The notes under the pieces: model-generated
Seen by the model: the letters and a program-made list of their open reading frames with translations, nothing else
Database searches by the model: none
What the model was told of the DNA's origin: nothing
Program-made: the position numbers and the translations under genes
Source: TPA_inf: Saccharomyces
Taxonomy: Eukaryota
Direction: 5' to 3'
DNA length: 64,000 nt
Assembly: GCA_000146045.2 (NCBI GenBank)
Contig: BK006944.2
Coordinates: 480,001 to 544,000, forward strand
Shown here: in pieces, positions 1-64,000 of the stretch
How the letters are laid out: each line of letters starts with the position of its first letter
How positions within the stretch are numbered: the first letter of the stretch is position 1

Positions 1-1981
1 GGATAACTATCTTACACCATCCAAAGATTCTAAAGAAGTTTTTATTTTTCGACCGGGCGATTATATTTACACTTTTGAACAGCCAATATCGCAATCTTAT
101 CCAGAAAGTATAAAAGCCAATTTTGGTTCCGTGGAGTATAAACTGTCAATAGACATAGAGAGGTTTGGCGCATTCAAATCAACTATACATACTCAATTAC
201 CCATCAAAGTCGTAAGGCTTCCTTCTGATGGATCCGTAGAAGAGACTGAAGCTATTGCAATTTCCAAGGACTGGAAAGATCTTCTTCATTATGACGTGGT
301 AATTTTCTCGAAAGAGATCGTTTTGAATGCATTTTTACCCATCGATTTCCATTTCGCTCCTCTAGATAAAGTTACTCTGCATCGTATTAGAATTTATCTA
401 ACAGAGTCTATGGAATACACTTGTAATAGTAATGGAAATCACGAGAAGGCTCGTAGATTAGAGCCAACTAAAAAGTTTCTGTTGGCTGAACATAACGGTC
501 CTAAACTGCCTCATATACCAGCTGGTTCGAATCCTTTGAAGGCTAAAAATAGAGGGAACATCCTCTTGGATGAAAAATCCGGCGATCTAGTTAACAAAGA
601 TTTTCAGTTCGAGGTGTTTGTCCCAAGCAAGTTTACAAACAGTATACGGTTACACCCTGATACAAATTATGATAAAATCAAAGCCCACCATTGGATAAAA
701 ATTTGCCTTCGTCTTTCCAAGAAGTACGGGGACAATAGAAAACATTTCGAAATAAGTATTGATTCTCCAATCCATATTTTAAATCAACTATGCTCACACG
801 CGAATACTTTGCTACCGAGCTACGAGAGTCATTTCCAGTATTGTGATGAAGATGGTAATTTCGCACCAGCAGCAGATCAACAAAATTACGCAAGTCATCA
901 TGATTCCAATATTTTCTTCCCAAAAGAAGTTCTTTCGTCTCCCGTTCTTTCACCTAACGTGCAGAAGATGAACATTAGAATACCGTCTGATCTTCCAGTA
1001 GTGCGTAATAGAGCTGAAAGCGTAAAGAAAAGCAAGTCAGATAATACCTCCAAGAAGAATGATCAAAGTAGCAATGTCTTCGCATCCAAACAGCTGGTCG
1101 CAAACATTTATAAGCCCAATCAGATTCCAAGAGAATTAACTTCTCCTCAGGCGTTACCATTATCGCCCATCACCTCACCAATTCTCAATTACCAACCATT
1201 ATCAAACTCCCCGCCTCCAGATTTTGATTTTGATCTAGCTAAGCGCGGCGCAGCCGATTCTCATGCTATTCCTGTGGATCCTCCATCATATTTTGATGTA
1301 TTAAAGGCCGATGGGATTGAATTGCCATACTACGATACAAGTTCATCTAAAATTCCTGAACTAAAACTAAACAAATCTAGAGAGACATTGGCCAGCATTG
1401 AGGAGGACTCATTCAATGGTTGGTCTCAAATTGATGACTTATCCGACGAAGATGACAATGATGGCGATATAGCATCTGGTTTCAACTTCAAGCTGTCAAC
1501 CAGTGCTCCGAGTGAGAACGTTAATTCACACACTCCTATTTTGCAGTCTTTAAACATGAGTCTTGATGGGAGAAAAAAAAATCGTGCCAGTCTACACGCA
1601 ACATCAGTGTTACCTAGTACAATAAGACAGAACAATCAGCATTTCAATGACATAAACCAGATGCTAGGCAGTAGTGACGAAGATGCCTTTCCCAAAAGCC
1701 AATCATTAAATTTCAATAAGAAACTACCAATACTTAAAATTAATGATAACGTCATACAATCAAACAGCAATAGTAATAACAGAGTTGATAATCCAGAAGA
1801 TACAGTGGATTCTTCAGTCGATATTACAGCATTTTATGATCCAAGAATGTCATCAGATTCCAAATTTGATTGGGAGGTAAGCAAGAACCATGTTGACCCA
1901 GCAGCCTACTCGGTTAACGTTGCTAGTGAAAACCGTGTACTGGACGACTTTAAGAAAGCATTTCGCGAAAAGAGAAAATAA
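1..1981 (+). CDS. ALY1: Arrestin-like alpha-arrestin, C-terminal ~660 aa. 5' partial: the frame is open to the window start (the track ORF begins at an in-frame GTG at 131)
   Basis: No in-frame stop from position 2 to 1981. PPSY-type PY motif ([10 protein letters not shown]). Sits immediately upstream of NTR2/DBP7 as YKR021W does on chr XI. Confidence 0.7.
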
Positions 1982-2170
1982 GTACATTATTTTCATTCTC
2001 CGACAGAATTGCTACCATTTTACTTTGTGTCCTGTGATTCAATAGTGTACAATATATTGGACATTTTATAGTATACAAATATACACCATCAATCTATACA
2101 TCCATATCACTTGTCGTAAAGATATCCCTTTTTAATAGTACAGCGATTAAAAAAATAACATGATTAACGT

Positions 2171-3139
2171 TCAGTTACCAATGAGCTTATTTATTAGGCT
2201 TGCTTTAGATTTTTCCAAGTCAATTTTTGTTTTTTCTAACGCTTGCAACCTCATCTCAACCTTCTTCCTTTGCAAGCAGATCTTCGAAACCATCTCGTTT
2301 ATTCTCTCAATGCTGTTCCCACTTTCATCATCGTCTGGGAAAAGTACCGGTAAGGGCGTGATGATTTTCTCATTCGATTTGTTTATATTTCCTTTGCTTA
2401 AAAGCTGGGTTTCCCATTCTTCATTAGTTCTGTAGGGCACTTCATTTATGGCCTTCTCTATAATCTTTCTTTTAGAATCCTTTTGAATAGCAATTTGATT
2501 ATCCGTGAGGGCTAGCATTTCGTCTTGAAAGCCTTGCATTTCATCGTCACTGAAGTTCGTAATCTCCTTTTCATTGTTACGTTTCAGACCACCATTTAAT
2601 CTTATTGTCTCCATAATTTCGCGTTTATCCTCACTGTCCAACAATTTTACATAATCTCTTTCTGTTGTAACATCACTCTCACTAATTTTCCTTCTAGATA
2701 ATGACTTCTGTGCTTTCAGTTTTGCAATTTCTCCTCGGGTTGGTATACTACTAATGTGCTCACCTTCGGAGCTACTGCCAGCCTCTGAAGAATCACTTAA
2801 TAGATGATGATTCCCCTCCATCAAGTCCTCCATATTGAGAATTAGCAAATCATCTTTGTTTCGCGTCGATGCATTGGTATTTTTCTTTGAATGGTAAAGA
2901 TCTTCATAATGCGAATTATCCTCCTTTATTGCTTGTTCGCCATCAAAGGTAATGTCGCGCTTAGGAACTTTTTTAAACTTTATTGGTTGTAATACACAAA
3001 TGTCGTTGTCATCATCTTCAGAATCGTTCGACACTAGGGGCTTAATTTGCTGCATTGGCTTATGCGCAGAACCATCAATTCCAACCTCCTCAGGAGAACC
3101 ACTTGGTAACCTAATTTTATTTCTTTTCTTGATCGCCAT
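2171..3139 (-). CDS. NTR2: Spliceosome disassembly factor, NTR complex subunit, 322 aa
   Basis: 322-aa acidic/Ser-rich ORF at the YKR022C position. Strand and length match. Confidence 0.65.
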   Translation of the reverse strand: MAIKKRNKIRLPSGSPEEVGIDGSAHKPMQQIKPLVSNDSEDDDNDICVLQPIKFKKVPKRDITFDGEQAIKEDNSHYEDLYHSKKNTNASTRNKDDLLILNMEDLMEGNHHLLSDSSEAGSSSEGEHISSIPTRGEIAKLKAQKSLSRRKISESDVTTERDYVKLLDSEDKREIMETIRLNGGLKRNNEKEITNFSDDEMQGFQDEMLALTDNQIAIQKDSKRKIIEKAINEVPYRTNEEWETQLLSKGNINKSNEKIITPLPVLFPDDDESGNSIERINEMVSKICLQRKKVEMRLQALEKTKIDLEKSKASLINKLIGN

Positions 3140-3418
3140 AATGTGTTCAAATGCTATAACATTGCTAGGCAGAACTTGACGTAACTCGACCAGTTATATT
3201 GCTTCTTCAAAGCACAAATTTATGATGATTGCTTTCAGTTATGAGGTTCATTTCGATATTCTTTATGATCTTCGCTTGCCGGGTATCGGACAAATATTGA
3301 AATATTATACAGCAAGAAAGAGGCATAAAGAGCCTGGCAGCAGCAAATAATGGCAAAGTGAACGTAGTCCGAGAAACAGTGGCTTAATTATTTAACCTTG
3401 GGTTTGCAGTAATTAATA

Positions 3419-5011
3419 ATGACAAGAAAGCAGGCTATTGACTATGCAATCAAACAAGTTCCGCAAATATTGCCTTTGGAAGAGTCTGATGTAAAAGCGC
3501 TGTGCGAACAAGTACTGAGTACATCATCTGATGATCCAGAACAAATTGCTTCAAAATTTTTGGAGTTCCTAGGTCATGAAGATCTATCGTTTGAATTTGT
3601 AATGAAGTTCAATGAATTATTGAATCAGAATGATAAAAAAGAGGAAAAAAAAACGAAAAATGTGCATCTTGAACATACTGCCCCCACTTCATGGAAAAAT
3701 GAATCAAAACAGCCCACTAATAACTATATCAATAAGAAGGGAGATGAAAAACCAAAAAAATTAAAGGATGAGAAGAAAAGCTCGACAACGAGGCCTACCG
3801 TTCAACCATCAAATCAATCTACGCAATCAAACCCCATAAAGGAGAAAAAAGAGCACAGATCAAAGGGGAAATTACAATCGTTACAAGAAATAGACGAAGC
3901 AATCAAGATGCTAGAGCTTCGAGATAGCGGTTCTTCTAAAAATTGTAATTGTCAAGGTACAAGGCATCCAGTTTTCGACATCGCGCCAAACTGTCTTCAC
4001 TGTGGTAAAGTGGTTTGTGTTATAGAGGGATTGAATAAAGGTAAATGCGGTCATTGCCATGAACAGTTGATTTCTGATAACGAAAGAACCCAAATGGTAG
4101 AAATTTTAAATCAGGAAAAAAACGAACTAAACGGTTCATCATCGTCCTTATCCAATGCGTCAAATGGAGCTAATGTCCCAAAGAAGAAGACTAAAACCTA
4201 CAAAATAACTTCCGGTATGGGTAAAAATTTATTTGCTGAACAGGACAAATTATTTGATTTCATCGAAAGGAAAAGAGAAAGAGAAAGAAAGCGTAATGAA
4301 GTGTTGAAATTGCAGGAGGAAAAAGAAGAGAGCGAAGCAAAGGAAAGACAAGCGAGCGAGCATGACCATAAAGCTGAGGAAAACCCGGAGTTGTTAGCAG
4401 CACAAGAACGATTAGATAGACTTTTATATTTCCAAGACACTTCGGCAGAAAGAACAAAAATTATTGATAATGCCAGCGATTTTGACATGAATCAGGAGGT
4501 GGGTTTATGGGGCAGCGCAAGAGAAAGAGCTCTTGCGTTGAAGAAGCAACAACGTAATTTGAGAAAGTGGGAAAAAGTAGAAAAGGAACGGAATGGCAGG
4601 CGCGAGAAGTACGTTGTTAGCATGAATATAGGTTCAAACGGTAAAGTTACTATGACAGAAGTCCCTAAGGATACAGAGAACGTAATTGCAGGTTCAGATG
4701 ATGACATCAGTGATATAAGTGACGAAGAAGATATCAGCGACCTTAAACATATACACGCTCTGAAAAGTGAAATAAATACAACGAAATCCTTGGAGAATTT
4801 GCATTTACAGTCCAAAGCATGGGATTACGAACGTGATAAAAAACAATTCGATAGGCCTACGTATGTGAAAAAAAATTCAGATACTGCACAACAGAATAGA
4901 AAAACGGAAGAAAAGGCTCACGACATGCAAGCTTATGATTTAAAGTCAAGAGTACAAGTGGACCAAAATGCAGACGCATCAGTAGAACAGAATATTCTTG
5001 CTGTACTTTGA
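3419..5011 (+). CDS. RQT4: YKR023W, RQT complex subunit with a C2HC5-type zinc finger, 530 aa
   Basis: Cys/His cluster [42 protein letters not shown]. Lys/Glu-rich coiled-coil tail. 530 aa, as for YKR023W. Confidence 0.65.
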
Positions 5012-5143
5012 TGAATGGTAAAAGTTTATATTATATATGATAGAGGATATAACCGTTATTCATTTTCTGTAGATTTTATCATTTTCTTTGTCTTCATAGT
5101 ATACAATTTTTTTTTATATGAATTAATGCTTGTTCTTGTCTAT

Positions 5144-7372
5144 TTAGTAGTTAAACTCACTTGCTATTTGCTTCTCTGCCATACGAGCCATACGAAACAT
5201 TTTATTTTTAGAGTTTTCCTTAGTTGGCTTCTTTTCACTATTACCATCCTTACTACTTTGCAATCCCATAGCCTTTGGCCTTTCACGTAACCCAAAACTT
5301 TTAGCTAAATGGCCTAGATGTAAGAACTTCACGTTGAAAAACTTCTTTTCTTGAGAGATATGCGTTGCGTAAGCCCTCACATGACTAATGAAACCTTTAA
5401 CGGCCAAATTTTTGAATGCGGAATCTCCCACTACTCGTCTTTCTATATTCAAATGCCATGTCGTAGCATTGGTATCCCACTCATATTCTTTATCGCCCAC
5501 GTCTTTATTTTTGGACGATTTCTCATCTTTTCTAATGAATTTATCATTTCTGTTGACATTCACATCTTTGAAAGCCGGCATTAGTATTTCTTTATCGAAT
5601 TTCAGTAATTCCCAACCCATCGGATGATACGGCTGGATATAGTCCATATATTTTTCTTCTTCGCCAGGAAGTAAAAATAACAAACTTTCACCCTTCTCAC
5701 CGGCCCTTGCTGTACGACCAACTCTATGTAAATGGTCTTCAACAGCAAATGGTGGATCCAACTCAATAACAGATCCAACGTGGGGAAGGTCTAGGCCTCT
5801 ACTTGCGACATCTGTACAGAACATAATAAGATGTTTTCCCTTGGTGGCTTCATTATCACGAGCAAAATGCTGCAATGTAGAGGTTCTCATTTGTTGGGAT
5901 AAAGAACCGTGCAATTTATAAATCACTACATCTGGGTCCCTAGAATCTGAAAAACAAGGAAACATAGTGTTTCCTTTTGTCAATAGTCTTACAGAATCAC
6001 CCGTTAGATTTTTATGGTGCCCGTCACTTCCTGAAAATGCGTCATAATGAAACTCCACGCTGTCTGAACATGATACGAATACGATTGTACGCAGCGTTTT
6101 GGACTGTTGACCGGAAGCGATGAAATCTTTGGTAATGTTGTTCAAAGTAGCAGCTAATGTTACAAGACGCAACTTTGGTGGGACAATAGTAATCCTCTGC
6201 AATAGTTGATCGGGCGCAACCGTTACTATATCAGAATCTTTCTTGGTACCGTTGCTAATCAATTTGTAATCTTTCAACGCCACGTTTCTTAACCTATTAA
6301 CACCATCAGTAAGTGTAGCACTACATAACATGTGCACTAACTTATGCGGTAGCTTGGGAAATTTTTCGGAGTTGATGGGAATATCGTGAACAATTTTAAT
6401 AATTTCACTGATCGTCTCATCAAAACCCAATTCCATTAACTTATCTCCTTCATCCAATACGATATACCTTAGAGATTGACTCAATTGCTCCTTGATAACT
6501 TTTGTATTTTGTAAATGATCCAAAACACGACCTGGTGTACCGATTATGAAATTGCAACCCTTACGCAATCTAGCTTTTTCTGATTTCTTACGTTCTCCAC
6601 CAATCAATAAACATGGGACCAAGTAGTGACAACATGACACAAGCGTGGAACAAACATGATATATTTGTGATGCTAGTTCTCGTGTAGGAGCAATAACCAA
6701 TGCAAATGCACCAGAAGTACGATCAACATGAGTATCCATGTTCAAAATAGTAGATATTATAGGTAAAAGATACGATAAAGTCTTACCTGAGCCTGTTTGG
6801 GCGTGAATGAAAAAATCGTTCTTCCCCGCGTTACCTATTATTTGAGGTATGGCCTGCTTCTGGATGCTCGTAGGCTTTTTAATACGCATTTTTTGCTCCA
6901 GATGAGAAACAAGAAGACTAGAGACACCTAAAGACGCAAACTGATCACCTTTCAAGGGCGCGTTAGACGGATTGATGGCAACGTTTTCATCATGAATATT
7001 AGTGTTTACCGCAGTTGTAATCTCTCTGTTAGATGTAAACAGGGATGAAACAAACTGAGAATCGGCTGGTAGAGTTCTCCCTTGAGTGTTATGAGCATTT
7101 CTACCCTTATATTTTTCCTGCTCTTCAGAACTATAGGAACTCTCCTTATGCAATTTTTTAATAGAATTCTCGCCTCTACCCGGAATTATCCCTTCGTCCC
7201 CTGTAGTGTTCGCCTTTCTTTTCCTCGAGACTGTCTTGCCCTCAAGCTTCATTTTCATTCTTCTTCTATCCTTCCATCTACCGCCTGTCACCTTGGCAGC
7301 TTGCTTATAGGAACTTCCTGCAGTGTCCTCATTGGTAGTGAAGTTTAACAGCATAGAATCTTCATCGCTCAT
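5144..7372 (-). CDS. DBP7: DEAD-box ATP-dependent RNA helicase for 60S ribosome biogenesis, 742 aa (start at the second Met of the 760-aa track ORF)
   Basis: Motif I AQTGSGKT, DEGD (DEAD variant) and a SAT-like motif are present. N-terminus MSDEDSMLLNF. PAC/RRPE motifs lie upstream. Confidence 0.85.
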   Translation of the reverse strand: MSDEDSMLLNFTTNEDTAGSSYKQAAKVTGGRWKDRRRMKMKLEGKTVSRKRKANTTGDEGIIPGRGENSIKKLHKESSYSSEEQEKYKGRNAHNTQGRTLPADSQFVSSLFTSNREITTAVNTNIHDENVAINPSNAPLKGDQFASLGVSSLLVSHLEQKMRIKKPTSIQKQAIPQIIGNAGKNDFFIHAQTGSGKTLSYLLPIISTILNMDTHVDRTSGAFALVIAPTRELASQIYHVCSTLVSCCHYLVPCLLIGGERKKSEKARLRKGCNFIIGTPGRVLDHLQNTKVIKEQLSQSLRYIVLDEGDKLMELGFDETISEIIKIVHDIPINSEKFPKLPHKLVHMLCSATLTDGVNRLRNVALKDYKLISNGTKKDSDIVTVAPDQLLQRITIVPPKLRLVTLAATLNNITKDFIASGQQSKTLRTIVFVSCSDSVEFHYDAFSGSDGHHKNLTGDSVRLLTKGNTMFPCFSDSRDPDVVIYKLHGSLSQQMRTSTLQHFARDNEATKGKHLIMFCTDVASRGLDLPHVGSVIELDPPFAVEDHLHRVGRTARAGEKGESLLFLLPGEEEKYMDYIQPYHPMGWELLKFDKEILMPAFKDVNVNRNDKFIRKDEKSSKNKDVGDKEYEWDTNATTWHLNIERRVVGDSAFKNLAVKGFISHVRAYATHISQEKKFFNVKFLHLGHLAKSFGLRERPKAMGLQSSKDGNSEKKPTKENSKNKMFRMARMAEKQIASEFNY

Positions 7373-7505
7373 CTTGGTGTTAAATTGCTGAATAAGTATG
7401 CTTATTTGGAATATGAATAATCCCAAAGGAAAAAGAATATAAACAATCGTACTTTCTTAAATTAGAAATATCACATACAAGTACTCAATCTTTTATTTTC
7501 CTAAG

Positions 7506-7522
7506 CTCATCGCAAATTTTTC
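7506..7522. promoter_or_regulatory. PAC motif (CTCATCGC, reverse complement of GCGATGAG) directly followed by an RRPE-like AAATTTTT. Ribosome-biogenesis regulon promoter elements upstream of DBP7
   Basis: Exact 8-mer GCGATGAG on the DBP7 strand about 135 bp upstream of its ATG, with an A/T RRPE-like run 1 bp away. Confidence 0.6.
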
Positions 7523-7769
7523 AAGTAAAATGGAAACCTAATATGTCAGGGTTTTTAATCCATATTGTTAGGGCAACATTCAATTTTAAACTGAAATTTT
7601 ATAAAAACTCTGTTCATTTTTCAGGCCTTAGGGTTAGTATTCTGACAAAATTATTCAAGAAAAAAAGAAATGTTACAATGAATGCAAAAGATGGATAAAA
7701 GCGAGAGATGAGCTTAAATGATCTGGCTCAAGCAGTGCAAGGTGAAAGTGGAATAGGCTAGTGTTATAG

Positions 7770-8618
7770 ATGAGTATTGACAACAAGTTGTTTGTTACTG
7801 AAGAGGATGAGGAAGACAGGACGCAGGACCGTGCTGATGTTGAGGATGAATCTAACGACATTGATATGATAGCGGATGAGAACGGAACAAACAGCGCTAT
7901 AGCTAATGAGCAAGAGGAAAAATCCGAAGAAGTAAAAGCTGAAGATGATACTGGTGAAGAAGAAGAGGATGACCCAGTGATCGAAGAGTTTCCATTGAAG
8001 ATCTCCGGAGAAGAGGAGTCACTGCACGTGTTTCAGTATGCTAATAGACCAAGGCTAGTAGGACGCAAACCTGCTGAGCATCCGTTTATCTCTGCAGCAA
8101 GATATAAACCCAAGTCGCACCTATGGGAAATAGATATTCCTTTGGATGAGCAGGCCTTCTATAACAAGGATAAGGCTGAGAGCGAATGGAATGGGGTTAA
8201 TGTCCAAACATTAAAAGGCGTGGGTGTGGAAAACAATGGCCAATATGCAGCATTTGTCAAAGATATGCAGGTTTATTTGGTACCTATTGAGAGGGTAGCA
8301 CAATTGAAGCCATTTTTCAAATATATCGACGACGCAAATGTAACAAGAAAGCAAGAGGACGCCAGAAGGAACCCTAATCCTTCATCACAACGCGCTCAAG
8401 TGGTTACCATGTCTGTAAAGAGCGTCAACGACCCTTCGCAAAACAGACTCACTGGCTCCCTGCTGGCACATAAAGTCGCCGATGAAGAGGCTAATATTGA
8501 ATTGACCTGGGCAGAAGGCACGTTTGAACAGTTCAAAGATACTATCGTGAAAGAAGCTGAAGATAAAACTTTAGTAGCCTTAGAGAAACAAGAAGACTAT
8601 ATAGATAATCTAGTTTGA
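7770..8618 (+). CDS. RPC37: RNA polymerase III subunit C37, 282 aa
   Basis: 282-aa ORF with an acidic N-terminus. Position and strand match YKR025W between DBP7 and GCN3. Confidence 0.7.
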   Translation: MSIDNKLFVTEEDEEDRTQDRADVEDESNDIDMIADENGTNSAIANEQEEKSEEVKAEDDTGEEEEDDPVIEEFPLKISGEEESLHVFQYANRPRLVGRKPAEHPFISAARYKPKSHLWEIDIPLDEQAFYNKDKAESEWNGVNVQTLKGVGVENNGQYAAFVKDMQVYLVPIERVAQLKPFFKYIDDANVTRKQEDARRNPNPSSQRAQVVTMSVKSVNDPSQNRLTGSLLAHKVADEEANIELTWAEGTFEQFKDTIVKEAEDKTLVALEKQEDYIDNLV

Positions 8619-8737
8619 AGTACATAATGCATCATGAAGAAAGAACAGCATCAGACATCAGTTTCACATAAAGGATGCTCTTGCGCTTTTTCTCCTTTTC
8701 TATTAAGTCATTGCGTGCATATATTATGTGATTTTTT

Positions 8738-9655
8738 TTAATCATACCACATCTTGATTAACTCTTCTGAAACGGCACTTGGAGTGAGGACCCCTAAATC
8801 TGTAATCAATGCAGTAATGTATTCTTGGGCGGTATAGTCGATCGTGGGCCCACGCAATGCATCTTCTAGATCGTCCGTACGACGTGTGAAATCCAAAGGA
8901 GGGCCGGCCATAGGTAGATCATCTGAAGACAATGGAAACATACGAACAAATTTGTGACTTTCAGTGACCACATAGAATGGTTTTCTTGCATTATGTGCTA
9001 AAACACCCACTGAATAGGTACCCACGAGATTTATAATACCACCTGATTCAGCAACACCCTCAGCACCAACGAACACTTTGTCAACCTTATCGATTACCGC
9101 TCCAACCGCGCTATCGACAATAAGAGTCACGGGTATGCCCTTTTGTTCAAGTAAAGTATATAGCTGGTTCCCTTGTTTGCTAGGTCTTGATTCTGTCACC
9201 ACACATCTGAACCTAATAAACTTATTTGCTGCATGATTTAATAAAGAAAATACTGCTCTCGAATAACCATGTACCAAGATGATATCATCATCAGCTATGA
9301 AATCCACCCCTATTTCTGCAATCTTGTTACGCGATTTTTTGGCTCTCGATACAAAAAGCTGGCCATTTTCAATCAAATGTTGTTTACAGTTTTCCCAATC
9401 ACCGTATAAATGAAGATTTCTTAAGACAAATCTCATGAAAATATCACAACCGGCTCTCAGGGAAACTGAGTTCGGAATGGATTTAATAAGTTCTTCCGTG
9501 GAGCTTTTTATTGTATTAATCATTTCTGCCGCTGTTTCTGGTGTTTTTATTCTTAATAGCGTGACCAATGCTTCAATGGCAGCAATCGGCATTGTCATCT
9601 CAGTATCTTCTTCTAAAAACCTTAGATAAGTTTCTGTAATATTAAACTCCGACAT
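8738..9655 (-). CDS. GCN3: Translation initiation factor eIF2B alpha subunit, 305 aa
   Basis: N-terminus MSEFNITETYLRFLEEDTEMTMPIAAIEALV. eIF2B/IF-2B family fold signature. 305 aa. Confidence 0.85.
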   Translation of the reverse strand: MSEFNITETYLRFLEEDTEMTMPIAAIEALVTLLRIKTPETAAEMINTIKSSTEELIKSIPNSVSLRAGCDIFMRFVLRNLHLYGDWENCKQHLIENGQLFVSRAKKSRNKIAEIGVDFIADDDIILVHGYSRAVFSLLNHAANKFIRFRCVVTESRPSKQGNQLYTLLEQKGIPVTLIVDSAVGAVIDKVDKVFVGAEGVAESGGIINLVGTYSVGVLAHNARKPFYVVTESHKFVRMFPLSSDDLPMAGPPLDFTRRTDDLEDALRGPTIDYTAQEYITALITDLGVLTPSAVSEELIKMWYD

Positions 9656-10463
9656 CCTTCCTCTCGATTTCTGGTATACGTAGGACTTTTAAAATTCTTT
9701 CTATCAATTACTATGAAGAAATCTATGATTAATGATGGCTTTGTCACTATTTGAGCAGTATGATTCTCATTTTACACCATAAACTTCACCAATTTTTTCA
9801 TTTTTTTTTCATTTTTCTTCCGGATGAAATTTATCTATTGTAAAAAAAAAAAAACATTATGCTATGTAGAAAGCTTTAAATATGGCGACAATGTTGCTGT
9901 GTTGTATCAAATTCCCTGGATAGAGTCGTGCACTCTTAATGTGGCGAAAATGATGGCATTGCCTCCTTATTCTTTCTCATAAAAGGTATTACTAATCGTT
10001 ATCTATTACCAACATAAGATATAGCTAGCAATTCTTGTAAGCACAATTACATATGTTTAGTTTTATTTTGAAAAGCAATACAAGCGCAAATTGTTTGGTC
10101 TGTTTTGGAGAGATCACCATGTAGCTGGCACTGCTGCAGATTGTCATGTAGTAAACATACTAGTAAAATATTCTTAAAATAATTTGATCAGATCAGTTTT
10201 GTTCTTCTATCTCCTATGTCATAACATACCGCTCATTTTTACTATCGTTATGTTTTTCATTCAGAAATTTTATTTTTCTTTAGGTCTTGAGTATCGACTT
10301 CCACAACATTGGATGACTGTACCTCACGATTTGTGTATTCTATTTATGCAGTATGTAATAACATATTAGTGTCACGACCGCTAGCCAATATACGATAGTG
10401 GATCTTTATTCCAAAAAATACTTATCTAACATGTTTAACAACAGATCAGATACTAAAACTTTT

Positions 10464-10850
10464 TGTCTGAATAAGAATTAACTACCATCTATGCACTAGC
10501 ACACAAATTAGCAGTATGTTCTCATACACAGTGTAAGAAGATGACATTAAGAATGAGAAACGGTTATTAAATATAATAGAAGCTGAAATGCAAGCATTGA
10601 TAACGTAACAAGATAAAGAATAAGCATATAAAGTAAAAAAACGAGACAATAACATTACTATTCATGAATACCGATTCCTTCTTCCGCATTTCTAATATCC
10701 TCGAAGAGAACTTTTAGTATATTGTGTATCATAGCCTTCAACAATAATGGAACACCAGTAATTATCATATTATTCAAACATTTCTCAATGATAGCTTTTA
10801 TTCACAATGGAACCCAACAATTATTTCAAAATTCACACATTTCTTACTTC
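10464..10850 (+). mobile_element. Degenerate Ty1/Ty2 delta LTR remnant(s) upstream of tR(ACG), with a partial internal duplication of the LTR 3' end. A ~22-bp inverted LTR-terminus fragment lies at 10393-10414
   Basis: Segments resemble the canonical delta, for example GTGTAAGAAGATGACATTAAGAATGAGAAA vs GTGTTAGAAGATGACGCAAATGATGAGAAA, and AATGGAACCCAACAATTATTTCAAAATTCACACATTTCT vs AATGGAATCCCAACAATTACATCAAAATCCACATTCTCT. Confidence 0.5.
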
Positions 10851-10967
10851 TTAGAGCAGGATTAGTTGGGTCTGGTAATTTGAACTACTATATTAGGTAA
10901 AAAATCATGCAATAAATAGTGCTGATACTTAGGGTTCTCAATTTTTAATGTCTCTTAATAATTCTTG

Positions 10968-11040
10968 TTCCTCGTGGCCCAATGGTCACGGCGTCTGGCT
11001 ACGAACCAGAAGATTCCAGGTTCAAGTCCTGGCGGGGAAG
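10968..11040 (+). tRNA. tR(ACG)K: tRNA-Arg, anticodon ACG
   Basis: 73-nt cloverleaf. Anticodon loop CTACGAA. B-box GGTTCAAGTCC. T7 terminator 4 bp downstream. Confidence 0.9.
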
Positions 11041-11363
11041 AATTTTTTTACTTTTATAATTTTCTTATTATCTTTTCAGTTATTGAGTAAAAATATTATA
11101 ATATTGGAAATGCTACGTTGCCAGTCCTGGTGCCGTACAATGCCGTATTATTTTAGCAATTCGTCATCAGGTTTCCGAGGCATTGTTACACCGTTTGGGA
11201 AAAATAAGATGTATGCACAATGGTGTATCTAAATTCAACATAAAAATAAAAAAAACAAAATGACAAACGGCAATAAAGAGACATTGTGTGCAAAGAAAGG
11301 GCATATATATCAAGTAGTATAAGTAGTAAAGTACAGTTAACAGATCAATTGGCCTCGAGGAAT

Positions 11364-13661
11364 ATGAGTTTTTTATGGGGGTCTACAAAGTCCAAGAAAG
11401 GCAAGAATAAAAAGGCTGCAGGTTCTCTTCCGTCAGGTGTTGTTCCACAGCAACGTGTGAAACCAACACGTAAAAACGTTCCTATAGATTATCCAAGAAC
11501 TTTGGAAAAAGTACATGGTGAAAGTTTAATCTTTAGGACGTCCCTTTTAAGTGAATTGGTGAGCACTGGTAAATCTGGTATTGGTCCTCCAGACTTGATT
11601 CATTGTACAGAGTTAGATAAATTTCACGATGAGAAAATAGGTGAATTCTTTTACATCACGGGGATCGACGCCTCGAGCGTCTCTATGCCAATTGCATTTT
11701 TGAAGCTGATAAAATGGAATGATGGTAAGAAACTAAAATCAGCATCTTTGAAGAACGACGACATCACAACCTACTGCACTTTCAATATCTTTCAAAAATT
11801 GGACATTAGATTAAGATATGAATCTGAAGATGTTTATCAAGTTAATATCGTTGACTGTTTAAATGGCAACAATGAAATACCGTTGAGTGATCTTATTTGG
11901 GAAGAAACTTTCGTTAGCTGTTGCATAAGAAGCGTAATTATTAATTCAGATTTTGAAAGAAAAATACCTGGGCTAGTGGAATTACCATTTGTTTTTGAGA
12001 ACAGATGCGCGAGTGATTATAAAAGGGTGATAGATTCGTTATGCAAATTTTTGCCAAGATTTTTAGAATGTGGTTGGGATTCTACAAAGAGCGTCTATGC
12101 AACGATACTGAATAACTACCTAACTGAATCATTATTAGTATTTCTGTCTATAACTCCAGAATTCATAACAGACTATGCGATCCAGGTTTTAGACAACTTG
12201 ATGACGAATGACCCGTCAAATTCTAGATATTACGCTATTGTAATTATTTCTATCATGGAGCGAAGTAATGACCGCGATGTAGAAATGATCAAACGGATAC
12301 ACGAGATATTAGACCTATTACTACCCGTACTGTATGGATTGCCATCCGATGAACCTTACATTTCTGATTTGATCAATTGCATCACCGATGTATTAAGCAT
12401 CCAAGCAAGGTTTCTATTGAACAATAACGACTATGAACTTTCTTTATCCATTTCCACATTGGCCACGAATTTATCTTCTGATAATTTTGAATCTTGGTAT
12501 CTGTTATCTAAAGGCTATATTTTTTCACAACAGTATGATAAGGCACTGCTCTCAATCAATTCGATGCCCTGTTTAGCGGAATATGATATCGTTAAACAAG
12601 CCCAGATTAACGCTTTTAAGTTTTATATGAACTACTACAAGGCACCACTATGTCATAGCAGAGAACACTGTACCATGACATCACACGAGTTAAATCACCT
12701 CATGAATATTATGCATTATGAAAATGAGTTGGAGTTGAAGACAATAATATTTGGACGCACTGTAATGCCCAATGAATCTAAGTATGGATGTATTGAAGAG
12801 ATATGGAATAAATCCTGTCTTGAATTAGGACCTATTTGTGGACCACAGAGTGACAATCTCATAAACTTTGTATCTCAGCAGGAGGTAAATACAGTAGGAG
12901 ATATGCTGTTACTAAAACGAAGCAAAGAAACCAGACAAGAGAGTTGGTTTATAAAGCAAGTACGTCTTCTGTTGATGGAATTAGTCGCTAGAATCGGCTG
13001 GAACGCCTTACTTCAGCTAAGATCTGACGTTTTCGTTATGGAGAGTAAATTCAAAATGATAGAATCTTCGGACAAGCTGTCCACAGAATTACGCCAGAAG
13101 AGGCTCTGTCAGAGATGGTTTGATGCTATGTTTCTGGACGTTTACGAAGATTTAAGTATTAGCACTTCATCTCAAGAAAATAAGGCTACGGCGAAATACA
13201 GCGGGTTGGAATGGGAACTACTTGGCTTAACTCTGCTTCGAGTGAGTGACTTACCCGATGCAGTAGCGTGTCTACGAACTAGTATTTTGGCAAGGTTTGA
13301 CCCTATTAGTTGTCACCATCTGTTGAACTTTTATTTAACCATGGATTTTAATGATGAGTTTATGAGAAGGTTTGACGTCGATATCATTTTAGATCTATTA
13401 GTGAAATTGATCTCCTTTCGGATACGATTCTATGATAGATTTCAGATATTTTCCCTTCAAGTACTAAGGAAACTAGAGGGACAGCTGGGCTCCGAAATTA
13501 TTAAGAATAAAATAATTAATTCTCCTTACGGGCAAGCTGGCATCACTTCGGTGATAGATTATATGCTTGAATGCCTCTCTAAAAATAGGAATGAAGCCTG
13601 CCTAGCCTATGAACGCCCTCTTCCAGATCTTCCTTCCACTATCAAACCTCTGGCAGACTAA
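11364..13661 (+). CDS. BCH2: ChAPs-family exomer cargo adaptor (Chs5-Arf1 binding protein), 765 aa (start at MSFLWG, 26 codons inside the track ORF)
   Basis: Large TPR-like ORF at the YKR027W position. Length matches 765 aa from the internal Met. Confidence 0.65.
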   Translation: MSFLWGSTKSKKGKNKKAAGSLPSGVVPQQRVKPTRKNVPIDYPRTLEKVHGESLIFRTSLLSELVSTGKSGIGPPDLIHCTELDKFHDEKIGEFFYITGIDASSVSMPIAFLKLIKWNDGKKLKSASLKNDDITTYCTFNIFQKLDIRLRYESEDVYQVNIVDCLNGNNEIPLSDLIWEETFVSCCIRSVIINSDFERKIPGLVELPFVFENRCASDYKRVIDSLCKFLPRFLECGWDSTKSVYATILNNYLTESLLVFLSITPEFITDYAIQVLDNLMTNDPSNSRYYAIVIISIMERSNDRDVEMIKRIHEILDLLLPVLYGLPSDEPYISDLINCITDVLSIQARFLLNNNDYELSLSISTLATNLSSDNFESWYLLSKGYIFSQQYDKALLSINSMPCLAEYDIVKQAQINAFKFYMNYYKAPLCHSREHCTMTSHELNHLMNIMHYENELELKTIIFGRTVMPNESKYGCIEEIWNKSCLELGPICGPQSDNLINFVSQQEVNTVGDMLLLKRSKETRQESWFIKQVRLLLMELVARIGWNALLQLRSDVFVMESKFKMIESSDKLSTELRQKRLCQRWFDAMFLDVYEDLSISTSSQENKATAKYSGLEWELLGLTLLRVSDLPDAVACLRTSILARFDPISCHHLLNFYLTMDFNDEFMRRFDVDIILDLLVKLISFRIRFYDRFQIFSLQVLRKLEGQLGSEIIKNKIINSPYGQAGITSVIDYMLECLSKNRNEACLAYERPLPDLPSTIKPLAD

Positions 13662-13685
13662 CTGATCAAATTGATTTAATGAATC

Positions 13686-13712
13686 TATATATATATACTG
13701 TGTGTGTGTGTC
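13686..13712. repeat. Compound dinucleotide microsatellite (TA)5(TG)6 just 3' of BCH2
   Basis: tatatatatactgtgtgtgtgtgtctg, read directly. Confidence 0.8.
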
Positions 13713-14256
13713 TGTATTCTTAATGGACAAATTTACGGCGATAATGCTAATACTTTAGCGCGGGTAATATCCTAATAGTAATTTTTCAACGATTTGACAG
13801 AGTAAAAAATGACCAGCGTAAAAATAACATCAATACGTCAAGGGTATACTAGACCCTTTTCAGCTCTTTCCTTGTCCATTCGAAGACATATCAAAGATAA
13901 GAAAGGTGTTGGATATTTACTATTGTAATTTCACCTTTTATTTCTTTTTTTTTGACGGGCAATTGTTTGTTCGTAATAGATTTTCTATCAAGTCAAGAAT
14001 TTTTTATTCTTGCAAAGGCCGGCTCACGAATAAAGAGTTGCATTTGCCTTGCAATTCGTACGGTTAATTGTCATTTTTTCTATTTGTATTATAAGATACG
14101 AAGGGTACCTCATTGAAGTATTTTCACCTTTAGCATTTTCTTTATCATCTTTTGTTTTGTTTGTTCATTTACTTTAGCGTTTAGTTGATAAGTCCTGTTA
14201 TCCTCTTCTTTTATTTCATTTCTTCATTTACTTAACTGCGAGAAGATTATAATAGC

Positions 14257-17200
14257 ATGTCAGGTTCTTTCTGGAAGTTTGGTCAGGATTACTCGATAGA
14301 GTCACCGGTTTCTAAGATTCTAAATAGTGCCTTTATTAAAATCAATAAGGACCAAGATGACGACGTACCTACCGGCACATGTGAAGAAAATATTGCTGAT
14401 GACGAAGATAACTCTTCACATGACTACGCTGCTTCTGAAGATAATGTAGTTAACGAGAACGAAGAGAAGGAAGAAGAAAATACTCTGCCCACTACAGAAT
14501 CGGAATATGAAAATTATAGACCTAATTTGGACGTCTTAGACGATTTGCTGGATGATGACGAACTGTATACGGAATTAATGTGTTCAAATTTCAAGCTACT
14601 AATATTCTTGAAGTATCCTGATGTTTTATCAAAATTGATAGAATATGTTACCAACGAGAAGATTCTCGACGAAGAAACAGATAGCGCTAAAAAGCCAGAG
14701 ATTATTGAAGGTGTAAACGATCATCCTATTTTGATAGAAAGAGACAGAAAGGATAAAAAGGAGGACGCTGAAGAAGGAGGCGACTCAGAAGAAACTACAA
14801 ATGATAGCGATCATGACTCTGGGGACGAAAGAAGTGTTGATTCTGAAGAGACAAGCATTACTTTGCCACCGGAATCTGAGGAACAAGTGGAGACTAGAAG
14901 GGCAAGGATAGCTGCTGAAATTTTATCGGCTGATGTATGGCCTATATCCGCAGCAATAATGCAAAATAAGGATCTTCTTGGTAGATTGTGGTCGATACTA
15001 GATCACCCAGCTCCCTTACCGATACCAGCTTCCACCTACTTCATGAAAATAAATGAAAGACTTCTCGATATGGATATAACGGGGATGTTAGAGTTTATAT
15101 TAAGCCGAGACAGCTTGGTTGCAAGGTTCTTGACACATGTTGACAATCCGTCTTTGATGGACTTCCTTTTGAAAGTTATCTCGACGGATAAACCTGACTC
15201 TCCCACGGGTGTCATAAAGATACTAAAATCACAGGAATTAATACCTAAACTTTTAGATCATCTTAATCCAGAATACGGTATTTCCACTCAGTCTGCGGCA
15301 GGCGATTTTATTAAGGCATTCGTCACGTTAAGCACTAACTCAAGCAATGAACTTGCTTCGGGAATAGGTCCTAATGAATTGACAAGGCAATTAGTATCAG
15401 AAGAAATGATAGAAAAGTTGATTAAGATAATGCTAAAGGGCGGTACATCCTTAAGTAATGGTGTTGGAATTATCATAGAGTTGATCAGGAAGAATAACTC
15501 AGATTATGATTTCATCCAACTAGTCTACACTACCCTAGAAAGTCACCCTCCCACTGATCGAGATCCAATTCACTTGATACATTTAGTCAAACTTTTTGCT
15601 AAGCATATGCCTGATTTTGCTGATATGCTGGATAAAACCAAGTTGCCACTAATGGAAATGCCATTCGGTAATATTGAACCTCTGGGATTTGAGAGGTTTA
15701 AAATCTGTGAACTTATTGCAGAACTATTGCACTGTTCTAATATGACGCTGCTAAATGAGCCCAATGGTGAGATGATTGCCCAAGAACGTGATATAGAAAG
15801 GGCCAAAGAATTAGAAACTTCAACCGAAAAGGAAAATATAACAGCTATTGTGGACAATAAATCATCATATTATGATAAGGATTGCGTAGAGAAGGATATC
15901 ACAGAAAATTTAGGCGCTCTTCAAATAAATAATCAAGGAAGTGAAGAAGATGAATTAAATGATACTGGGGTATCAAGTGTAAAACTAGATGTGAAATCAG
16001 ACGCAAAGGTAGTTGAGGGGCTAGAAAATGATGCTTCTGGAGTAGAGTTGTATGATGAAACCTTGTCTGACACAGAATCCGTGAGAGAATGCCTAAGGGA
16101 AAAACCGCTAGTTGGAGACAGGCTGAAGATTGCTCTAGAAGACACTAAGATACTGATTAGTATCCTTGATATGTTCACTGAGTTCCCTTGGAATAATTTT
16201 TTGCATAATGTAATTTTTGATATTGCCCAGCAAATATTCAATGGTCCCCTCAAAACTGGTTATAATAGGTTCCTCTTGAAAGATTATTTGGTTGATGCAT
16301 ACCTAACTAAAAAGATAGTAGATGCGGATAAGGCATGTCAAGACTATGAAAAAAAGACCGGTTTACGTTATGGTTATATGGGTCATTTGACATTAGTTGC
16401 CGAAGAAATATCGAAGTTCAAAGAGTATATTGATGAAATGAAGCTAACTTTTTGCAATACCGCTGTTTCAGATCGACTTGAGGAACCATTTTGGAAAGAA
16501 TATAGTGAAACGATCTTGGCTGATACAAGAGAGAAGTATAACACCGTTTTGGGAGATTTTGGCAATGACCAAGAAAGCGATGACGATGTTATTAGGAATT
16601 CTGATTCTGAGGATATAATTGGTGATACAGAGGGCAACGAAAACTACGGAAATGGAGAAAACGATGAACTTCTTAGTAACGGGCATGATTCTGGGAACAT
16701 GGATTTATATTATAACTTCAATAATAACGAGAATGAAGAAAATGAAGAAGATTACGCAGAGTATAGTGATGTGGATAATAAAAATTACTATAATAACGTC
16801 GAGACTAACGACGATGATTATGATAGTGATGATGGTAAATCCAAAAGTGCCGAATCAGAGTTTACCGATAAAATATCTGAACATAGGGATGGCAATAGTC
16901 TCTATAATGAGGACAATGATGAAAACGGGAGTGACAAATGGACATCGGGTACTTCATTGTTCCCTCCAGACCATTTTCCTAGTAGGTCACAACCTTCAGA
17001 TCCTAAACTGCAAGACCAGAATATTTTTCACCATCAGTTTGACTTTGAAGGTGTTGGCGATGACGATGACTATATGGATCCTAATGATGATGGCCAGTCA
17101 TATGCCAGACCTGGTAATCCATTGTATACTACCCCGAAAACACCACCAAGACCGAAGACTATTCTTTTCAATTCTTTATCCGCATTGGATAATAATGGCG

Positions 17201-17358
17201 AAGACGAAGAAGTGGCACTAGGCACCAGTGTTGATGATCGAATGGATAACGAGATATCAAGCGATGAAGAAGACTCCGAAGATGAAGATGAAGAGAATGA
17301 TATGGGCAATGAGGAGGGCTACTCATTATATAGGTCAAGAAGTAAAGAAGCTTTCTGA
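14257..17358 (+). CDS. SAP190: SIT4 phosphatase-associated protein (SAPS domain), 1033 aa
   Basis: SAPS-family central region. Extremely acidic and Asn-rich N- and C-termini. Position YKR028W. Confidence 0.75.
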   Translation: MSGSFWKFGQDYSIESPVSKILNSAFIKINKDQDDDVPTGTCEENIADDEDNSSHDYAASEDNVVNENEEKEEENTLPTTESEYENYRPNLDVLDDLLDDDELYTELMCSNFKLLIFLKYPDVLSKLIEYVTNEKILDEETDSAKKPEIIEGVNDHPILIERDRKDKKEDAEEGGDSEETTNDSDHDSGDERSVDSEETSITLPPESEEQVETRRARIAAEILSADVWPISAAIMQNKDLLGRLWSILDHPAPLPIPASTYFMKINERLLDMDITGMLEFILSRDSLVARFLTHVDNPSLMDFLLKVISTDKPDSPTGVIKILKSQELIPKLLDHLNPEYGISTQSAAGDFIKAFVTLSTNSSNELASGIGPNELTRQLVSEEMIEKLIKIMLKGGTSLSNGVGIIIELIRKNNSDYDFIQLVYTTLESHPPTDRDPIHLIHLVKLFAKHMPDFADMLDKTKLPLMEMPFGNIEPLGFERFKICELIAELLHCSNMTLLNEPNGEMIAQERDIERAKELETSTEKENITAIVDNKSSYYDKDCVEKDITENLGALQINNQGSEEDELNDTGVSSVKLDVKSDAKVVEGLENDASGVELYDETLSDTESVRECLREKPLVGDRLKIALEDTKILISILDMFTEFPWNNFLHNVIFDIAQQIFNGPLKTGYNRFLLKDYLVDAYLTKKIVDADKACQDYEKKTGLRYGYMGHLTLVAEEISKFKEYIDEMKLTFCNTAVSDRLEEPFWKEYSETILADTREKYNTVLGDFGNDQESDDDVIRNSDSEDIIGDTEGNENYGNGENDELLSNGHDSGNMDLYYNFNNNENEENEEDYAEYSDVDNKNYYNNVETNDDDYDSDDGKSKSAESEFTDKISEHRDGNSLYNEDNDENGSDKWTSGTSLFPPDHFPSRSQPSDPKLQDQNIFHHQFDFEGVGDDDDYMDPNDDGQSYARPGNPLYTTPKTPPRPKTILFNSLSALDNNGEDEEVALGTSVDDRMDNEISSDEEDSEDEDEENDMGNEEGYSLYRSRSKEAF

Positions 17359-17577
17359 ACTAAAACATTCACATTGTCACATTTTCACCCTTTATTCATC
17401 AATTTTTTATTGCTCCACTTTTTTCGCATATAGGTCATTTATAATTCATCAAATATATACTTTTTTAATTGAGGCTTGTAATTTAATATTAACCGAATAT
17501 AATCTTATAAAGAATAATGAATATTCACTTTTGAATATACTTAAGTTTATATAGGTGTAAGAAGGAAATGTCCATGT

Positions 17578-19833
17578 TTATTTCAGTAGTTTTTTTCTGT
17601 AATCCGCAAAGCTTAATTTCTTTTTCGAATGCAGTTGTGAGGACGAAAAATCTGATAAGTGCATTATACTTTCTGGAGTGGATTCTCGCCTTGAATTAAC
17701 CGAAGCTTCTGTCATGATTTCTTTTGTTTTTGCTTGACTGTGTTGTGCTTCCTTTGACAGTTCTTTATTGAAATTTGAAAGAGAAGGGGTTCTACTTAAT
17801 TTATGTTCATTCTTTGATTGACTCTCTTCGACATCGTTTGCAGTTTGCCTTGACGTCTTGTTTATTGGTAAAAGAACTGGAATTGGTAATTCTTCAATAT
17901 TGGTAATGTGTGATTCGTCATAATCTGTGCTCTTCGTAATTATTAAAGGTTTTTCTGAAGTTTCATTTTTTTTGGGAACAGAAATATTAGAAGAATGTTG
18001 TGCAAATAAGGCGAATTTGAAGGGTTTTGCAATATCATCAGGATTATTTGTACTATCAATAGTATTCTTTTGAGGAATTTTTGGACCATTATTTCGATTA
18101 AGGAATTTTTGTCGATAAAAATTATTCAAAAGTATTGGAGCTCTTTCTATAGTATTTTGAGCCTTTTCTTCTAGCCTATGCAAAATTGGTGGCTCACGTC
18201 TCTTTTTGCAATTATATTGGTTGAGAATTTCATTTAATTTATATCTGTTGTTCATTTTTCCTCTGGATTTCACAGATTTATAAAGACTTTGCGCGTATCT
18301 CTTCACTTTCAATAAATAACAATCTTTAGAATTATTTCCACAGCCGCATTCGCCGTTACTCAAAATTGTTTCTACCGAATTTATCAGCCCATACCTTTCA
18401 AGGTCATCTAAAGAGTCTATTGTCATGCCCTTTATTAATTTTAATATAGGATGTTTTGAATCCCACTGCCATTTGATGTATAACTCCTCATCCTCTGAAA
18501 TATCTCTCAAAGCTCTTAAAACAAATTTTATTCTACTTGATTTTCTTCCACTGCTTTTGTCATTCCTATTGTCTGTATCTTGCAGTTTTATAGTTACTAA
18601 TTCAACATTCGGCTGGCAACTTCTTCTCAAATACCTAGTTGAATTGCCTGATAAGCGTGCATCTATATATATCGGCCAATGGGAATGGAAAATGACCCTT
18701 CTTTTAGCTGTACCCCATATCCTGTAATGGTTTCGTGGGTCAGTGAGATAATTTTTATAGAAGTCCAATTCGCCTAAAATTTCTTGAATGAAATCACCTT
18801 TTATGCAGTCCTTTTTGAGATAAACTCCTAATTTCGTGAAGCCTGGGTAAGTCCTGGAATATGCAATGTCAGCATACGGTTTGACTTCAATTGACACAGA
18901 TTTAAAGGTCTTATGAGGATATTGTATGACCCAATTATCATCCATATGTTTATTTAAGAACGGTTCGATCAGATCACTTTTAAACACATTGTCTTTCAAG
19001 GGCAAGTATATTGCACCATATGCGTCTTTTGCACTCAGGAAATGCTCTTTTTTCTTGGGCATAGAAGTCAATCCATCGGAAGAATTGACAGAAGCGCTTT
19101 CGTTTTTGGAGTCTATACTATTATTTGATGGGTTTCTTTTCCTTCTTTTGTCCCTGTGGTTAGTATTGTCCTGATCCGTTGAAAAGCTATCGCCAACGTC
19201 ACTAATAGTTGTACTCGATGCTCTGTCCCGACCGTTATTCTTATTACTAGCACTATTGTTTGATGAAGAAGGTTCTACTGTTTTTACGTTTATGCGTTCC
19301 TGCTGTATTTTCCTAGCCAAGTTAATGTCTACCTCTCTTGGATCACATGAGTTGCAAAGGTAATCATCAGGTGCCATCCCAATATCTTTGATGCCATAGC
19401 AAATAGCATGCTGCCATCTGTTGCAGTGGTCACATTGGATAGTGAATCCATCATCATCATTTAAATCACATATACATGTAATTATACCCGCGTCAGGATC
19501 GACTATATACGAATCAGGTACCGGCCATTGAGGTTGCTTTTGAGGTTGATTTTCGGTCTCTTCTTTTGCTGCCGTGGATGTTGCTGCTTCTGCCGCCGAT
19601 TGCTCAGTAGCTTTCTTTAAAGGTAAAGAAACTGTGGATGCTGTAGCCAGTGCTGCTGCTGCCATTTCTATTGCTCCTTTTTTTTCTCTCTCATGAGACT
19701 CATCATGCTCAATAGTATCTGTTTTAGAGCCTATTTTTGAAGCTTCTTCAGCTCTTTTTTTCCCTTTTGAAAACAATAACAATGTGGATGCATCATCTAG
19801 GAGCGACTGCTCTTTGGAATTAGGTACTGACAT
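17578..19833 (-). CDS. SET3: SET3C histone deacetylase complex subunit with a PHD finger and a SET domain, 751 aa
   Basis: PHD finger [28 protein letters not shown]...CNSC. SET motifs [10 protein letters not shown] and ELYIKWQWD. Confidence 0.85.
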
Positions 19834-20281
19834 GATTCAGTTCTCGTATTTTGTGAAGTACGATCTAAAACTGTTGTATATACGCTTTAAATCATGTTTA
19901 CTAGAAAGGTCCTTTATTACTACTTTCTGTATATAGCATGTCGTTGATAATGATATGCATCTATCATGACATAGTAAGATGAATGAGTTGGTTGAACAAT
20001 TTCCAGGGAAACAAAGGACTAGTTTCATGTCTTTAATGTTTTTTTACGAATAATATACCATGCTATAAAAGTATTATAATAAAAGGTATCGACTACCTGT
20101 AATCTAGAATGATAATTTCATACAACGATCACTTCCAACGGTTAAATAATTACCAATAGACCTTACTAGAATATTAAACTTAACAGGTTTAAATTTTGTT
20201 GAAATAACTGCAAAAAGCCAGAAAGAAACAGATTTGCACTATAATTTTTCGATTGCCACTACTTAGTCAACGGATTTATCA

Positions 20282-21103
20282 ATGTCATATTTGCCGACTT
20301 ATTCCAACGACTTGCCAGCAGGCCCGCAAGGCCAGAGGAGGCGTAATAATGGTAATGAAAACGATGCAAGACAAGGCTACGGTCAGCAATCTGTGCCGAT
20401 GGTAATCAGGAGGCTTTTCAAAACGCCAAAGAATTTAGATCTCGAGACAGCCAGCTGGGAAATGTTCCATTTGATTTTCCATCCAAGAAAAGCTTATAGA
20501 TCAATATATTATCAGCGACAGACGAAAAATCAGTGGGCGAGAGATGATCCTTCCTTTTTCATCTTCCAAATAGCCTTAATTTCACTCAGTTCTATTATTT
20601 GGTCGATTTATAATTCAGGTTTCAACAACGACAGTGATATGGGGGCCTTGAGCATTATAGGTCATTTTTTCAAAAGTTTGGTAATGATGGTGATTTTAGA
20701 TTTTTTCATATTTGGATTTATTATGGCAACTATTTTTTACCTTTTGTTGAATAGGTCACATTTTAAATTCAAATCGAGCCAAAATAGTGTGGTAGAGTGG
20801 GCTTATTGTTTCGACGTTCATTGTAATTCATTTTTAATCATCCTACTGTGCCTATACTTCATTCAGTTTTTACTACTGCCCATAATTAATTTACAAAACT
20901 GGATTTCCTTACTCATTGGTAATTCGTTATATTGTTTTGCTATTGGCCATTACTTTATTTTAACCTTTTATGGATACAACCAGTTGCCATTCTTGAAAAA
21001 TTTGAACTTTATACTTTTACCAACATTAGGATTATCGATAATCTATTTAATCAGTTTATTTGGCATCGACTTATCCAAGAAATTAAGCTTTTACAATTAT
21101 TAA
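20282..21103 (+). CDS. GMH1: Golgi multi-pass membrane protein, Gea1/2-interacting (Unc-50 family), 273 aa
   Basis: Several hydrophobic segments. Position and strand match YKR030W. Confidence 0.65.
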   Translation: MSYLPTYSNDLPAGPQGQRRRNNGNENDARQGYGQQSVPMVIRRLFKTPKNLDLETASWEMFHLIFHPRKAYRSIYYQRQTKNQWARDDPSFFIFQIALISLSSIIWSIYNSGFNNDSDMGALSIIGHFFKSLVMMVILDFFIFGFIMATIFYLLLNRSHFKFKSSQNSVVEWAYCFDVHCNSFLIILLCLYFIQFLLLPIINLQNWISLLIGNSLYCFAIGHYFILTFYGYNQLPFLKNLNFILLPTLGLSIIYLISLFGIDLSKKLSFYNY

Positions 21104-21343
21104 GCAATTGAACACGGAAATAGAAAAAATTTGGTTCTTTAAGATAAAGCACATAAATTACATAATGATATTATTATTATATATATTTGAAGTATAAAAA
21201 TGCAATGAGTAATAAGAGCAATAATGACACTATGGACCAAAAGAATGCATAATGAAAACTGTTTATGTATCAGCGTCGAATGCTTATAACAGATAAAAGG
21301 AAAATACAGGTAATGGTGTGTTCCTGGTCGTTTTTATATTCCC

Positions 21344-24300
21344 TTAATTGTAGATTTCCATTGGAGAAAGTCTATCCGAGTTAAAAATCCAATTTCTACT
21401 CTCAACTTCTTTAGCTAACCATTCGGTTGGGAAAATGACCAAATGACCGTGGATCCTTTCCAAGATTCTCTGCGCCGTATGTTTGTCAAAAACCTTTTGA
21501 TTGAATCCATAAAGCAAACTACCGGATAACTTCATTCTCAATTCAGCGGCTTTTCTCATTTTTTCCTTTTCCCTATCCTTATCTACAACATTTGTAGTAG
21601 TAGAATTAATATTTTCAGCCTCTAAGTCAATCAACTTTTCCTGGTTTATTTGAAATTCTTGTTCTAATTCAGTAAATTCTCCATATTCTTTCCAATTTTG
21701 TACAGCATTATCGGGTTGACAATGAAACACTAATTTATAGAGTAATGTATTTCTCAAGGCTATAGTGAACCATAGCCCTTCAGAAAACGAAGAAATAAGA
21801 GGATCCTCGAAGGAATACGGGTCAATGAAGTTGAGTTTCAATAACTCTTCTTTTTTTGCGTCATCAATTTCACCACTGTTAAAGTTAGTGATCTTAGGAA
21901 TTATCTGAGAAAGTAGATCGTCCAGTGAACCATCATCTAGTTCTTGATTTTTCAAAATATCTTCGTGCAATCTATGATATTCATCGCCTTCGATATCTTG
22001 GTCGACATTAGTGCTTTCTCCTTCATTGCTCTTTTCGTTTAATGGCAGACTATTAGACCCATTTCTGGTACTTTCTGTGCTTGAACTTAAATGTCTTCTC
22101 ATATCTTTGATTTTCTTCAATCTCTGTGTTTTTCTTTCGTCGAGTTTATGAGATAAATATTGCAAGTAGCATATCCTTTTGAGCATACTCCATTTGTTTC
22201 TATTGGTAACAGTTTTATCCGTGAGATACATTTCTAGATCTTTCTCATTGGGCAAATAATTTGAAAATCCTTCTGGAATTTCTGATTTTATCATTTCTTT
22301 ATCGTCAAGAACTTTCGAGGCCAATGAGTTCAATGCCCACTCCTTTAGCTGTTCAGTTGCATCGGCCTTGAATTTTTTGTTGGATTCCTTTTTCCAACAA
22401 TCGGGACCGTAGCCATCAACCTCTTTTTTATGTTCATCATTCTTTCTTAATCTTGGATCAGTACTTAAGACTTTGTGGTCTCGTATACCGACATTTTCAA
22501 TTCCTGCCCTGTGGTTGAATGTTAGCCCTAAAGATGCAAAATTATGTTTGGGCAGAGGCGTTCTCTTACGTGATGATTTACCGTAGTCCACAGAATTGAA
22601 GAATTTTTCATAAACGTTTTCATCTTCTCTTCCCACTTCTTTTTCATTTATGCCACACTGAGTGCTTCCATCATCAACACTGTTTCCATGACCACTCTTC
22701 CATTGAGGGCTAAATTTACAACCAAATATTTCACGATAACCTAGCTCAATCATAGCGGAATCGATCATTTCTCGATCGCTCCAATTGTTACCACTATCTC
22801 CCTCCTTACTTAGGGTATGAAGTTTTTCATAATTCTTTGCAGCAAACTTTTCAAACCTTTCAAATTTCTTTTCAACAAACTCAACAAGATCTACATCACA
22901 ACCTAAATGTTCCCTCATTAATCGCTGCCTTAATTCCCAAGGAAATTTTCCCGCGTAGTAATCGTCACCATTCATTTTGGTCTTTATCAAGTCGGTGTCT
23001 CTAATAAGAATTGCCACCTCACTATCTCTATTACCCAGTTGTGATCTTTCGTTAATATTAGCAGACCCTATAATACATCTTCTGTCATCAGCAATCAGAA
23101 TTTTAGCATGAACGTAGAGCTGCTCGGTGATTAATCTTTCATTAGGCGCAAAAGTCGACCATTTTCTTAGTGAAAAGAACTGAATATATTGAGCTGGGTC
23201 AATATTTAGTTTCTTCAGTTTACTAAATGTAGAATGTTCACCTCTTGAAATTGATTGATATTGGAATTGCATAATTAAACGAAGACTTGAGGCTTCTGCA
23301 GTATCTACTGGAGAATCGAATCCTGGCATTAGTGGGATAAGAATAAAGGCTTTCCAAGGTTTTTTCTCCTGATTAGCTTTGACTATCCTATCAACGAGAG
23401 CATCACCAATTTTATTCAAAACGCAAGTCCCGTTCCAGACAGTTGATGTAATGAAGAATTGATTCTCAATATAAATAAAGTGTTCACTTTGTTCAATTAA
23501 CTTCAGGTAAGCATTTTGAATTGAGCATTCCGTTTCCTTTAGCCCAAGAGACCAGTTCCCAGCACTTCTAAGTATTTGAGTTTCACAAGTCGATTTTTCG
23601 CGTAGAATTTCGAACATCGGCAAACTCTTCAATTCTTCAGCAGTTAAATCTGAAGGCGGGGTTAGTAATGGAGTTAACCTACTAGGTCTCTTAGCTCTCA
23701 ATAAGTAATTCCATCTTTGAACAAAATGTCGGGCTAAGTCTCTTGCTGGCTCACCCAAAGTCATCATTTGCACATCATGCCATGGCATCCTCGGAATGAC
23801 TTTTCTATCATACATTGATTCGAATGGTTTATCTAAATCATGAAAATCAGCAATTCTGGCATTTGAATAATCCTTACCAGGAAAATTTTGATCTAATAAA
23901 GATTCTGCATCATCTCGTAGAACGTGTTCAAAAGTATCATATCTACCATAACATAAATCTGTACCACCAATAAATGCAAATGTTTCATCAATAACGACAA
24001 ACTTCTCGTGGTGTGCCCAAAAATATGTATTTTGTAGCCATTGATTGGGAGACCTTATGATATGTATATTTGGATGTAAATTTAGCATAGAATGCTTGGT
24101 CCAAAGACTATCTGTCCCAACAATATTCCCCACATTCCTATAAATCACAATAAAAATTTTGATACCTTTTTCTGCACAACTTTTCAGCATACGATCAATT
24201 CTAAATCCCTGGTTGCCTTTCACCGGACGTCGCAAGTATAATTCAGGGGATAGCCACCAATCATGGATATATATGACATCCTTTGCCATTAAGAGGGCCT

Positions 24301-26395
24301 CGCTTAACGACCAAAAATAATCACGCCCATCTACCAAAAATTTGCAAAACGAATTTGTTCTTACAGGTGCGAAACTACCAAATCTATTTGGTTTCGACCA
24401 AGGTGTTGAGGTAGACATTTTGATAATTGAACTCATCCATTGCTTTAACGAACTCTCTGATTTGCAAATAATTTTCAGTTTCCTTTCACTGTTTTCTAGG
24501 GTCAATAATAATAGTTTTGAAGATATATTGGACTTCTTTTGGTGTGTTTTCGATTTTCCATTCTTGTCTAGGATATTATTGGCATCATTTTCAATACCGA
24601 ACTCTTCTAGTTCGTCATTTATTTCTAAATTGGGATCATGAATGATCCAGTTGATCTCGTTTTCGTTATCAAGTATGTTATTCTTGTTCCCAGAAAATCT
24701 AACCTTAAATTTCCAATCTATTAAGAATACGTCTAAAGGAGTTGTCGAAGAAAGATCCGACACGTAAGTTAGGTAAGAATTTCTTACCAGGAACCATTTG
24801 GTAGTATGTCTGTCGATCATGTCTTTAAACGCATGTTTACCAAAATGAGAAACTCTCCAACCTTGGGCCTTGGCAGTAGATCTAATTACTAAATACCCCT
24901 GTTTGCCCTGGAACCCACTTTCACGACTTAATAAATTGCCTAAGGGAGATAATTCGTAAAATTCAAACAATCTATTTGCATGAGGTCTCAAACATAATGC
25001 AATGTTCAGTAGTCTCAAATACCTTTCTAGCCTCAAATGTATCGGTTGGGAGAAATCGTCAGGTTCGTCAATTAAGTCTTGTAAATGTTTCATTTTGACG
25101 TTATCTATATTAAACTCAGATATTTCAGAAGATGATAAAGTTTCTAACGATGTAATGTTGCTGCCATTATCGTTATTGTTATTTTCCGATGTATGAGGAG
25201 CTGAGGCTGCAGAGGATGGTTTATTTTCTGCTTTTTTCTCCATTACATTTCTTTCTTTAACCATTTCTTTATAATGGGGGAAATGCGGAAGTTGTAACGA
25301 ATGATATCTGTTGTTATCACTATAAAGCTTGCTTATAGTGAGTTGTTGGAACGCGACGATTTTCAATTTGTGATGTAGTGATTTGATATCTTTATAACTT
25401 CTTATAATAGACCATTTGAGCCTGTCTTCATCAATCCCATATTCCAAGTGTATTCTAAATAAAGAGTTTTCGTTCCTGCTATACATAAATTCCGCCACAT
25501 TCGAAGAAATGCTTATAATGCTGGAGCTCCTTGGAATAGAGGGTCTCCTATCAGAATTCTCGCCAGTATTGTTGTTGTTGTTACCACGATGGTTATGGTT
25601 GCTATTGGTAATATCCAAAATGTTGTTGTCATTTTTCAAGGGAGACACTCTTACATCTAGTTTAGCTAATAGCAGAGGAGCCCTTCTCTTCCCATGTTCG
25701 TCTCTCAGAAATTGCGTGCTTGCGAACAATGAGGCCGGGCATCCTGCCAATAACGAATCTAATAAATCAGAGGCTAGTCTTTGTGTGTACAAATCTTCTT
25801 CGTTTACTTGTTGATGCTGGTGCTGGTTATGACGATGGCCGCTTCCAGCCGGTGTAGGAGAATTTACGCTGGATTTCAGTCTACCAATAGCAGAGATTTT
25901 CTTAAAAGCGTGGCCAAACTCTTTCTTCCAGCCATTGAACTGCTGTTGGGTGTAAGCTACAGAAGAAGAACGCCTTTGAGGGGCTCTTTCTTCCTCTCTT
26001 TTAGAATTCCGCTTAGAATGAACATTATTGTTACTGCTATGGAGATTGTTGTAGAGCCGGTGCATATTTTCCTCATCAGAACCTCGACGAGGATCATGTT
26101 CATTAGAGTGCATAATATGGTCTAATGAGTGGTTCGGTGACACATCACTCAGGTTTCTATCTACAAAGGATTTGGGCAATGCATGCTTCCTCTCCGCCTC
26201 CTTGCCGTTGGGAGTTCTTCGTTTTTCTCTTTGTAAACTGCTAGTCAGATTGCCATTCTCAGGTAATTGCCGCAATACTTCTTGGTTTTCTAACTCATCT
26301 GGTCTCGAATTTACTCTATCTACTTCTTCAGTCACCGATCTATCTGCCTGAGGTGGAGCGAAGTGAGTTCCAGACGCTGTTGACACGTTAGACAT
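21344..26395 (-). CDS. SPO14: Phospholipase D (PX and PH domains, two HKD catalytic motifs), 1683 aa
   Basis: HKD motifs HHEKFVVID and HAKILIADD..GSANIN. The track ORF has one extra N-terminal Met (MMSN). Confidence 0.9.
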   Translation of the reverse strand: MSNVSTASGTHFAPPQADRSVTEEVDRVNSRPDELENQEVLRQLPENGNLTSSLQREKRRTPNGKEAERKHALPKSFVDRNLSDVSPNHSLDHIMHSNEHDPRRGSDEENMHRLYNNLHSSNNNVHSKRNSKREEERAPQRRSSSVAYTQQQFNGWKKEFGHAFKKISAIGRLKSSVNSPTPAGSGHRHNQHQHQQVNEEDLYTQRLASDLLDSLLAGCPASLFASTQFLRDEHGKRRAPLLLAKLDVRVSPLKNDNNILDITNSNHNHRGNNNNNTGENSDRRPSIPRSSSIISISSNVAEFMYSRNENSLFRIHLEYGIDEDRLKWSIIRSYKDIKSLHHKLKIVAFQQLTISKLYSDNNRYHSLQLPHFPHYKEMVKERNVMEKKAENKPSSAASAPHTSENNNNDNGSNITSLETLSSSEISEFNIDNVKMKHLQDLIDEPDDFSQPIHLRLERYLRLLNIALCLRPHANRLFEFYELSPLGNLLSRESGFQGKQGYLVIRSTAKAQGWRVSHFGKHAFKDMIDRHTTKWFLVRNSYLTYVSDLSSTTPLDVFLIDWKFKVRFSGNKNNILDNENEINWIIHDPNLEINDELEEFGIENDANNILDKNGKSKTHQKKSNISSKLLLLTLENSERKLKIICKSESSLKQWMSSIIKMSTSTPWSKPNRFGSFAPVRTNSFCKFLVDGRDYFWSLSEALLMAKDVIYIHDWWLSPELYLRRPVKGNQGFRIDRMLKSCAEKGIKIFIVIYRNVGNIVGTDSLWTKHSMLNLHPNIHIIRSPNQWLQNTYFWAHHEKFVVIDETFAFIGGTDLCYGRYDTFEHVLRDDAESLLDQNFPGKDYSNARIADFHDLDKPFESMYDRKVIPRMPWHDVQMMTLGEPARDLARHFVQRWNYLLRAKRPSRLTPLLTPPSDLTAEELKSLPMFEILREKSTCETQILRSAGNWSLGLKETECSIQNAYLKLIEQSEHFIYIENQFFITSTVWNGTCVLNKIGDALVDRIVKANQEKKPWKAFILIPLMPGFDSPVDTAEASSLRLIMQFQYQSISRGEHSTFSKLKKLNIDPAQYIQFFSLRKWSTFAPNERLITEQLYVHAKILIADDRRCIIGSANINERSQLGNRDSEVAILIRDTDLIKTKMNGDDYYAGKFPWELRQRLMREHLGCDVDLVEFVEKKFERFEKFAAKNYEKLHTLSKEGDSGNNWSDREMIDSAMIELGYREIFGCKFSPQWKSGHGNSVDDGSTQCGINEKEVGREDENVYEKFFNSVDYGKSSRKRTPLPKHNFASLGLTFNHRAGIENVGIRDHKVLSTDPRLRKNDEHKKEVDGYGPDCWKKESNKKFKADATEQLKEWALNSLASKVLDDKEMIKSEIPEGFSNYLPNEKDLEMYLTDKTVTNRNKWSMLKRICYLQYLSHKLDERKTQRLKKIKDMRRHLSSSTESTRNGSNSLPLNEKSNEGESTNVDQDIEGDEYHRLHEDILKNQELDDGSLDDLLSQIIPKITNFNSGEIDDAKKEELLKLNFIDPYSFEDPLISSFSEGLWFTIALRNTLLYKLVFHCQPDNAVQNWKEYGEFTELEQEFQINQEKLIDLEAENINSTTTNVVDKDREKEKMRKAAELRMKLSGSLLYGFNQKVFDKHTAQRILERIHGHLVIFPTEWLAKEVESRNWIFNSDRLSPMEIYN

Positions 26396-26592
26396 CACCC
26401 TTGTTTATCTATCCTACCTTTTCTTCTTGCGTACGTGCCTCTCAATGCGTCGTGTGAATTATCAGTGACCGGTCGTGCCTATAATGTCCTGCTAATTTCC
26501 CACTAAATCTTTCCCCATGGCGTATTCATCGTTATGTTTGTGTCTTTTGTTCAACCCAAAGGGCTGTAGCAATCTTCACCCGTTTGTCGTTG

Positions 26593-26676
26593 ATAACGAG
26601 TTTCCACCTTATCACTTATCACTAGTGCTAATCAAACAGCAAAGAATGCTTGATAGAAACCGATCCTGGGCTTATC
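26593..26676. promoter_or_regulatory. Cluster of GATA-factor sites (GATAAC, tandem CTTATC CTTATC, GATAG, CTTATC) in the DAL80 upstream region. UAS-NTR / URS-GATA elements
   Basis: Five GATA cores within 85 bp, 220-300 bp upstream of the DAL80 ATG. The pair at 26608-26620 is a 7-bp-spaced tandem. Confidence 0.65.
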
Positions 26677-26897
26677 TCGCTGCATTGTGGCGGCATCCCT
26701 GGACTGTAATCAGCAAGTGTTGCTTAGTATATATATACATCCAGCGTCAGCTTGAATTTGGATACAGTTACTGTTTTTTCGATTTTCTCTTGGTTATTCT
26801 TTCTGAGACAGTAGTAATTTTGTATTACTGAGCGGGATATTGTTTATCTGCCGTCATACTATATTACATTATATTATATCATATTATATATAAGAGA

Positions 26898-27707
26898 ATG
26901 GTGCTTAGTGATTCGTTGAAGCTGCCCTCGCCTACACTTTCAGCTGCTGCTGGAGTGGATGATTGTGACGGAGAGGACCACCCCACGTGCCAGAATTGTT
27001 TCACTGTCAAAACGCCCCTATGGAGAAGAGATGAACACGGTACTGTTCTCTGTAATGCATGTGGCCTCTTCCTGAAGTTGCACGGGGAACCAAGGCCTAT
27101 CAGCTTGAAGACGGACACCATTAAGTCAAGAAATAGGAAAAAGCTGAATAACAACAATGTGAACACTAATGCCAATACCCATTCTAACGACCCAAATAAA
27201 ATATTCAAGAGAAAGAAGAGACTGCTTACAACTGGTGGTGGTTCATTACCTACGAATAATCCGAAGGTTTCTATTCTGGAAAAGTTTATGGTGAGCGGGT
27301 CCATTAAGCCACTGTTAAAACCAAAGGAAACCGTTCCCAACACAAAGGAGTGCTCCACGCAGCGGGGAAAATTTTCTTTGGACCCCTGCGAACCTAGTGG
27401 GAAAAACTACCTCTATCAGATCAACGGTTCAGATATATACACGTCAAATATAGAGCTGACAAGGCTGCCTAATTTGTCAACATTATTAGAACCCTCACCT
27501 TTTTCAGATTCCGCTGTACCAGAAATAGAACTAACTTGGAAGCTACATAATGAGGAGGAGGTAATCAAATTGAAGACCAAGATAAGCGAATTGGAGTTGG
27601 TGACAGACCTATACAAAAAGCACATATTCCAACTGAACGAAAAATGCAAGCAACTGGAAGTGGAACTACACTCCAGAGCTTCAGTACAATCTCACCCACA
27701 ACATTAA
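26898..27707 (+). CDS. DAL80: GATA-family transcriptional repressor of nitrogen catabolite genes, 269 aa
   Basis: GATA zinc finger [34 protein letters not shown]-terminal leucine-zipper-like coiled coil. Confidence 0.9.
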
Positions 27708-27938
27708 GAAAGGATGTAGCGTTCATGACAGTATAAATATAACAGGATATAGTATATAAAATTTAATATGATTTAGTGACACTTATTTTTACGCGAACGG
27801 GTAACACACTGCCATTTATCTGGTGCTGGAAAATTGCCCCTAAAGAAATGATAAGAATGAAAACGAATCAATGTGAAAGCAGTTTGATGAGATGTGAGCT
27901 ACTTTGAAAGTATAGGAAGTCAGACATCGCACTGAGAA

Positions 27939-28553
27939 ATGTCACGTAATTCTGCAGCAGGTTTGGAAAACACTCTTTTCCAACTAAAGTTTACATCAAA
28001 ACAATTACAAAAGCAAGCCAATAAAGCCTCAAAGGAAGAAAAACAGGAAACTAATAAGCTCAAACGTGCTCTTAATGAAAATGAAGATATATCTCGTATA
28101 TATGCATCCAATGCTATAAGAAAGAAAAATGAAAGATTACAACTGTTGAAGTTGGCATCACGGGTGGATTCGGTCGCATCAAGGGTACAAACCGCCGTCA
28201 CGATGAGGCAGGTGTCAGCATCAATGGGGCAAGTTTGCAAAGGCATGGATAAGGCGTTACAGAATATGAACCTCCAACAGATAACCATGATAATGGACAA
28301 GTTCGAACAGCAATTCGAAGATTTGGACACCAGTGTTAACGTATATGAAGATATGGGTGTGAATTCGGATGCCATGCTGGTGGACAACGATAAGGTGGAT
28401 GAACTAATGAGCAAAGTTGCTGACGAAAATGGCATGGAATTGAAGCAAAGTGCAAAACTGGACAATGTTCCGGAGATAAAGGCGAAAGAGGTTAATGTTG
28501 ACGACGAAAAGGAAGACAAACTTGCACAAAGACTAAGAGCATTGAGGGGCTGA
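27939..28553 (+). CDS. DID2: ESCRT-III-related Snf7-family protein (CHMP1 homolog), 204 aa
   Basis: Snf7-family charged coiled-coil protein. N-terminus MSRNSAAGLENTLFQLKFTSKQLQKQANKA. The antisense 213-aa ORF is the dubious YKR035C. Confidence 0.8.
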   Translation: MSRNSAAGLENTLFQLKFTSKQLQKQANKASKEEKQETNKLKRALNENEDISRIYASNAIRKKNERLQLLKLASRVDSVASRVQTAVTMRQVSASMGQVCKGMDKALQNMNLQQITMIMDKFEQQFEDLDTSVNVYEDMGVNSDAMLVDNDKVDELMSKVADENGMELKQSAKLDNVPEIKAKEVNVDDEKEDKLAQRLRALRG

Positions 28554-28701
28554 AAAAACATGCTAACAGGTCATGCATTTTTAGTTCATCATTACGTTTC
28601 CAGCTATGTTATGTATGTATGACCACATATGCTGTACATAAATTGTATACTAAAATCAATAAAAAAAGTATAACTCTTTTTATATATAATCTTTTTCCTT
28701 C

Positions 28702-30633
28702 CTAAAGTGTCCATACATTGATGTCTCCATCGTTGTGCCCATTGATCAGAAATCCGTCTTTATACTTGACAATAGCAATTCTTCTGCTCAGCTCATCCCC
28801 ATCTAGTGAATGCGGTGGTTCAGGAGTCATCCAATGCTCATCGCGCTCCATGTTAAAGACATTAACCCCTCCCTCGTTTGCGCCAACAGTGATTAATTTA
28901 CCATCGAAATCTAAGGACGATACTGGTAAATCGTAAGCAATCACGTCAAGAATTGAGCTTGTCCTCAAATCCCAAATCCTTACGCTATTGTCCATCGAGC
29001 CTGTTACCAATTTTTCGGAATCAAACTTCAAACTTGTAATTCCATCGGTATGGCCTTCTAGTAATCTCACCGGTTTGCCAACTCTTAGATCCCATAGTCG
29101 CACAATGCCATCTTTTGTTCCTGTTGCTAATGCAGAGTTGTAACATTGGAGGGCTCCTATCATTGGTGCTTCTGTGCCAAGTAAACATGCACCATTGTTT
29201 AATGAACGTGCAGGCATTTTAATGTCGCTATGTGTAGGTGTGAAGATAAGGTCAAGTTGCTGAATACATTTGCCCGTCGTTAAATCCCAGTGGAATATTT
29301 TTTTGTCCCTAGATCCGCTAACCAAAGCTTCAGAATCAAAAGACAGGGCTGTGATTTCGTCTTTATGTAACTCAAAATTATGGATACATGGTGTAACAAT
29401 TTCTTCTGTCTTCTCCTTCAATGGACTATGGTCCAAATATATTTCTCTACTCAGATTTAAGTCCCATAACTTCAGAGTGGCATCCTTACTTCCAGTAATC
29501 AACATATTGTAATTTTTCTTATCTATTTGCATGCAATTAACAGTAGCAAGGTGACCAGGCAGCTCTCCAACTTGTATCCCATGGTTCAAATCCCACACTT
29601 TTACTATACGATCTTGGTAGCTTGATGAGCACAAGGTTCCCCATGGTGTATCAAAGTCTAATGCGGTTATGCTGTTTCCATGTTCGCCATGGGGTATTGT
29701 CATTCTGAAAGCCGTGGTATTTCGGCTATATGTTTCTGAGATAATTTGCCTGTTTTTATCGTGGCTTTTTTCATGGGGCATCTTGTAAAAATCTTTTAAT
29801 CTCGTATCCTTACTTTCAACATCACATAACGACGATATGGCTTCTTCATTTTGCGTGAAGGACGACGCTTCAGATGATCTTTCTTCTTCCATTTGCTTCC
29901 GTAAGCTCTGTTCACGATCAGCTTCCAAATTGTATTCCTCGATAAAATTTATTCTATCCTTTATCAGTGTTACATCATTCTCAAGATTGGTAGACTTACT
30001 ATCAATGTGCTTAACCCTTTCCAGGATTTTTAATTTCCTGGATTCTAGTTCGTTGATCATGGAATCTAATCTGGTCAACTCATCCATCTCTAACGTTTTA
30101 TTGATTGACAGATTTTCCACGTTAGTTTCTACATCCTCAAGTAAATGTGTTAGGTCAATTCTAGAGTACGTTTTATTCACAAAACCAGTATTAATATCCG
30201 GCAATTGAACGTATTTTTCCTTATCACTATTCGTGGCCCCGTCTACATTGTCTAACAACAGTCTCTGTTGAATGATGGAAACGGTAGCTTTGAATCCTTC
30301 AAATAAAGAAGGTAAATTCTTTTCAGCGGCACCGTTGGGTAGCGGGTATCGCTGCTCATCTAAATGAGCAAGTATTCTGAAAGTTGTTGCAGAGTCTGCA
30401 TAATTGTTTTGAAAGGAAAATATCCCTACTTGTCCTTTCTGGGTATCTTTTGTACTTTCGGGCCAAGCCACCTCTCTGAACAGTAGAAGTTTGGAAAGAT
30501 ATCTGTAGATGGGGCTCGTTATATATTTTTGAAATTGTTGTTGCGCTAGTATGGCATGTGGTAGCTTATTAAGTATAATTTCGATTGGTTTAGCTACCAG
30601 AGAGCTTTCTCCTCTAGTATCGCCCGAACCCAT
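28702..30633 (-). CDS. CAF4: WD40-repeat mitochondrial fission adaptor, CCR4-associated, 643 aa (start at MGSGDTR, the 17th codon of the track ORF)
   Basis: C-terminal WD40 repeats (multiple WDL/WDx dipeptides, for example VKVWDL, LKLWDL, VRLWDL, VRIWDL). Central coiled coil. Position YKR036C. Confidence 0.7.
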   Translation of the reverse strand: MGSGDTRGESSLVAKPIEIILNKLPHAILAQQQFQKYITSPIYRYLSKLLLFREVAWPESTKDTQKGQVGIFSFQNNYADSATTFRILAHLDEQRYPLPNGAAEKNLPSLFEGFKATVSIIQQRLLLDNVDGATNSDKEKYVQLPDINTGFVNKTYSRIDLTHLLEDVETNVENLSINKTLEMDELTRLDSMINELESRKLKILERVKHIDSKSTNLENDVTLIKDRINFIEEYNLEADREQSLRKQMEEERSSEASSFTQNEEAISSLCDVESKDTRLKDFYKMPHEKSHDKNRQIISETYSRNTTAFRMTIPHGEHGNSITALDFDTPWGTLCSSSYQDRIVKVWDLNHGIQVGELPGHLATVNCMQIDKKNYNMLITGSKDATLKLWDLNLSREIYLDHSPLKEKTEEIVTPCIHNFELHKDEITALSFDSEALVSGSRDKKIFHWDLTTGKCIQQLDLIFTPTHSDIKMPARSLNNGACLLGTEAPMIGALQCYNSALATGTKDGIVRLWDLRVGKPVRLLEGHTDGITSLKFDSEKLVTGSMDNSVRIWDLRTSSILDVIAYDLPVSSLDFDGKLITVGANEGGVNVFNMERDEHWMTPEPPHSLDGDELSRRIAIVKYKDGFLINGHNDGDINVWTL

Positions 30634-30909
30634 ATAGAGATACTCTTTTTTACTCTCGCTCGTGGTAATCTTATATGTCATTCATGGTTAGTTTTTTTTT
30701 TATGACTATTTTTTTTTTCCATTACGATGAGGAAAGTTTATGTGAGAAACATGAAGCTACATGCTTTAACAGGAGACAGACCCATGGTGGATCCGCTCAG
30801 TTGGTTTTATACATTTAGATGTAAGGTAATACATAATTATATGATTTGCAGTGGCCTATGTATGCAATTAGGACAAAGGAAATATCTATTCTTGAGGAGA
30901 AGTGCTCCC

Positions 30910-31797
30910 CTACTCTTGCAAGTTGGCTATCTCCATTTCTAGCCGCCTAATTTCATCTTTTTCTTTTCGAATAATCTTAGCAACGTCGTGAGAAGAAGAA
31001 GGATGGTACTGTGACATAGTCTTTAAGCGATCATCTTGAAGCAAAACTTCTTTCTTGATGAAGCGCAATTTGGAAGAAAGTTGTTCATAATTATGGTACA
31101 ATTGGTCGTAATCCTGCTTGAACTCTGTTAGTGGCCATAAATCTGTTACTTCGGCCATAACTTTAAGAATTAAATCAGTAGGGAAATCCTCGACAAAGAT
31201 GGTTTTTCTTCTTTGGTTATTGGATTCTTCTTCCATGAGCACGCTTCCATTTTCCAAGGCATATAGGAGCCTTTGAATTTGCGGATCATCCTTGAACACG
31301 GCTGATAATGCTTTGAATGTACCTGAACTTGAATTTGAAATGACAGAGGATCCTATAAGATCGGTATCAAAAATAAAACCGTTCAAGCCACCGCCACTTG
31401 TAGTGGCGGTTCTTCTCCTTTTATTGTTCAAATCAAGACGATCTTTGTTCAAATATACTTCCTTGGGCACATGGATGATCGGTTTTTCCCCTGGTCTGCC
31501 CAGCCTTCTATTTCTTTTCATGTCCGTATCTCGTTTAATAACATAGTCGAATACTCCCTCCTTGCCGTCTCTACGTGAAACGGATTGTTTCTCAGGGTTG
31601 ACTTTGAACAGAAGATACGCCTCGTCGTGGTTACAGTCCTTTATTAGTCTAGTAATGTCTTTTCTAATGCTTGCCTTGTTGCTTGCTCCCTGTAGGATGG
31701 CATTATGAAAAATTCCTGGTGGCTTGAAATAGAGTGTGGACATAGAGTCCACCGCCCTATTAATATCATCTATACATCTATCCAAGCTTTCCCCCAT
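30910..31797 (-). CDS. SPC34: DASH/Dam1 kinetochore complex subunit, 295 aa
   Basis: 295-aa ORF with a C-terminal coiled coil. Position YKR037C. Confidence 0.65.
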   Translation of the reverse strand: MGESLDRCIDDINRAVDSMSTLYFKPPGIFHNAILQGASNKASIRKDITRLIKDCNHDEAYLLFKVNPEKQSVSRRDGKEGVFDYVIKRDTDMKRNRRLGRPGEKPIIHVPKEVYLNKDRLDLNNKRRRTATTSGGGLNGFIFDTDLIGSSVISNSSSGTFKALSAVFKDDPQIQRLLYALENGSVLMEEESNNQRRKTIFVEDFPTDLILKVMAEVTDLWPLTEFKQDYDQLYHNYEQLSSKLRFIKKEVLLQDDRLKTMSQYHPSSSHDVAKIIRKEKDEIRRLEMEIANLQE

Positions 31798-31998
31798 TCT
31801 GTAATTGCCACGTCTTATTTTGTTAGGTGATGATCTAATTTTTTTGAGCTTTGTTTATTGATTATTTTCAAATGTCTCTTGCTTATTTTCGCGCTTCCAC
31901 AAGGTTATACACTGAGCTGTAAATGTAAGGTGTATGGCATATATAAATATATATATATATTCGTAGTGTGAACATTAGGCTAACTGTAACAAAAATCG

Positions 31999-33159
31999 TT
32001 AATCACGCCAGGCTGCGTATACTTCATCGGTTCTGAATTTCTGCGTAACAACAGTTTCAGAAAAGTCCTTCACGATCCCACCCATTCTATACTCTAGTAG
32101 TCCTGCTTGGGCAATCATAACTCCGTTATCGATACAAAACCTATTATCTGTAGCATGTACTTGCCCATTGGCCCTGTCTTTACACATTTGCGCCATCATT
32201 TCTTGTAATCGCACGTTACAACCAACACCGCCTACGATCAAAACTTGATTGGAGTTAACGTGAGCCATAGCTCTTTCTGTTATTTCAACTAGCATGGCGA
32301 ATAGGTTCTCTTGCAGAGAGTAGCAAAGATCCTCTACAGTGACTTTTTGCTCGCCCGTTGTCTTGTCGAATAGGATCTTATTTTTCTTATTGCCCTTAAA
32401 TAGATCCTTGGCAAGTAAATCGATGGAAGCCAATATACCACTCATCGAAAGATCCATCCCCTTTACTGTATAGGGAAGTTCTACCAAGTTTTCTTTGTGA
32501 GGGGCTTTTTTAGCTAACTGCTCGATGTTGTAGCCAGGCGAGGGCTCATTAGGTATCTTCAGAGTTCTTGCAAATCTATCAAGACAATTACCGATAGCAA
32601 TATCAAGCGTTTCACCAAAGATACGGTACCTTTTTTCCGAGTATGCAATAACTTGTGTATTTCCACCACTTACATACAGTACCACAGGATTTTGAGCTTT
32701 AGTGATTTCTCTCCCCATTTCGATGTGACCAATGCAGTGGTTTACTCCCACCAGTGGCACGTCCCACAGTAAGGAGCACGTTCTGGCGGCGATGACAACT
32801 GAATGCAGAGGGGCCCCCATGCCGGGACCTTTGGTAAAGCAAATTACATCAATGTCTAGTGTCGGGCTTTTGATGTCAGCTTCGGCCAGTGCTTGTTTTA
32901 TGAGTCTTATGCACCAATTTCTGTGATGCCTTGCCGTGTCTCGAGGCAAAAATCCCTCCCCAGGAGGTGTGACATATGTGTCTCTAATATTAGAAAGCAT
33001 CTCAGCTTCGCAATCATAAGATAGATCGCTGTTGGCATGTTTAGGCAGAAGCGGATGCTTAACTATACCAACGCCCAGTTTATTTGCAGAACCTTCAAGT
33101 CCAAGCGCAATGTAGTAGTCCCTGCCATTTTTGGGTGGGATAGTGTTCAAGTTGACCAT
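31999..33159 (-). CDS. KAE1: KEOPS complex tRNA t6A synthase subunit Kae1/OSGEP, 386 aa (true start MVNLNT; the upstream track-ORF extension overlaps the tRNA and is artefactual)
   Basis: Kae1/YgjD metal-binding His motifs (HCIGHIEMG). N-terminal glycine-rich segment [18 protein letters not shown]. Confidence 0.85.
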
Positions 33160-33331
33160 TTTGCTCCCGACTGCATTAGGGAACGCTTGGGAATTCCCTT
33201 CACGTAAAAGATAAATATATGCATCGTTGCACGAAGTAAAAATGGTTACTCTCGAACTCATCATAATGAAAGAATTCAGTTTTTCCGTATAAAGCGATAT
33301 TACAGGAGGAATAAAAAGCAAAATAAAAAAT

Positions 33332-33403
33332 CTCCGCGACGGGGAATTGAACCCCGATCTGGCACGCGACAAGCGCCCATTCTGACCATTAAACTATCAC
33401 GGA
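33332..33403 (-). tRNA. tD(GUC)K: tRNA-Asp, anticodon GUC
   Basis: 72 nt: TCCGTGATAGTTTAATGGTCAGAATGGGCGCTTGTCGCGTGCCAGATCGGGGTTCAATTCCCCGTCGCGGAG. T7 terminator on the minus strand immediately downstream. Confidence 0.9.
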
Positions 33404-33531
33404 ACGTTATTTGTTGGATTTTTTCTCTTAGTTTTAAATATTTATATTTCGTCGAATTGGTACCTCTACAGCTCAGAAGCAGATGTCTTCAAGTTTTTTT
33501 ATTGTGTCTAAATAAGAATCAACCATTATCT

Positions 33532-33849
33532 TGACAAATGGGTGAATTTTAAGATAATTGTTGGGATGCCATTGATGATAAAGACTATAATATACATACA
33601 CAGAATATACTAGAAATTGTACTCGAGCACATAGGAATCCTCAAAATGGAATCGATATTTCTACATAATAATACTACGATTATTTTCTGCTTTCGTTTTA
33701 TATGTTTCATTATCCTATTATATTATCAATCCTTGCATTTCAGCTTTCATTAGATTGATGACTATTTTTCAACCTTATGTCCTCTTCTTACACCGCATAT
33801 GATAGTATACTAGCAATATGAATATTACTAAACAGATGATATTTCAACA
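33532..33849 (-). mobile_element. Solo Ty1-type delta LTR, ~318 bp, 129 bp upstream of tD(GUC). Left-hand flank of GAP1
   Basis: Begins TGACAAATGGGTGAATTTTAAGATAATTGTTGGGAT, the reverse complement of the delta 3' end. Ends ...TTTCAACA, the reverse complement of TGTTGAAA. Confidence 0.8.
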
Positions 33850-34513
33850 TCATGTTTTGCTTAGTAGACTCTTGCGGGCGTTCCATCCGTGTGAAATACA
33901 TCATTTACACCTCGCTCTGGGTCAAGTAATCAAAAAATACCTCGTCGAATATCTTCGACAAATCTGTCGCTTGGTTTATGTTTGACCTGATGTATATAAA
34001 ATCATCACTACCCAATTTAGAGAACACATTGCGTTGCCCGGCCGGCAAAAAATCCTGGGCCAAAAGTTAAAAGAAACTTTCTCATACTCACTCTGAAGTT
34101 GTACTATTACGAAGCACTAAAGCATTGATAGATAAATCAACACAGAACATACATGATTAAATTAGACACAGCTCTCTGTATTTTTTACTGTTTGAACTAA
34201 GGTTCTAATACTTACACATTCTTTTCAACCCATCAGATGGTGTCTTGCCCCTGCTTACGTAACCTACAACAATAGATTAGACACACCAGTGCCAAGGACA
34301 ATATGTTGCGTTCTGACTAGTCGAAGTATCATTACGCTGTGCAGATCGACCTGACACCAGACACAAAGGAGAATAGGGGCAGCATGAGTTCCGTCGGCGA
34401 CTCATTCCGACCTTCCACAGGTCCGTTGATTACTTTTTCACTGATCCGGTGGAATCTATGGTTGTTTTTTTCATCATGATATCTGTTTTAGGACTTTTTT
34501 TTTCAGCCGATCG

Positions 34514-34826
34514 CTTATCTGCTCACTAGAATCGTAATCAGTGATATTTTTATTAATAATTATTATTTATTTTTTTTTATACCATTTCCTTTTGATAAGG
34601 GGTCGTTGGTGCCGTGCCGCTATCAGGCAGCCTCACTAATCTACCCATTGACCTCATGCAGCAAAGTCACATCGCCCATATCTCTCGAGTGCGATAACGG
34701 GGAACTTGATTTGGTAACTGATAAGATTGTTAAATGTCAGTTTGGATGCTTTTTCTTACGTCCGATTAGCTTATCTTCTGGAGCAACCGGCCATTTACCT
34801 CCTCATAGTAAATTAAACATGATAAG
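34514..34826. promoter_or_regulatory. Four GATAAG/CTTATC motifs (34514-34519, 34720-34725, 34770-34775, 34821-34826) in the GAP1 promoter. Gln3/Gat1 UAS-NTR sites
   Basis: Exact hexamers 240-550 bp upstream of the GAP1 ATG. GAP1 is a classic NCR-regulated gene. Confidence 0.7.
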
Positions 34827-35062
34827 CGCATAGTTGGGGCAACACACCTTTCTTCCGGAATTCGCTCTGGATGAGACATATAAAGATGAAGGTGAAGTCC
34901 ACTTAAATGAATGTCAATGAGACGATGTTTTTTCTCCTAGATTGATTTTTGAATTCCTTGTATACAAAGTCTTGTTTTCTTATTGTCCTCAACAAAACAA
35001 AAGTAGAAAAGAACAGACCAAGGACAGCAACATTTATAAGAAACAAAAAAAAGAAATAAAAA

Positions 35063-36871
35063 ATGAGTAATACTTCTTCGTACGAGAAGAATAATCCAGA
35101 TAATCTGAAACACAATGGTATTACCATAGATTCTGAGTTTCTAACTCAGGAGCCAATAACCATTCCCTCAAATGGCTCCGCTGTTTCTATTGACGAAACA
35201 GGTTCAGGGTCCAAATGGCAAGACTTTAAAGATTCTTTCAAAAGGGTAAAACCTATTGAAGTTGATCCTAATCTTTCAGAAGCTGAAAAAGTGGCTATCA
35301 TCACTGCCCAAACTCCATTGAAGCACCACTTGAAGAATAGACATTTGCAAATGATTGCCATCGGTGGTGCCATCGGTACTGGTCTGCTGGTTGGGTCAGG
35401 TACTGCACTAAGAACAGGTGGTCCCGCTTCGCTACTGATTGGATGGGGGTCTACAGGTACCATGATTTACGCTATGGTTATGGCTCTGGGTGAGTTGGCT
35501 GTTATCTTCCCTATTTCGGGTGGGTTCACCACGTACGCTACCAGATTTATTGATGAGTCCTTTGGTTACGCTAATAATTTCAATTATATGTTACAATGGT
35601 TGGTTGTGCTACCATTGGAAATTGTCTCTGCATCTATTACTGTAAATTTCTGGGGTACAGATCCAAAGTATAGAGATGGGTTTGTTGCGTTGTTTTGGCT
35701 TGCAATTGTTATCATCAATATGTTTGGTGTCAAAGGTTATGGTGAAGCAGAATTCGTCTTTTCATTTATCAAGGTCATCACTGTTGTTGGGTTCATCATC
35801 TTAGGTATCATTCTAAACTGTGGTGGTGGTCCAACAGGTGGTTACATTGGGGGCAAGTACTGGCATGATCCTGGTGCCTTTGCTGGTGACACTCCAGGTG
35901 CTAAATTCAAAGGTGTTTGTTCTGTCTTCGTCACCGCTGCCTTTTCTTTTGCCGGTTCAGAATTGGTTGGTCTTGCTGCCAGTGAATCCGTAGAGCCTAG
36001 AAAGTCCGTTCCTAAGGCTGCTAAACAAGTTTTCTGGAGAATCACCCTATTTTATATTCTGTCGCTATTAATGATTGGTCTTTTAGTCCCATACAACGAT
36101 AAAAGTTTGATTGGTGCCTCCTCTGTGGATGCTGCTGCTTCACCCTTCGTCATTGCCATTAAGACTCACGGTATCAAGGGTTTGCCAAGTGTTGTCAACG
36201 TCGTTATCTTGATTGCCGTGTTATCTGTCGGTAACTCTGCCATTTATGCATGTTCCAGAACAATGGTTGCCCTAGCTGAACAGAGATTTCTGCCAGAAAT
36301 CTTTTCCTACGTTGACCGTAAGGGTAGACCATTGGTGGGAATTGCTGTCACATCTGCATTCGGTCTTATTGCGTTTGTTGCCGCCTCCAAAAAGGAAGGT
36401 GAAGTTTTCAACTGGTTACTAGCCTTGTCTGGGTTGTCATCTCTATTCACATGGGGTGGTATCTGTATTTGTCACATTCGTTTCAGAAAGGCATTGGCCG
36501 CCCAAGGAAGAGGCTTGGATGAATTGTCTTTCAAGTCTCCTACCGGTGTTTGGGGTTCCTACTGGGGGTTATTTATGGTTATTATTATGTTCATTGCCCA
36601 ATTCTACGTTGCTGTATTCCCCGTGGGAGATTCTCCAAGTGCGGAAGGTTTCTTCGAAGCTTATCTATCCTTCCCACTTGTTATGGTTATGTACATCGGA
36701 CACAAGATCTATAAGAGGAATTGGAAGCTTTTCATCCCAGCAGAAAAGATGGACATTGATACGGGTAGAAGAGAAGTCGATTTAGATTTGTTGAAACAAG
36801 AAATTGCAGAAGAAAAGGCAATTATGGCCACAAAGCCAAGATGGTATAGAATCTGGAATTTCTGGTGTTAA
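35063..36871 (+). CDS. GAP1: General amino acid permease (APC/YAT family), 602 aa
   Basis: N-terminus MSNTSSYEKNNPDNLKHNGITIDSEF. Twelve TM segments. Amino acid permease signature. Confidence 0.95.
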   Translation: MSNTSSYEKNNPDNLKHNGITIDSEFLTQEPITIPSNGSAVSIDETGSGSKWQDFKDSFKRVKPIEVDPNLSEAEKVAIITAQTPLKHHLKNRHLQMIAIGGAIGTGLLVGSGTALRTGGPASLLIGWGSTGTMIYAMVMALGELAVIFPISGGFTTYATRFIDESFGYANNFNYMLQWLVVLPLEIVSASITVNFWGTDPKYRDGFVALFWLAIVIINMFGVKGYGEAEFVFSFIKVITVVGFIILGIILNCGGGPTGGYIGGKYWHDPGAFAGDTPGAKFKGVCSVFVTAAFSFAGSELVGLAASESVEPRKSVPKAAKQVFWRITLFYILSLLMIGLLVPYNDKSLIGASSVDAAASPFVIAIKTHGIKGLPSVVNVVILIAVLSVGNSAIYACSRTMVALAEQRFLPEIFSYVDRKGRPLVGIAVTSAFGLIAFVAASKKEGEVFNWLLALSGLSSLFTWGGICICHIRFRKALAAQGRGLDELSFKSPTGVWGSYWGLFMVIIMFIAQFYVAVFPVGDSPSAEGFFEAYLSFPLVMVMYIGHKIYKRNWKLFIPAEKMDIDTGRREVDLDLLKQEIAEEKAIMATKPRWYRIWNFWC

Positions 36872-37064
36872 TGAATCGAACAACGACAAAAAAAGACTTT
36901 ATTTTTTAGATAATCATAATAAATATATTTATTTTCTCGTCATTAATCTAAAGAAAAAAGGGAAATGTTTATAGTCAAAAATTGTATATTTCCGTGCACT
37001 AATAAGATAAATTATACTATGAAAGAAAGTAAGGTATTTCTATTTTTTTACTTTTTGTTATTTT

Positions 37065-37075
37065 ATTTATGTTTT
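37065..37075. promoter_or_regulatory. 11/11 match to the ARS consensus sequence (ATTTATGTTTT) with T-rich flanks. Candidate replication origin between GAP1 and the downstream delta
   Basis: Perfect WTTTAYRTTTW in an AT-rich context, about 200 bp 3' of the GAP1 stop. Confidence 0.5.
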
Positions 37076-37451
37076 TCTAGGAAATGTAAAAATAAATCTT
37101 TTAGTAGACAGCGAGATGAAAACTAATCTGTGTGAGCTTCAATCAATCAATATGATTTCCCCGCATTTTGTTTGATATTTTAATTGATTCCGATTAAATC
37201 CGCTGGTAGCAGTTTTGTTTCAAACTAATTCAGCCTCCTTACTCCCCATTTCCTTATTGAACTTTGGGGATTCGGAGTTCCTTTTTTTTTCCGCCACTCC
37301 GATAACTAAACTTTGCAGTTTCACTGCTTGTTAAACATTTTCCTACTATAAATGACATTTAAAACGTAATTGAGACAAAAAAAGTTAAATCGTTATTAAC
37401 TTTCACTGCGGCTCCGCTCTTTTCCTCATAAGGAAATCCCCTCTTATGATC

Positions 37452-37784
37452 TTGAGAAATGGGGGAATGTTGAGATAATTGTTGGGATTCCATTGTTGAT
37501 AAAGGCTATAATATTAGGTATACAGAATATACTAGAAGTTCTCCTCAAGGATATAGGAATCCTCAAAATGGAATCTATATTTCTACATACTAATATTACG
37601 ATTATTCCTCATTCCGTTTTATATGTTTCATTATCCTATTACATTATCAATCCTTGCACTTCAGCTTCCTCTAACTTCGATGACAGCTTCTCATAACTTA
37701 TGTCATCATCTTAACACCGTATATGATAATATATTGATAATATAACTATTAGTTGATAGACGATAGTGGATTTTTATTCCAACA
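37452..37784 (-). mobile_element. Solo Ty1 delta LTR, 333 bp, with an intact 5-bp target-site duplication GATCT at both flanks. 203 bp upstream of tA(AGC). Right-hand flank of GAP1
   Basis: TGAGAAATGGGGGAATGTTGAGATAATTGTTGGGATTCC ... TATTCCAACA. GATCT at 37447-37451 and 37785-37789. Confidence 0.9.
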
Positions 37785-37987
37785 GATCTTGATATAAGCC
37801 CTGTCATTGATTGCAAATGCACAAATTCCGGAGATTGAACAGCCAACACAAAGATAGTATTTGGGACTTAGCGGGTTGAGAACGGTAATTATATCATGAA
37901 TACTCCACTCCAAGCTTGTTTGATACATCACATTCTTGTAAAAATATATGATCCAATTCCTAGGACATCAGAAAATATATCTACTAT

Positions 37988-38060
37988 GGGCGTGTGGCGT
38001 AGTCGGTAGCGCGCTCCCTTAGCATGGGAGAGGTCTCCGGTTCGATTCCGGACTCGTCCA
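37988..38060 (+). tRNA. tA(AGC)K: tRNA-Ala, anticodon AGC
   Basis: GGGCGTGTGGCGTAGTCGGTAGCGCGCTCCCTTAGCATGGGAGAGGTCTCCGGTTCGATTCCGGACTCGTCCA, followed by poly-T. Confidence 0.9.
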
Positions 38061-38072
38061 TTTTAAAATTTC

Positions 38073-38139
38073 TTTTTTTTTTTTTCTCTTTCCGTATGTA
38101 AGCTTTTTTCCTTTTTTTTTTTTTTTTTTTTTTTTTTTT
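38073..38139. repeat. Three poly(dT) runs (T13, T6, T28) in the tA(AGC) downstream / YKR041W promoter region
   Basis: Read directly. The 28-nt pure T tract spans 38112-38139. Confidence 0.9.
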
Positions 38140-38197
38140 CTTCACTACTTTTCAATGAAACTCTCTTCAAAAGACAGCATGCAGTAAAAGCGCCGAT

Positions 38198-38950
38198 ATG
38201 AGTGACGACGATTATATGAACAGCGATGACGACAACGACGCCGAAAAAAGATACGTAAGGCCAATTTTCGTCAGAAAGCGCAGGAGAGAAGAAGACTACG
38301 TTGCAACTAGCAAAGACAACATCCACCACCACCCATGCGATTGGTCCGCGAAACCATCGCAACGTCAAAACGAAAATGAGCAAAAAAGCACCATACGGCT
38401 TGTACCAGTGGCGATGAATACGCCGAAGTGTCAAGAGAAAAAAAAGAAAAGAAAGGGCGTTGGTACAACTAGTCATGAGGCTACGCTTTTCGAGTACGGT
38501 GAAAGCATAGCAGGCTACAAGTGTGTTACAACCGAGAGCGAAAGAGACCGCTTGAAACGAAGTCATGAAAGCGAAAGCAGCAGTGAAAGCGAGGTAGACG
38601 TTTTCGCCTTTGACCAGGCAAAAGGTATCAGCTCTAAGGTTGAAGCCGAAGAACGCTACGCGCGGGCCGTTCGACAGTATTGGCGCATGACCAAAGACGA
38701 GCCGGCTACCTTACCACTGCCAGGCACACCTACCCTAGCGGCTGTGAGTTTAGATATGATTGATGACAAAAGCGTAGAACAATTTTACACAATGAGCAGT
38801 GCCTTGATGGATGCAAACAGACTAGACTTGATTCGCCGCGATAGAATCCGGTGGCACCCGGACAAACATCGTTATCATAAGTCCAAAGTCACAAAACTGT
38901 TTCAGGCCATTAACGGCCTGTGGGAGCAAGAAAAGACCGAGAAAAGGTAA
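38198..38950 (+). CDS. YKR041W: Uncharacterised acidic protein, 250 aa
   Basis: 250-aa ORF with an Asp-rich N-terminus. Position and strand match YKR041W. The antisense 167-aa ORF is the dubious YKR040C. Confidence 0.6.
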   Translation: MSDDDYMNSDDDNDAEKRYVRPIFVRKRRREEDYVATSKDNIHHHPCDWSAKPSQRQNENEQKSTIRLVPVAMNTPKCQEKKKKRKGVGTTSHEATLFEYGESIAGYKCVTTESERDRLKRSHESESSSESEVDVFAFDQAKGISSKVEAEERYARAVRQYWRMTKDEPATLPLPGTPTLAAVSLDMIDDKSVEQFYTMSSALMDANRLDLIRRDRIRWHPDKHRYHKSKVTKLFQAINGLWEQEKTEKR

Positions 38951-39250
38951 TGAAAAAGTGGAACTAGACCCCACGTCAGCGGGCCTAGGCCCTTCAATGT
39001 GTTAGAATACACAGCGTGCCTAGTTCCTGGTGCCTGGATCTCGAGGCCGCGGCACTGGAAAAGCCCTTTCTTTTCCAGATCGGGAAACCTAATGAGTCCA
39101 TAAAAAGAAATGTAGAGGTGGTGTTGACGTTTTGCCGCTTTTGGGCAAGTAGGTCTTTCTGCACGGCCCGGCCCGGGTCGTGCGGAAAAAGAAAAAAGCA
39201 GACAAAACAAAATTTTTCCTTTTTTTCGCCTTTGTTTCTCCTGATTCGGG

Positions 39251-39258
39251 TATATAAG
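39251..39258 (+). promoter_or_regulatory. TATATAAG TATA box in the UTH1 promoter
   Basis: Consensus TATA about 270 bp upstream of the UTH1 ATG. Confidence 0.4.
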
Positions 39259-39526
39259 TGAATACCATCTAATGTGTTTCCTTCTCGAGACCTCGGCGTC
39301 TCCCAGATCAAAGCTCAGCAAAGATTTTAAACCGCAATTTACGCTCCTTTCATCGGTAACTAAGAAGAAAAAAAAAAAAGTACGACCACACAATTTCCAG
39401 TGTATTCATTCCTTAAACTTCGTTTATTTTTTATTCATTCATTCATTTTTATTTGAATATAACCAACTACTAGTCCTTCCTTTAAACAAAAATTTACCCT
39501 CCCTTAATTTTTCAAGAAATTCCAGT

Positions 39527-40624
39527 ATGAAATTATCCGCTCTATTAGCTTTATCAGCCTCCACCGCCGTCTTGGCCGCTCCAGCTGTCCACCATAGTGA
39601 CAACCACCACCACAACGACAAGCGTGCCGTTGTCACCGTTACTCAGTACGTCAACGCAGACGGCGCTGTTGTTATTCCAGCTGCCACCACCGCTACCTCG
39701 GCGGCTGCTGATGGAAAGGTCGAGTCTGTTGCTGCTGCCACCACTACTTTGTCCTCGACTGCCGCCGCCGCTACTACCTCTGCCGCCGCCTCTTCTTCCT
39801 CCTCTTCCTCTTCCTCCTCTTCCTCTTCTTCCTCTGTTGGTTCTGGAGATTTTGAAGATGGTACCATTTCCTGTTCTGATTTCCCATCCGGACAAGGTGC
39901 TGTCTCCTTGGACTGGTTAGGTCTAGGCGGCTGGGCTTCCATCATGGACATGAACGGTAACACCGCCACCTCTTGTCAAGACGGATACTACTGTTCTTAC
40001 GCTTGTTCTCCAGGTTACGCTAAGACCCAATGGCCTTCTGAACAACCTTCCGATGGTAGATCCGTTGGTGGTTTATACTGTAAGAACGGTAAATTATACC
40101 GTTCCAACACCGACACTAACAGTTTGTGTGTAGAAGGTCAAGGCTCTGCTCAAGCTGTTAACAAGGTCTCCGGCTCCATTGCTATCTGTGGTACCGATTA
40201 TCCAGGTTCTGAAAACATGGTCGTTCCTACCGTAGTTGGCGCTGGTTCCTCCCAACCAATCAACGTCATCAAGGAGGACTCCTACTATCAATGGCAAGGT
40301 AAGAAGACCTCTGCCCAATACTACGTTAACAACGCTGGTGTCTCTGTGGAAGATGGTTGTATCTGGGGTACTGAGGGTTCCGGTGTCGGTAACTGGGCCC
40401 CAGTTGTCTTGGGTGCTGGTTACACTGATGGTATCACTTACTTGTCCATCATTCCAAACCCAAACAACAAAGAAGCACCAAACTTTAACATCAAGATCGT
40501 TGCCACCGATGGCTCTACCGTCAATGGTGCTTGCTCTTACGAAAATGGTGTCTACTCTGGCTCTGGCTCTGACGGTTGTACTGTTTCAGTTACTTCTGGT
40601 TCTGCTAACTTTGTCTTCTACTAG
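39527..40624 (+). CDS. UTH1: SUN-family cell wall / mitochondrial outer membrane protein, 365 aa (the track ORF is extended 5')
   Basis: Signal peptide [17 protein letters not shown]. Poly-Ser linker. C-terminal Cys-rich SUN domain. Confidence 0.9.
39789..39835 (+). repeat. Imperfect (TCT/TCC)n trinucleotide repeat encoding a 16-residue poly-Ser tract in UTH1
   Basis: tcttcttcctcctcttcctcttcctcctcttcctcttcttcctct. Confidence 0.9.
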
Positions 40625-40896
40625 GCCTTTTTTCCTTGAATATTGCAAATAAGCTTTTGCTAGTACTTTTTTTACTCCGTTCATTTTATGGTTTATTTTT
40701 CAATTAGTTCGTTTTTCCACAATACAAAAAAACACAGTCCTTTGTACTATCCCTTTTATTTCATTATTTTTTCTTTTTTAAGATACCACTAGATATTATC
40801 ATATATAGCATATTATATAACATAAAAAGTCAAGAAAAAAAATGTTTTTATCACTTTCTATAACTGCATATCTTTTTTTGCATTTCGAATGATTGC

Positions 40897-41712
40897 TTAC
40901 ACATCGCCATGCTGGGATTCCTCCTCTGGTGGTGAGACAAATGGACCTGCTAATTCCAATGCAGGTTCGTCAATGTTGTGGTGAGCGTATGACAAAACAC
41001 CAATCCCACCGGCGTCCAGTAAGAAACATGGATTGTCTACCAAATGTCTGTAAGATTCCAATTTCACATATGGAACTGTGTCGTCATCATAAGATTTGAC
41101 ATTTTGAATTTCTTCAATCGTCTCACACTTCTTTTGCACACCCAGTCCAAACCAAATAGCAGCAAAATAACGCAATGCATGTCCGTGCGCAAAGACCATG
41201 ATGTCTGATGCTCTGCCCTCACTCTGGTGCTTGCGGTGCAAGTTCTGGATTCTGGCAATAGCGCGGGAAAGTCTCAACCCAATTTGCTGAGTAGTCTCAC
41301 CGTTCTCACACCCATCTCTCCAGATATTCCATGGCCTCTCCTTGTCCAAACCGCGTGACTTTCTCAATTCAATGATTTCTCGAGTCAGCATTCCCTCGTA
41401 GTCACCGTACTCCCACTCTCGCAAGTCGTCGTCTACCACCACACGGATCTTAGCTCTTTGCTCGTCGCTTAATGGTTTCAAAACCAAATCCACAGTTTGC
41501 CTGGCACGCAAACGTGGAGAGGTGAAGATATAAGTGATGTTGTCTGGATTCAAAAACTGATTATTGCGGAAAACACTCTCACCGGTCCTCAACATTTGGC
41601 CCTCACCGTAGGGCGTTAACGGTAGATCTGTCAAACCAGTATACTGGCCTGACTTGGACCATTCAGTTTGACCGTGTCTGACAATGATACATCTGGGGGT
41701 TAGCGAAGGCAT
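40897..41712 (-). CDS. SHB17: Sedoheptulose-1,7-bisphosphatase of the phosphoglycerate mutase (histidine phosphatase) superfamily, 271 aa
   Basis: RHG catalytic motif IIVRHGQTEW near the N-terminus. Position YKR043C. Confidence 0.8.
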   Translation of the reverse strand: MPSLTPRCIIVRHGQTEWSKSGQYTGLTDLPLTPYGEGQMLRTGESVFRNNQFLNPDNITYIFTSPRLRARQTVDLVLKPLSDEQRAKIRVVVDDDLREWEYGDYEGMLTREIIELRKSRGLDKERPWNIWRDGCENGETTQQIGLRLSRAIARIQNLHRKHQSEGRASDIMVFAHGHALRYFAAIWFGLGVQKKCETIEEIQNVKSYDDDTVPYVKLESYRHLVDNPCFLLDAGGIGVLSYAHHNIDEPALELAGPFVSPPEEESQHGDV

Positions 41713-42014
41713 TGTTGCTTGCAATTAAGTGTAGGTGTTTCCCTATCCACTTAGCTATGAACAAAATGTGCTTATCTGAGCTAATATTTTTTCATTTTTG
41801 TCCTATAAATAATAATGGAAAAAAAAAACTCATCGCGTGGTTGAACAGAAAAAAAACAATAAGAGTGAGTAAGCAGTGAAAAATGTAAGATTTACGCTTT
41901 ATATAAGCAGATTTTGGTTTCCTTTATATATTTTTGCATTTGTCTATCCTTAACATTGGATAGCAATTTGGCGGTGGGTAGTTTATAACGTGTGTGCTCT
42001 CTCTTTAAGTAACG

Positions 42015-43346
42015 ATGTCAAGAGATGTAAGGGCAGAGAAACTAGCCATATCACTATTGATTTTATCATTGTTTCTAATATTCCAATTAGTGGCTGAGAT
42101 TTATCTCAATAATGGTGATCAGTACCATACAGAGACTAGCCCCTTTACAAGAGGAAGATCACATGTAACGCGTGTGCCCAACCATGATGCTAGTTTATCT
42201 ATACCGTTTTTGGACAAGATCAACCAGTTTTGGCATGTAGGCGGTGCCACGCAAATTAGGAATATTCAGTCGATCAAATTGACTCAGGACCGTGATCAAG
42301 ATAAACATGGATTAGTATTGTCCAATGGAATTGGCGACAACACCATCAATGACTTTGAGATTGTTTTCACTTTCAGAATTTCTCACGACCCCACTACACA
42401 ACTCACTGGTGATGGAATGTGTTTTGCCATTACGCCCGAAAATGGGTTTCTCACACAGAATTTACAGTCGTCGTATGCGAAAAAGCAATACATGATGAAT
42501 TCTCAGGGCGTCATAGCCGATAATACAGATCTGATGGGCTTCCCGAAAAATCTGCCTGGCCTATTTATTGTCTTGGATACGTATCGCAACCAAGGCCACG
42601 ACCATAAGGAGGTACCCTTTATGGATGTGTTTATAAATGTGGCCCCAGAAAGCGATTGGTACGATATAAATAGTGATGGTGAACTCAGTACATCGCTGCG
42701 GCTTAATTCAAGAGGCCACATAAAACTCAAGAAAAATGCCCTGTGGAATCGAGTCACGAAACTAAGAATAATATATTTGGAAAGTATAAGCTTCCTGAAG
42801 ATCGACGTGCAGTACGCAAAAGAGGGAAACTACTGGATTGAGTTATTTCAAACAACCGAAAATCTGTACTTGCCGAAAAACATGCACACGGGGCAAAGAT
42901 ACATTGGCTGTAGCGCATTAAATGGCCAATTAACGGAGACAGTGGAGCTGCTGGACGTATCCACTAGCGAATTCCATTGGAACGACATGGATGCGTCCAT
43001 TGAGGACACCTATGATTACGCAAAGGAAGCTGAGCTATTCCTGGAGCAGGAATTTGGCGAGGTCCTTGACAGGGAACCCGATGAGTTCACCAAATGGAAA
43101 ATGATCAAAGCTCAACCAAACATCAAGACTGGGTCACAGTCAGCTGAACAGAAAACTTCAAACAATCCTCACTCTCGGTTGTTCAAGGTCGTGCTGACCA
43201 TATGGCATTATAGCGAGATTTTGCTATTGATCATGGGCATTTATCTTTTTTCTGCTTGCATAAGAGTTTTCCAAAGAAGGTTCAAAAAAATTAGATCCAG
43301 AAGAAAAAGGGCAGGCTCGCATTCTGTGGGGCTATTGCCCATGTAG
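42015..43346 (+). CDS. UIP5: Ulp1-interacting membrane protein with a lumenal L-type lectin-like domain, 443 aa
   Basis: N-terminal signal/TM segment. Legume-lectin-like central region. C-terminal TM plus a basic tail (RRFKKIRSRRKRAG). Position YKR044W. Confidence 0.65.
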   Translation: MSRDVRAEKLAISLLILSLFLIFQLVAEIYLNNGDQYHTETSPFTRGRSHVTRVPNHDASLSIPFLDKINQFWHVGGATQIRNIQSIKLTQDRDQDKHGLVLSNGIGDNTINDFEIVFTFRISHDPTTQLTGDGMCFAITPENGFLTQNLQSSYAKKQYMMNSQGVIADNTDLMGFPKNLPGLFIVLDTYRNQGHDHKEVPFMDVFINVAPESDWYDINSDGELSTSLRLNSRGHIKLKKNALWNRVTKLRIIYLESISFLKIDVQYAKEGNYWIELFQTTENLYLPKNMHTGQRYIGCSALNGQLTETVELLDVSTSEFHWNDMDASIEDTYDYAKEAELFLEQEFGEVLDREPDEFTKWKMIKAQPNIKTGSQSAEQKTSNNPHSRLFKVVLTIWHYSEILLLIMGIYLFSACIRVFQRRFKKIRSRRKRAGSHSVGLLPM

Positions 43347-43417
43347 CATTGCATAGGCACGCACATACATACATACACAAATAATACAATATAGGACGTT
43401 CATCTTAGGTAGCCAAT

Positions 43418-43969
43418 TCACGGTCTTCTTGTGGTAGTGTTACTTGCGTTCGACGGCGGGAGGGTTCTTGATCGATCCAATATACTCTGTGGTGGGATGG
43501 CCAGAACGCTAGAATTCGTCTCAAACGTCCTGTTAGAGAATATTGTGGGCCTCGTAGACTGTATTGAATGAATGTCCGAGAAAGTAGACGACTTCACTGA
43601 CGAGGAACAAAACGATACTAGCGGAATAACACTTGCGTTGTCGTTTTGTTGTTGCTGCTGTTGCTGCTGCTGCTGTCTTACTTTGCCTGTTGGTGGTTCA
43701 TCCCATGCCACTCGACGGTCTCCTTCGTCATCGGATTCGCTCGAATGCAACGAATTTCGATCAACCAATGGTCGCAACGACGAACTGATGGTTGTTCCAT
43801 CCGGATCCAACTCAGCACGCTTAACTCTTGTGGGGCCAGCCCTAGTGCCGCGTCTTGGTTTACTGCTCGAGACCGATGCGTTAGTTGTGGTAGTGGTGTT
43901 TATTATTTTTTTAACCCACACTGAAAGTTTGTTTCTTCTTCCCTGGGATGTATGATGACTGTTTGACAT
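43418..43969 (-). CDS. YKR045C: Uncharacterised 183-aa protein with a Q10 tract
   Basis: ORF contains a (CAG/CAA)10 repeat on the coding strand. Position matches YKR045C. Start chosen at the 9th codon of the track ORF. Confidence 0.5.
   Translation of the reverse strand: MSNSHHTSQGRRNKLSVWVKKIINTTTTTNASVSSSKPRRGTRAGPTRVKRAELDPDGTTISSSLRPLVDRNSLHSSESDDEGDRRVAWDEPPTGKVRQQQQQQQQQQNDNASVIPLVSFCSSSVKSSTFSDIHSIQSTRPTIFSNRTFETNSSVLAIPPQSILDRSRTLPPSNASNTTTRRP
43646..43678 (-). repeat. CAG/CAA trinucleotide repeat (poly-Gln, about 10-11 units) inside YKR045C
   Basis: Plus strand reads ttgttgttgctgctgttgctgctgctgctg. Confidence 0.9.
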
Positions 43970-44035
43970 GCTAGGACTTTCCCTTGGCACCATGTATATT
44001 CACTTTTATTGTCTCTTGATCGAGCTATAACCAAA

Positions 44036-44058
44036 TTTTTTTTTTTTTTTTTTTTTTT
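44036..44058. repeat. Poly(dT)23 homopolymer between YKR045C and PET10
   Basis: Read directly. Confidence 0.9.
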
Positions 44059-44222
44059 CGTTTTTATAATTTTTTCTTTGGTATTCAATTGTATATAGTG
44101 CTCAAACAGCAACGTACATAATAGCTAGCAAACAATAGATGAAATAATAGAATAATAACAAATAACTATATAAGAGTGGCAGGAAAAAAAATCAGGCGCA
44201 CGATTAGCGCAAAACCAAATTA

Positions 44223-45074
44223 CTAATTGGTCGACACAGCCGCGGGCTTAGAATTGGTTTGGTCTTCTCTTGAGGCCTTTAGCTTCTCAATGGTGGCATT
44301 GCCCAAGTCCAACCCGGTGGATACAATGGCTTTAGGGACGCTTTCAGATTTACTTAGATTGTTTTCATAGACAGTGGTGAAGCGTTGGTAGGTTTCGTTA
44401 AGCTTAGTCTTTGTTGGGTCGATGTACACAGACTGCAACTTGTCAGTTGTGGGCTTCACTATGGCGTCGTACTTTTCTTTAGCCAGGTCCTTGGTTGGGT
44501 CGATATAGTTCGACTTGACCTTGGACTGGATCTCCTGCGACATACCTCTGGTCGTTGAAGACAACTCTGCCACGTGGGGCAAAGAAGAAGCATCAGTGAC
44601 CTTGTTCTCCTCACCGGAAGAGCCGATCTCCTTCGATGCGGTAGAACCTTGCAAGTGCAATGGCTTGATCAGGAACTCCCTCAACAGAGTATTAGAAATG
44701 TTGGCGACGTAGTCGACGAAGAACCACACCAGCCAGATCCCTGGCGTGTTGGAATGTGATTTCCAATTGTACAGCAAGCCGTCGACACCCTCCTTGAACA
44801 CCAAGAGGTTAACTAACTCGTCCAACTTGAAGGCCCCTTCCTTCCCAGCAGCAACAACTTGCTTCACCAGACGAGGAGAGCTGGACGATTCGGAAACCCA
44901 CTGGTTCACAGATCCCAAAACAACGAGGTTGAAGGAAATCAATCTCTCCACAGGTGGCAGAGATTCCGCATATTTAATAAACTTGGATAAAGCTGGGTAT
45001 CTTTGCAGATGCGACCAGGTTGCTTGTGGCAATTCCACAGATGGTTTAGAAGAAGAAATAGATGATTCAGACAT
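44223..45074 (-). CDS. PET10: Lipid droplet perilipin-like protein, 283 aa
   Basis: 283-aa ORF at the YKR046C position. No TM segments, hydrophilic. Confidence 0.65.
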
Positions 45075-45215
45075 AATTACGCTACGGTTCTGGAGAGTGA
45101 GTGATGGTTAATGATTACCGATACATTCCGTTATCTTTCCTTTTATAACCCTTGCTGCTATATTATTAAATCCGAAAGAATACGATCATCCCCCACGGCG
45201 GAGAAAATCTAGGCT

Positions 45216-45243
45216 ATTATTATCATTATTATTATTATTATTG
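45216..45243. repeat. (ATT)n microsatellite with one interruption
   Basis: attattatcattattattattattattg. Confidence 0.85.
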
Positions 45244-45386
45244 TCGTCTTAGTTACATGCGCTTTAACATATATTTCAGCTTACACACTTACATGTATAT
45301 ACATATATATATCTATATATGTATGTATACATATGTATATAAATATATGAATACGGTTATGACCACTCTTGCGAAGTGCGTTGGGA

Positions 45387-46640
45387 TTATGACTGCTTGC
45401 ATTCAGGAGCCTGTTCCGGCCTGCCAGCAAAATCGTCTTGCTCTTCGGCAGATTCCCCGTCGTCATCCTCCAAGCCGTGATCATCATCTTCTTCTTCGTC
45501 TTCGTCCTCGTCCGCTTCTTCTTCGTCCTCCTCGAACTCGAATTCCAAGGCTGCGCCGGTAAACCAGTCCACGGCTCTAGGAATTAGCTTGTCCTTAAGT
45601 TGTTCCCCGATGGAGTAGTCTAAAGCTAGACGTTCCTCGAGGTCTTCCTCCAACTCCTCGTCTTGGTCTTCGTTTTGGATCTTGGGAGGGTCGAAGAAGT
45701 TGAAAAAGGATTCTATGGGAGTGATCTTCTCGATGGTCCTCACCTGCTTGGTGGTCTTGTTTCTCTGCTTGCGCATTTCTAGGTCCACAGTGACGTTGTG
45801 GGCGTTGTCCTTCCAACTGATCTCGCAGCCTTCTGCGTGGTCGTAGATAAAGTCCCCGGAGTAACCGAGCTCCTTCTGGTAGAAGTAGGTCTTGCACAGA
45901 ATGTCGTTGGTGAAGAATGGGTTGGCGGAAGAATCAAATCTGAACAACAGCTTGAAACCGGGTCTACCATCCGTCAAGTATTCCAGACCAATATCTTGCA
46001 GGTACTCCAGAACTTCCGCATCGCGGTCAGTGATCGTGTCGCAAACGATGGGCAAGTTCTCTAATGCGGTTAGCCAGAATGAGGGAATTCCCTTCACCTG
46101 TTCCTCCTCGGAATCATTTTGGGCCTTCTCTTCTTCGTCCACCAACAACTCCGTCTCATTGAGTGACTCCACAATCTCTTGGCCCTTTGCGATCTGTTCC
46201 GGCTTGGGTTGCTCTTGTCCTGAAATGATCCTGGACCGCTGCTCCCAAATGGGCTTGTACTTCTGCAGAAACTTGTTCTCTAGCTCAAACATCTCCACCT
46301 GAAATTCCTTTTCAACTTCGAATAGCTCGCTTTGTAAAGTCTTCAAGCTCAGCAGCTTTTCCTTAACGTTCTTGGGAAGACCCCCCACATACCCGCTGTC
46401 CTGGCCCACCAGCGAGCCAAGTCTGTCCTGGATGGACTGTAACAACAGGGGTTGGTTAGCCAAGATGTCCTCCTCGTTGATGGTGCCGATCTTGTCATCC
46501 TGCTCCTGTGCCTGGGCCCTAACTGGGTTGCCGTTTTTCAAATAGCTCGGATTCAGAACCGATGCTGGGGTATTGTGAGGCGTAGGGGCGTTGTCGATTT
46601 GCATCGACGACTTGGGTTTCGTTCTGATAGGGTCTGACAT
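45387..46640 (-). CDS. NAP1: Nucleosome assembly protein / histone chaperone, 417 aa (start MSDPIRTKPK, 12 codons inside the track ORF)
   Basis: NAP domain. Acidic C-terminal tail EEDEEEADEDEDEEEDDD. N-terminus matches Nap1. The antisense 101-aa ORF is the dubious YKR047W. Confidence 0.9.
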   Translation of the reverse strand: MSDPIRTKPKSSMQIDNAPTPHNTPASVLNPSYLKNGNPVRAQAQEQDDKIGTINEEDILANQPLLLQSIQDRLGSLVGQDSGYVGGLPKNVKEKLLSLKTLQSELFEVEKEFQVEMFELENKFLQKYKPIWEQRSRIISGQEQPKPEQIAKGQEIVESLNETELLVDEEEKAQNDSEEEQVKGIPSFWLTALENLPIVCDTITDRDAEVLEYLQDIGLEYLTDGRPGFKLLFRFDSSANPFFTNDILCKTYFYQKELGYSGDFIYDHAEGCEISWKDNAHNVTVDLEMRKQRNKTTKQVRTIEKITPIESFFNFFDPPKIQNEDQDEELEEDLEERLALDYSIGEQLKDKLIPRAVDWFTGAALEFEFEEDEEEADEDEDEEEDDDHGLEDDDGESAEEQDDFAGRPEQAPECKQS

Positions 46641-46829
46641 GATCTTGCGCTTTGCTCTTGGTCCCACTGGGCTCACTAAATCCTCCTAATCTACCATCAA
46701 ACTGCCATTTTTGATCCCAAACGCTGCTATTTAAAAGGAAAAATTTTCCCAATTACGCGGGTAATACAAAAAAGATATAGCCCATTGTTATAAAAATATG
46801 TATGTGTTCAATATAGTGGTATATAGGTG

Positions 46830-47231
46830 TTATTTGCGCTGAATGATGTACTTGTCAATGTCTGCGGGCTCATTTCCCACCAACTTGTTTTCCCAGTCGA
46901 CCCAAAGCGCCTCCTTTGGATTCCAAAGTCCCCTCTGGACACACTTCTGCAGGTCCATCCCGAACGTCGGGTCTGTGTGCTTGTATTTGAGCACTGAATC
47001 CAGCTTTGGAATCTGCCTTTGCAACGAAACTGGGCCTTGCGGGCACGAAGTTCTCATGTATTGCAGCTGGTCCCACGTGGGAAAGCGGTTGGCGATTTCC
47101 ACGTCGAATCGATGAGAGACGTCTCCCTTCAGCAACTGCAGGCATTTCTGCGACTTGATATTGGACGCGATGTCATTGGTAAACAACGAGATGGTACGTG
47201 GCTGTCTCTGCAATGTTTTCCAAAACGACAT
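46830..47231 (-). CDS. FMP46: Putative mitochondrial redox protein, 133 aa
   Basis: 133-aa ORF at the YKR049C position. Confidence 0.55.
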   Translation of the reverse strand: MSFWKTLQRQPRTISLFTNDIASNIKSQKCLQLLKGDVSHRFDVEIANRFPTWDQLQYMRTSCPQGPVSLQRQIPKLDSVLKYKHTDPTFGMDLQKCVQRGLWNPKEALWVDWENKLVGNEPADIDKYIIQRK

Positions 47232-47814
47232 TTATTGCGTTTGCGTTTGCGATCTCCCGGTCTGTTATTTTCATTTGCACTTTTCTTAACGTTCTCTTTT
47301 GGTTTTATATGCCCCTTTCCAAGCTGGGTGGATACCCCGTCCATTGAGTGCCCGTGCCCAATCAAGCTAAAGCCAGACTAAAAAGAGGAAGAGTTCAAGA
47401 ACCATCAATGCCTCCAGCACAATTTCACAACAGCTTGACACTTTGGCAACGGTTATATCAGAGCATAGCGACGGGATTAGAGAGATGCAAGACGACGGAA
47501 GAAAGAAGGGAGTGCCCGGCATGCGCTGAAAGCGCCCTGTAGTACAAGCGTACCGCCGTTGAATAGGCCATGGTACATCACACGATGATTGATAATTTGA
47601 TGCAAGCTGCCATGCTCAGATGGTTGTTTCCCGTTTCTCTCTTTCACTTTTGATCTCCTGCGAAGAATAGGATGAGATGTGAATTTTCGTTTCTAATCCC
47701 CTCGGCCGTGCGGCTGAAAAAGAGAAATGATATTGGAATAACTAGGTTTCAGATGATGAGAAAAGAGGCTATTTTGTACTATTCACCGACGATAAGAGGC
47801 TGTAAGAACCACTC

Positions 47815-50484
47815 ATGCCAACAGCTAAGAGGACGTCATCCAGGGCTTCGTTGGCACTGCCCTTCCAGTTACGGTTGGTGCACAAGAAATCATGGGGCCA
47901 TCGGCTAAGAGACTTCATTTCCGGGTTCTTAAAATCATGCAGACCCATTGCTAAATACGTTTTCCCCAACTTCATCGTGGTGCACTATATCTACCTGATC
48001 ACGCTGTCGATTATCGGGTCCATTCTGTTATATCCGTGCAAGAACACGGCGTTCATCGATGTGCTATTTCTGGCTGCTGGAGCGTCTACACAGGGCGGGC
48101 TGGCCACCAAGAGCACTAACGATTTCAACCTGTACCAGCAGATAGTGGTGTACGTCATTACATTGCTGTCCACGCCTATACTTATTCATGGGTTTTTGGC
48201 CTTTGTCAGGCTGTATTGGTTTGAAAGGTACTTCGACAACATTAGGGATATCTCCAAACAGAATTTTAAACTAAGAAGGACCATGACGTTGCAACAAAGG
48301 GAACTATCGGGCAGCAGTGGCAATGCCGCTCGAAGTAGGAGTTTCAAGGACAACCTGTTCCGTGGGAAGTTTGTTTCCAGAGAAGACCCACGACAATCCG
48401 CTTCAGATGTGCCGATGGACTCTCCTGACACGTCCGCATTGTCCTCAATCTCACCGTTGAATGTTTCCTCCTCTAAGGAGGAATCCAGTGACACGCAAAG
48501 CTCGCCTCCAAACTTCTCAAGTAAGCGCCAACCCTCAGACGTTGACCCAAGAGACATTTACAAATCGATAATGATGCTACAAAAACAACAAGAGAAGAGC
48601 AACGCAAACTCCACGGATTCTTTTTCGAGCGAGACCAATGGACCCGCTTTCATTGTGCAGGAACGTCATGAGAGAAGAGCCCCCCACTGCTCACTGAAAC
48701 GCCATTCTGTCCTGCCATCTTCTCAGGAATTGAACAAGCTAGCCCAGACGAAAAGTTTCCAGAAATTGCTTGGCTTGCGGAGAGATGAAGGTGACCATGA
48801 CTACTTTGACGGTGCTCCTCACAAATATATGGTCACCAAGAAGAAAAAAATATCTAGAACGCAATCATGTAACATCCCAACGTATACTGCTTCACCGAGT
48901 CCTAAAACCTCAGGCCAAGTAGTTGAAAATCATAGAAACTTGGCCAAGTCGGCGCCTTCATCTTTTGTTGATGAGGAGATGAGCTTTTCACCGCAAGAGT
49001 CTTTGAATTTACAGTTCCAAGCGCACCCGCCCAAACCAAAACGACGTGAAGGTGATATAGGCCACCCCTTCACCAGAACAATGAGCACCAACTATCTATC
49101 GTGGCAGCCAACCTTTGGCAGAAACTCCGTCTTCATTGGACTCACAAAGCAACAAAAGGAGGAACTCGGCGGTGTCGAATATCGTGCTTTGAGATTGCTG
49201 TGCTGCATTCTCATGGTATACTACATCGGATTCAACATTTTGGCGTTTGTGACCATCGTTCCATGGGCCTGTACGAGGCACCACTACTCAGAGATTATTA
49301 GACGAAATGGAGTTTCTCCAACCTGGTGGGGGTTTTTCACTGCAATGAGTGCATTCAGCAACTTGGGTCTGTCTTTGACCGCTGATTCAATGGTTTCCTT
49401 TGATACTGCGCCGTATCCGCTGATTTTCATGATGTTCTTCATCATCATAGGCAATACAGGCTTCCCAATTATGTTACGATTTATCATTTGGATCATGTTC
49501 AAGACCTCGAGAGACCTATCTCAGTTTAAGGAAAGTCTTGGGTTTCTCTTGGATCATCCGCGCAGGTGTTTTACGTTGCTGTTCCCCAGCGGCCCCACAT
49601 GGTGGCTGTTTACAACTTTAGTCGTCTTAAACGCTACGGATTGGATTCTTTTCATAATTCTGGATTTCAACTCCGCTGTAGTAAGGCAGGTTGCTAAAGG
49701 TTATCGAGCTCTCATGGGCCTCTTCCAGTCTGTATGCACAAGAACTGCTGGATTCAACGTTGTTGACTTAAGTAAATTACACCCGTCCATTCAGGTGTCT
49801 TATATGCTAATGATGTACGTTTCGGTCCTGCCGCTGGCGATTTCCATTAGAAGAACGAATGTTTATGAGGAGCAATCGTTGGGACTATACGATAGTGGAC
49901 AAGATGACGAAAATATCACCCACGAAGACGATATAAAGGAAACAGACCATGATGGCGAATCCGAAGAGCGAGACACTGTATCTACAAAGTCCAAGCCGAA
50001 GAAACAGTCCCCAAAATCGTTTGTTGGTGCTCATTTGAGGAGGCAACTCTCTTTTGATTTATGGTACCTATTCCTTGGATTATTTATAATATGCATATGC
50101 GAGGGCAGAAAAATCGAAGACGTTAATAAACCTGATTTCAATGTCTTTGCTATATTGTTTGAAGTTGTTAGCGCTTATGGTACAGTGGGTTTGTCATTGG
50201 GTTACCCAAACACCAACACATCACTATCTGCCCAGTTCACCGTATTATCGAAGCTAGTCATAATTGCCATGCTAATAAGAGGAAGAAATAGAGGTTTACC
50301 ATACACTTTGGATCGTGCCATCATGCTGCCAAGTGACAAACTGGAACAAATTGATCGTTTACAAGATATGAAAGCTAAGGGTAAGTTGTTAGCCAAAGTT
50401 GGTGAGGATCCAATGACTACTTACGTCAAAAAGAGATCCCACAAACTGAAAAAAATAGCAACAAAGTTTTGGGGGAAGCATTAA
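47815..50484 (+). CDS. TRK2: Low-affinity K+ transporter, Trk/Ktr/HKT family, 889 aa
   Basis: TrkH-family membrane core with four pore-loop MPM motifs. Long hydrophilic loop after the first MPM. 889 aa. Confidence 0.9.
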   Translation: MPTAKRTSSRASLALPFQLRLVHKKSWGHRLRDFISGFLKSCRPIAKYVFPNFIVVHYIYLITLSIIGSILLYPCKNTAFIDVLFLAAGASTQGGLATKSTNDFNLYQQIVVYVITLLSTPILIHGFLAFVRLYWFERYFDNIRDISKQNFKLRRTMTLQQRELSGSSGNAARSRSFKDNLFRGKFVSREDPRQSASDVPMDSPDTSALSSISPLNVSSSKEESSDTQSSPPNFSSKRQPSDVDPRDIYKSIMMLQKQQEKSNANSTDSFSSETNGPAFIVQERHERRAPHCSLKRHSVLPSSQELNKLAQTKSFQKLLGLRRDEGDHDYFDGAPHKYMVTKKKKISRTQSCNIPTYTASPSPKTSGQVVENHRNLAKSAPSSFVDEEMSFSPQESLNLQFQAHPPKPKRREGDIGHPFTRTMSTNYLSWQPTFGRNSVFIGLTKQQKEELGGVEYRALRLLCCILMVYYIGFNILAFVTIVPWACTRHHYSEIIRRNGVSPTWWGFFTAMSAFSNLGLSLTADSMVSFDTAPYPLIFMMFFIIIGNTGFPIMLRFIIWIMFKTSRDLSQFKESLGFLLDHPRRCFTLLFPSGPTWWLFTTLVVLNATDWILFIILDFNSAVVRQVAKGYRALMGLFQSVCTRTAGFNVVDLSKLHPSIQVSYMLMMYVSVLPLAISIRRTNVYEEQSLGLYDSGQDDENITHEDDIKETDHDGESEERDTVSTKSKPKKQSPKSFVGAHLRRQLSFDLWYLFLGLFIICICEGRKIEDVNKPDFNVFAILFEVVSAYGTVGLSLGYPNTNTSLSAQFTVLSKLVIIAMLIRGRNRGLPYTLDRAIMLPSDKLEQIDRLQDMKAKGKLLAKVGEDPMTTYVKKRSHKLKKIATKFWGKH

Positions 50485-50805
50485 AATCAAGTTTACCCCT
50501 CTTTACCTACATAAGAGCCAACGTAATTTTCTCTCAGTATTATATGTATTATCTCCGAAGTTTATTATTCTTTAACGAAATATAAAAGAAAAATAAGAAA
50601 GATTAAGACCCTAAAAGGTGTACCACTACGATTCAACAAGCACAACGAATCCTATCCGTAATATACTTTTGATTTCTGACTATTCTAGAAAAATTTTAGT
50701 TCATTTTTTTTCCCTCTTTTTACTTATTGTATTTTTCACAATTGAATTGCATTTTGTCCCCTACGAAAAAAGGCAGAAAACGAGATCTAAACCACTTTCA
50801 GATCA

Positions 50806-50826
50806 GAATAATAATAATAATAATAA
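50806..50826. repeat. (AAT)7 microsatellite in the YKR051W upstream region
   Basis: aataataataataataataac. Confidence 0.85.
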
Positions 50827-50945
50827 CCAACCAAAGCCATCAACAGGTCCACTAGAAGCATCTGCCAAGTTACGACCTAAGCAAAGGTTTGAGTGAAAAG
50901 TGAATTGCGACAGTACAATCACAAAAGTATAGAAACATAATTGTT

Positions 50946-52202
50946 ATGGAAAACAAACTACTTTGTTGGTGGTTGTACTGGCCATGCGTGTATTCATCTA
51001 TTATAGCTACCATAATATCTTTTTACACCATAACTAGACACTTATTAAATTACCGTAAACCATATGAACAAAGACTATCCATACGGATACTATTGCTCGT
51101 GCCCATTTTTAGTGTGTCATGCGCAAGTGGCATAATTAAGCCTGAAGCAGCTCAATTTTATGTCGATCCTATCAGAGAATTTTATGAAGCATTCGTTATT
51201 TACACTTTTTTCACATTTTTAACACTACTACTAGGAGGCGAGAGGAACATCATTACTGTTTTAAGCTTAAATCACGCCCCCACAAGACATCCGATACCGC
51301 TAATAGGTAAAATTTGCAAACCGATAGACTTATCTGATCCTTTTGATTTTCTTTTTGTCAAAAAAGGCATATTACAGTATGTTTGGTTCAAACCATTTTA
51401 TTGTTTTGGTACATTGATATGCAGTGCATGGAAGCTACCCAAATTCGAAATATTTTTGAACGTTTTTTATAATATTTCAGTGACTTGGTCACTGTATAGT
51501 TTAGCACTATTTTGGAAGTGTCTCTATCCGGAATTAACTCCTTATAAACCATGGTTGAAATTTTTATGTGTCAAATTGATTATTTTTGCCTCTTATTGGC
51601 AGAGCATCATAATCCAGGGTCTAGTGGTTACTGGAAAGTTGGGTACGGGAAACCAAGATCGAACCTCTGGATATGTGTACAAGAATGGGCTCCTGTGTAT
51701 AGAGATGGTGCCTTTCGCCATCTTGCATGCAGTAGCTTTCCCTTGGAACAAATACACAGCATTTAGCATACCTTATGGGGCCAGGATGAAATTCATTTAC
51801 GCTTTGAAAGATTTTCTTGGTTGCGGTGATCTAATATGGGATTTTAAACAGACTTTGTTTGCTGGTCCCTTGTACTATAATTATAGGAACTTCGATCCTG
51901 AAGCCATGGATCTATTAAGCACTAGACAACAATCCGGTGCGACTATGGAAAGACTAAAGCATGGGCTAAGATTTACTGATAATGGAAGAAATAGTTATTG
52001 GGTGGCATATGGGAGTATAGATAACAACCTTGTTCCGGAATCAATAGAGGAATCATGGGAAGATGATATTGCTGGTCAGAGAACTTTTCCTGAGGATCCA
52101 AATTATCCGGTTGTTCACGACTACACGATGGGCCATCGATATAGTAGATCAATGAATGATTTAAGAAGAGATGTTCAAAGTAGGTCATCAATGGCTTGTT
52201 AA
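50946..52202 (+). CDS. YKR051W: Putative multi-pass membrane protein of the TMEM184/DUF300 family, 418 aa
   Basis: Seven predicted TM helices, then a hydrophilic C-terminus. Position YKR051W. Confidence 0.6.
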   Translation: MENKLLCWWLYWPCVYSSIIATIISFYTITRHLLNYRKPYEQRLSIRILLLVPIFSVSCASGIIKPEAAQFYVDPIREFYEAFVIYTFFTFLTLLLGGERNIITVLSLNHAPTRHPIPLIGKICKPIDLSDPFDFLFVKKGILQYVWFKPFYCFGTLICSAWKLPKFEIFLNVFYNISVTWSLYSLALFWKCLYPELTPYKPWLKFLCVKLIIFASYWQSIIIQGLVVTGKLGTGNQDRTSGYVYKNGLLCIEMVPFAILHAVAFPWNKYTAFSIPYGARMKFIYALKDFLGCGDLIWDFKQTLFAGPLYYNYRNFDPEAMDLLSTRQQSGATMERLKHGLRFTDNGRNSYWVAYGSIDNNLVPESIEESWEDDIAGQRTFPEDPNYPVVHDYTMGHRYSRSMNDLRRDVQSRSSMAC

Positions 52203-52549
52203 ATGAGTCGTTAAATGTACGTATATACATAGTTACTGCGCTTTCGGTTATATACAAAATAAAACAACATCTACAAGCAATGCTTTTTTTTCAATTATTG
52301 TAACTTGGATGCTTATTCTAATAAAATGAAATAAATGCTACTGTAATTTTTTGCCGGAGGATTGGCTATATATGCAGAGTGGGAGTTGGACGATATCACC
52401 ATTATTATTATTTTTCTATTATTACCATTGGACTTGTCTTTTGCAGCAACAAAAGTGGCAGCAGCAGCAACAGCACCACCACCAATGCATTTTGGCCTTG
52501 CCTTTTATAAGTTGTCAAAAAAAGTTGACCTCGAAAAGGGGAAAAAACA

Positions 52550-53464
52550 TCAATTTTTCATTAAAAAATGCTTAGCACATTCATATGCAGTCCAAGAAAT
52601 GGCAGTGGCTGGTATATTAGCCACTATCCTTGGTTTCAAACCTCGCCAAAACCCCTTCCAACCATGAACCTCCAGTATGGCTCTTGAGGCTCTACCAAAA
52701 GTGTTCGCATCCTTCATTATTTCGATGGAGACAGTTTCGCTGCCTCTAACCTGTAATACAGTCTTTATGCAATCCAACGGTGTAGTTAACGCAGCACATG
52801 TTGCACCACTTATCCCACCGCAAAGACAATGAATCAATGGATTGTAGGAATTTTGTGGGTTGAAGAATTTGCTGGCAGATTCATATATCATGAAATTGAA
52901 CGCTGCAAATGGGATATTCATGGCCAATGTTGTGGGATAGGAGTAGTAAAATGCTGCAAAGCCTTCATTTTGATATATTTGCTTAGTAACATTCCAAACT
53001 CTTAGATTAGTATCCAATTGTAGTCTTTGTTTAACGGTGTCAAAGGGGTTCATCAATGCATCCGCAGCAATGGTAGCAATGGTACCACTCAGTGCGGTCT
53101 TCATTGGTTGATGAGTTTGCATATCTTCAGGGCTTATCAGGCGAGCTTTGCAAAACTCGTATGTACCAAAATATACTGCATGCGCAGGCCCTGCCCCCAG
53201 TATTACCGATTGAACACCCTTCCATAAAGCCATCGAACCTTCCATTGTAGATATTTTGGATATCTGAGATATCATCCCTGTAGAGGCAGCTTTATTCAAT
53301 CCTGCAGCCTGCACTCGGGTTTTCAGAGCATCTATTGGAAACATCAAAGAATGCTCCATTATACCTGCAAATGCTCCTGCCAGTAACTGGGAATGTAGCG
53401 GAGCATGTGATGGAAGAGCTTCGTAGTCGATTTCCTCAGCTATTGACAGTTCTGAAGTATTCAT
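52550..53464 (-). CDS. MRS4: Mitochondrial carrier family iron transporter (mitoferrin), 304 aa
   Basis: Three mitochondrial-carrier repeats carrying PxD/ExxK signature motifs (PIDALKTRVQ, PFDTVKQRLQ, PLDCIKTVLQ). Confidence 0.9.
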   Translation of the reverse strand: MNTSELSIAEEIDYEALPSHAPLHSQLLAGAFAGIMEHSLMFPIDALKTRVQAAGLNKAASTGMISQISKISTMEGSMALWKGVQSVILGAGPAHAVYFGTYEFCKARLISPEDMQTHQPMKTALSGTIATIAADALMNPFDTVKQRLQLDTNLRVWNVTKQIYQNEGFAAFYYSYPTTLAMNIPFAAFNFMIYESASKFFNPQNSYNPLIHCLCGGISGATCAALTTPLDCIKTVLQVRGSETVSIEIMKDANTFGRASRAILEVHGWKGFWRGLKPRIVANIPATAISWTAYECAKHFLMKN

Positions 53465-54066
53465 AATATTAACTGATATTTCGGTTGAGTTTTTTACTTC
53501 TTCACTTTGTACTTCTCACGAAAGTCTTCGTCAATAAACCTCTGATAAAGTGAAAATTCTATGAGATTCCAATAAAACCTCCAAATATCTTTATATACAG
53601 CTTACTACTTAGATAAGATGACGTTCGCCAATGGTAGGCAAAAGATAGCAGGGTGTTCTTGCCTTTCAGTCTTCGCCATGCTCTCATTCAAGAAAGGGTG
53701 CCAAAATACCGAAAAGAGACACGATCGGGGGTGTCAAAGTAGCGATTCCTGTGGGTTAAAAGAGGGTGAACCACGGCAAACATGCATGTGTAAAACCCAA
53801 AACGCCGATCTAGGGCCTGCGACGCATGGTACGAACATCCTGAAGGTATATAAAAGAGCTAAAGTCTTGACTCATGCCTGAAATCTTGATTTTTCATTGT
53901 TATATCCTCTCTATACATTAGTAAGCACCATAGATGGGCTGGCTATCAAAAGCGAGAAAAAAAAAATGCTGAATTCCAAATATGTACTCATCGGGGTGAA
54001 TTTCAATGATGTGTTATGTAGATACAATATATATGTATAAGTCACTAAATGCATACATACGAGAGT

Positions 54067-55281
54067 CTACCTTAAGTTTGTCCAAGTGAAAAAAACTGGG
54101 CATAGCAAAAAGACGGTTGTAGGTATACCTGCGTATATGAGAAACCTTCCGACGATTTCCACTTTGGAAACACCGCTGTACAATAAACACTCTTCTTCTT
54201 CACTTGTCTCGTTATGGAAATGAACCTTTTCGCTTCTATCATCGTGAAATCTGAGTAGTTTAATTAACAGCGTGTAGACAGCTGTCTTGCTAATGACGTC
54301 TTTCCAAACAATCACAGAAGCGACACCTACCAGAGGCCTCAAGAACACCTTAGAACCACATGATGCGTACCTACTACATACAAGGTTCCATCCGTATCTT
54401 TCGGTTAACCAGTCGCTGCAATCCAGCCCACTGACTACGCCAATGAACGCTACGCTATCTTCGAAACAAGGACATTCATCAATGGGCCTGACGTGGTTAA
54501 ACAGAATAAACAAGCCCCATGCTACACTCAAAAGGGGAAACCAGAGATGTTCACCAATCTGGAAATTTCGTAAAGCATGCACCACCCAGATTCTTATAAA
54601 AAAACAGATAGCTCCAACTGCGGCGCCGCTAAATAAATCCAGCATACCATGCATACCGCAGTAAACTCTACCAAAAACCAGGGTTAAGTAGTAAAATATC
54701 ACCAGACTCAGTAAAAGAAGCTTTGTTGGCCATACCAGTGTGTCAGATAAACATATTCTCCAAAAGAATAATAGACTTACCGCAGTAGCGTTAGCAGAAT
54801 GTGAACTGGGTGCACCATATTCTTTCGTAGTGTATTCACTTAGTGTGATTCTGTCAACTGGCGGTGATTTTGGCCTTGGTAGGCACCAATAATCCTTTAA
54901 GTAGCCACTCAAATAAATTGAATAACCAAGAACGTAGATCATGTCCCGTGTTAAATCGCGGTATCCAAGCCACACAGGCATGGGAAGCACGATAACATAA
55001 AACATGTGGGAACCCATAAGCGAAGTGTATTTGAAATAAACGTCTCTAAAAGGCGTTCTGTGCTTTTTTTGTAAAGAATGTACGAAATCTGATTGGTTGT
55101 CTGTGAATCTAGTTAGATACTGCCTTGTTTGAAACCTTAGCCACGACATCTGGCTCTCAAAATGCTCCGCTGGATGATTACCGGGATCTGCCAATAGGTG
55201 TTTGCCGCCGGAAGGAGCCATCTGAACCTTAATGGTGTCCTCGGTAACACCCAATTCAGTAACCGTCTGAATAATGGTCAT
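54067..55281 (-). CDS. YSR3: Dihydrosphingosine-1-phosphate phosphatase (PAP2 / lipid phosphate phosphatase family), 404 aa
   Basis: PAP2 motifs (KDYWCLPRP ... SSHS ... SRxxxxxHxxxD-like). Multi-TM. Position YKR053C. Confidence 0.75.
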   Translation of the reverse strand: MTIIQTVTELGVTEDTIKVQMAPSGGKHLLADPGNHPAEHFESQMSWLRFQTRQYLTRFTDNQSDFVHSLQKKHRTPFRDVYFKYTSLMGSHMFYVIVLPMPVWLGYRDLTRDMIYVLGYSIYLSGYLKDYWCLPRPKSPPVDRITLSEYTTKEYGAPSSHSANATAVSLLFFWRICLSDTLVWPTKLLLLSLVIFYYLTLVFGRVYCGMHGMLDLFSGAAVGAICFFIRIWVVHALRNFQIGEHLWFPLLSVAWGLFILFNHVRPIDECPCFEDSVAFIGVVSGLDCSDWLTERYGWNLVCSRYASCGSKVFLRPLVGVASVIVWKDVISKTAVYTLLIKLLRFHDDRSEKVHFHNETSEEEECLLYSGVSKVEIVGRFLIYAGIPTTVFLLCPVFFTWTNLR

Positions 55282-55646
55282 AATTAAATTCTTTTACAGG
55301 CTTGCTATTTTGTATATTTTTTTGAAGACTACCACTGCCTAACTTCTTTTTGTCATGTTATCAATTCAACTAGATGTTGAGAAGGAAGCCAAGGCAAGGC
55401 TGATAAAAACTAAGAAAATAAGGAAAAATCATTATGTTATATAACATGAATTCTAGACGTACGTGCTCGTAGTTAGGAAGTATCTAAATAAGAGTCCCCA
55501 CGTTACTTTAATTAGAAGCACGCCATCTTCCTACAACCGATTTTTTTGGATTGTAGATATCAGAGTCTCATCAAACAAGAGGAACCCAGAATAGGCACGT
55601 CCACTGAGAAAACCGCGGACAAGCAAGACACGCGTACCTGAAAAGG

Positions 55647-58600
55647 CTACATTTCTTGAAGAAGTTGTTCAGTTGAGCTAGCCACCTCTTTAGCCTGAAG
55701 ACGTTCGTAATTCAAAATAGATTCCCTTGGCAATTGAAGCCATGAACTGAGTGAATCTGCAGGCTCAATCGTATTAGACAGTATGGCAGTAAGCCTTGCC
55801 CGTTCCTCTTCTTCACTTTGTTGAAGAAGAGGCTGTGGGATTCGTACCCCAGGAACGATCTGCAAATTGTCCGAGCCGCAGAATACGTGCGCACAAAGTT
55901 TAGCGACCACTTCAAGGTCTTTCTCTTCATCGATCTTTCCTCCGTATACGATCGTAGCTATGTGATCTCGCACTTGTGCCCAAGGAATGTTGTTGGTAGA
56001 ATTGGTGGCTAATACATTCTCTAAATACACTGAGGCAAATTGAAAGTCGCAATCATTAAAGTAATACTTCTTGGAAAACCCATGAGGAACCAATCGGGTC
56101 CTGGCAGTGATCAAGGCATGAAACCATGACAATAGGAAGGTACAATACACGCTCCATACTCCTGAAATTTTACCAGTGAAAAATTGAGAACCCCATAGAT
56201 CTTTGACGGTATCTAGTATACCTGGGATATCCTCATACACAAATCTATCAGTTCTTTGTAGCAATGGGGCAGGTAGTTTATCACCAGTCAAATGGCATGT
56301 CATGAACATTTTGAATTTCTCATGTTCTTCTGCCGCCTTTGTCTCCTCAACATGCTTGTGCAGATACGTTTTCACCCATGATAGCGACATTTGTATGTTT
56401 TGTAATAATATCCAACCACCTTCTATCTTAGATTTTGATATTTCCTCTTGAGCATAGTTTAGATTTTCTATAGACCCTAGCGGGATGATTTTTAACGATT
56501 CCTTCGAGGCTTTCGCCAATTCGATTAATTTGAATGTGCCATCAACATCTCGCTCGCTTGCCATTGTAAAATAGTTGTTCTCGGAATTGGCTACCACATC
56601 CGCGATATTCCACTCATCAACAAAAAACTCATTTTTGAACCAGTTCAACGCAGATATATACGATTTGGTTGTAACATAGTCCCATAAGTACCGCAAATCA
56701 TTATTTGTATCTACGGTTAGTTTTGGTACGCCATCGCTACTTTCAGAGAGAACTCCAATCATAGTTAGAACTGCCTCTTTATATTGTTCACTTTCAATGT
56801 CGAATTTATACAAACAAAACATCGTCATAGCCATAATCATTTTAAATTTTTTGTCAAGAGCGGTGGAGAATTGACAATATACTTCTTGATATAATAGCCA
56901 AAGAATTTCATCTACCCGTGTCCTAGCTGCTCTTGTTTCCCTAGATTTCTTAATGAAGACACGTTTGAAACATGATAGAAATTGTCCTATAGAAATGCCG
57001 TAAAACCAATGAAACTGACCAAACTTCTCCAACATAGAGAATATTTTGACACTATGCTTACCGATAATAGAATACTCTTCTACCAGATTATCAAACTGTG
57101 GGAAAAACTCTTCAGATTCACTTAGCTTTTTTTCAATGTTCATGGCCTCTTTCTTCAGGTTGTTCAAAGTCACCATCAGTTCATCATTTTCCAACATATT
57201 CCCCTGTGAGTTATTTAGTTCCTCCAAAAGTCGCTTTTCTAGATTCTTCAGTTTCAACTTGTATTCGGTATTCAATTTTATCAAATCTTCCCTTTTCCTT
57301 TGCATTTCTGCATTCTCTTCTGTCAAAGTGATGTCAAAAATTCGTGTCTCAATACTTTCCTTATTCGTGACAAAATGAACTAACCTTACCCTAGATCTGA
57401 GGAATATTGGAATATCTCCACTGGGATCGCAAGAGTGAATGAATAATTTAAAATCGCCTGAAACATCTACTTCATGATCACCAATCTCCACCGTGACTCT
57501 GTTTCCGGCATGATTGAACTCTCTGGAGATTAGTCTTGATATAATTGGATCAAAGAATTCTCCATCCTGAATTATAACTACACTTCCGAATCTAATTGCA
57601 TTTTCTAATCTTTTAACAAAACCTTCTTCAAGAAAACTGAGAAGTACAGTTTTATTACCATAATAATTCGAGATAACTGTTATCATGTGGGAGCTTGGAT
57701 CCAAAAGAAAAGGAACAGCGTCTTGTGAATTCATGACTATGCTCATATTTTCCAAAAAGTAATCGTTCTTATCCAAGCCACATTCAAGCCACTTCATTTT
57801 TTCATCTAGTGTTACCAAATAATCGATGAAACGATAATTTACATCATATTTAACAGCAAATTTGCCTAGTAGGCGCTTTAAAATGACTAACATGTCAGCT
57901 CTTTCCCTTTCATTCAAATGACCAAAGTATGTTTCATATATGGATGAAATTATGCAATTTCCAATCAGCTCTTGGCTCGTCTTACTAAATTGCTTTGTAG
58001 TGTTCAGCCACCTTTCTTTTTCGAAGGTTAAACTCTTAACTAAAGATATAGACCTATCAAGATTAGCCTGCACGTTACTCATTTCTGTCTTGATGGCCTC
58101 AACATCCCTAATCAACAAACTATATTTTCGCTTTGAAACTTCAATACTTGCTTCTAAATCCTGTGTCATTTCTTCAGCGGCAAGTAAATTGGCCTTCGTC
58201 TTCAATGATTCGAACTCTATTCTTTTCATTTCTTGTCTCAGCGGATCTACGTTTTCTAAAACTTTACTGAAGTTTATTTGGGCATTGACCCACTGATATA
58301 GCGGCCCACACGCTTTGCTGGCCCTGTTAATTGTCTCATAAGTAAAATTAGGATCTGACAAAAATTCTTCCTCCATATATTTTCGAATTTGGGGCTTCAT
58401 ATGTAAGGTGGTATCATAATGTACTATATTATGAATAAAGTCATCTTTTCTAATAAATTGTTGGATATCTCTCCAGTTGGAAAATTGGTAGCCCAAGATG
58501 GCGCAAACAGCCTCCATAACAATTTTCACACCAGAGGGGGGGTTGACCATTGATCTGATTTCTGTCAACTGTTGCTTTTTTATGTTCTTTACACCCCGTT

Positions 58601-61600
58601 GTGCCTCTAAAATGGTAGGTTCGATATCTTGAATACTTTTCATGACGACCTCCTTTCTTTTTCTTATATCTTCTTCTTGTACTTTCAATATCTTTTTGAT
58701 TTCCTCTGTAGCCTCCTGCTTTCTTTCCGACTCGTTTTGCTCCATAAGCATTTTATCCAATGTACTCCGGGCTTCCTTTTCTTTCTCAGTAAGTTCCGTA
58801 CTCTTCTTTGACAAAGTTTTGTTTAGTTCGTTAACCTTCAAGACAGACTCGTTTAGTTTTTCGAGACCTACATTAACAAATCTTTGATTTTCCTGTAAAT
58901 CTTGATATTTCGCCGTAACAAGCTTCACTAAGGCACGTAAACCATCAATAAAATACCCAGGTGACCTTGGATTTACCCCAACCTTCATTTTTTGGTAAAA
59001 ATTTCTATCAAAATGTATCAGAATATTAACCACAGCATCTCTTATAGTTTGGATTGGCTCCGTAAATACCAACTCTTTATTGACCTCTGGAACTATAAAA
59101 TCGGTAAATTCCATAGGGATCACGTCCACCATATTGTTGGCCACTTGGGACATTGTTTTCGTATCCCAATCACCCATCCAATTAATTATGCAACGATTGA
59201 AAAGGGCTGGAGAACTTATCATTGCTGAGGACTTATTGTTTGTAGGATCGCAGATCGTGAAGACAACATGAAGGTTTTTGGCAATTTCTCCAACAAACCA
59301 GTCATACAGTTCTTGTTCTGTATCCAATAAAAGACCTAAAGACCTGGTTTTATTTCGCAAGTTATTCAAGAGCTTATCATACTCCTCTCCTTGAAACAAA
59401 TCTGGTATATCAGCGTTGGCAAGTAATGTATTCATTCTCTCCAAAAAAGCCGTCTCTAAAATGTTGGATTCATCAATGATTAAACAAGTACGAGATTCTT
59501 TAAGTGAACAGTCTGAAATAGCTTTTTTCAAAATCATATCAAAGTCGCTAAGATTGGAATGACGGTGGATCTTGGGTTGAACAATCTTCAAACCGTTCAA
59601 CCACGCGACAAACCTAGTTAAAATAGTTTTACCTGTTCTGCTTGCACCAATTAGCATCATGTGACCTTGAACTTGTTTTAACGCACGATCAATACGCAAA
59701 ATATGGTCAACCATAGACTCGTGTATAACCATTGGCACTTCCAGCTCCTCATCACAGAATGTTTTAAATCTTTCCTCTATAAAGTTTACAAGATCTGTTT
59801 TGTTGACCTCTTTGAAATCAAGGCTCAACAAGCCCGAAAAGAGAAGTGAAGTTGAGCTTATATTACCCAAATCCTGATTAGGTAAATATTTATCGACTGT
59901 CTCATAAAGAAGTTGTTCAAAACTGTTTTTTTCTTTTACACCAACCAGCCTATCTGCAAATATTCTCCAAGCTTCGTAAGCCCATAACCGTATTAGTGAT
60001 CTTAGTGTTTGCCTTGGACCAGTGTTAATTGCAGTGTAGACACCCCTAACCAAACGTGTTAATTCTCTTGGTGAAAAAAGATAGTGTGATTGAAGCCCAG
60101 TACTGTATCTTGCTTTACATTCGTTATATAAATGAACGGAAGCGCGGGCGAAGGGCTCTGTGTATGATCTGAACTCAGGGACTAGCTTGAAAATGGCTTT
60201 GTAATAAATTTCATAAATTTGAGAAAGAGATTTTCCGCTGGGATAACCTAGGTAAAGAATAGCAGCATGTCGTGTAAATCTTTCTGACATAGGAATTCTA
60301 CCTGGGTCGGTTGGAGGATTGCAGGCACCAACAATATGTATCCTCTCTATTGTCACCCACTTATTTTCTGGCGTTTTCCAAAATCCTTGCTTTTCCATCA
60401 ACTGCCTTAAGAATAAGACGACATTTTGAGAACCATACTTGTCGAGTTTTGGTAAATTAATCTCGTCACAAAATAATACCAAATTTTTTATATCCGATTT
60501 TGGTAACAAAGTAAGGCCTTTTGATGTAGTTACGTAGTTTGTATGCCTATGCAAGGCTGACAAAATATGTTCTGTGGTCGTGTCTTTCGAAAAATTTATT
60601 CCAACAACATCATAGAGCGAAGAGTTCCGGAGTGCATTATTCATAATCATTGTTTTACCAGATCCAGGTGGCCCACAAAGGATAATACCCCTTTTTGAAT
60701 TGAGCAAGTCATAAAAAATTTTCTCATGCTTAATCGTATCAATTGTAGGAATAACAATGTCAGGCCTCATGACCTCATGTGCTTCTAAAGAAACAGAGGG
60801 AATTTCGGAACAAAAGGAACTAAAACTCAACTTATCGTTCGCAATAACTATGGTAGAATAATCTGATAGTTCTTGGCTGTCATGTCCAAAATAAGTGTTT
60901 ATAGTTTGTATAAAAGCTCTTTGTGATTCACCAGTTGAATCACCAGCTAGTGCATATAGTAGGGATCTCTTAATCAATAAAGTAATCACATCTTTCAAAC
61001 TTTTATCGTCCAAGTTTTGAAACCACTGCCTATAACTCGATATTAAATGAACAGCCAACTGCACCGCGGTTTCTAACTTATTAAAGGTTCGAACCCCGAG
61101 AATGTGAACTAAATCATTTGAACACGTAAAAATATTGGTTAAAGAGGCCATATCAAAAGAATCAGATATAAGGTCCTTCAACTTATCTAATTCAAACATG
61201 GATAGTTTATTATCAAGCGCTTCATAACTTTTATTCAGTAGGTGGTCAATCTTGGAGGATATTGAACACACATCCGTAGAAAACCACAGCAAACCACATC
61301 TTGTTATAGTAGCAGGTGTAGTATGGTCAAGGTTATCCGTTTCAAATAAAATGCGAAAGTTCGGCGGAATAGGAAGTCTTTCACCGTTTGGAAGCGTTAA
61401 AATTTTATTATCATCAAGAACAGAATTCATGGCTTCCACATATTCTGGGTCTAAATCACTATCAAATACTACCCAAATTCTCGAATTCTTAAAAGTTCCT
61501 GTGATATCATCGTTAACCCTTCTTAGAATCGAAGTAAAAAGCCCATCTCTCCACTCTAGCGTTGCTTTAAGCATACTTCCATACAAGGATTCTTTTGTAA

Positions 61601-64000
61601 GAACTTTTGTATCAATAACATAGACGACGTTAGCGTGACCATCAAAAATGGCCATGGCATCAATAACAGTTTTCCACGTTGCCGTTTTACCACAGCCTGC
61701 CTTACCTACCAGTATCAAAGCCTGTTGTGTTTTTTGCATGTAATAAAACTGCATACATTTCTTGAGAAATTCCTCAGACATTGAAAAGCCACTCCTTTGA
61801 CCAGCGTCCTTTAAACATTGAACAATAGCCTTCGAATTTAGCGGCGTTCCAGCAGAATCAAATATTTTCGATAATTCGTCTTTGAATACCAATTCATCGG
61901 TGTCACCGAGCGATGGTAAAATCACTCTTTTCAAACTTTCGACTACCGTTTTTTCCCCTTCACCAAATTCACTAATCAAAGGGCTGCAATTTCTTAATAC
62001 ACCTTTTAGCGTTCTCAAACCAAAATGATAATGGTTCATTGAACTGCATTTTGAAGACAACAGTTCTAAAAAATGAACAATTTTCGAAGCTAAAGACTTA
62101 GAATCTTCGAACCCCATAATTTGTAATATCATCTCTGCAATAGTACCACTTTGCGGAGATTTCATAGAGAATTCTCGAAAACTCTTCTTCAAATTTTCCG
62201 GTAACTCTGACCTTCCATTATACCCAGGATTCAAAGTAATAAACACTGCAGTGTGAGGGCTCAATGGAGTTTCTTCTTCTAAAAGTGTAATATGGGACTT
62301 ACCAACCTGGAGGCCATTTTGTATTTGTTGGATATTGGCAGACACCGCACTCAAAACTTTCTCATCGAGCCTATTGAATTCATCGAAGCATCCCCATGCG
62401 CCAATCTGTGTGATACCTACTAGAAGCCTGGAAAGAACCTGATAATCGAAGGAATCATCACAATTAAAAACTACAACCACGCGACCGAGATTTTGACCAA
62501 ATGCTTTCACAGTTTCTGTTTTACCTGTGCCCGCAGGACCGAAGAAGCACCCACCATATTTTTGATGCAGAGAATCTGTGAGTGTCGCAAACCCAATAAG
62601 AAGCAACGGTGTATATATTAATCTTTCTGGGATGCCAATATACTCAAATTTATATTGCAAGAGGTAGCCACTCTGAGAAATAAAAACGGAGTTGAGATCA
62701 TCTAAAGTGTCATTCTTTTGATAAAACTTTTGAACTTTCGCCCATAGTAGTCGAGCTTCTTCCTTAGTGGAACAATTTTTAAGCTGTCCAATAACGTTAT
62801 TAAAATGCAAATACTCAACCAGTAGGGCCTCTATTTTTTTCTTCACGTTATCGGAAGATTTATTCAACTTATCCAGCAGTCCCTTAATCTTCATATCAAC
62901 TTCTTTCCAGTACTTTGAAAATTGATTAGTTTGAAGGCATTTTTCAACGAGCTCCGTCCACATAACTTGAGCTGAGAGAAGAATGGCTTGAAAGATATAT
63001 TTAGATACAACTACTTCAATGTCCGTTCCATCTTTCAGTTGGCCCAAACAGTCTCTAAATTGAGTGAAGACGCTTAGCTTAATTTCTGTGTCTAAAATGT
63101 TTAACCACTCTTGAGCTTGAATCGAGTCCTTCAGCTCGATTTTTTCATTCAAATTTAGGACTTCACCTTCCACTGACCGCACACCGGTTATGAAATCTTC
63201 GAGGAATATTATAGACTCAATGCTTCCGAACATTTTCTTCATAAACTTTGAAACTTGGTCGTGGTGTTTTCCAGATCCTATGATTTTTAAAAGATCATCG
63301 TTGCCTAAAAAGTAAAACCTTGGGAATTGTCTTCTTTGTCTCTCTAAAAATGTCGATAGTGACGATTTTATCATCTTTAAAGAATCTATCGTTAACTTCA
63401 GAGTTGTGTCGAAATTTGGAATATGTATTACTTCGATTGTTGTGTCGAGTTGAAACGCTCTTGTGGTTATCATTTTATACTCACTGGTTAAGCTTTTAAA
63501 TTTCGAAGTTTCGAGCGGTAAGAAGTTTTGAATGTCCAAGTTTTCACCAAGGATTCCATACAAGTCCAACCAGTAAAACTGTACTTCAACCCAATTTACC
63601 TGAATTTCAGATAATTTTGTCAGTTTAGATTCCAAATCCAAACAGTCTTGTTCAAAAATCTTGTAATAATTCGAAGCTTTCATAGAAACTAGCTCCTCTA
63701 GATCCTCTTTACAGGCTTGCTCCAGTACATCCCATTCCCTCACAAGCTTGAGTCCACTGGAGTGCTCTATGACTTCATATTGAGCTTCCTTCCAAAATTT
63801 TTTGATTCTGTTCAGAGACTTTTCTATAACAAATTCCTTTTGGGCTCTTTCTATAATCTTTGTAAGTAGTATTTCATTTAAAGTTAAATTGAGGACCATG
63901 ACATCTTTAAGAGAAAACTCCAATTTATCCAGTAGATTTTTTTGTATCTGTCTTTTACCAATATCGCGGAATATCATGTTCCAATGTCGTGGCTTTAAAG
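55647..64000 (-). CDS. DYN1: Cytoplasmic dynein heavy chain, C-terminal ~2780 aa (motor domain). 5' partial: the frame is open to the window end
   Basis: AAA+ Walker A motifs GPAGTGKT (AAA1), GKAGCGKT (AAA2), GPPGSGKT (AAA3) and GASRTGKT (AAA4). Long coiled-coil stalk. No stop between 63977 and 64000. Confidence 0.95.
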   Translation of the reverse strand, partial: LKPRHWNMIFRDIGKRQIQKNLLDKLEFSLKDVMVLNLTLNEILLTKIIERAQKEFVIEKSLNRIKKFWKEAQYEVIEHSSGLKLVREWDVLEQACKEDLEELVSMKASNYYKIFEQDCLDLESKLTKLSEIQVNWVEVQFYWLDLYGILGENLDIQNFLPLETSKFKSLTSEYKMITTRAFQLDTTIEVIHIPNFDTTLKLTIDSLKMIKSSLSTFLERQRRQFPRFYFLGNDDLLKIIGSGKHHDQVSKFMKKMFGSIESIIFLEDFITGVRSVEGEVLNLNEKIELKDSIQAQEWLNILDTEIKLSVFTQFRDCLGQLKDGTDIEVVVSKYIFQAILLSAQVMWTELVEKCLQTNQFSKYWKEVDMKIKGLLDKLNKSSDNVKKKIEALLVEYLHFNNVIGQLKNCSTKEEARLLWAKVQKFYQKNDTLDDLNSVFISQSGYLLQYKFEYIGIPERLIYTPLLLIGFATLTDSLHQKYGGCFFGPAGTGKTETVKAFGQNLGRVVVVFNCDDSFDYQVLSRLLVGITQIGAWGCFDEFNRLDEKVLSAVSANIQQIQNGLQVGKSHITLLEEETPLSPHTAVFITLNPGYNGRSELPENLKKSFREFSMKSPQSGTIAEMILQIMGFEDSKSLASKIVHFLELLSSKCSSMNHYHFGLRTLKGVLRNCSPLISEFGEGEKTVVESLKRVILPSLGDTDELVFKDELSKIFDSAGTPLNSKAIVQCLKDAGQRSGFSMSEEFLKKCMQFYYMQKTQQALILVGKAGCGKTATWKTVIDAMAIFDGHANVVYVIDTKVLTKESLYGSMLKATLEWRDGLFTSILRRVNDDITGTFKNSRIWVVFDSDLDPEYVEAMNSVLDDNKILTLPNGERLPIPPNFRILFETDNLDHTTPATITRCGLLWFSTDVCSISSKIDHLLNKSYEALDNKLSMFELDKLKDLISDSFDMASLTNIFTCSNDLVHILGVRTFNKLETAVQLAVHLISSYRQWFQNLDDKSLKDVITLLIKRSLLYALAGDSTGESQRAFIQTINTYFGHDSQELSDYSTIVIANDKLSFSSFCSEIPSVSLEAHEVMRPDIVIPTIDTIKHEKIFYDLLNSKRGIILCGPPGSGKTMIMNNALRNSSLYDVVGINFSKDTTTEHILSALHRHTNYVTTSKGLTLLPKSDIKNLVLFCDEINLPKLDKYGSQNVVLFLRQLMEKQGFWKTPENKWVTIERIHIVGACNPPTDPGRIPMSERFTRHAAILYLGYPSGKSLSQIYEIYYKAIFKLVPEFRSYTEPFARASVHLYNECKARYSTGLQSHYLFSPRELTRLVRGVYTAINTGPRQTLRSLIRLWAYEAWRIFADRLVGVKEKNSFEQLLYETVDKYLPNQDLGNISSTSLLFSGLLSLDFKEVNKTDLVNFIEERFKTFCDEELEVPMVIHESMVDHILRIDRALKQVQGHMMLIGASRTGKTILTRFVAWLNGLKIVQPKIHRHSNLSDFDMILKKAISDCSLKESRTCLIIDESNILETAFLERMNTLLANADIPDLFQGEEYDKLLNNLRNKTRSLGLLLDTEQELYDWFVGEIAKNLHVVFTICDPTNNKSSAMISSPALFNRCIINWMGDWDTKTMSQVANNMVDVIPMEFTDFIVPEVNKELVFTEPIQTIRDAVVNILIHFDRNFYQKMKVGVNPRSPGYFIDGLRALVKLVTAKYQDLQENQRFVNVGLEKLNESVLKVNELNKTLSKKSTELTEKEKEARSTLDKMLMEQNESERKQEATEEIKKILKVQEEDIRKRKEVVMKSIQDIEPTILEAQRGVKNIKKQQLTEIRSMVNPPSGVKIVMEAVCAILGYQFSNWRDIQQFIRKDDFIHNIVHYDTTLHMKPQIRKYMEEEFLSDPNFTYETINRASKACGPLYQWVNAQINFSKVLENVDPLRQEMKRIEFESLKTKANLLAAEEMTQDLEASIEVSKRKYSLLIRDVEAIKTEMSNVQANLDRSISLVKSLTFEKERWLNTTKQFSKTSQELIGNCIISSIYETYFGHLNERERADMLVILKRLLGKFAVKYDVNYRFIDYLVTLDEKMKWLECGLDKNDYFLENMSIVMNSQDAVPFLLDPSSHMITVISNYYGNKTVLLSFLEEGFVKRLENAIRFGSVVIIQDGEFFDPIISRLISREFNHAGNRVTVEIGDHEVDVSGDFKLFIHSCDPSGDIPIFLRSRVRLVHFVTNKESIETRIFDITLTEENAEMQRKREDLIKLNTEYKLKLKNLEKRLLEELNNSQGNMLENDELMVTLNNLKKEAMNIEKKLSESEEFFPQFDNLVEEYSIIGKHSVKIFSMLEKFGQFHWFYGISIGQFLSCFKRVFIKKSRETRAARTRVDEILWLLYQEVYCQFSTALDKKFKMIMAMTMFCLYKFDIESEQYKEAVLTMIGVLSESSDGVPKLTVDTNNDLRYLWDYVTTKSYISALNWFKNEFFVDEWNIADVVANSENNYFTMASERDVDGTFKLIELAKASKESLKIIPLGSIENLNYAQEEISKSKIEGGWILLQNIQMSLSWVKTYLHKHVEETKAAEEHEKFKMFMTCHLTGDKLPAPLLQRTDRFVYEDIPGILDTVKDLWGSQFFTGKISGVWSVYCTFLLSWFHALITARTRLVPHGFSKKYYFNDCDFQFASVYLENVLATNSTNNIPWAQVRDHIATIVYGGKIDEEKDLEVVAKLCAHVFCGSDNLQIVPGVRIPQPLLQQSEEEERARLTAILSNTIEPADSLSSWLQLPRESILNYERLQAKEVASSTEQLLQEM

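Follow-up and report, generated by a model that had tools for sequence, protein, structure and literature searches.

The GAP1 locus of yeast is the usual reference case for an extrachromosomal circle that bears a functional gene. It also serves as a model for the influence of repeats and origins on changes in copy number, and has parallels in oncogene double minutes. Gresham et al. 2010 (PNAS 107:18551) is reportedly the primary paper on this circle and deletion locus. Two Ty1 LTRs in tandem orientation, YKRCdelta11 and YKRCdelta12, which are 82% identical, bracket GAP1 and the replication origin ARS1116 (PMC11790251). Intrachromatid NAHR produces a self-propagating GAP1 circle and a gap1 deletion, and interchromatid NAHR produces tandem duplications (PMC11790251, PMC3656021, PMC10667340, PMC6298651, PMC3406018).

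Direct-repeat recombination likewise generates circles and alters gene copy number in the case of [HXT6/7circle], [CUP1circle], [rDNAcircle] and the Ty circles (PMC4751563, PMC7430651). However, the repeats of other yeast eccDNAs are paralogous genes or units of tandem arrays, whereas the GAP1 circle is formed between a diverged pair of solo LTRs, each from its own insertion, and, unlike other repeat-bounded yeast eccDNAs, carries its own mapped origin. ODIRA (origin-dependent template switching) relies on the same origin, ARS1116, likewise raises the copy number of GAP1 and proceeds via a circular intermediate as well (PMC11790251, PMC6298651). It differs in that it depends on template switching at the replication fork and on short inverted repeats instead of LTRs, and in yielding inverted triplications, in contrast to the hybrid-LTR deletions, circles or tandem duplications that arise through the LTRs.

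Anatomy of the GAP1 interval

The window, a stretch of 64,000 nucleotides from S. cerevisiae chromosome XI (chrXI coordinate = window coordinate + 480000), almost certainly contains the known YKRCdelta11-GAP1-ARS1116-YKRCdelta12 locus, at which LTR recombination leads to gap1 deletion, circle formation and tandem duplication (Table 1). This identity follows from the layout, the Gap1p sequence and the uniquely mapping circle primers. The product of the ORF between the LTRs matches Pfam AA_permease with E = 1.5e-170 and has the same amino-acid sequence as S288C Gap1p, and the [GAP1circle] inverse-PCR primers 961/962 (PMC7430651) have unique, outward-facing matches at 37260-37280 (+) and 33913-33933 (-), just inside both LTRs. 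In addition, adding 480000 to the coordinates of the stretch between the outer ends of the two tRNA genes gives the published interval chrXI 513332-518060 (PMC11790251). The initial annotation, which had named GAP1 at these coordinates and called the interval the described GAP1-circle and gap1-deletion locus, agrees with all of these lines of evidence and with the 82% identity of the LTRs. The window carries the unrearranged allele, without any difference from the described locus. The locus has been described in print since 2010, and the reading of the window itself brings nothing new; the new context comes from other strains, in which the right-hand LTR proves to be young, polymorphic and located in a Ty hotspot. 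Five GATAAG/CTTATC motifs were found upstream of GAP1, which we take to be candidate sites for nitrogen-regulated GATA factors, and this upstream region would travel with the excised unit.

Table 1. Features of the GAP1 interval (window coordinates)
Feature	Position	Strand	Basis or remark
tRNA-Asp(GTC), tD(GUC)K	33331..33404	-	ARAGORN
Left solo delta LTR YKRCdelta11, 318 bp	33532..33849	-	repeat/alignment analysis, BLAST
GAP1 upstream region	33850..35062	+	five GATAAG/CTTATC motifs at 34514, 34594, 34720, 34770, 34821 (motif scan)
GAP1 ORF, general amino-acid permease, 602 aa + stop	35063..36871	+	ORF list, Pfam, S288C identity
Intergenic stretch between GAP1 and right LTR, 576 bp	36872..37447		ARS1116 placed here by literature
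ACS-like cluster, candidate ORC-binding core	37036..37097		exact ATTTATGTTTT at 37065-37075 (+), plus 10/11 matches
GATCT TSD of delta12, left copy	37448..37452		flank inspection
Right solo delta LTR YKRCdelta12, 332 bp	37453..37784	-	repeat/alignment analysis, BLAST
GATCT TSD of delta12, right copy	37785..37789		flank inspection
tRNA-Ala(AGC), tA(AGC)K2	37987..38061	+	ARAGORN

The anatomy of the locus was observed directly in this analysis. On the + strand, both LTRs read TGA(C/G)AAATGGG...CAACA, the reverse complement of a delta; both are therefore - strand elements that point the same way, and thus form direct repeats of ~82% identity spaced 3.9 kb apart (3921 bp from start to start in the direct-repeat search). 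BLAST aligned them on the same strand with 82.5% identity over 314 bp (E = 6e-84), and in a global alignment 84% of aligned positions were identical (80% with gap columns counted), compared with 54% in the reverse-complement control. These values exclude an opposite orientation and accord with the initial annotation, which had described same-orientation solo LTRs and expected more than 80% identity over more than 250 bp. The longest perfect block common to both in the global alignment is 27 bp, and a pair with 82-84% identity and a block of this length is a poor substrate for homologous recombination.

Both elements are solo LTRs, with unique host sequence adjoining each on both sides and no Ty internal sequence. 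The termini of delta12 are intact on the element strand, reading TGTTG...TCTCA (TGTTGGAATA...CATTTCTCA), and a perfect GATCT is present on both sides, provided that the LTR proper is placed as in Table 1. The perfect TSD claimed initially is thereby borne out, and the extent of the left LTR (318 bp, no TSD) stands as first given, but the original start of the right LTR at 37452 (333 bp) does not, position 37452 being the last T of the TSD. Delta11 is degenerate, with internal deletions near the U3 end and eroded termini (TGTTGAAATA...CATTTGTCA) in which one terminal base is changed, the U5 end reading TGTCA instead of TCTCA; comparison of its two flanks (TATCT and TCATG) revealed no TSD. Delta11 lies 127 bp upstream of the tRNA-Asp 5' end and delta12 lies 202 bp upstream of the tRNA-Ala 5' end. 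The left LTR entered the region upstream of the Pol III gene tD(GUC)K, and the right LTR that upstream of tA(AGC)K2. The TG...CA termini, the length of ~330 bp, the 5-bp TSD (delta12) and the distance of 127-202 bp to the tRNA gene downstream are those of Ty1/Ty2 delta solo LTRs that accompany Pol III genes; delta11 departs from these by its missing TSD and eroded termini.

Recombination products and the contribution of the LTR pair

The bracket was most probably formed by two separate Ty1/Ty2 integrations, upstream of tD(GUC)K and of tA(AGC)K2, respectively, each later reduced to a solo LTR via LTR-LTR recombination; the left LTR is old and fixed, and the right one recent and polymorphic. Intrachromatid recombination between delta11 and delta12 would remove the 3921-bp unit and leave a hybrid LTR on the chromosome, generating the gap1 deletion. 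The released circle would contain a single hybrid LTR and ARS1116 in addition to the GAP1 promoter and ORF; carrying ARS1116, it would be able to replicate, and its lack of a centromere would lead to uneven segregation. Recombination between sister chromatids or homologues would give a GAP1 tandem duplication, an outcome that re-integration of the circle could equally produce. Glutamine limitation favors amplified GAP1, and limitation for ammonium, urea or allantoin favors its loss.

The recombination products, the replication of the circle and the selection acting on GAP1 are drawn here from published work, and the proposal that LTR recombination can excise a replicating circle or delete the gene agrees with the published products of intrachromatid NAHR. 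Specifically, the two LTRs account for 90% of gap1 deletion clones (PMC3656021), tandem duplications with hybrid delta11/delta12 junction sequences and one gap1 deletion with LTR breakpoints have been recovered (PMC6298651), and YKRCdelta11-gap1-YKRCdelta12 deletions have been seen in CEN.PK (PMC3406018).

For amplification, LTR NAHR is a minority route, and ODIRA yields most events in recent experiments. Among 37 wild-type CNV clones, ODIRA accounted for 22 (59%) versus 11 (30%) for LTR NAHR, which fell to 0/52 after LTR deletion; CNVs still formed with both LTRs deleted, 42 of the 52 clones via ODIRA, and deleting ARS1116 resulted in the lowest CNV formation rate (PMC11790251). In the 2018 evolution experiments, at least 50% of GAP1 CNVs had short inverted repeats at their breakpoints, delta11/delta12 NAHR occurred in only 3/28, and no GAP1circle was selected (PMC6298651). 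On this evidence, it is somewhat probable that the LTR pair is largely a bystander in adaptive GAP1 amplification and matters mainly for deletions and a minority of small focal duplications. However, focal amplifications disappeared once the LTRs were deleted (PMC11790251), the LTRs lie behind the great majority of gap1 deletion clones cited above, and a natural duplication described below has a mosaic LTR at its junction. Moreover, a bystander role in most amplifications is compatible with the main explanation, LTR recombination as a source of deletions, circles and duplications, since hybrid-LTR duplications and deletions are directly documented (PMC3656021, PMC6298651, PMC3406018).

The ACS match and ARS1116

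GAP1 is located "directly upstream of" ARS1116, with the LTRs flanking both (PMC11790251, Fig. 1A legend), and ARS1116 is also covered as the origin at the GAP1 locus in another study (PMC10667340). Orc1 and Orc2 ChIP enrichment over ARS1116 (PMC7332104) and an early, efficient BrdU peak (PMC7826286) have been reported. The initial annotation had pointed to a perfect ACS inside the interval, and ATTTATGTTTT at 37065 is indeed an 11/11 match to WTTTAYRTTTW and the only exact one in the LTR-to-LTR interval. It is accompanied by 10/11 matches at 37036(+), 37046(+), 37081(-) and 37087(-), four such matches in 62 bp, half of them on the - strand. A+T content is 74-84% over 36872-37121 and, within the intergenic stretch, peaks at 84% in the 50 bp of 37022-37071, and the sequence of the ACS cluster is unchanged in 35 of 41 copies of the locus from other strains. 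Nevertheless, exact ACS matches are not above chance in the window (2 in 64 kb against 2.65 expected, with at least 2 in 75 of 100 shuffles), and an ACS match alone is thus no evidence of an origin. Origin activity inside the LTR interval rests on the ARS1116 literature, not on the ACS motif, and the ORC-binding role of the 37065 match is a putative one, suggested by its sequence.

It is possible, if somewhat doubtful, that this exact match is not the functional ORC site and that ARS1116 acts through other near-matches, their redundancy or its chromatin context. Apart from the chance-level frequency of exact matches, ARS1116 has been classified as a "chromatin-dependent" origin with the entry "Predicted proACS, nonessential" (PMC3772097, Table S2), and its apparent Kd for ORC binding in vitro is 19-fold that of ARS317, i.e., weaker (PMC3772097); redundancy is plausible given the tight clustering of four 10/11 matches, two of them on the opposite strand. 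However, the "proACS" of that study may be a sequence other than the 37065 match, which remains the sole exact one in the interval and falls in the 50 bp of highest A+T content in the intergenic stretch. Either way, the choice of site bears only on the bases contacted by ORC and leaves the presence of an origin between the LTRs unaffected.

The right-hand LTR in natural strains

The locus was surveyed in 25 natural assemblies, a small, non-random sample uncorrected for shared ancestry, and its natural polymorphism was likewise directly observed. Delta11 is present at the same site in all 25 (93.7-100% identity). Delta12 occupies its site in 8/25, and the other 17/25 have a precise empty site with a single GATCT; eight of the 25 have no LTR whatever between GAP1 and tA(AGC)K2. 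Alternative Ty insertions carry their own TSDs (CACTG, GATTG and ATGTT for deltas; GATTG and GACTA for tau-like elements), and in two assemblies (L031 and L035) the elements are full-length, with PPT and TYB ORFs in the vicinity. The precise delta12 empty sites and these further insertions indicate independent, tRNA-targeted integration of the two LTRs, and constitute stronger evidence for it than the initial annotation had offered.

Between GAP1 and tA(AGC)K2, the survey identified six full-length delta insertions of independent origin, all of them direct relative to delta11 (S288C delta12, the L004 type, the L008 type, L024, the full-length Ty in L031 and the junction element in L019), and one 152-bp delta fragment in L019 is inverted. 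Delta12 is missing from most of the non-S288C-like haplotypes sampled, and in other lineages at least four further independent Ty insertions upstream of tA(AGC)K2 rebuild the direct-repeat bracket around GAP1 and ARS1116. We propose only tentatively, and consider it rather unlikely, that the S288C LTR bracket is a recent, lineage-restricted allele and not a feature of the species, with delta11 fixed. The polymorphism of delta12 predicts strain-to-strain differences in the ease of GAP1 deletion or circularisation; if the proposal were true, differences in gap1-deletion and circle rates among strains would be wide, and LTR NAHR at GAP1, or re-integration of the circle, would occur outside the chemostat too. 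A limited literature search found no paper describing natural delta12 polymorphism or rebuilt GAP1 brackets, part of which may already be known; a 2025 preprint used read depth to show that GAP1 copy number varies between natural isolates.

It is very unlikely that the bracket is no accident of Pol III targeting but an architecture maintained by selection, serving evolvability or acting as a reversible "hub-switch" when nitrogen supply changes. The uniform orientation of the six insertions, which would suit such a device, is accounted for just as well by an orientation bias with respect to the tRNA gene: of 12 delta insertions at the two tRNA genes, 10 are directed away from the tRNA, and four of these, on the left side, are inverted with respect to delta11. 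The pattern also comes from the limited sample described above, in which most assemblies lack delta12 and some lack any LTR on that side. An accidental origin is favored by the young age and polymorphism of the right LTR, an insertion within a Ty hotspot, and no selection for the architecture is needed, because new Ty insertions reach the same places within ~137 laboratory generations: in an LTR-deleted strain, de novo insertions upstream of the same tRNA genes restored the bracket (PMC11790251). The original suggestion that the cassette arose by chance from Pol III-targeted integration is accordingly favored by the delta12 polymorphism, the empty sites and the repeated Ty insertions at the same tRNA genes.

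One natural assembly (L019; GCA_030035955.1) contains a ~4.1-kb tandem duplication of GAP1 with a mosaic LTR at its junction. The left 150 bp of this LTR are 88% delta12-like and 77% delta11-like, and the right 171 bp are 94-95% delta11-like and 76% delta12-like. The switch point coincides with the longest block common to the LTRs, the junction joins two different haplotypes, and the right-hand LTR partner in this duplication differs from the delta12 of S288C.

Identity and anatomy of the GAP1 locus

The open reading frame between the two LTRs encodes a product that matches Pfam AA_permease (E = 1.5e-170) and has the same sequence as S288C Gap1p. Published descriptions leave no doubt that the locus is YKRCdelta11-GAP1-ARS1116-YKRCdelta12: on chromosome XI, GAP1 lies between the Ty1 LTRs YKRCdelta11 and YKRCdelta12 (hereafter delta11 and delta12), which are tandemly oriented and share 82% identity, and the replication origin ARS1116 follows directly downstream of the gene (PMC11790251). 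The same study draws the locus at chrXI 513332-518060, which is the window's stretch from one tRNA gene to the other shifted by 480000. In addition, the inverse-PCR primers (961/962) published for detecting [GAP1circle] (PMC7430651) match uniquely at 37260-37280 (+) and 33913-33933 (-), facing outward just inside the LTRs, so that a product of ~0.6 kb is expected only from a delta12/delta11 junction. Protein identity, chromosomal span and primer positions all agree with the initial annotation, which had recognized here the described GAP1-circle and gap1-deletion locus. The finding is the type locus of an already known system, and the testable features of that system were found in the window, except for a target-site duplication (TSD) at delta11 and an ARS consensus (ACS) motif statistically above chance.

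Features of the GAP1 locus in the window and insertions between GAP1 and tRNA-Ala in other assemblies (window positions or equivalents)
Feature	Assembly	Position	Strand	Remarks
tRNA-Asp(GTC), tD(GUC)K	window	33331-33404	-	ARAGORN
delta11	window	33532-33849, 318 bp	-	eroded: U5 end TGTCA, not TCTCA; deletions near U3 end
GAP1 ORF	window	35063-36871	+	602 aa; between delta11 and delta12
delta12	window	37453-37784, 332 bp	-	GATCT flanks at 37448-37452 and 37785-37789
tRNA-Ala(AGC), tA(AGC)K2	window	37987-38061	+	ARAGORN
Other delta	L008, L021, L023	37326		TSD CACTG
Other delta	L004	37813, 24 bp right of delta12 position		TSD GATTG; 99.7% identical to delta12
Other delta	L024	~37974		complex insertion
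Full-length Ty	L031	<=1 bp from GATTG site
Tau-like (Ty4) LTR	L032, L036	at GATTG site, 371 bp		TSD GATTG

Within 33000-38400, two long direct repeats were found, 3921 bp apart from start to start. In a BLAST search against the window, delta11 and delta12 matched over 314 bp at 82.5% identity (E = 6e-84), and their global alignment gave 84% over aligned positions (80% with gap columns), a longest shared perfect block of 27 bp and 54% for the reverse-complement control, bearing out the annotated same-orientation pair and the identity expected for it, more than 80% over more than 250 bp. On the plus strand both LTRs read TGA(C/G)AAATGGG...CAACA, the reverse complement of a delta (TGTTG...TCTCA), which places both on the minus strand in the same orientation. 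Delta11, annotated as lacking a clean TSD, indeed has none, since its flanks are TATCT and TCATG. The perfect GATCT duplication proposed for delta12 is present, but 37452, the start assigned to that LTR, still belongs to the duplication as its final T, so the LTR proper begins at 37453. Each LTR lies beside its own tRNA gene, as had been noted, delta11 127 bp upstream of the 5' end of tRNA-Asp and delta12 202 bp upstream of that of tRNA-Ala.

Immediately beyond their U5 ends, the two LTRs are flanked by 7-bp stretches that agree at six positions (ATTATCT at 33525-33531 and ATGATCT at 37446-37452); this likeness is probably coincidental, as at delta12 it is pre-existing target sequence that is also seen in empty sites. 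A third, degenerate delta LTR (~10469-10787) lies ~23 kb left of GAP1, oriented oppositely to delta11 and delta12, with which it shares 69-70% identity. It has LTR fragments on either side (10388-10414 and 10788-10842), and the whole group is upstream of tRNA-Arg(ACG) at 10968-11040. About 35 uninterrupted T residues occur at 38105-38139, ~45 bp downstream of tRNA-Ala, preceded by a shorter T-rich stretch at 38074-38087.

The consensus match and ARS1116

An exact WTTTAYRTTTW match, ATTTATGTTTT, is present at 37065-37075, as annotated, and is the sole exact match between the LTRs. Its frequency is at chance level, with two exact matches in the 64-kb window against 2.65 expected from shuffles, so by itself it is not evidence for an origin. 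The other exact match is TTTTACGTTTA, on the plus strand at 19282-19292. Within the 576 bp that separate GAP1 from delta12, the match at 37065 falls where A+T content is highest (84%). Four 10/11 matches, two of which lie on the other strand, are found within 62 bp around it, and 35 of 41 copies in other strains carry this cluster without change. Judged from sequence, the A+T-rich context and near-matches appear more suggestive of an origin than the motif alone.

ARS1116 is a real origin, as indicated by Orc1 and Orc2 enrichment (PMC7332104), an early, efficient BrdU peak (PMC7826286) and a fall in the formation rate of GAP1 copy-number variants when it is deleted (PMC11790251). Table S2 of PMC3772097 lists it as 'chromatin-dependent', with the site status 'Predicted proACS, nonessential'; in vitro, its ORC binding is weak, with an apparent Kd ~19-fold that of ARS317 (PMC3772097). 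Neither coordinates nor a tested ACS for ARS1116 were found in the text of PMC11790251 or in the supplements of PMC3772097, PMC3613586, PMC2932696, PMC7332104 and PMC6753640. If the nonessential predicted proACS is the match at 37065, the neighbouring near-matches probably act redundantly.

Routes to GAP1 deletion and amplification

Recombination outcomes at GAP1 are drawn here from published work, and the size of the excised unit from the anatomy of the window. Intrachromatid recombination between delta11 and delta12 deletes GAP1 and releases a self-replicating circle, which by the anatomy measures 3921 bp and carries a single hybrid LTR, 1.2 kb of GAP1 upstream sequence with five GATAAG/CTTATC motifs, the ORF and the origin region. 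The two LTRs account for 90% of gap1 deletion clones (PMC3656021), LTR-bounded gap1 deletions also occur in CEN.PK (PMC3406018), and the GAP1 circle is the standard example of functional yeast eccDNA (PMC10667340). The same LTR recombination between chromatids yields tandem duplications, from which hybrid delta11/delta12 junction sequences were obtained (PMC6298651).

For amplification, the closest distinct mechanism is origin-dependent template switching (ODIRA), which acts on the same gene and origin, GAP1 and ARS1116. Among wild-type GAP1 amplification clones, 22/37 were attributed to ODIRA and 11/37 to homologous recombination between LTRs, and with both LTRs removed amplification persisted, 42/52 clones arising by ODIRA (PMC11790251). 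An earlier study, from 2018, found LTR recombination in 3 of 28 amplifications and no selected circles (PMC6298651). LTR recombination is thus a minority route to amplified GAP1, which qualifies the initial account of the locus.

Polymorphism of the cassette among strains

The locus was surveyed in 25 natural S. cerevisiae assemblies whose Gap1 is either the S288C protein or one of four other variants, together with one synthetic chromosome, and the loci were mapped onto the window; this is a small sample that was not drawn at random. All 25 natural assemblies have delta11 where the window has it (93.7-100% identity), and in three of them nested elements interrupt it. Delta12 (37448-37789; comparison covering L004, L008, L010/L019, L021-L025 and L031-L039) occurs at the S288C site in 8/25, all of them S288C-protein haplotypes, and the other 17 have a precise empty site there, in which GATCT occurs once. 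The two LTRs therefore represent separate events of very different age. Between GAP1 and tRNA-Ala, six of the 17 assemblies without delta12 carry another delta in the same orientation, counting the full-length Ty of L031, two only a Ty4 tau-like LTR, eight no LTR (8/25 overall) and one a tandem duplication. The GATTG site (37809-37814 equivalent, ~175 bp upstream of tRNA-Ala) was hit three times independently, in L004, L032/L036 and L031. Nearer tRNA-Asp, L003 carries an inverted delta 2 bp right of delta11 (L003:3452-3789, TSD ATGTT), and in L004 a tau-like LTR within delta11 (L004:3187-3557, TSD GACTA) splits the homology open to recombination.

The precise empty sites and the other strains' insertions with their own TSDs substantiate the proposal of two independent tRNA-targeted insertions. 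By strain comparison, the region upstream of tA(AGC)K2 is a recurrent Ty target, and these natural insertions agree with experiment: after LTR deletion, new Ty insertions arose upstream of the same tRNA genes and recombination then amplified GAP1 (PMC11790251). A selected architecture has been suggested (PMC3656021). The survey, small and not random, and the LTR-deletion experiment argue against it and for the annotated origin of the cassette by chance, given the empty delta12 sites and the repeated Ty landings upstream of tRNA-Ala. Of the 12 delta-type insertions in the two tRNA-upstream regions (33405-33860 and 37320-37986) of the surveyed loci, 10 are directed away from the neighbouring tRNA gene (tA 6/7, tD 4/5; a small sample not controlled for ancestry), delta11 being one of the two exceptions. 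An orientation bias of this kind, relative to the tRNA gene, could account for right-hand LTRs always being direct with delta11. The strain comparison adds modestly to a known locus and may be partly known already; a 2025 preprint describes GAP1 copy-number variation among natural isolates by read depth.

The duplicated locus, L019 (GCA_030035955.1), carries a tandem GAP1-origin unit of ~4.1 kb (L019:4353-12393; window equivalent 33532-37868). Its order is tD, delta11, GAP1 copy A, origin region, empty delta12 site and 84 bp of right flank, followed by a 152-bp inverted U3 fragment, an LTR, GAP1 copy B, origin region, empty delta12 site and tA, with no LTR at the right end of the duplication. 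At the junction lies a mosaic LTR, 88% identical to delta12-type LTRs and 77% to delta11 over the left 150 bp, and 94-95% identical to delta11 and ~76% to others over the right 171 bp; the switch falls within the CGTTTTATATGTTTCATTATCCTATTA block, the longest stretch common to the LTRs. Copy B is S288C-like (6 differences in ~3600 positions); copy A is divergent (61 differences, among them a 37-bp indel in the promoter that is characteristic of other lineages) and disrupted by three 1-bp indels, which may be long-read errors, so it is not claimed as a pseudogene. At assembly level, an artefact is unlikely because the junction of 84-bp flank, 152-bp inverted U3 and mosaic LTR is unique and absent from both haplotypes. 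The layout fits both unequal recombination between homologues, only one of which carried a Ty insertion at ~37868, and re-integration of a circle into a chromosome without this insertion, two routes that sequence cannot separate.

In most short-read assemblies (L026-L030, Logan contigs) the GAP1 contig spans ~3.9 kb, from the left LTR to within or beyond the empty delta12 site, because short-read assembly breaks at repeats; such contigs (3.6-3.95 kb) were rejected as circles, since they end in or at LTRs or run into tRNA flank. L005 (GCA_032463425.1) lacks both tRNA genes and both LTRs and carries a recoded GAP1 (96.8% nucleotide identity, identical protein), a layout matching the synthetic chromosome XI design in PMC10667340.
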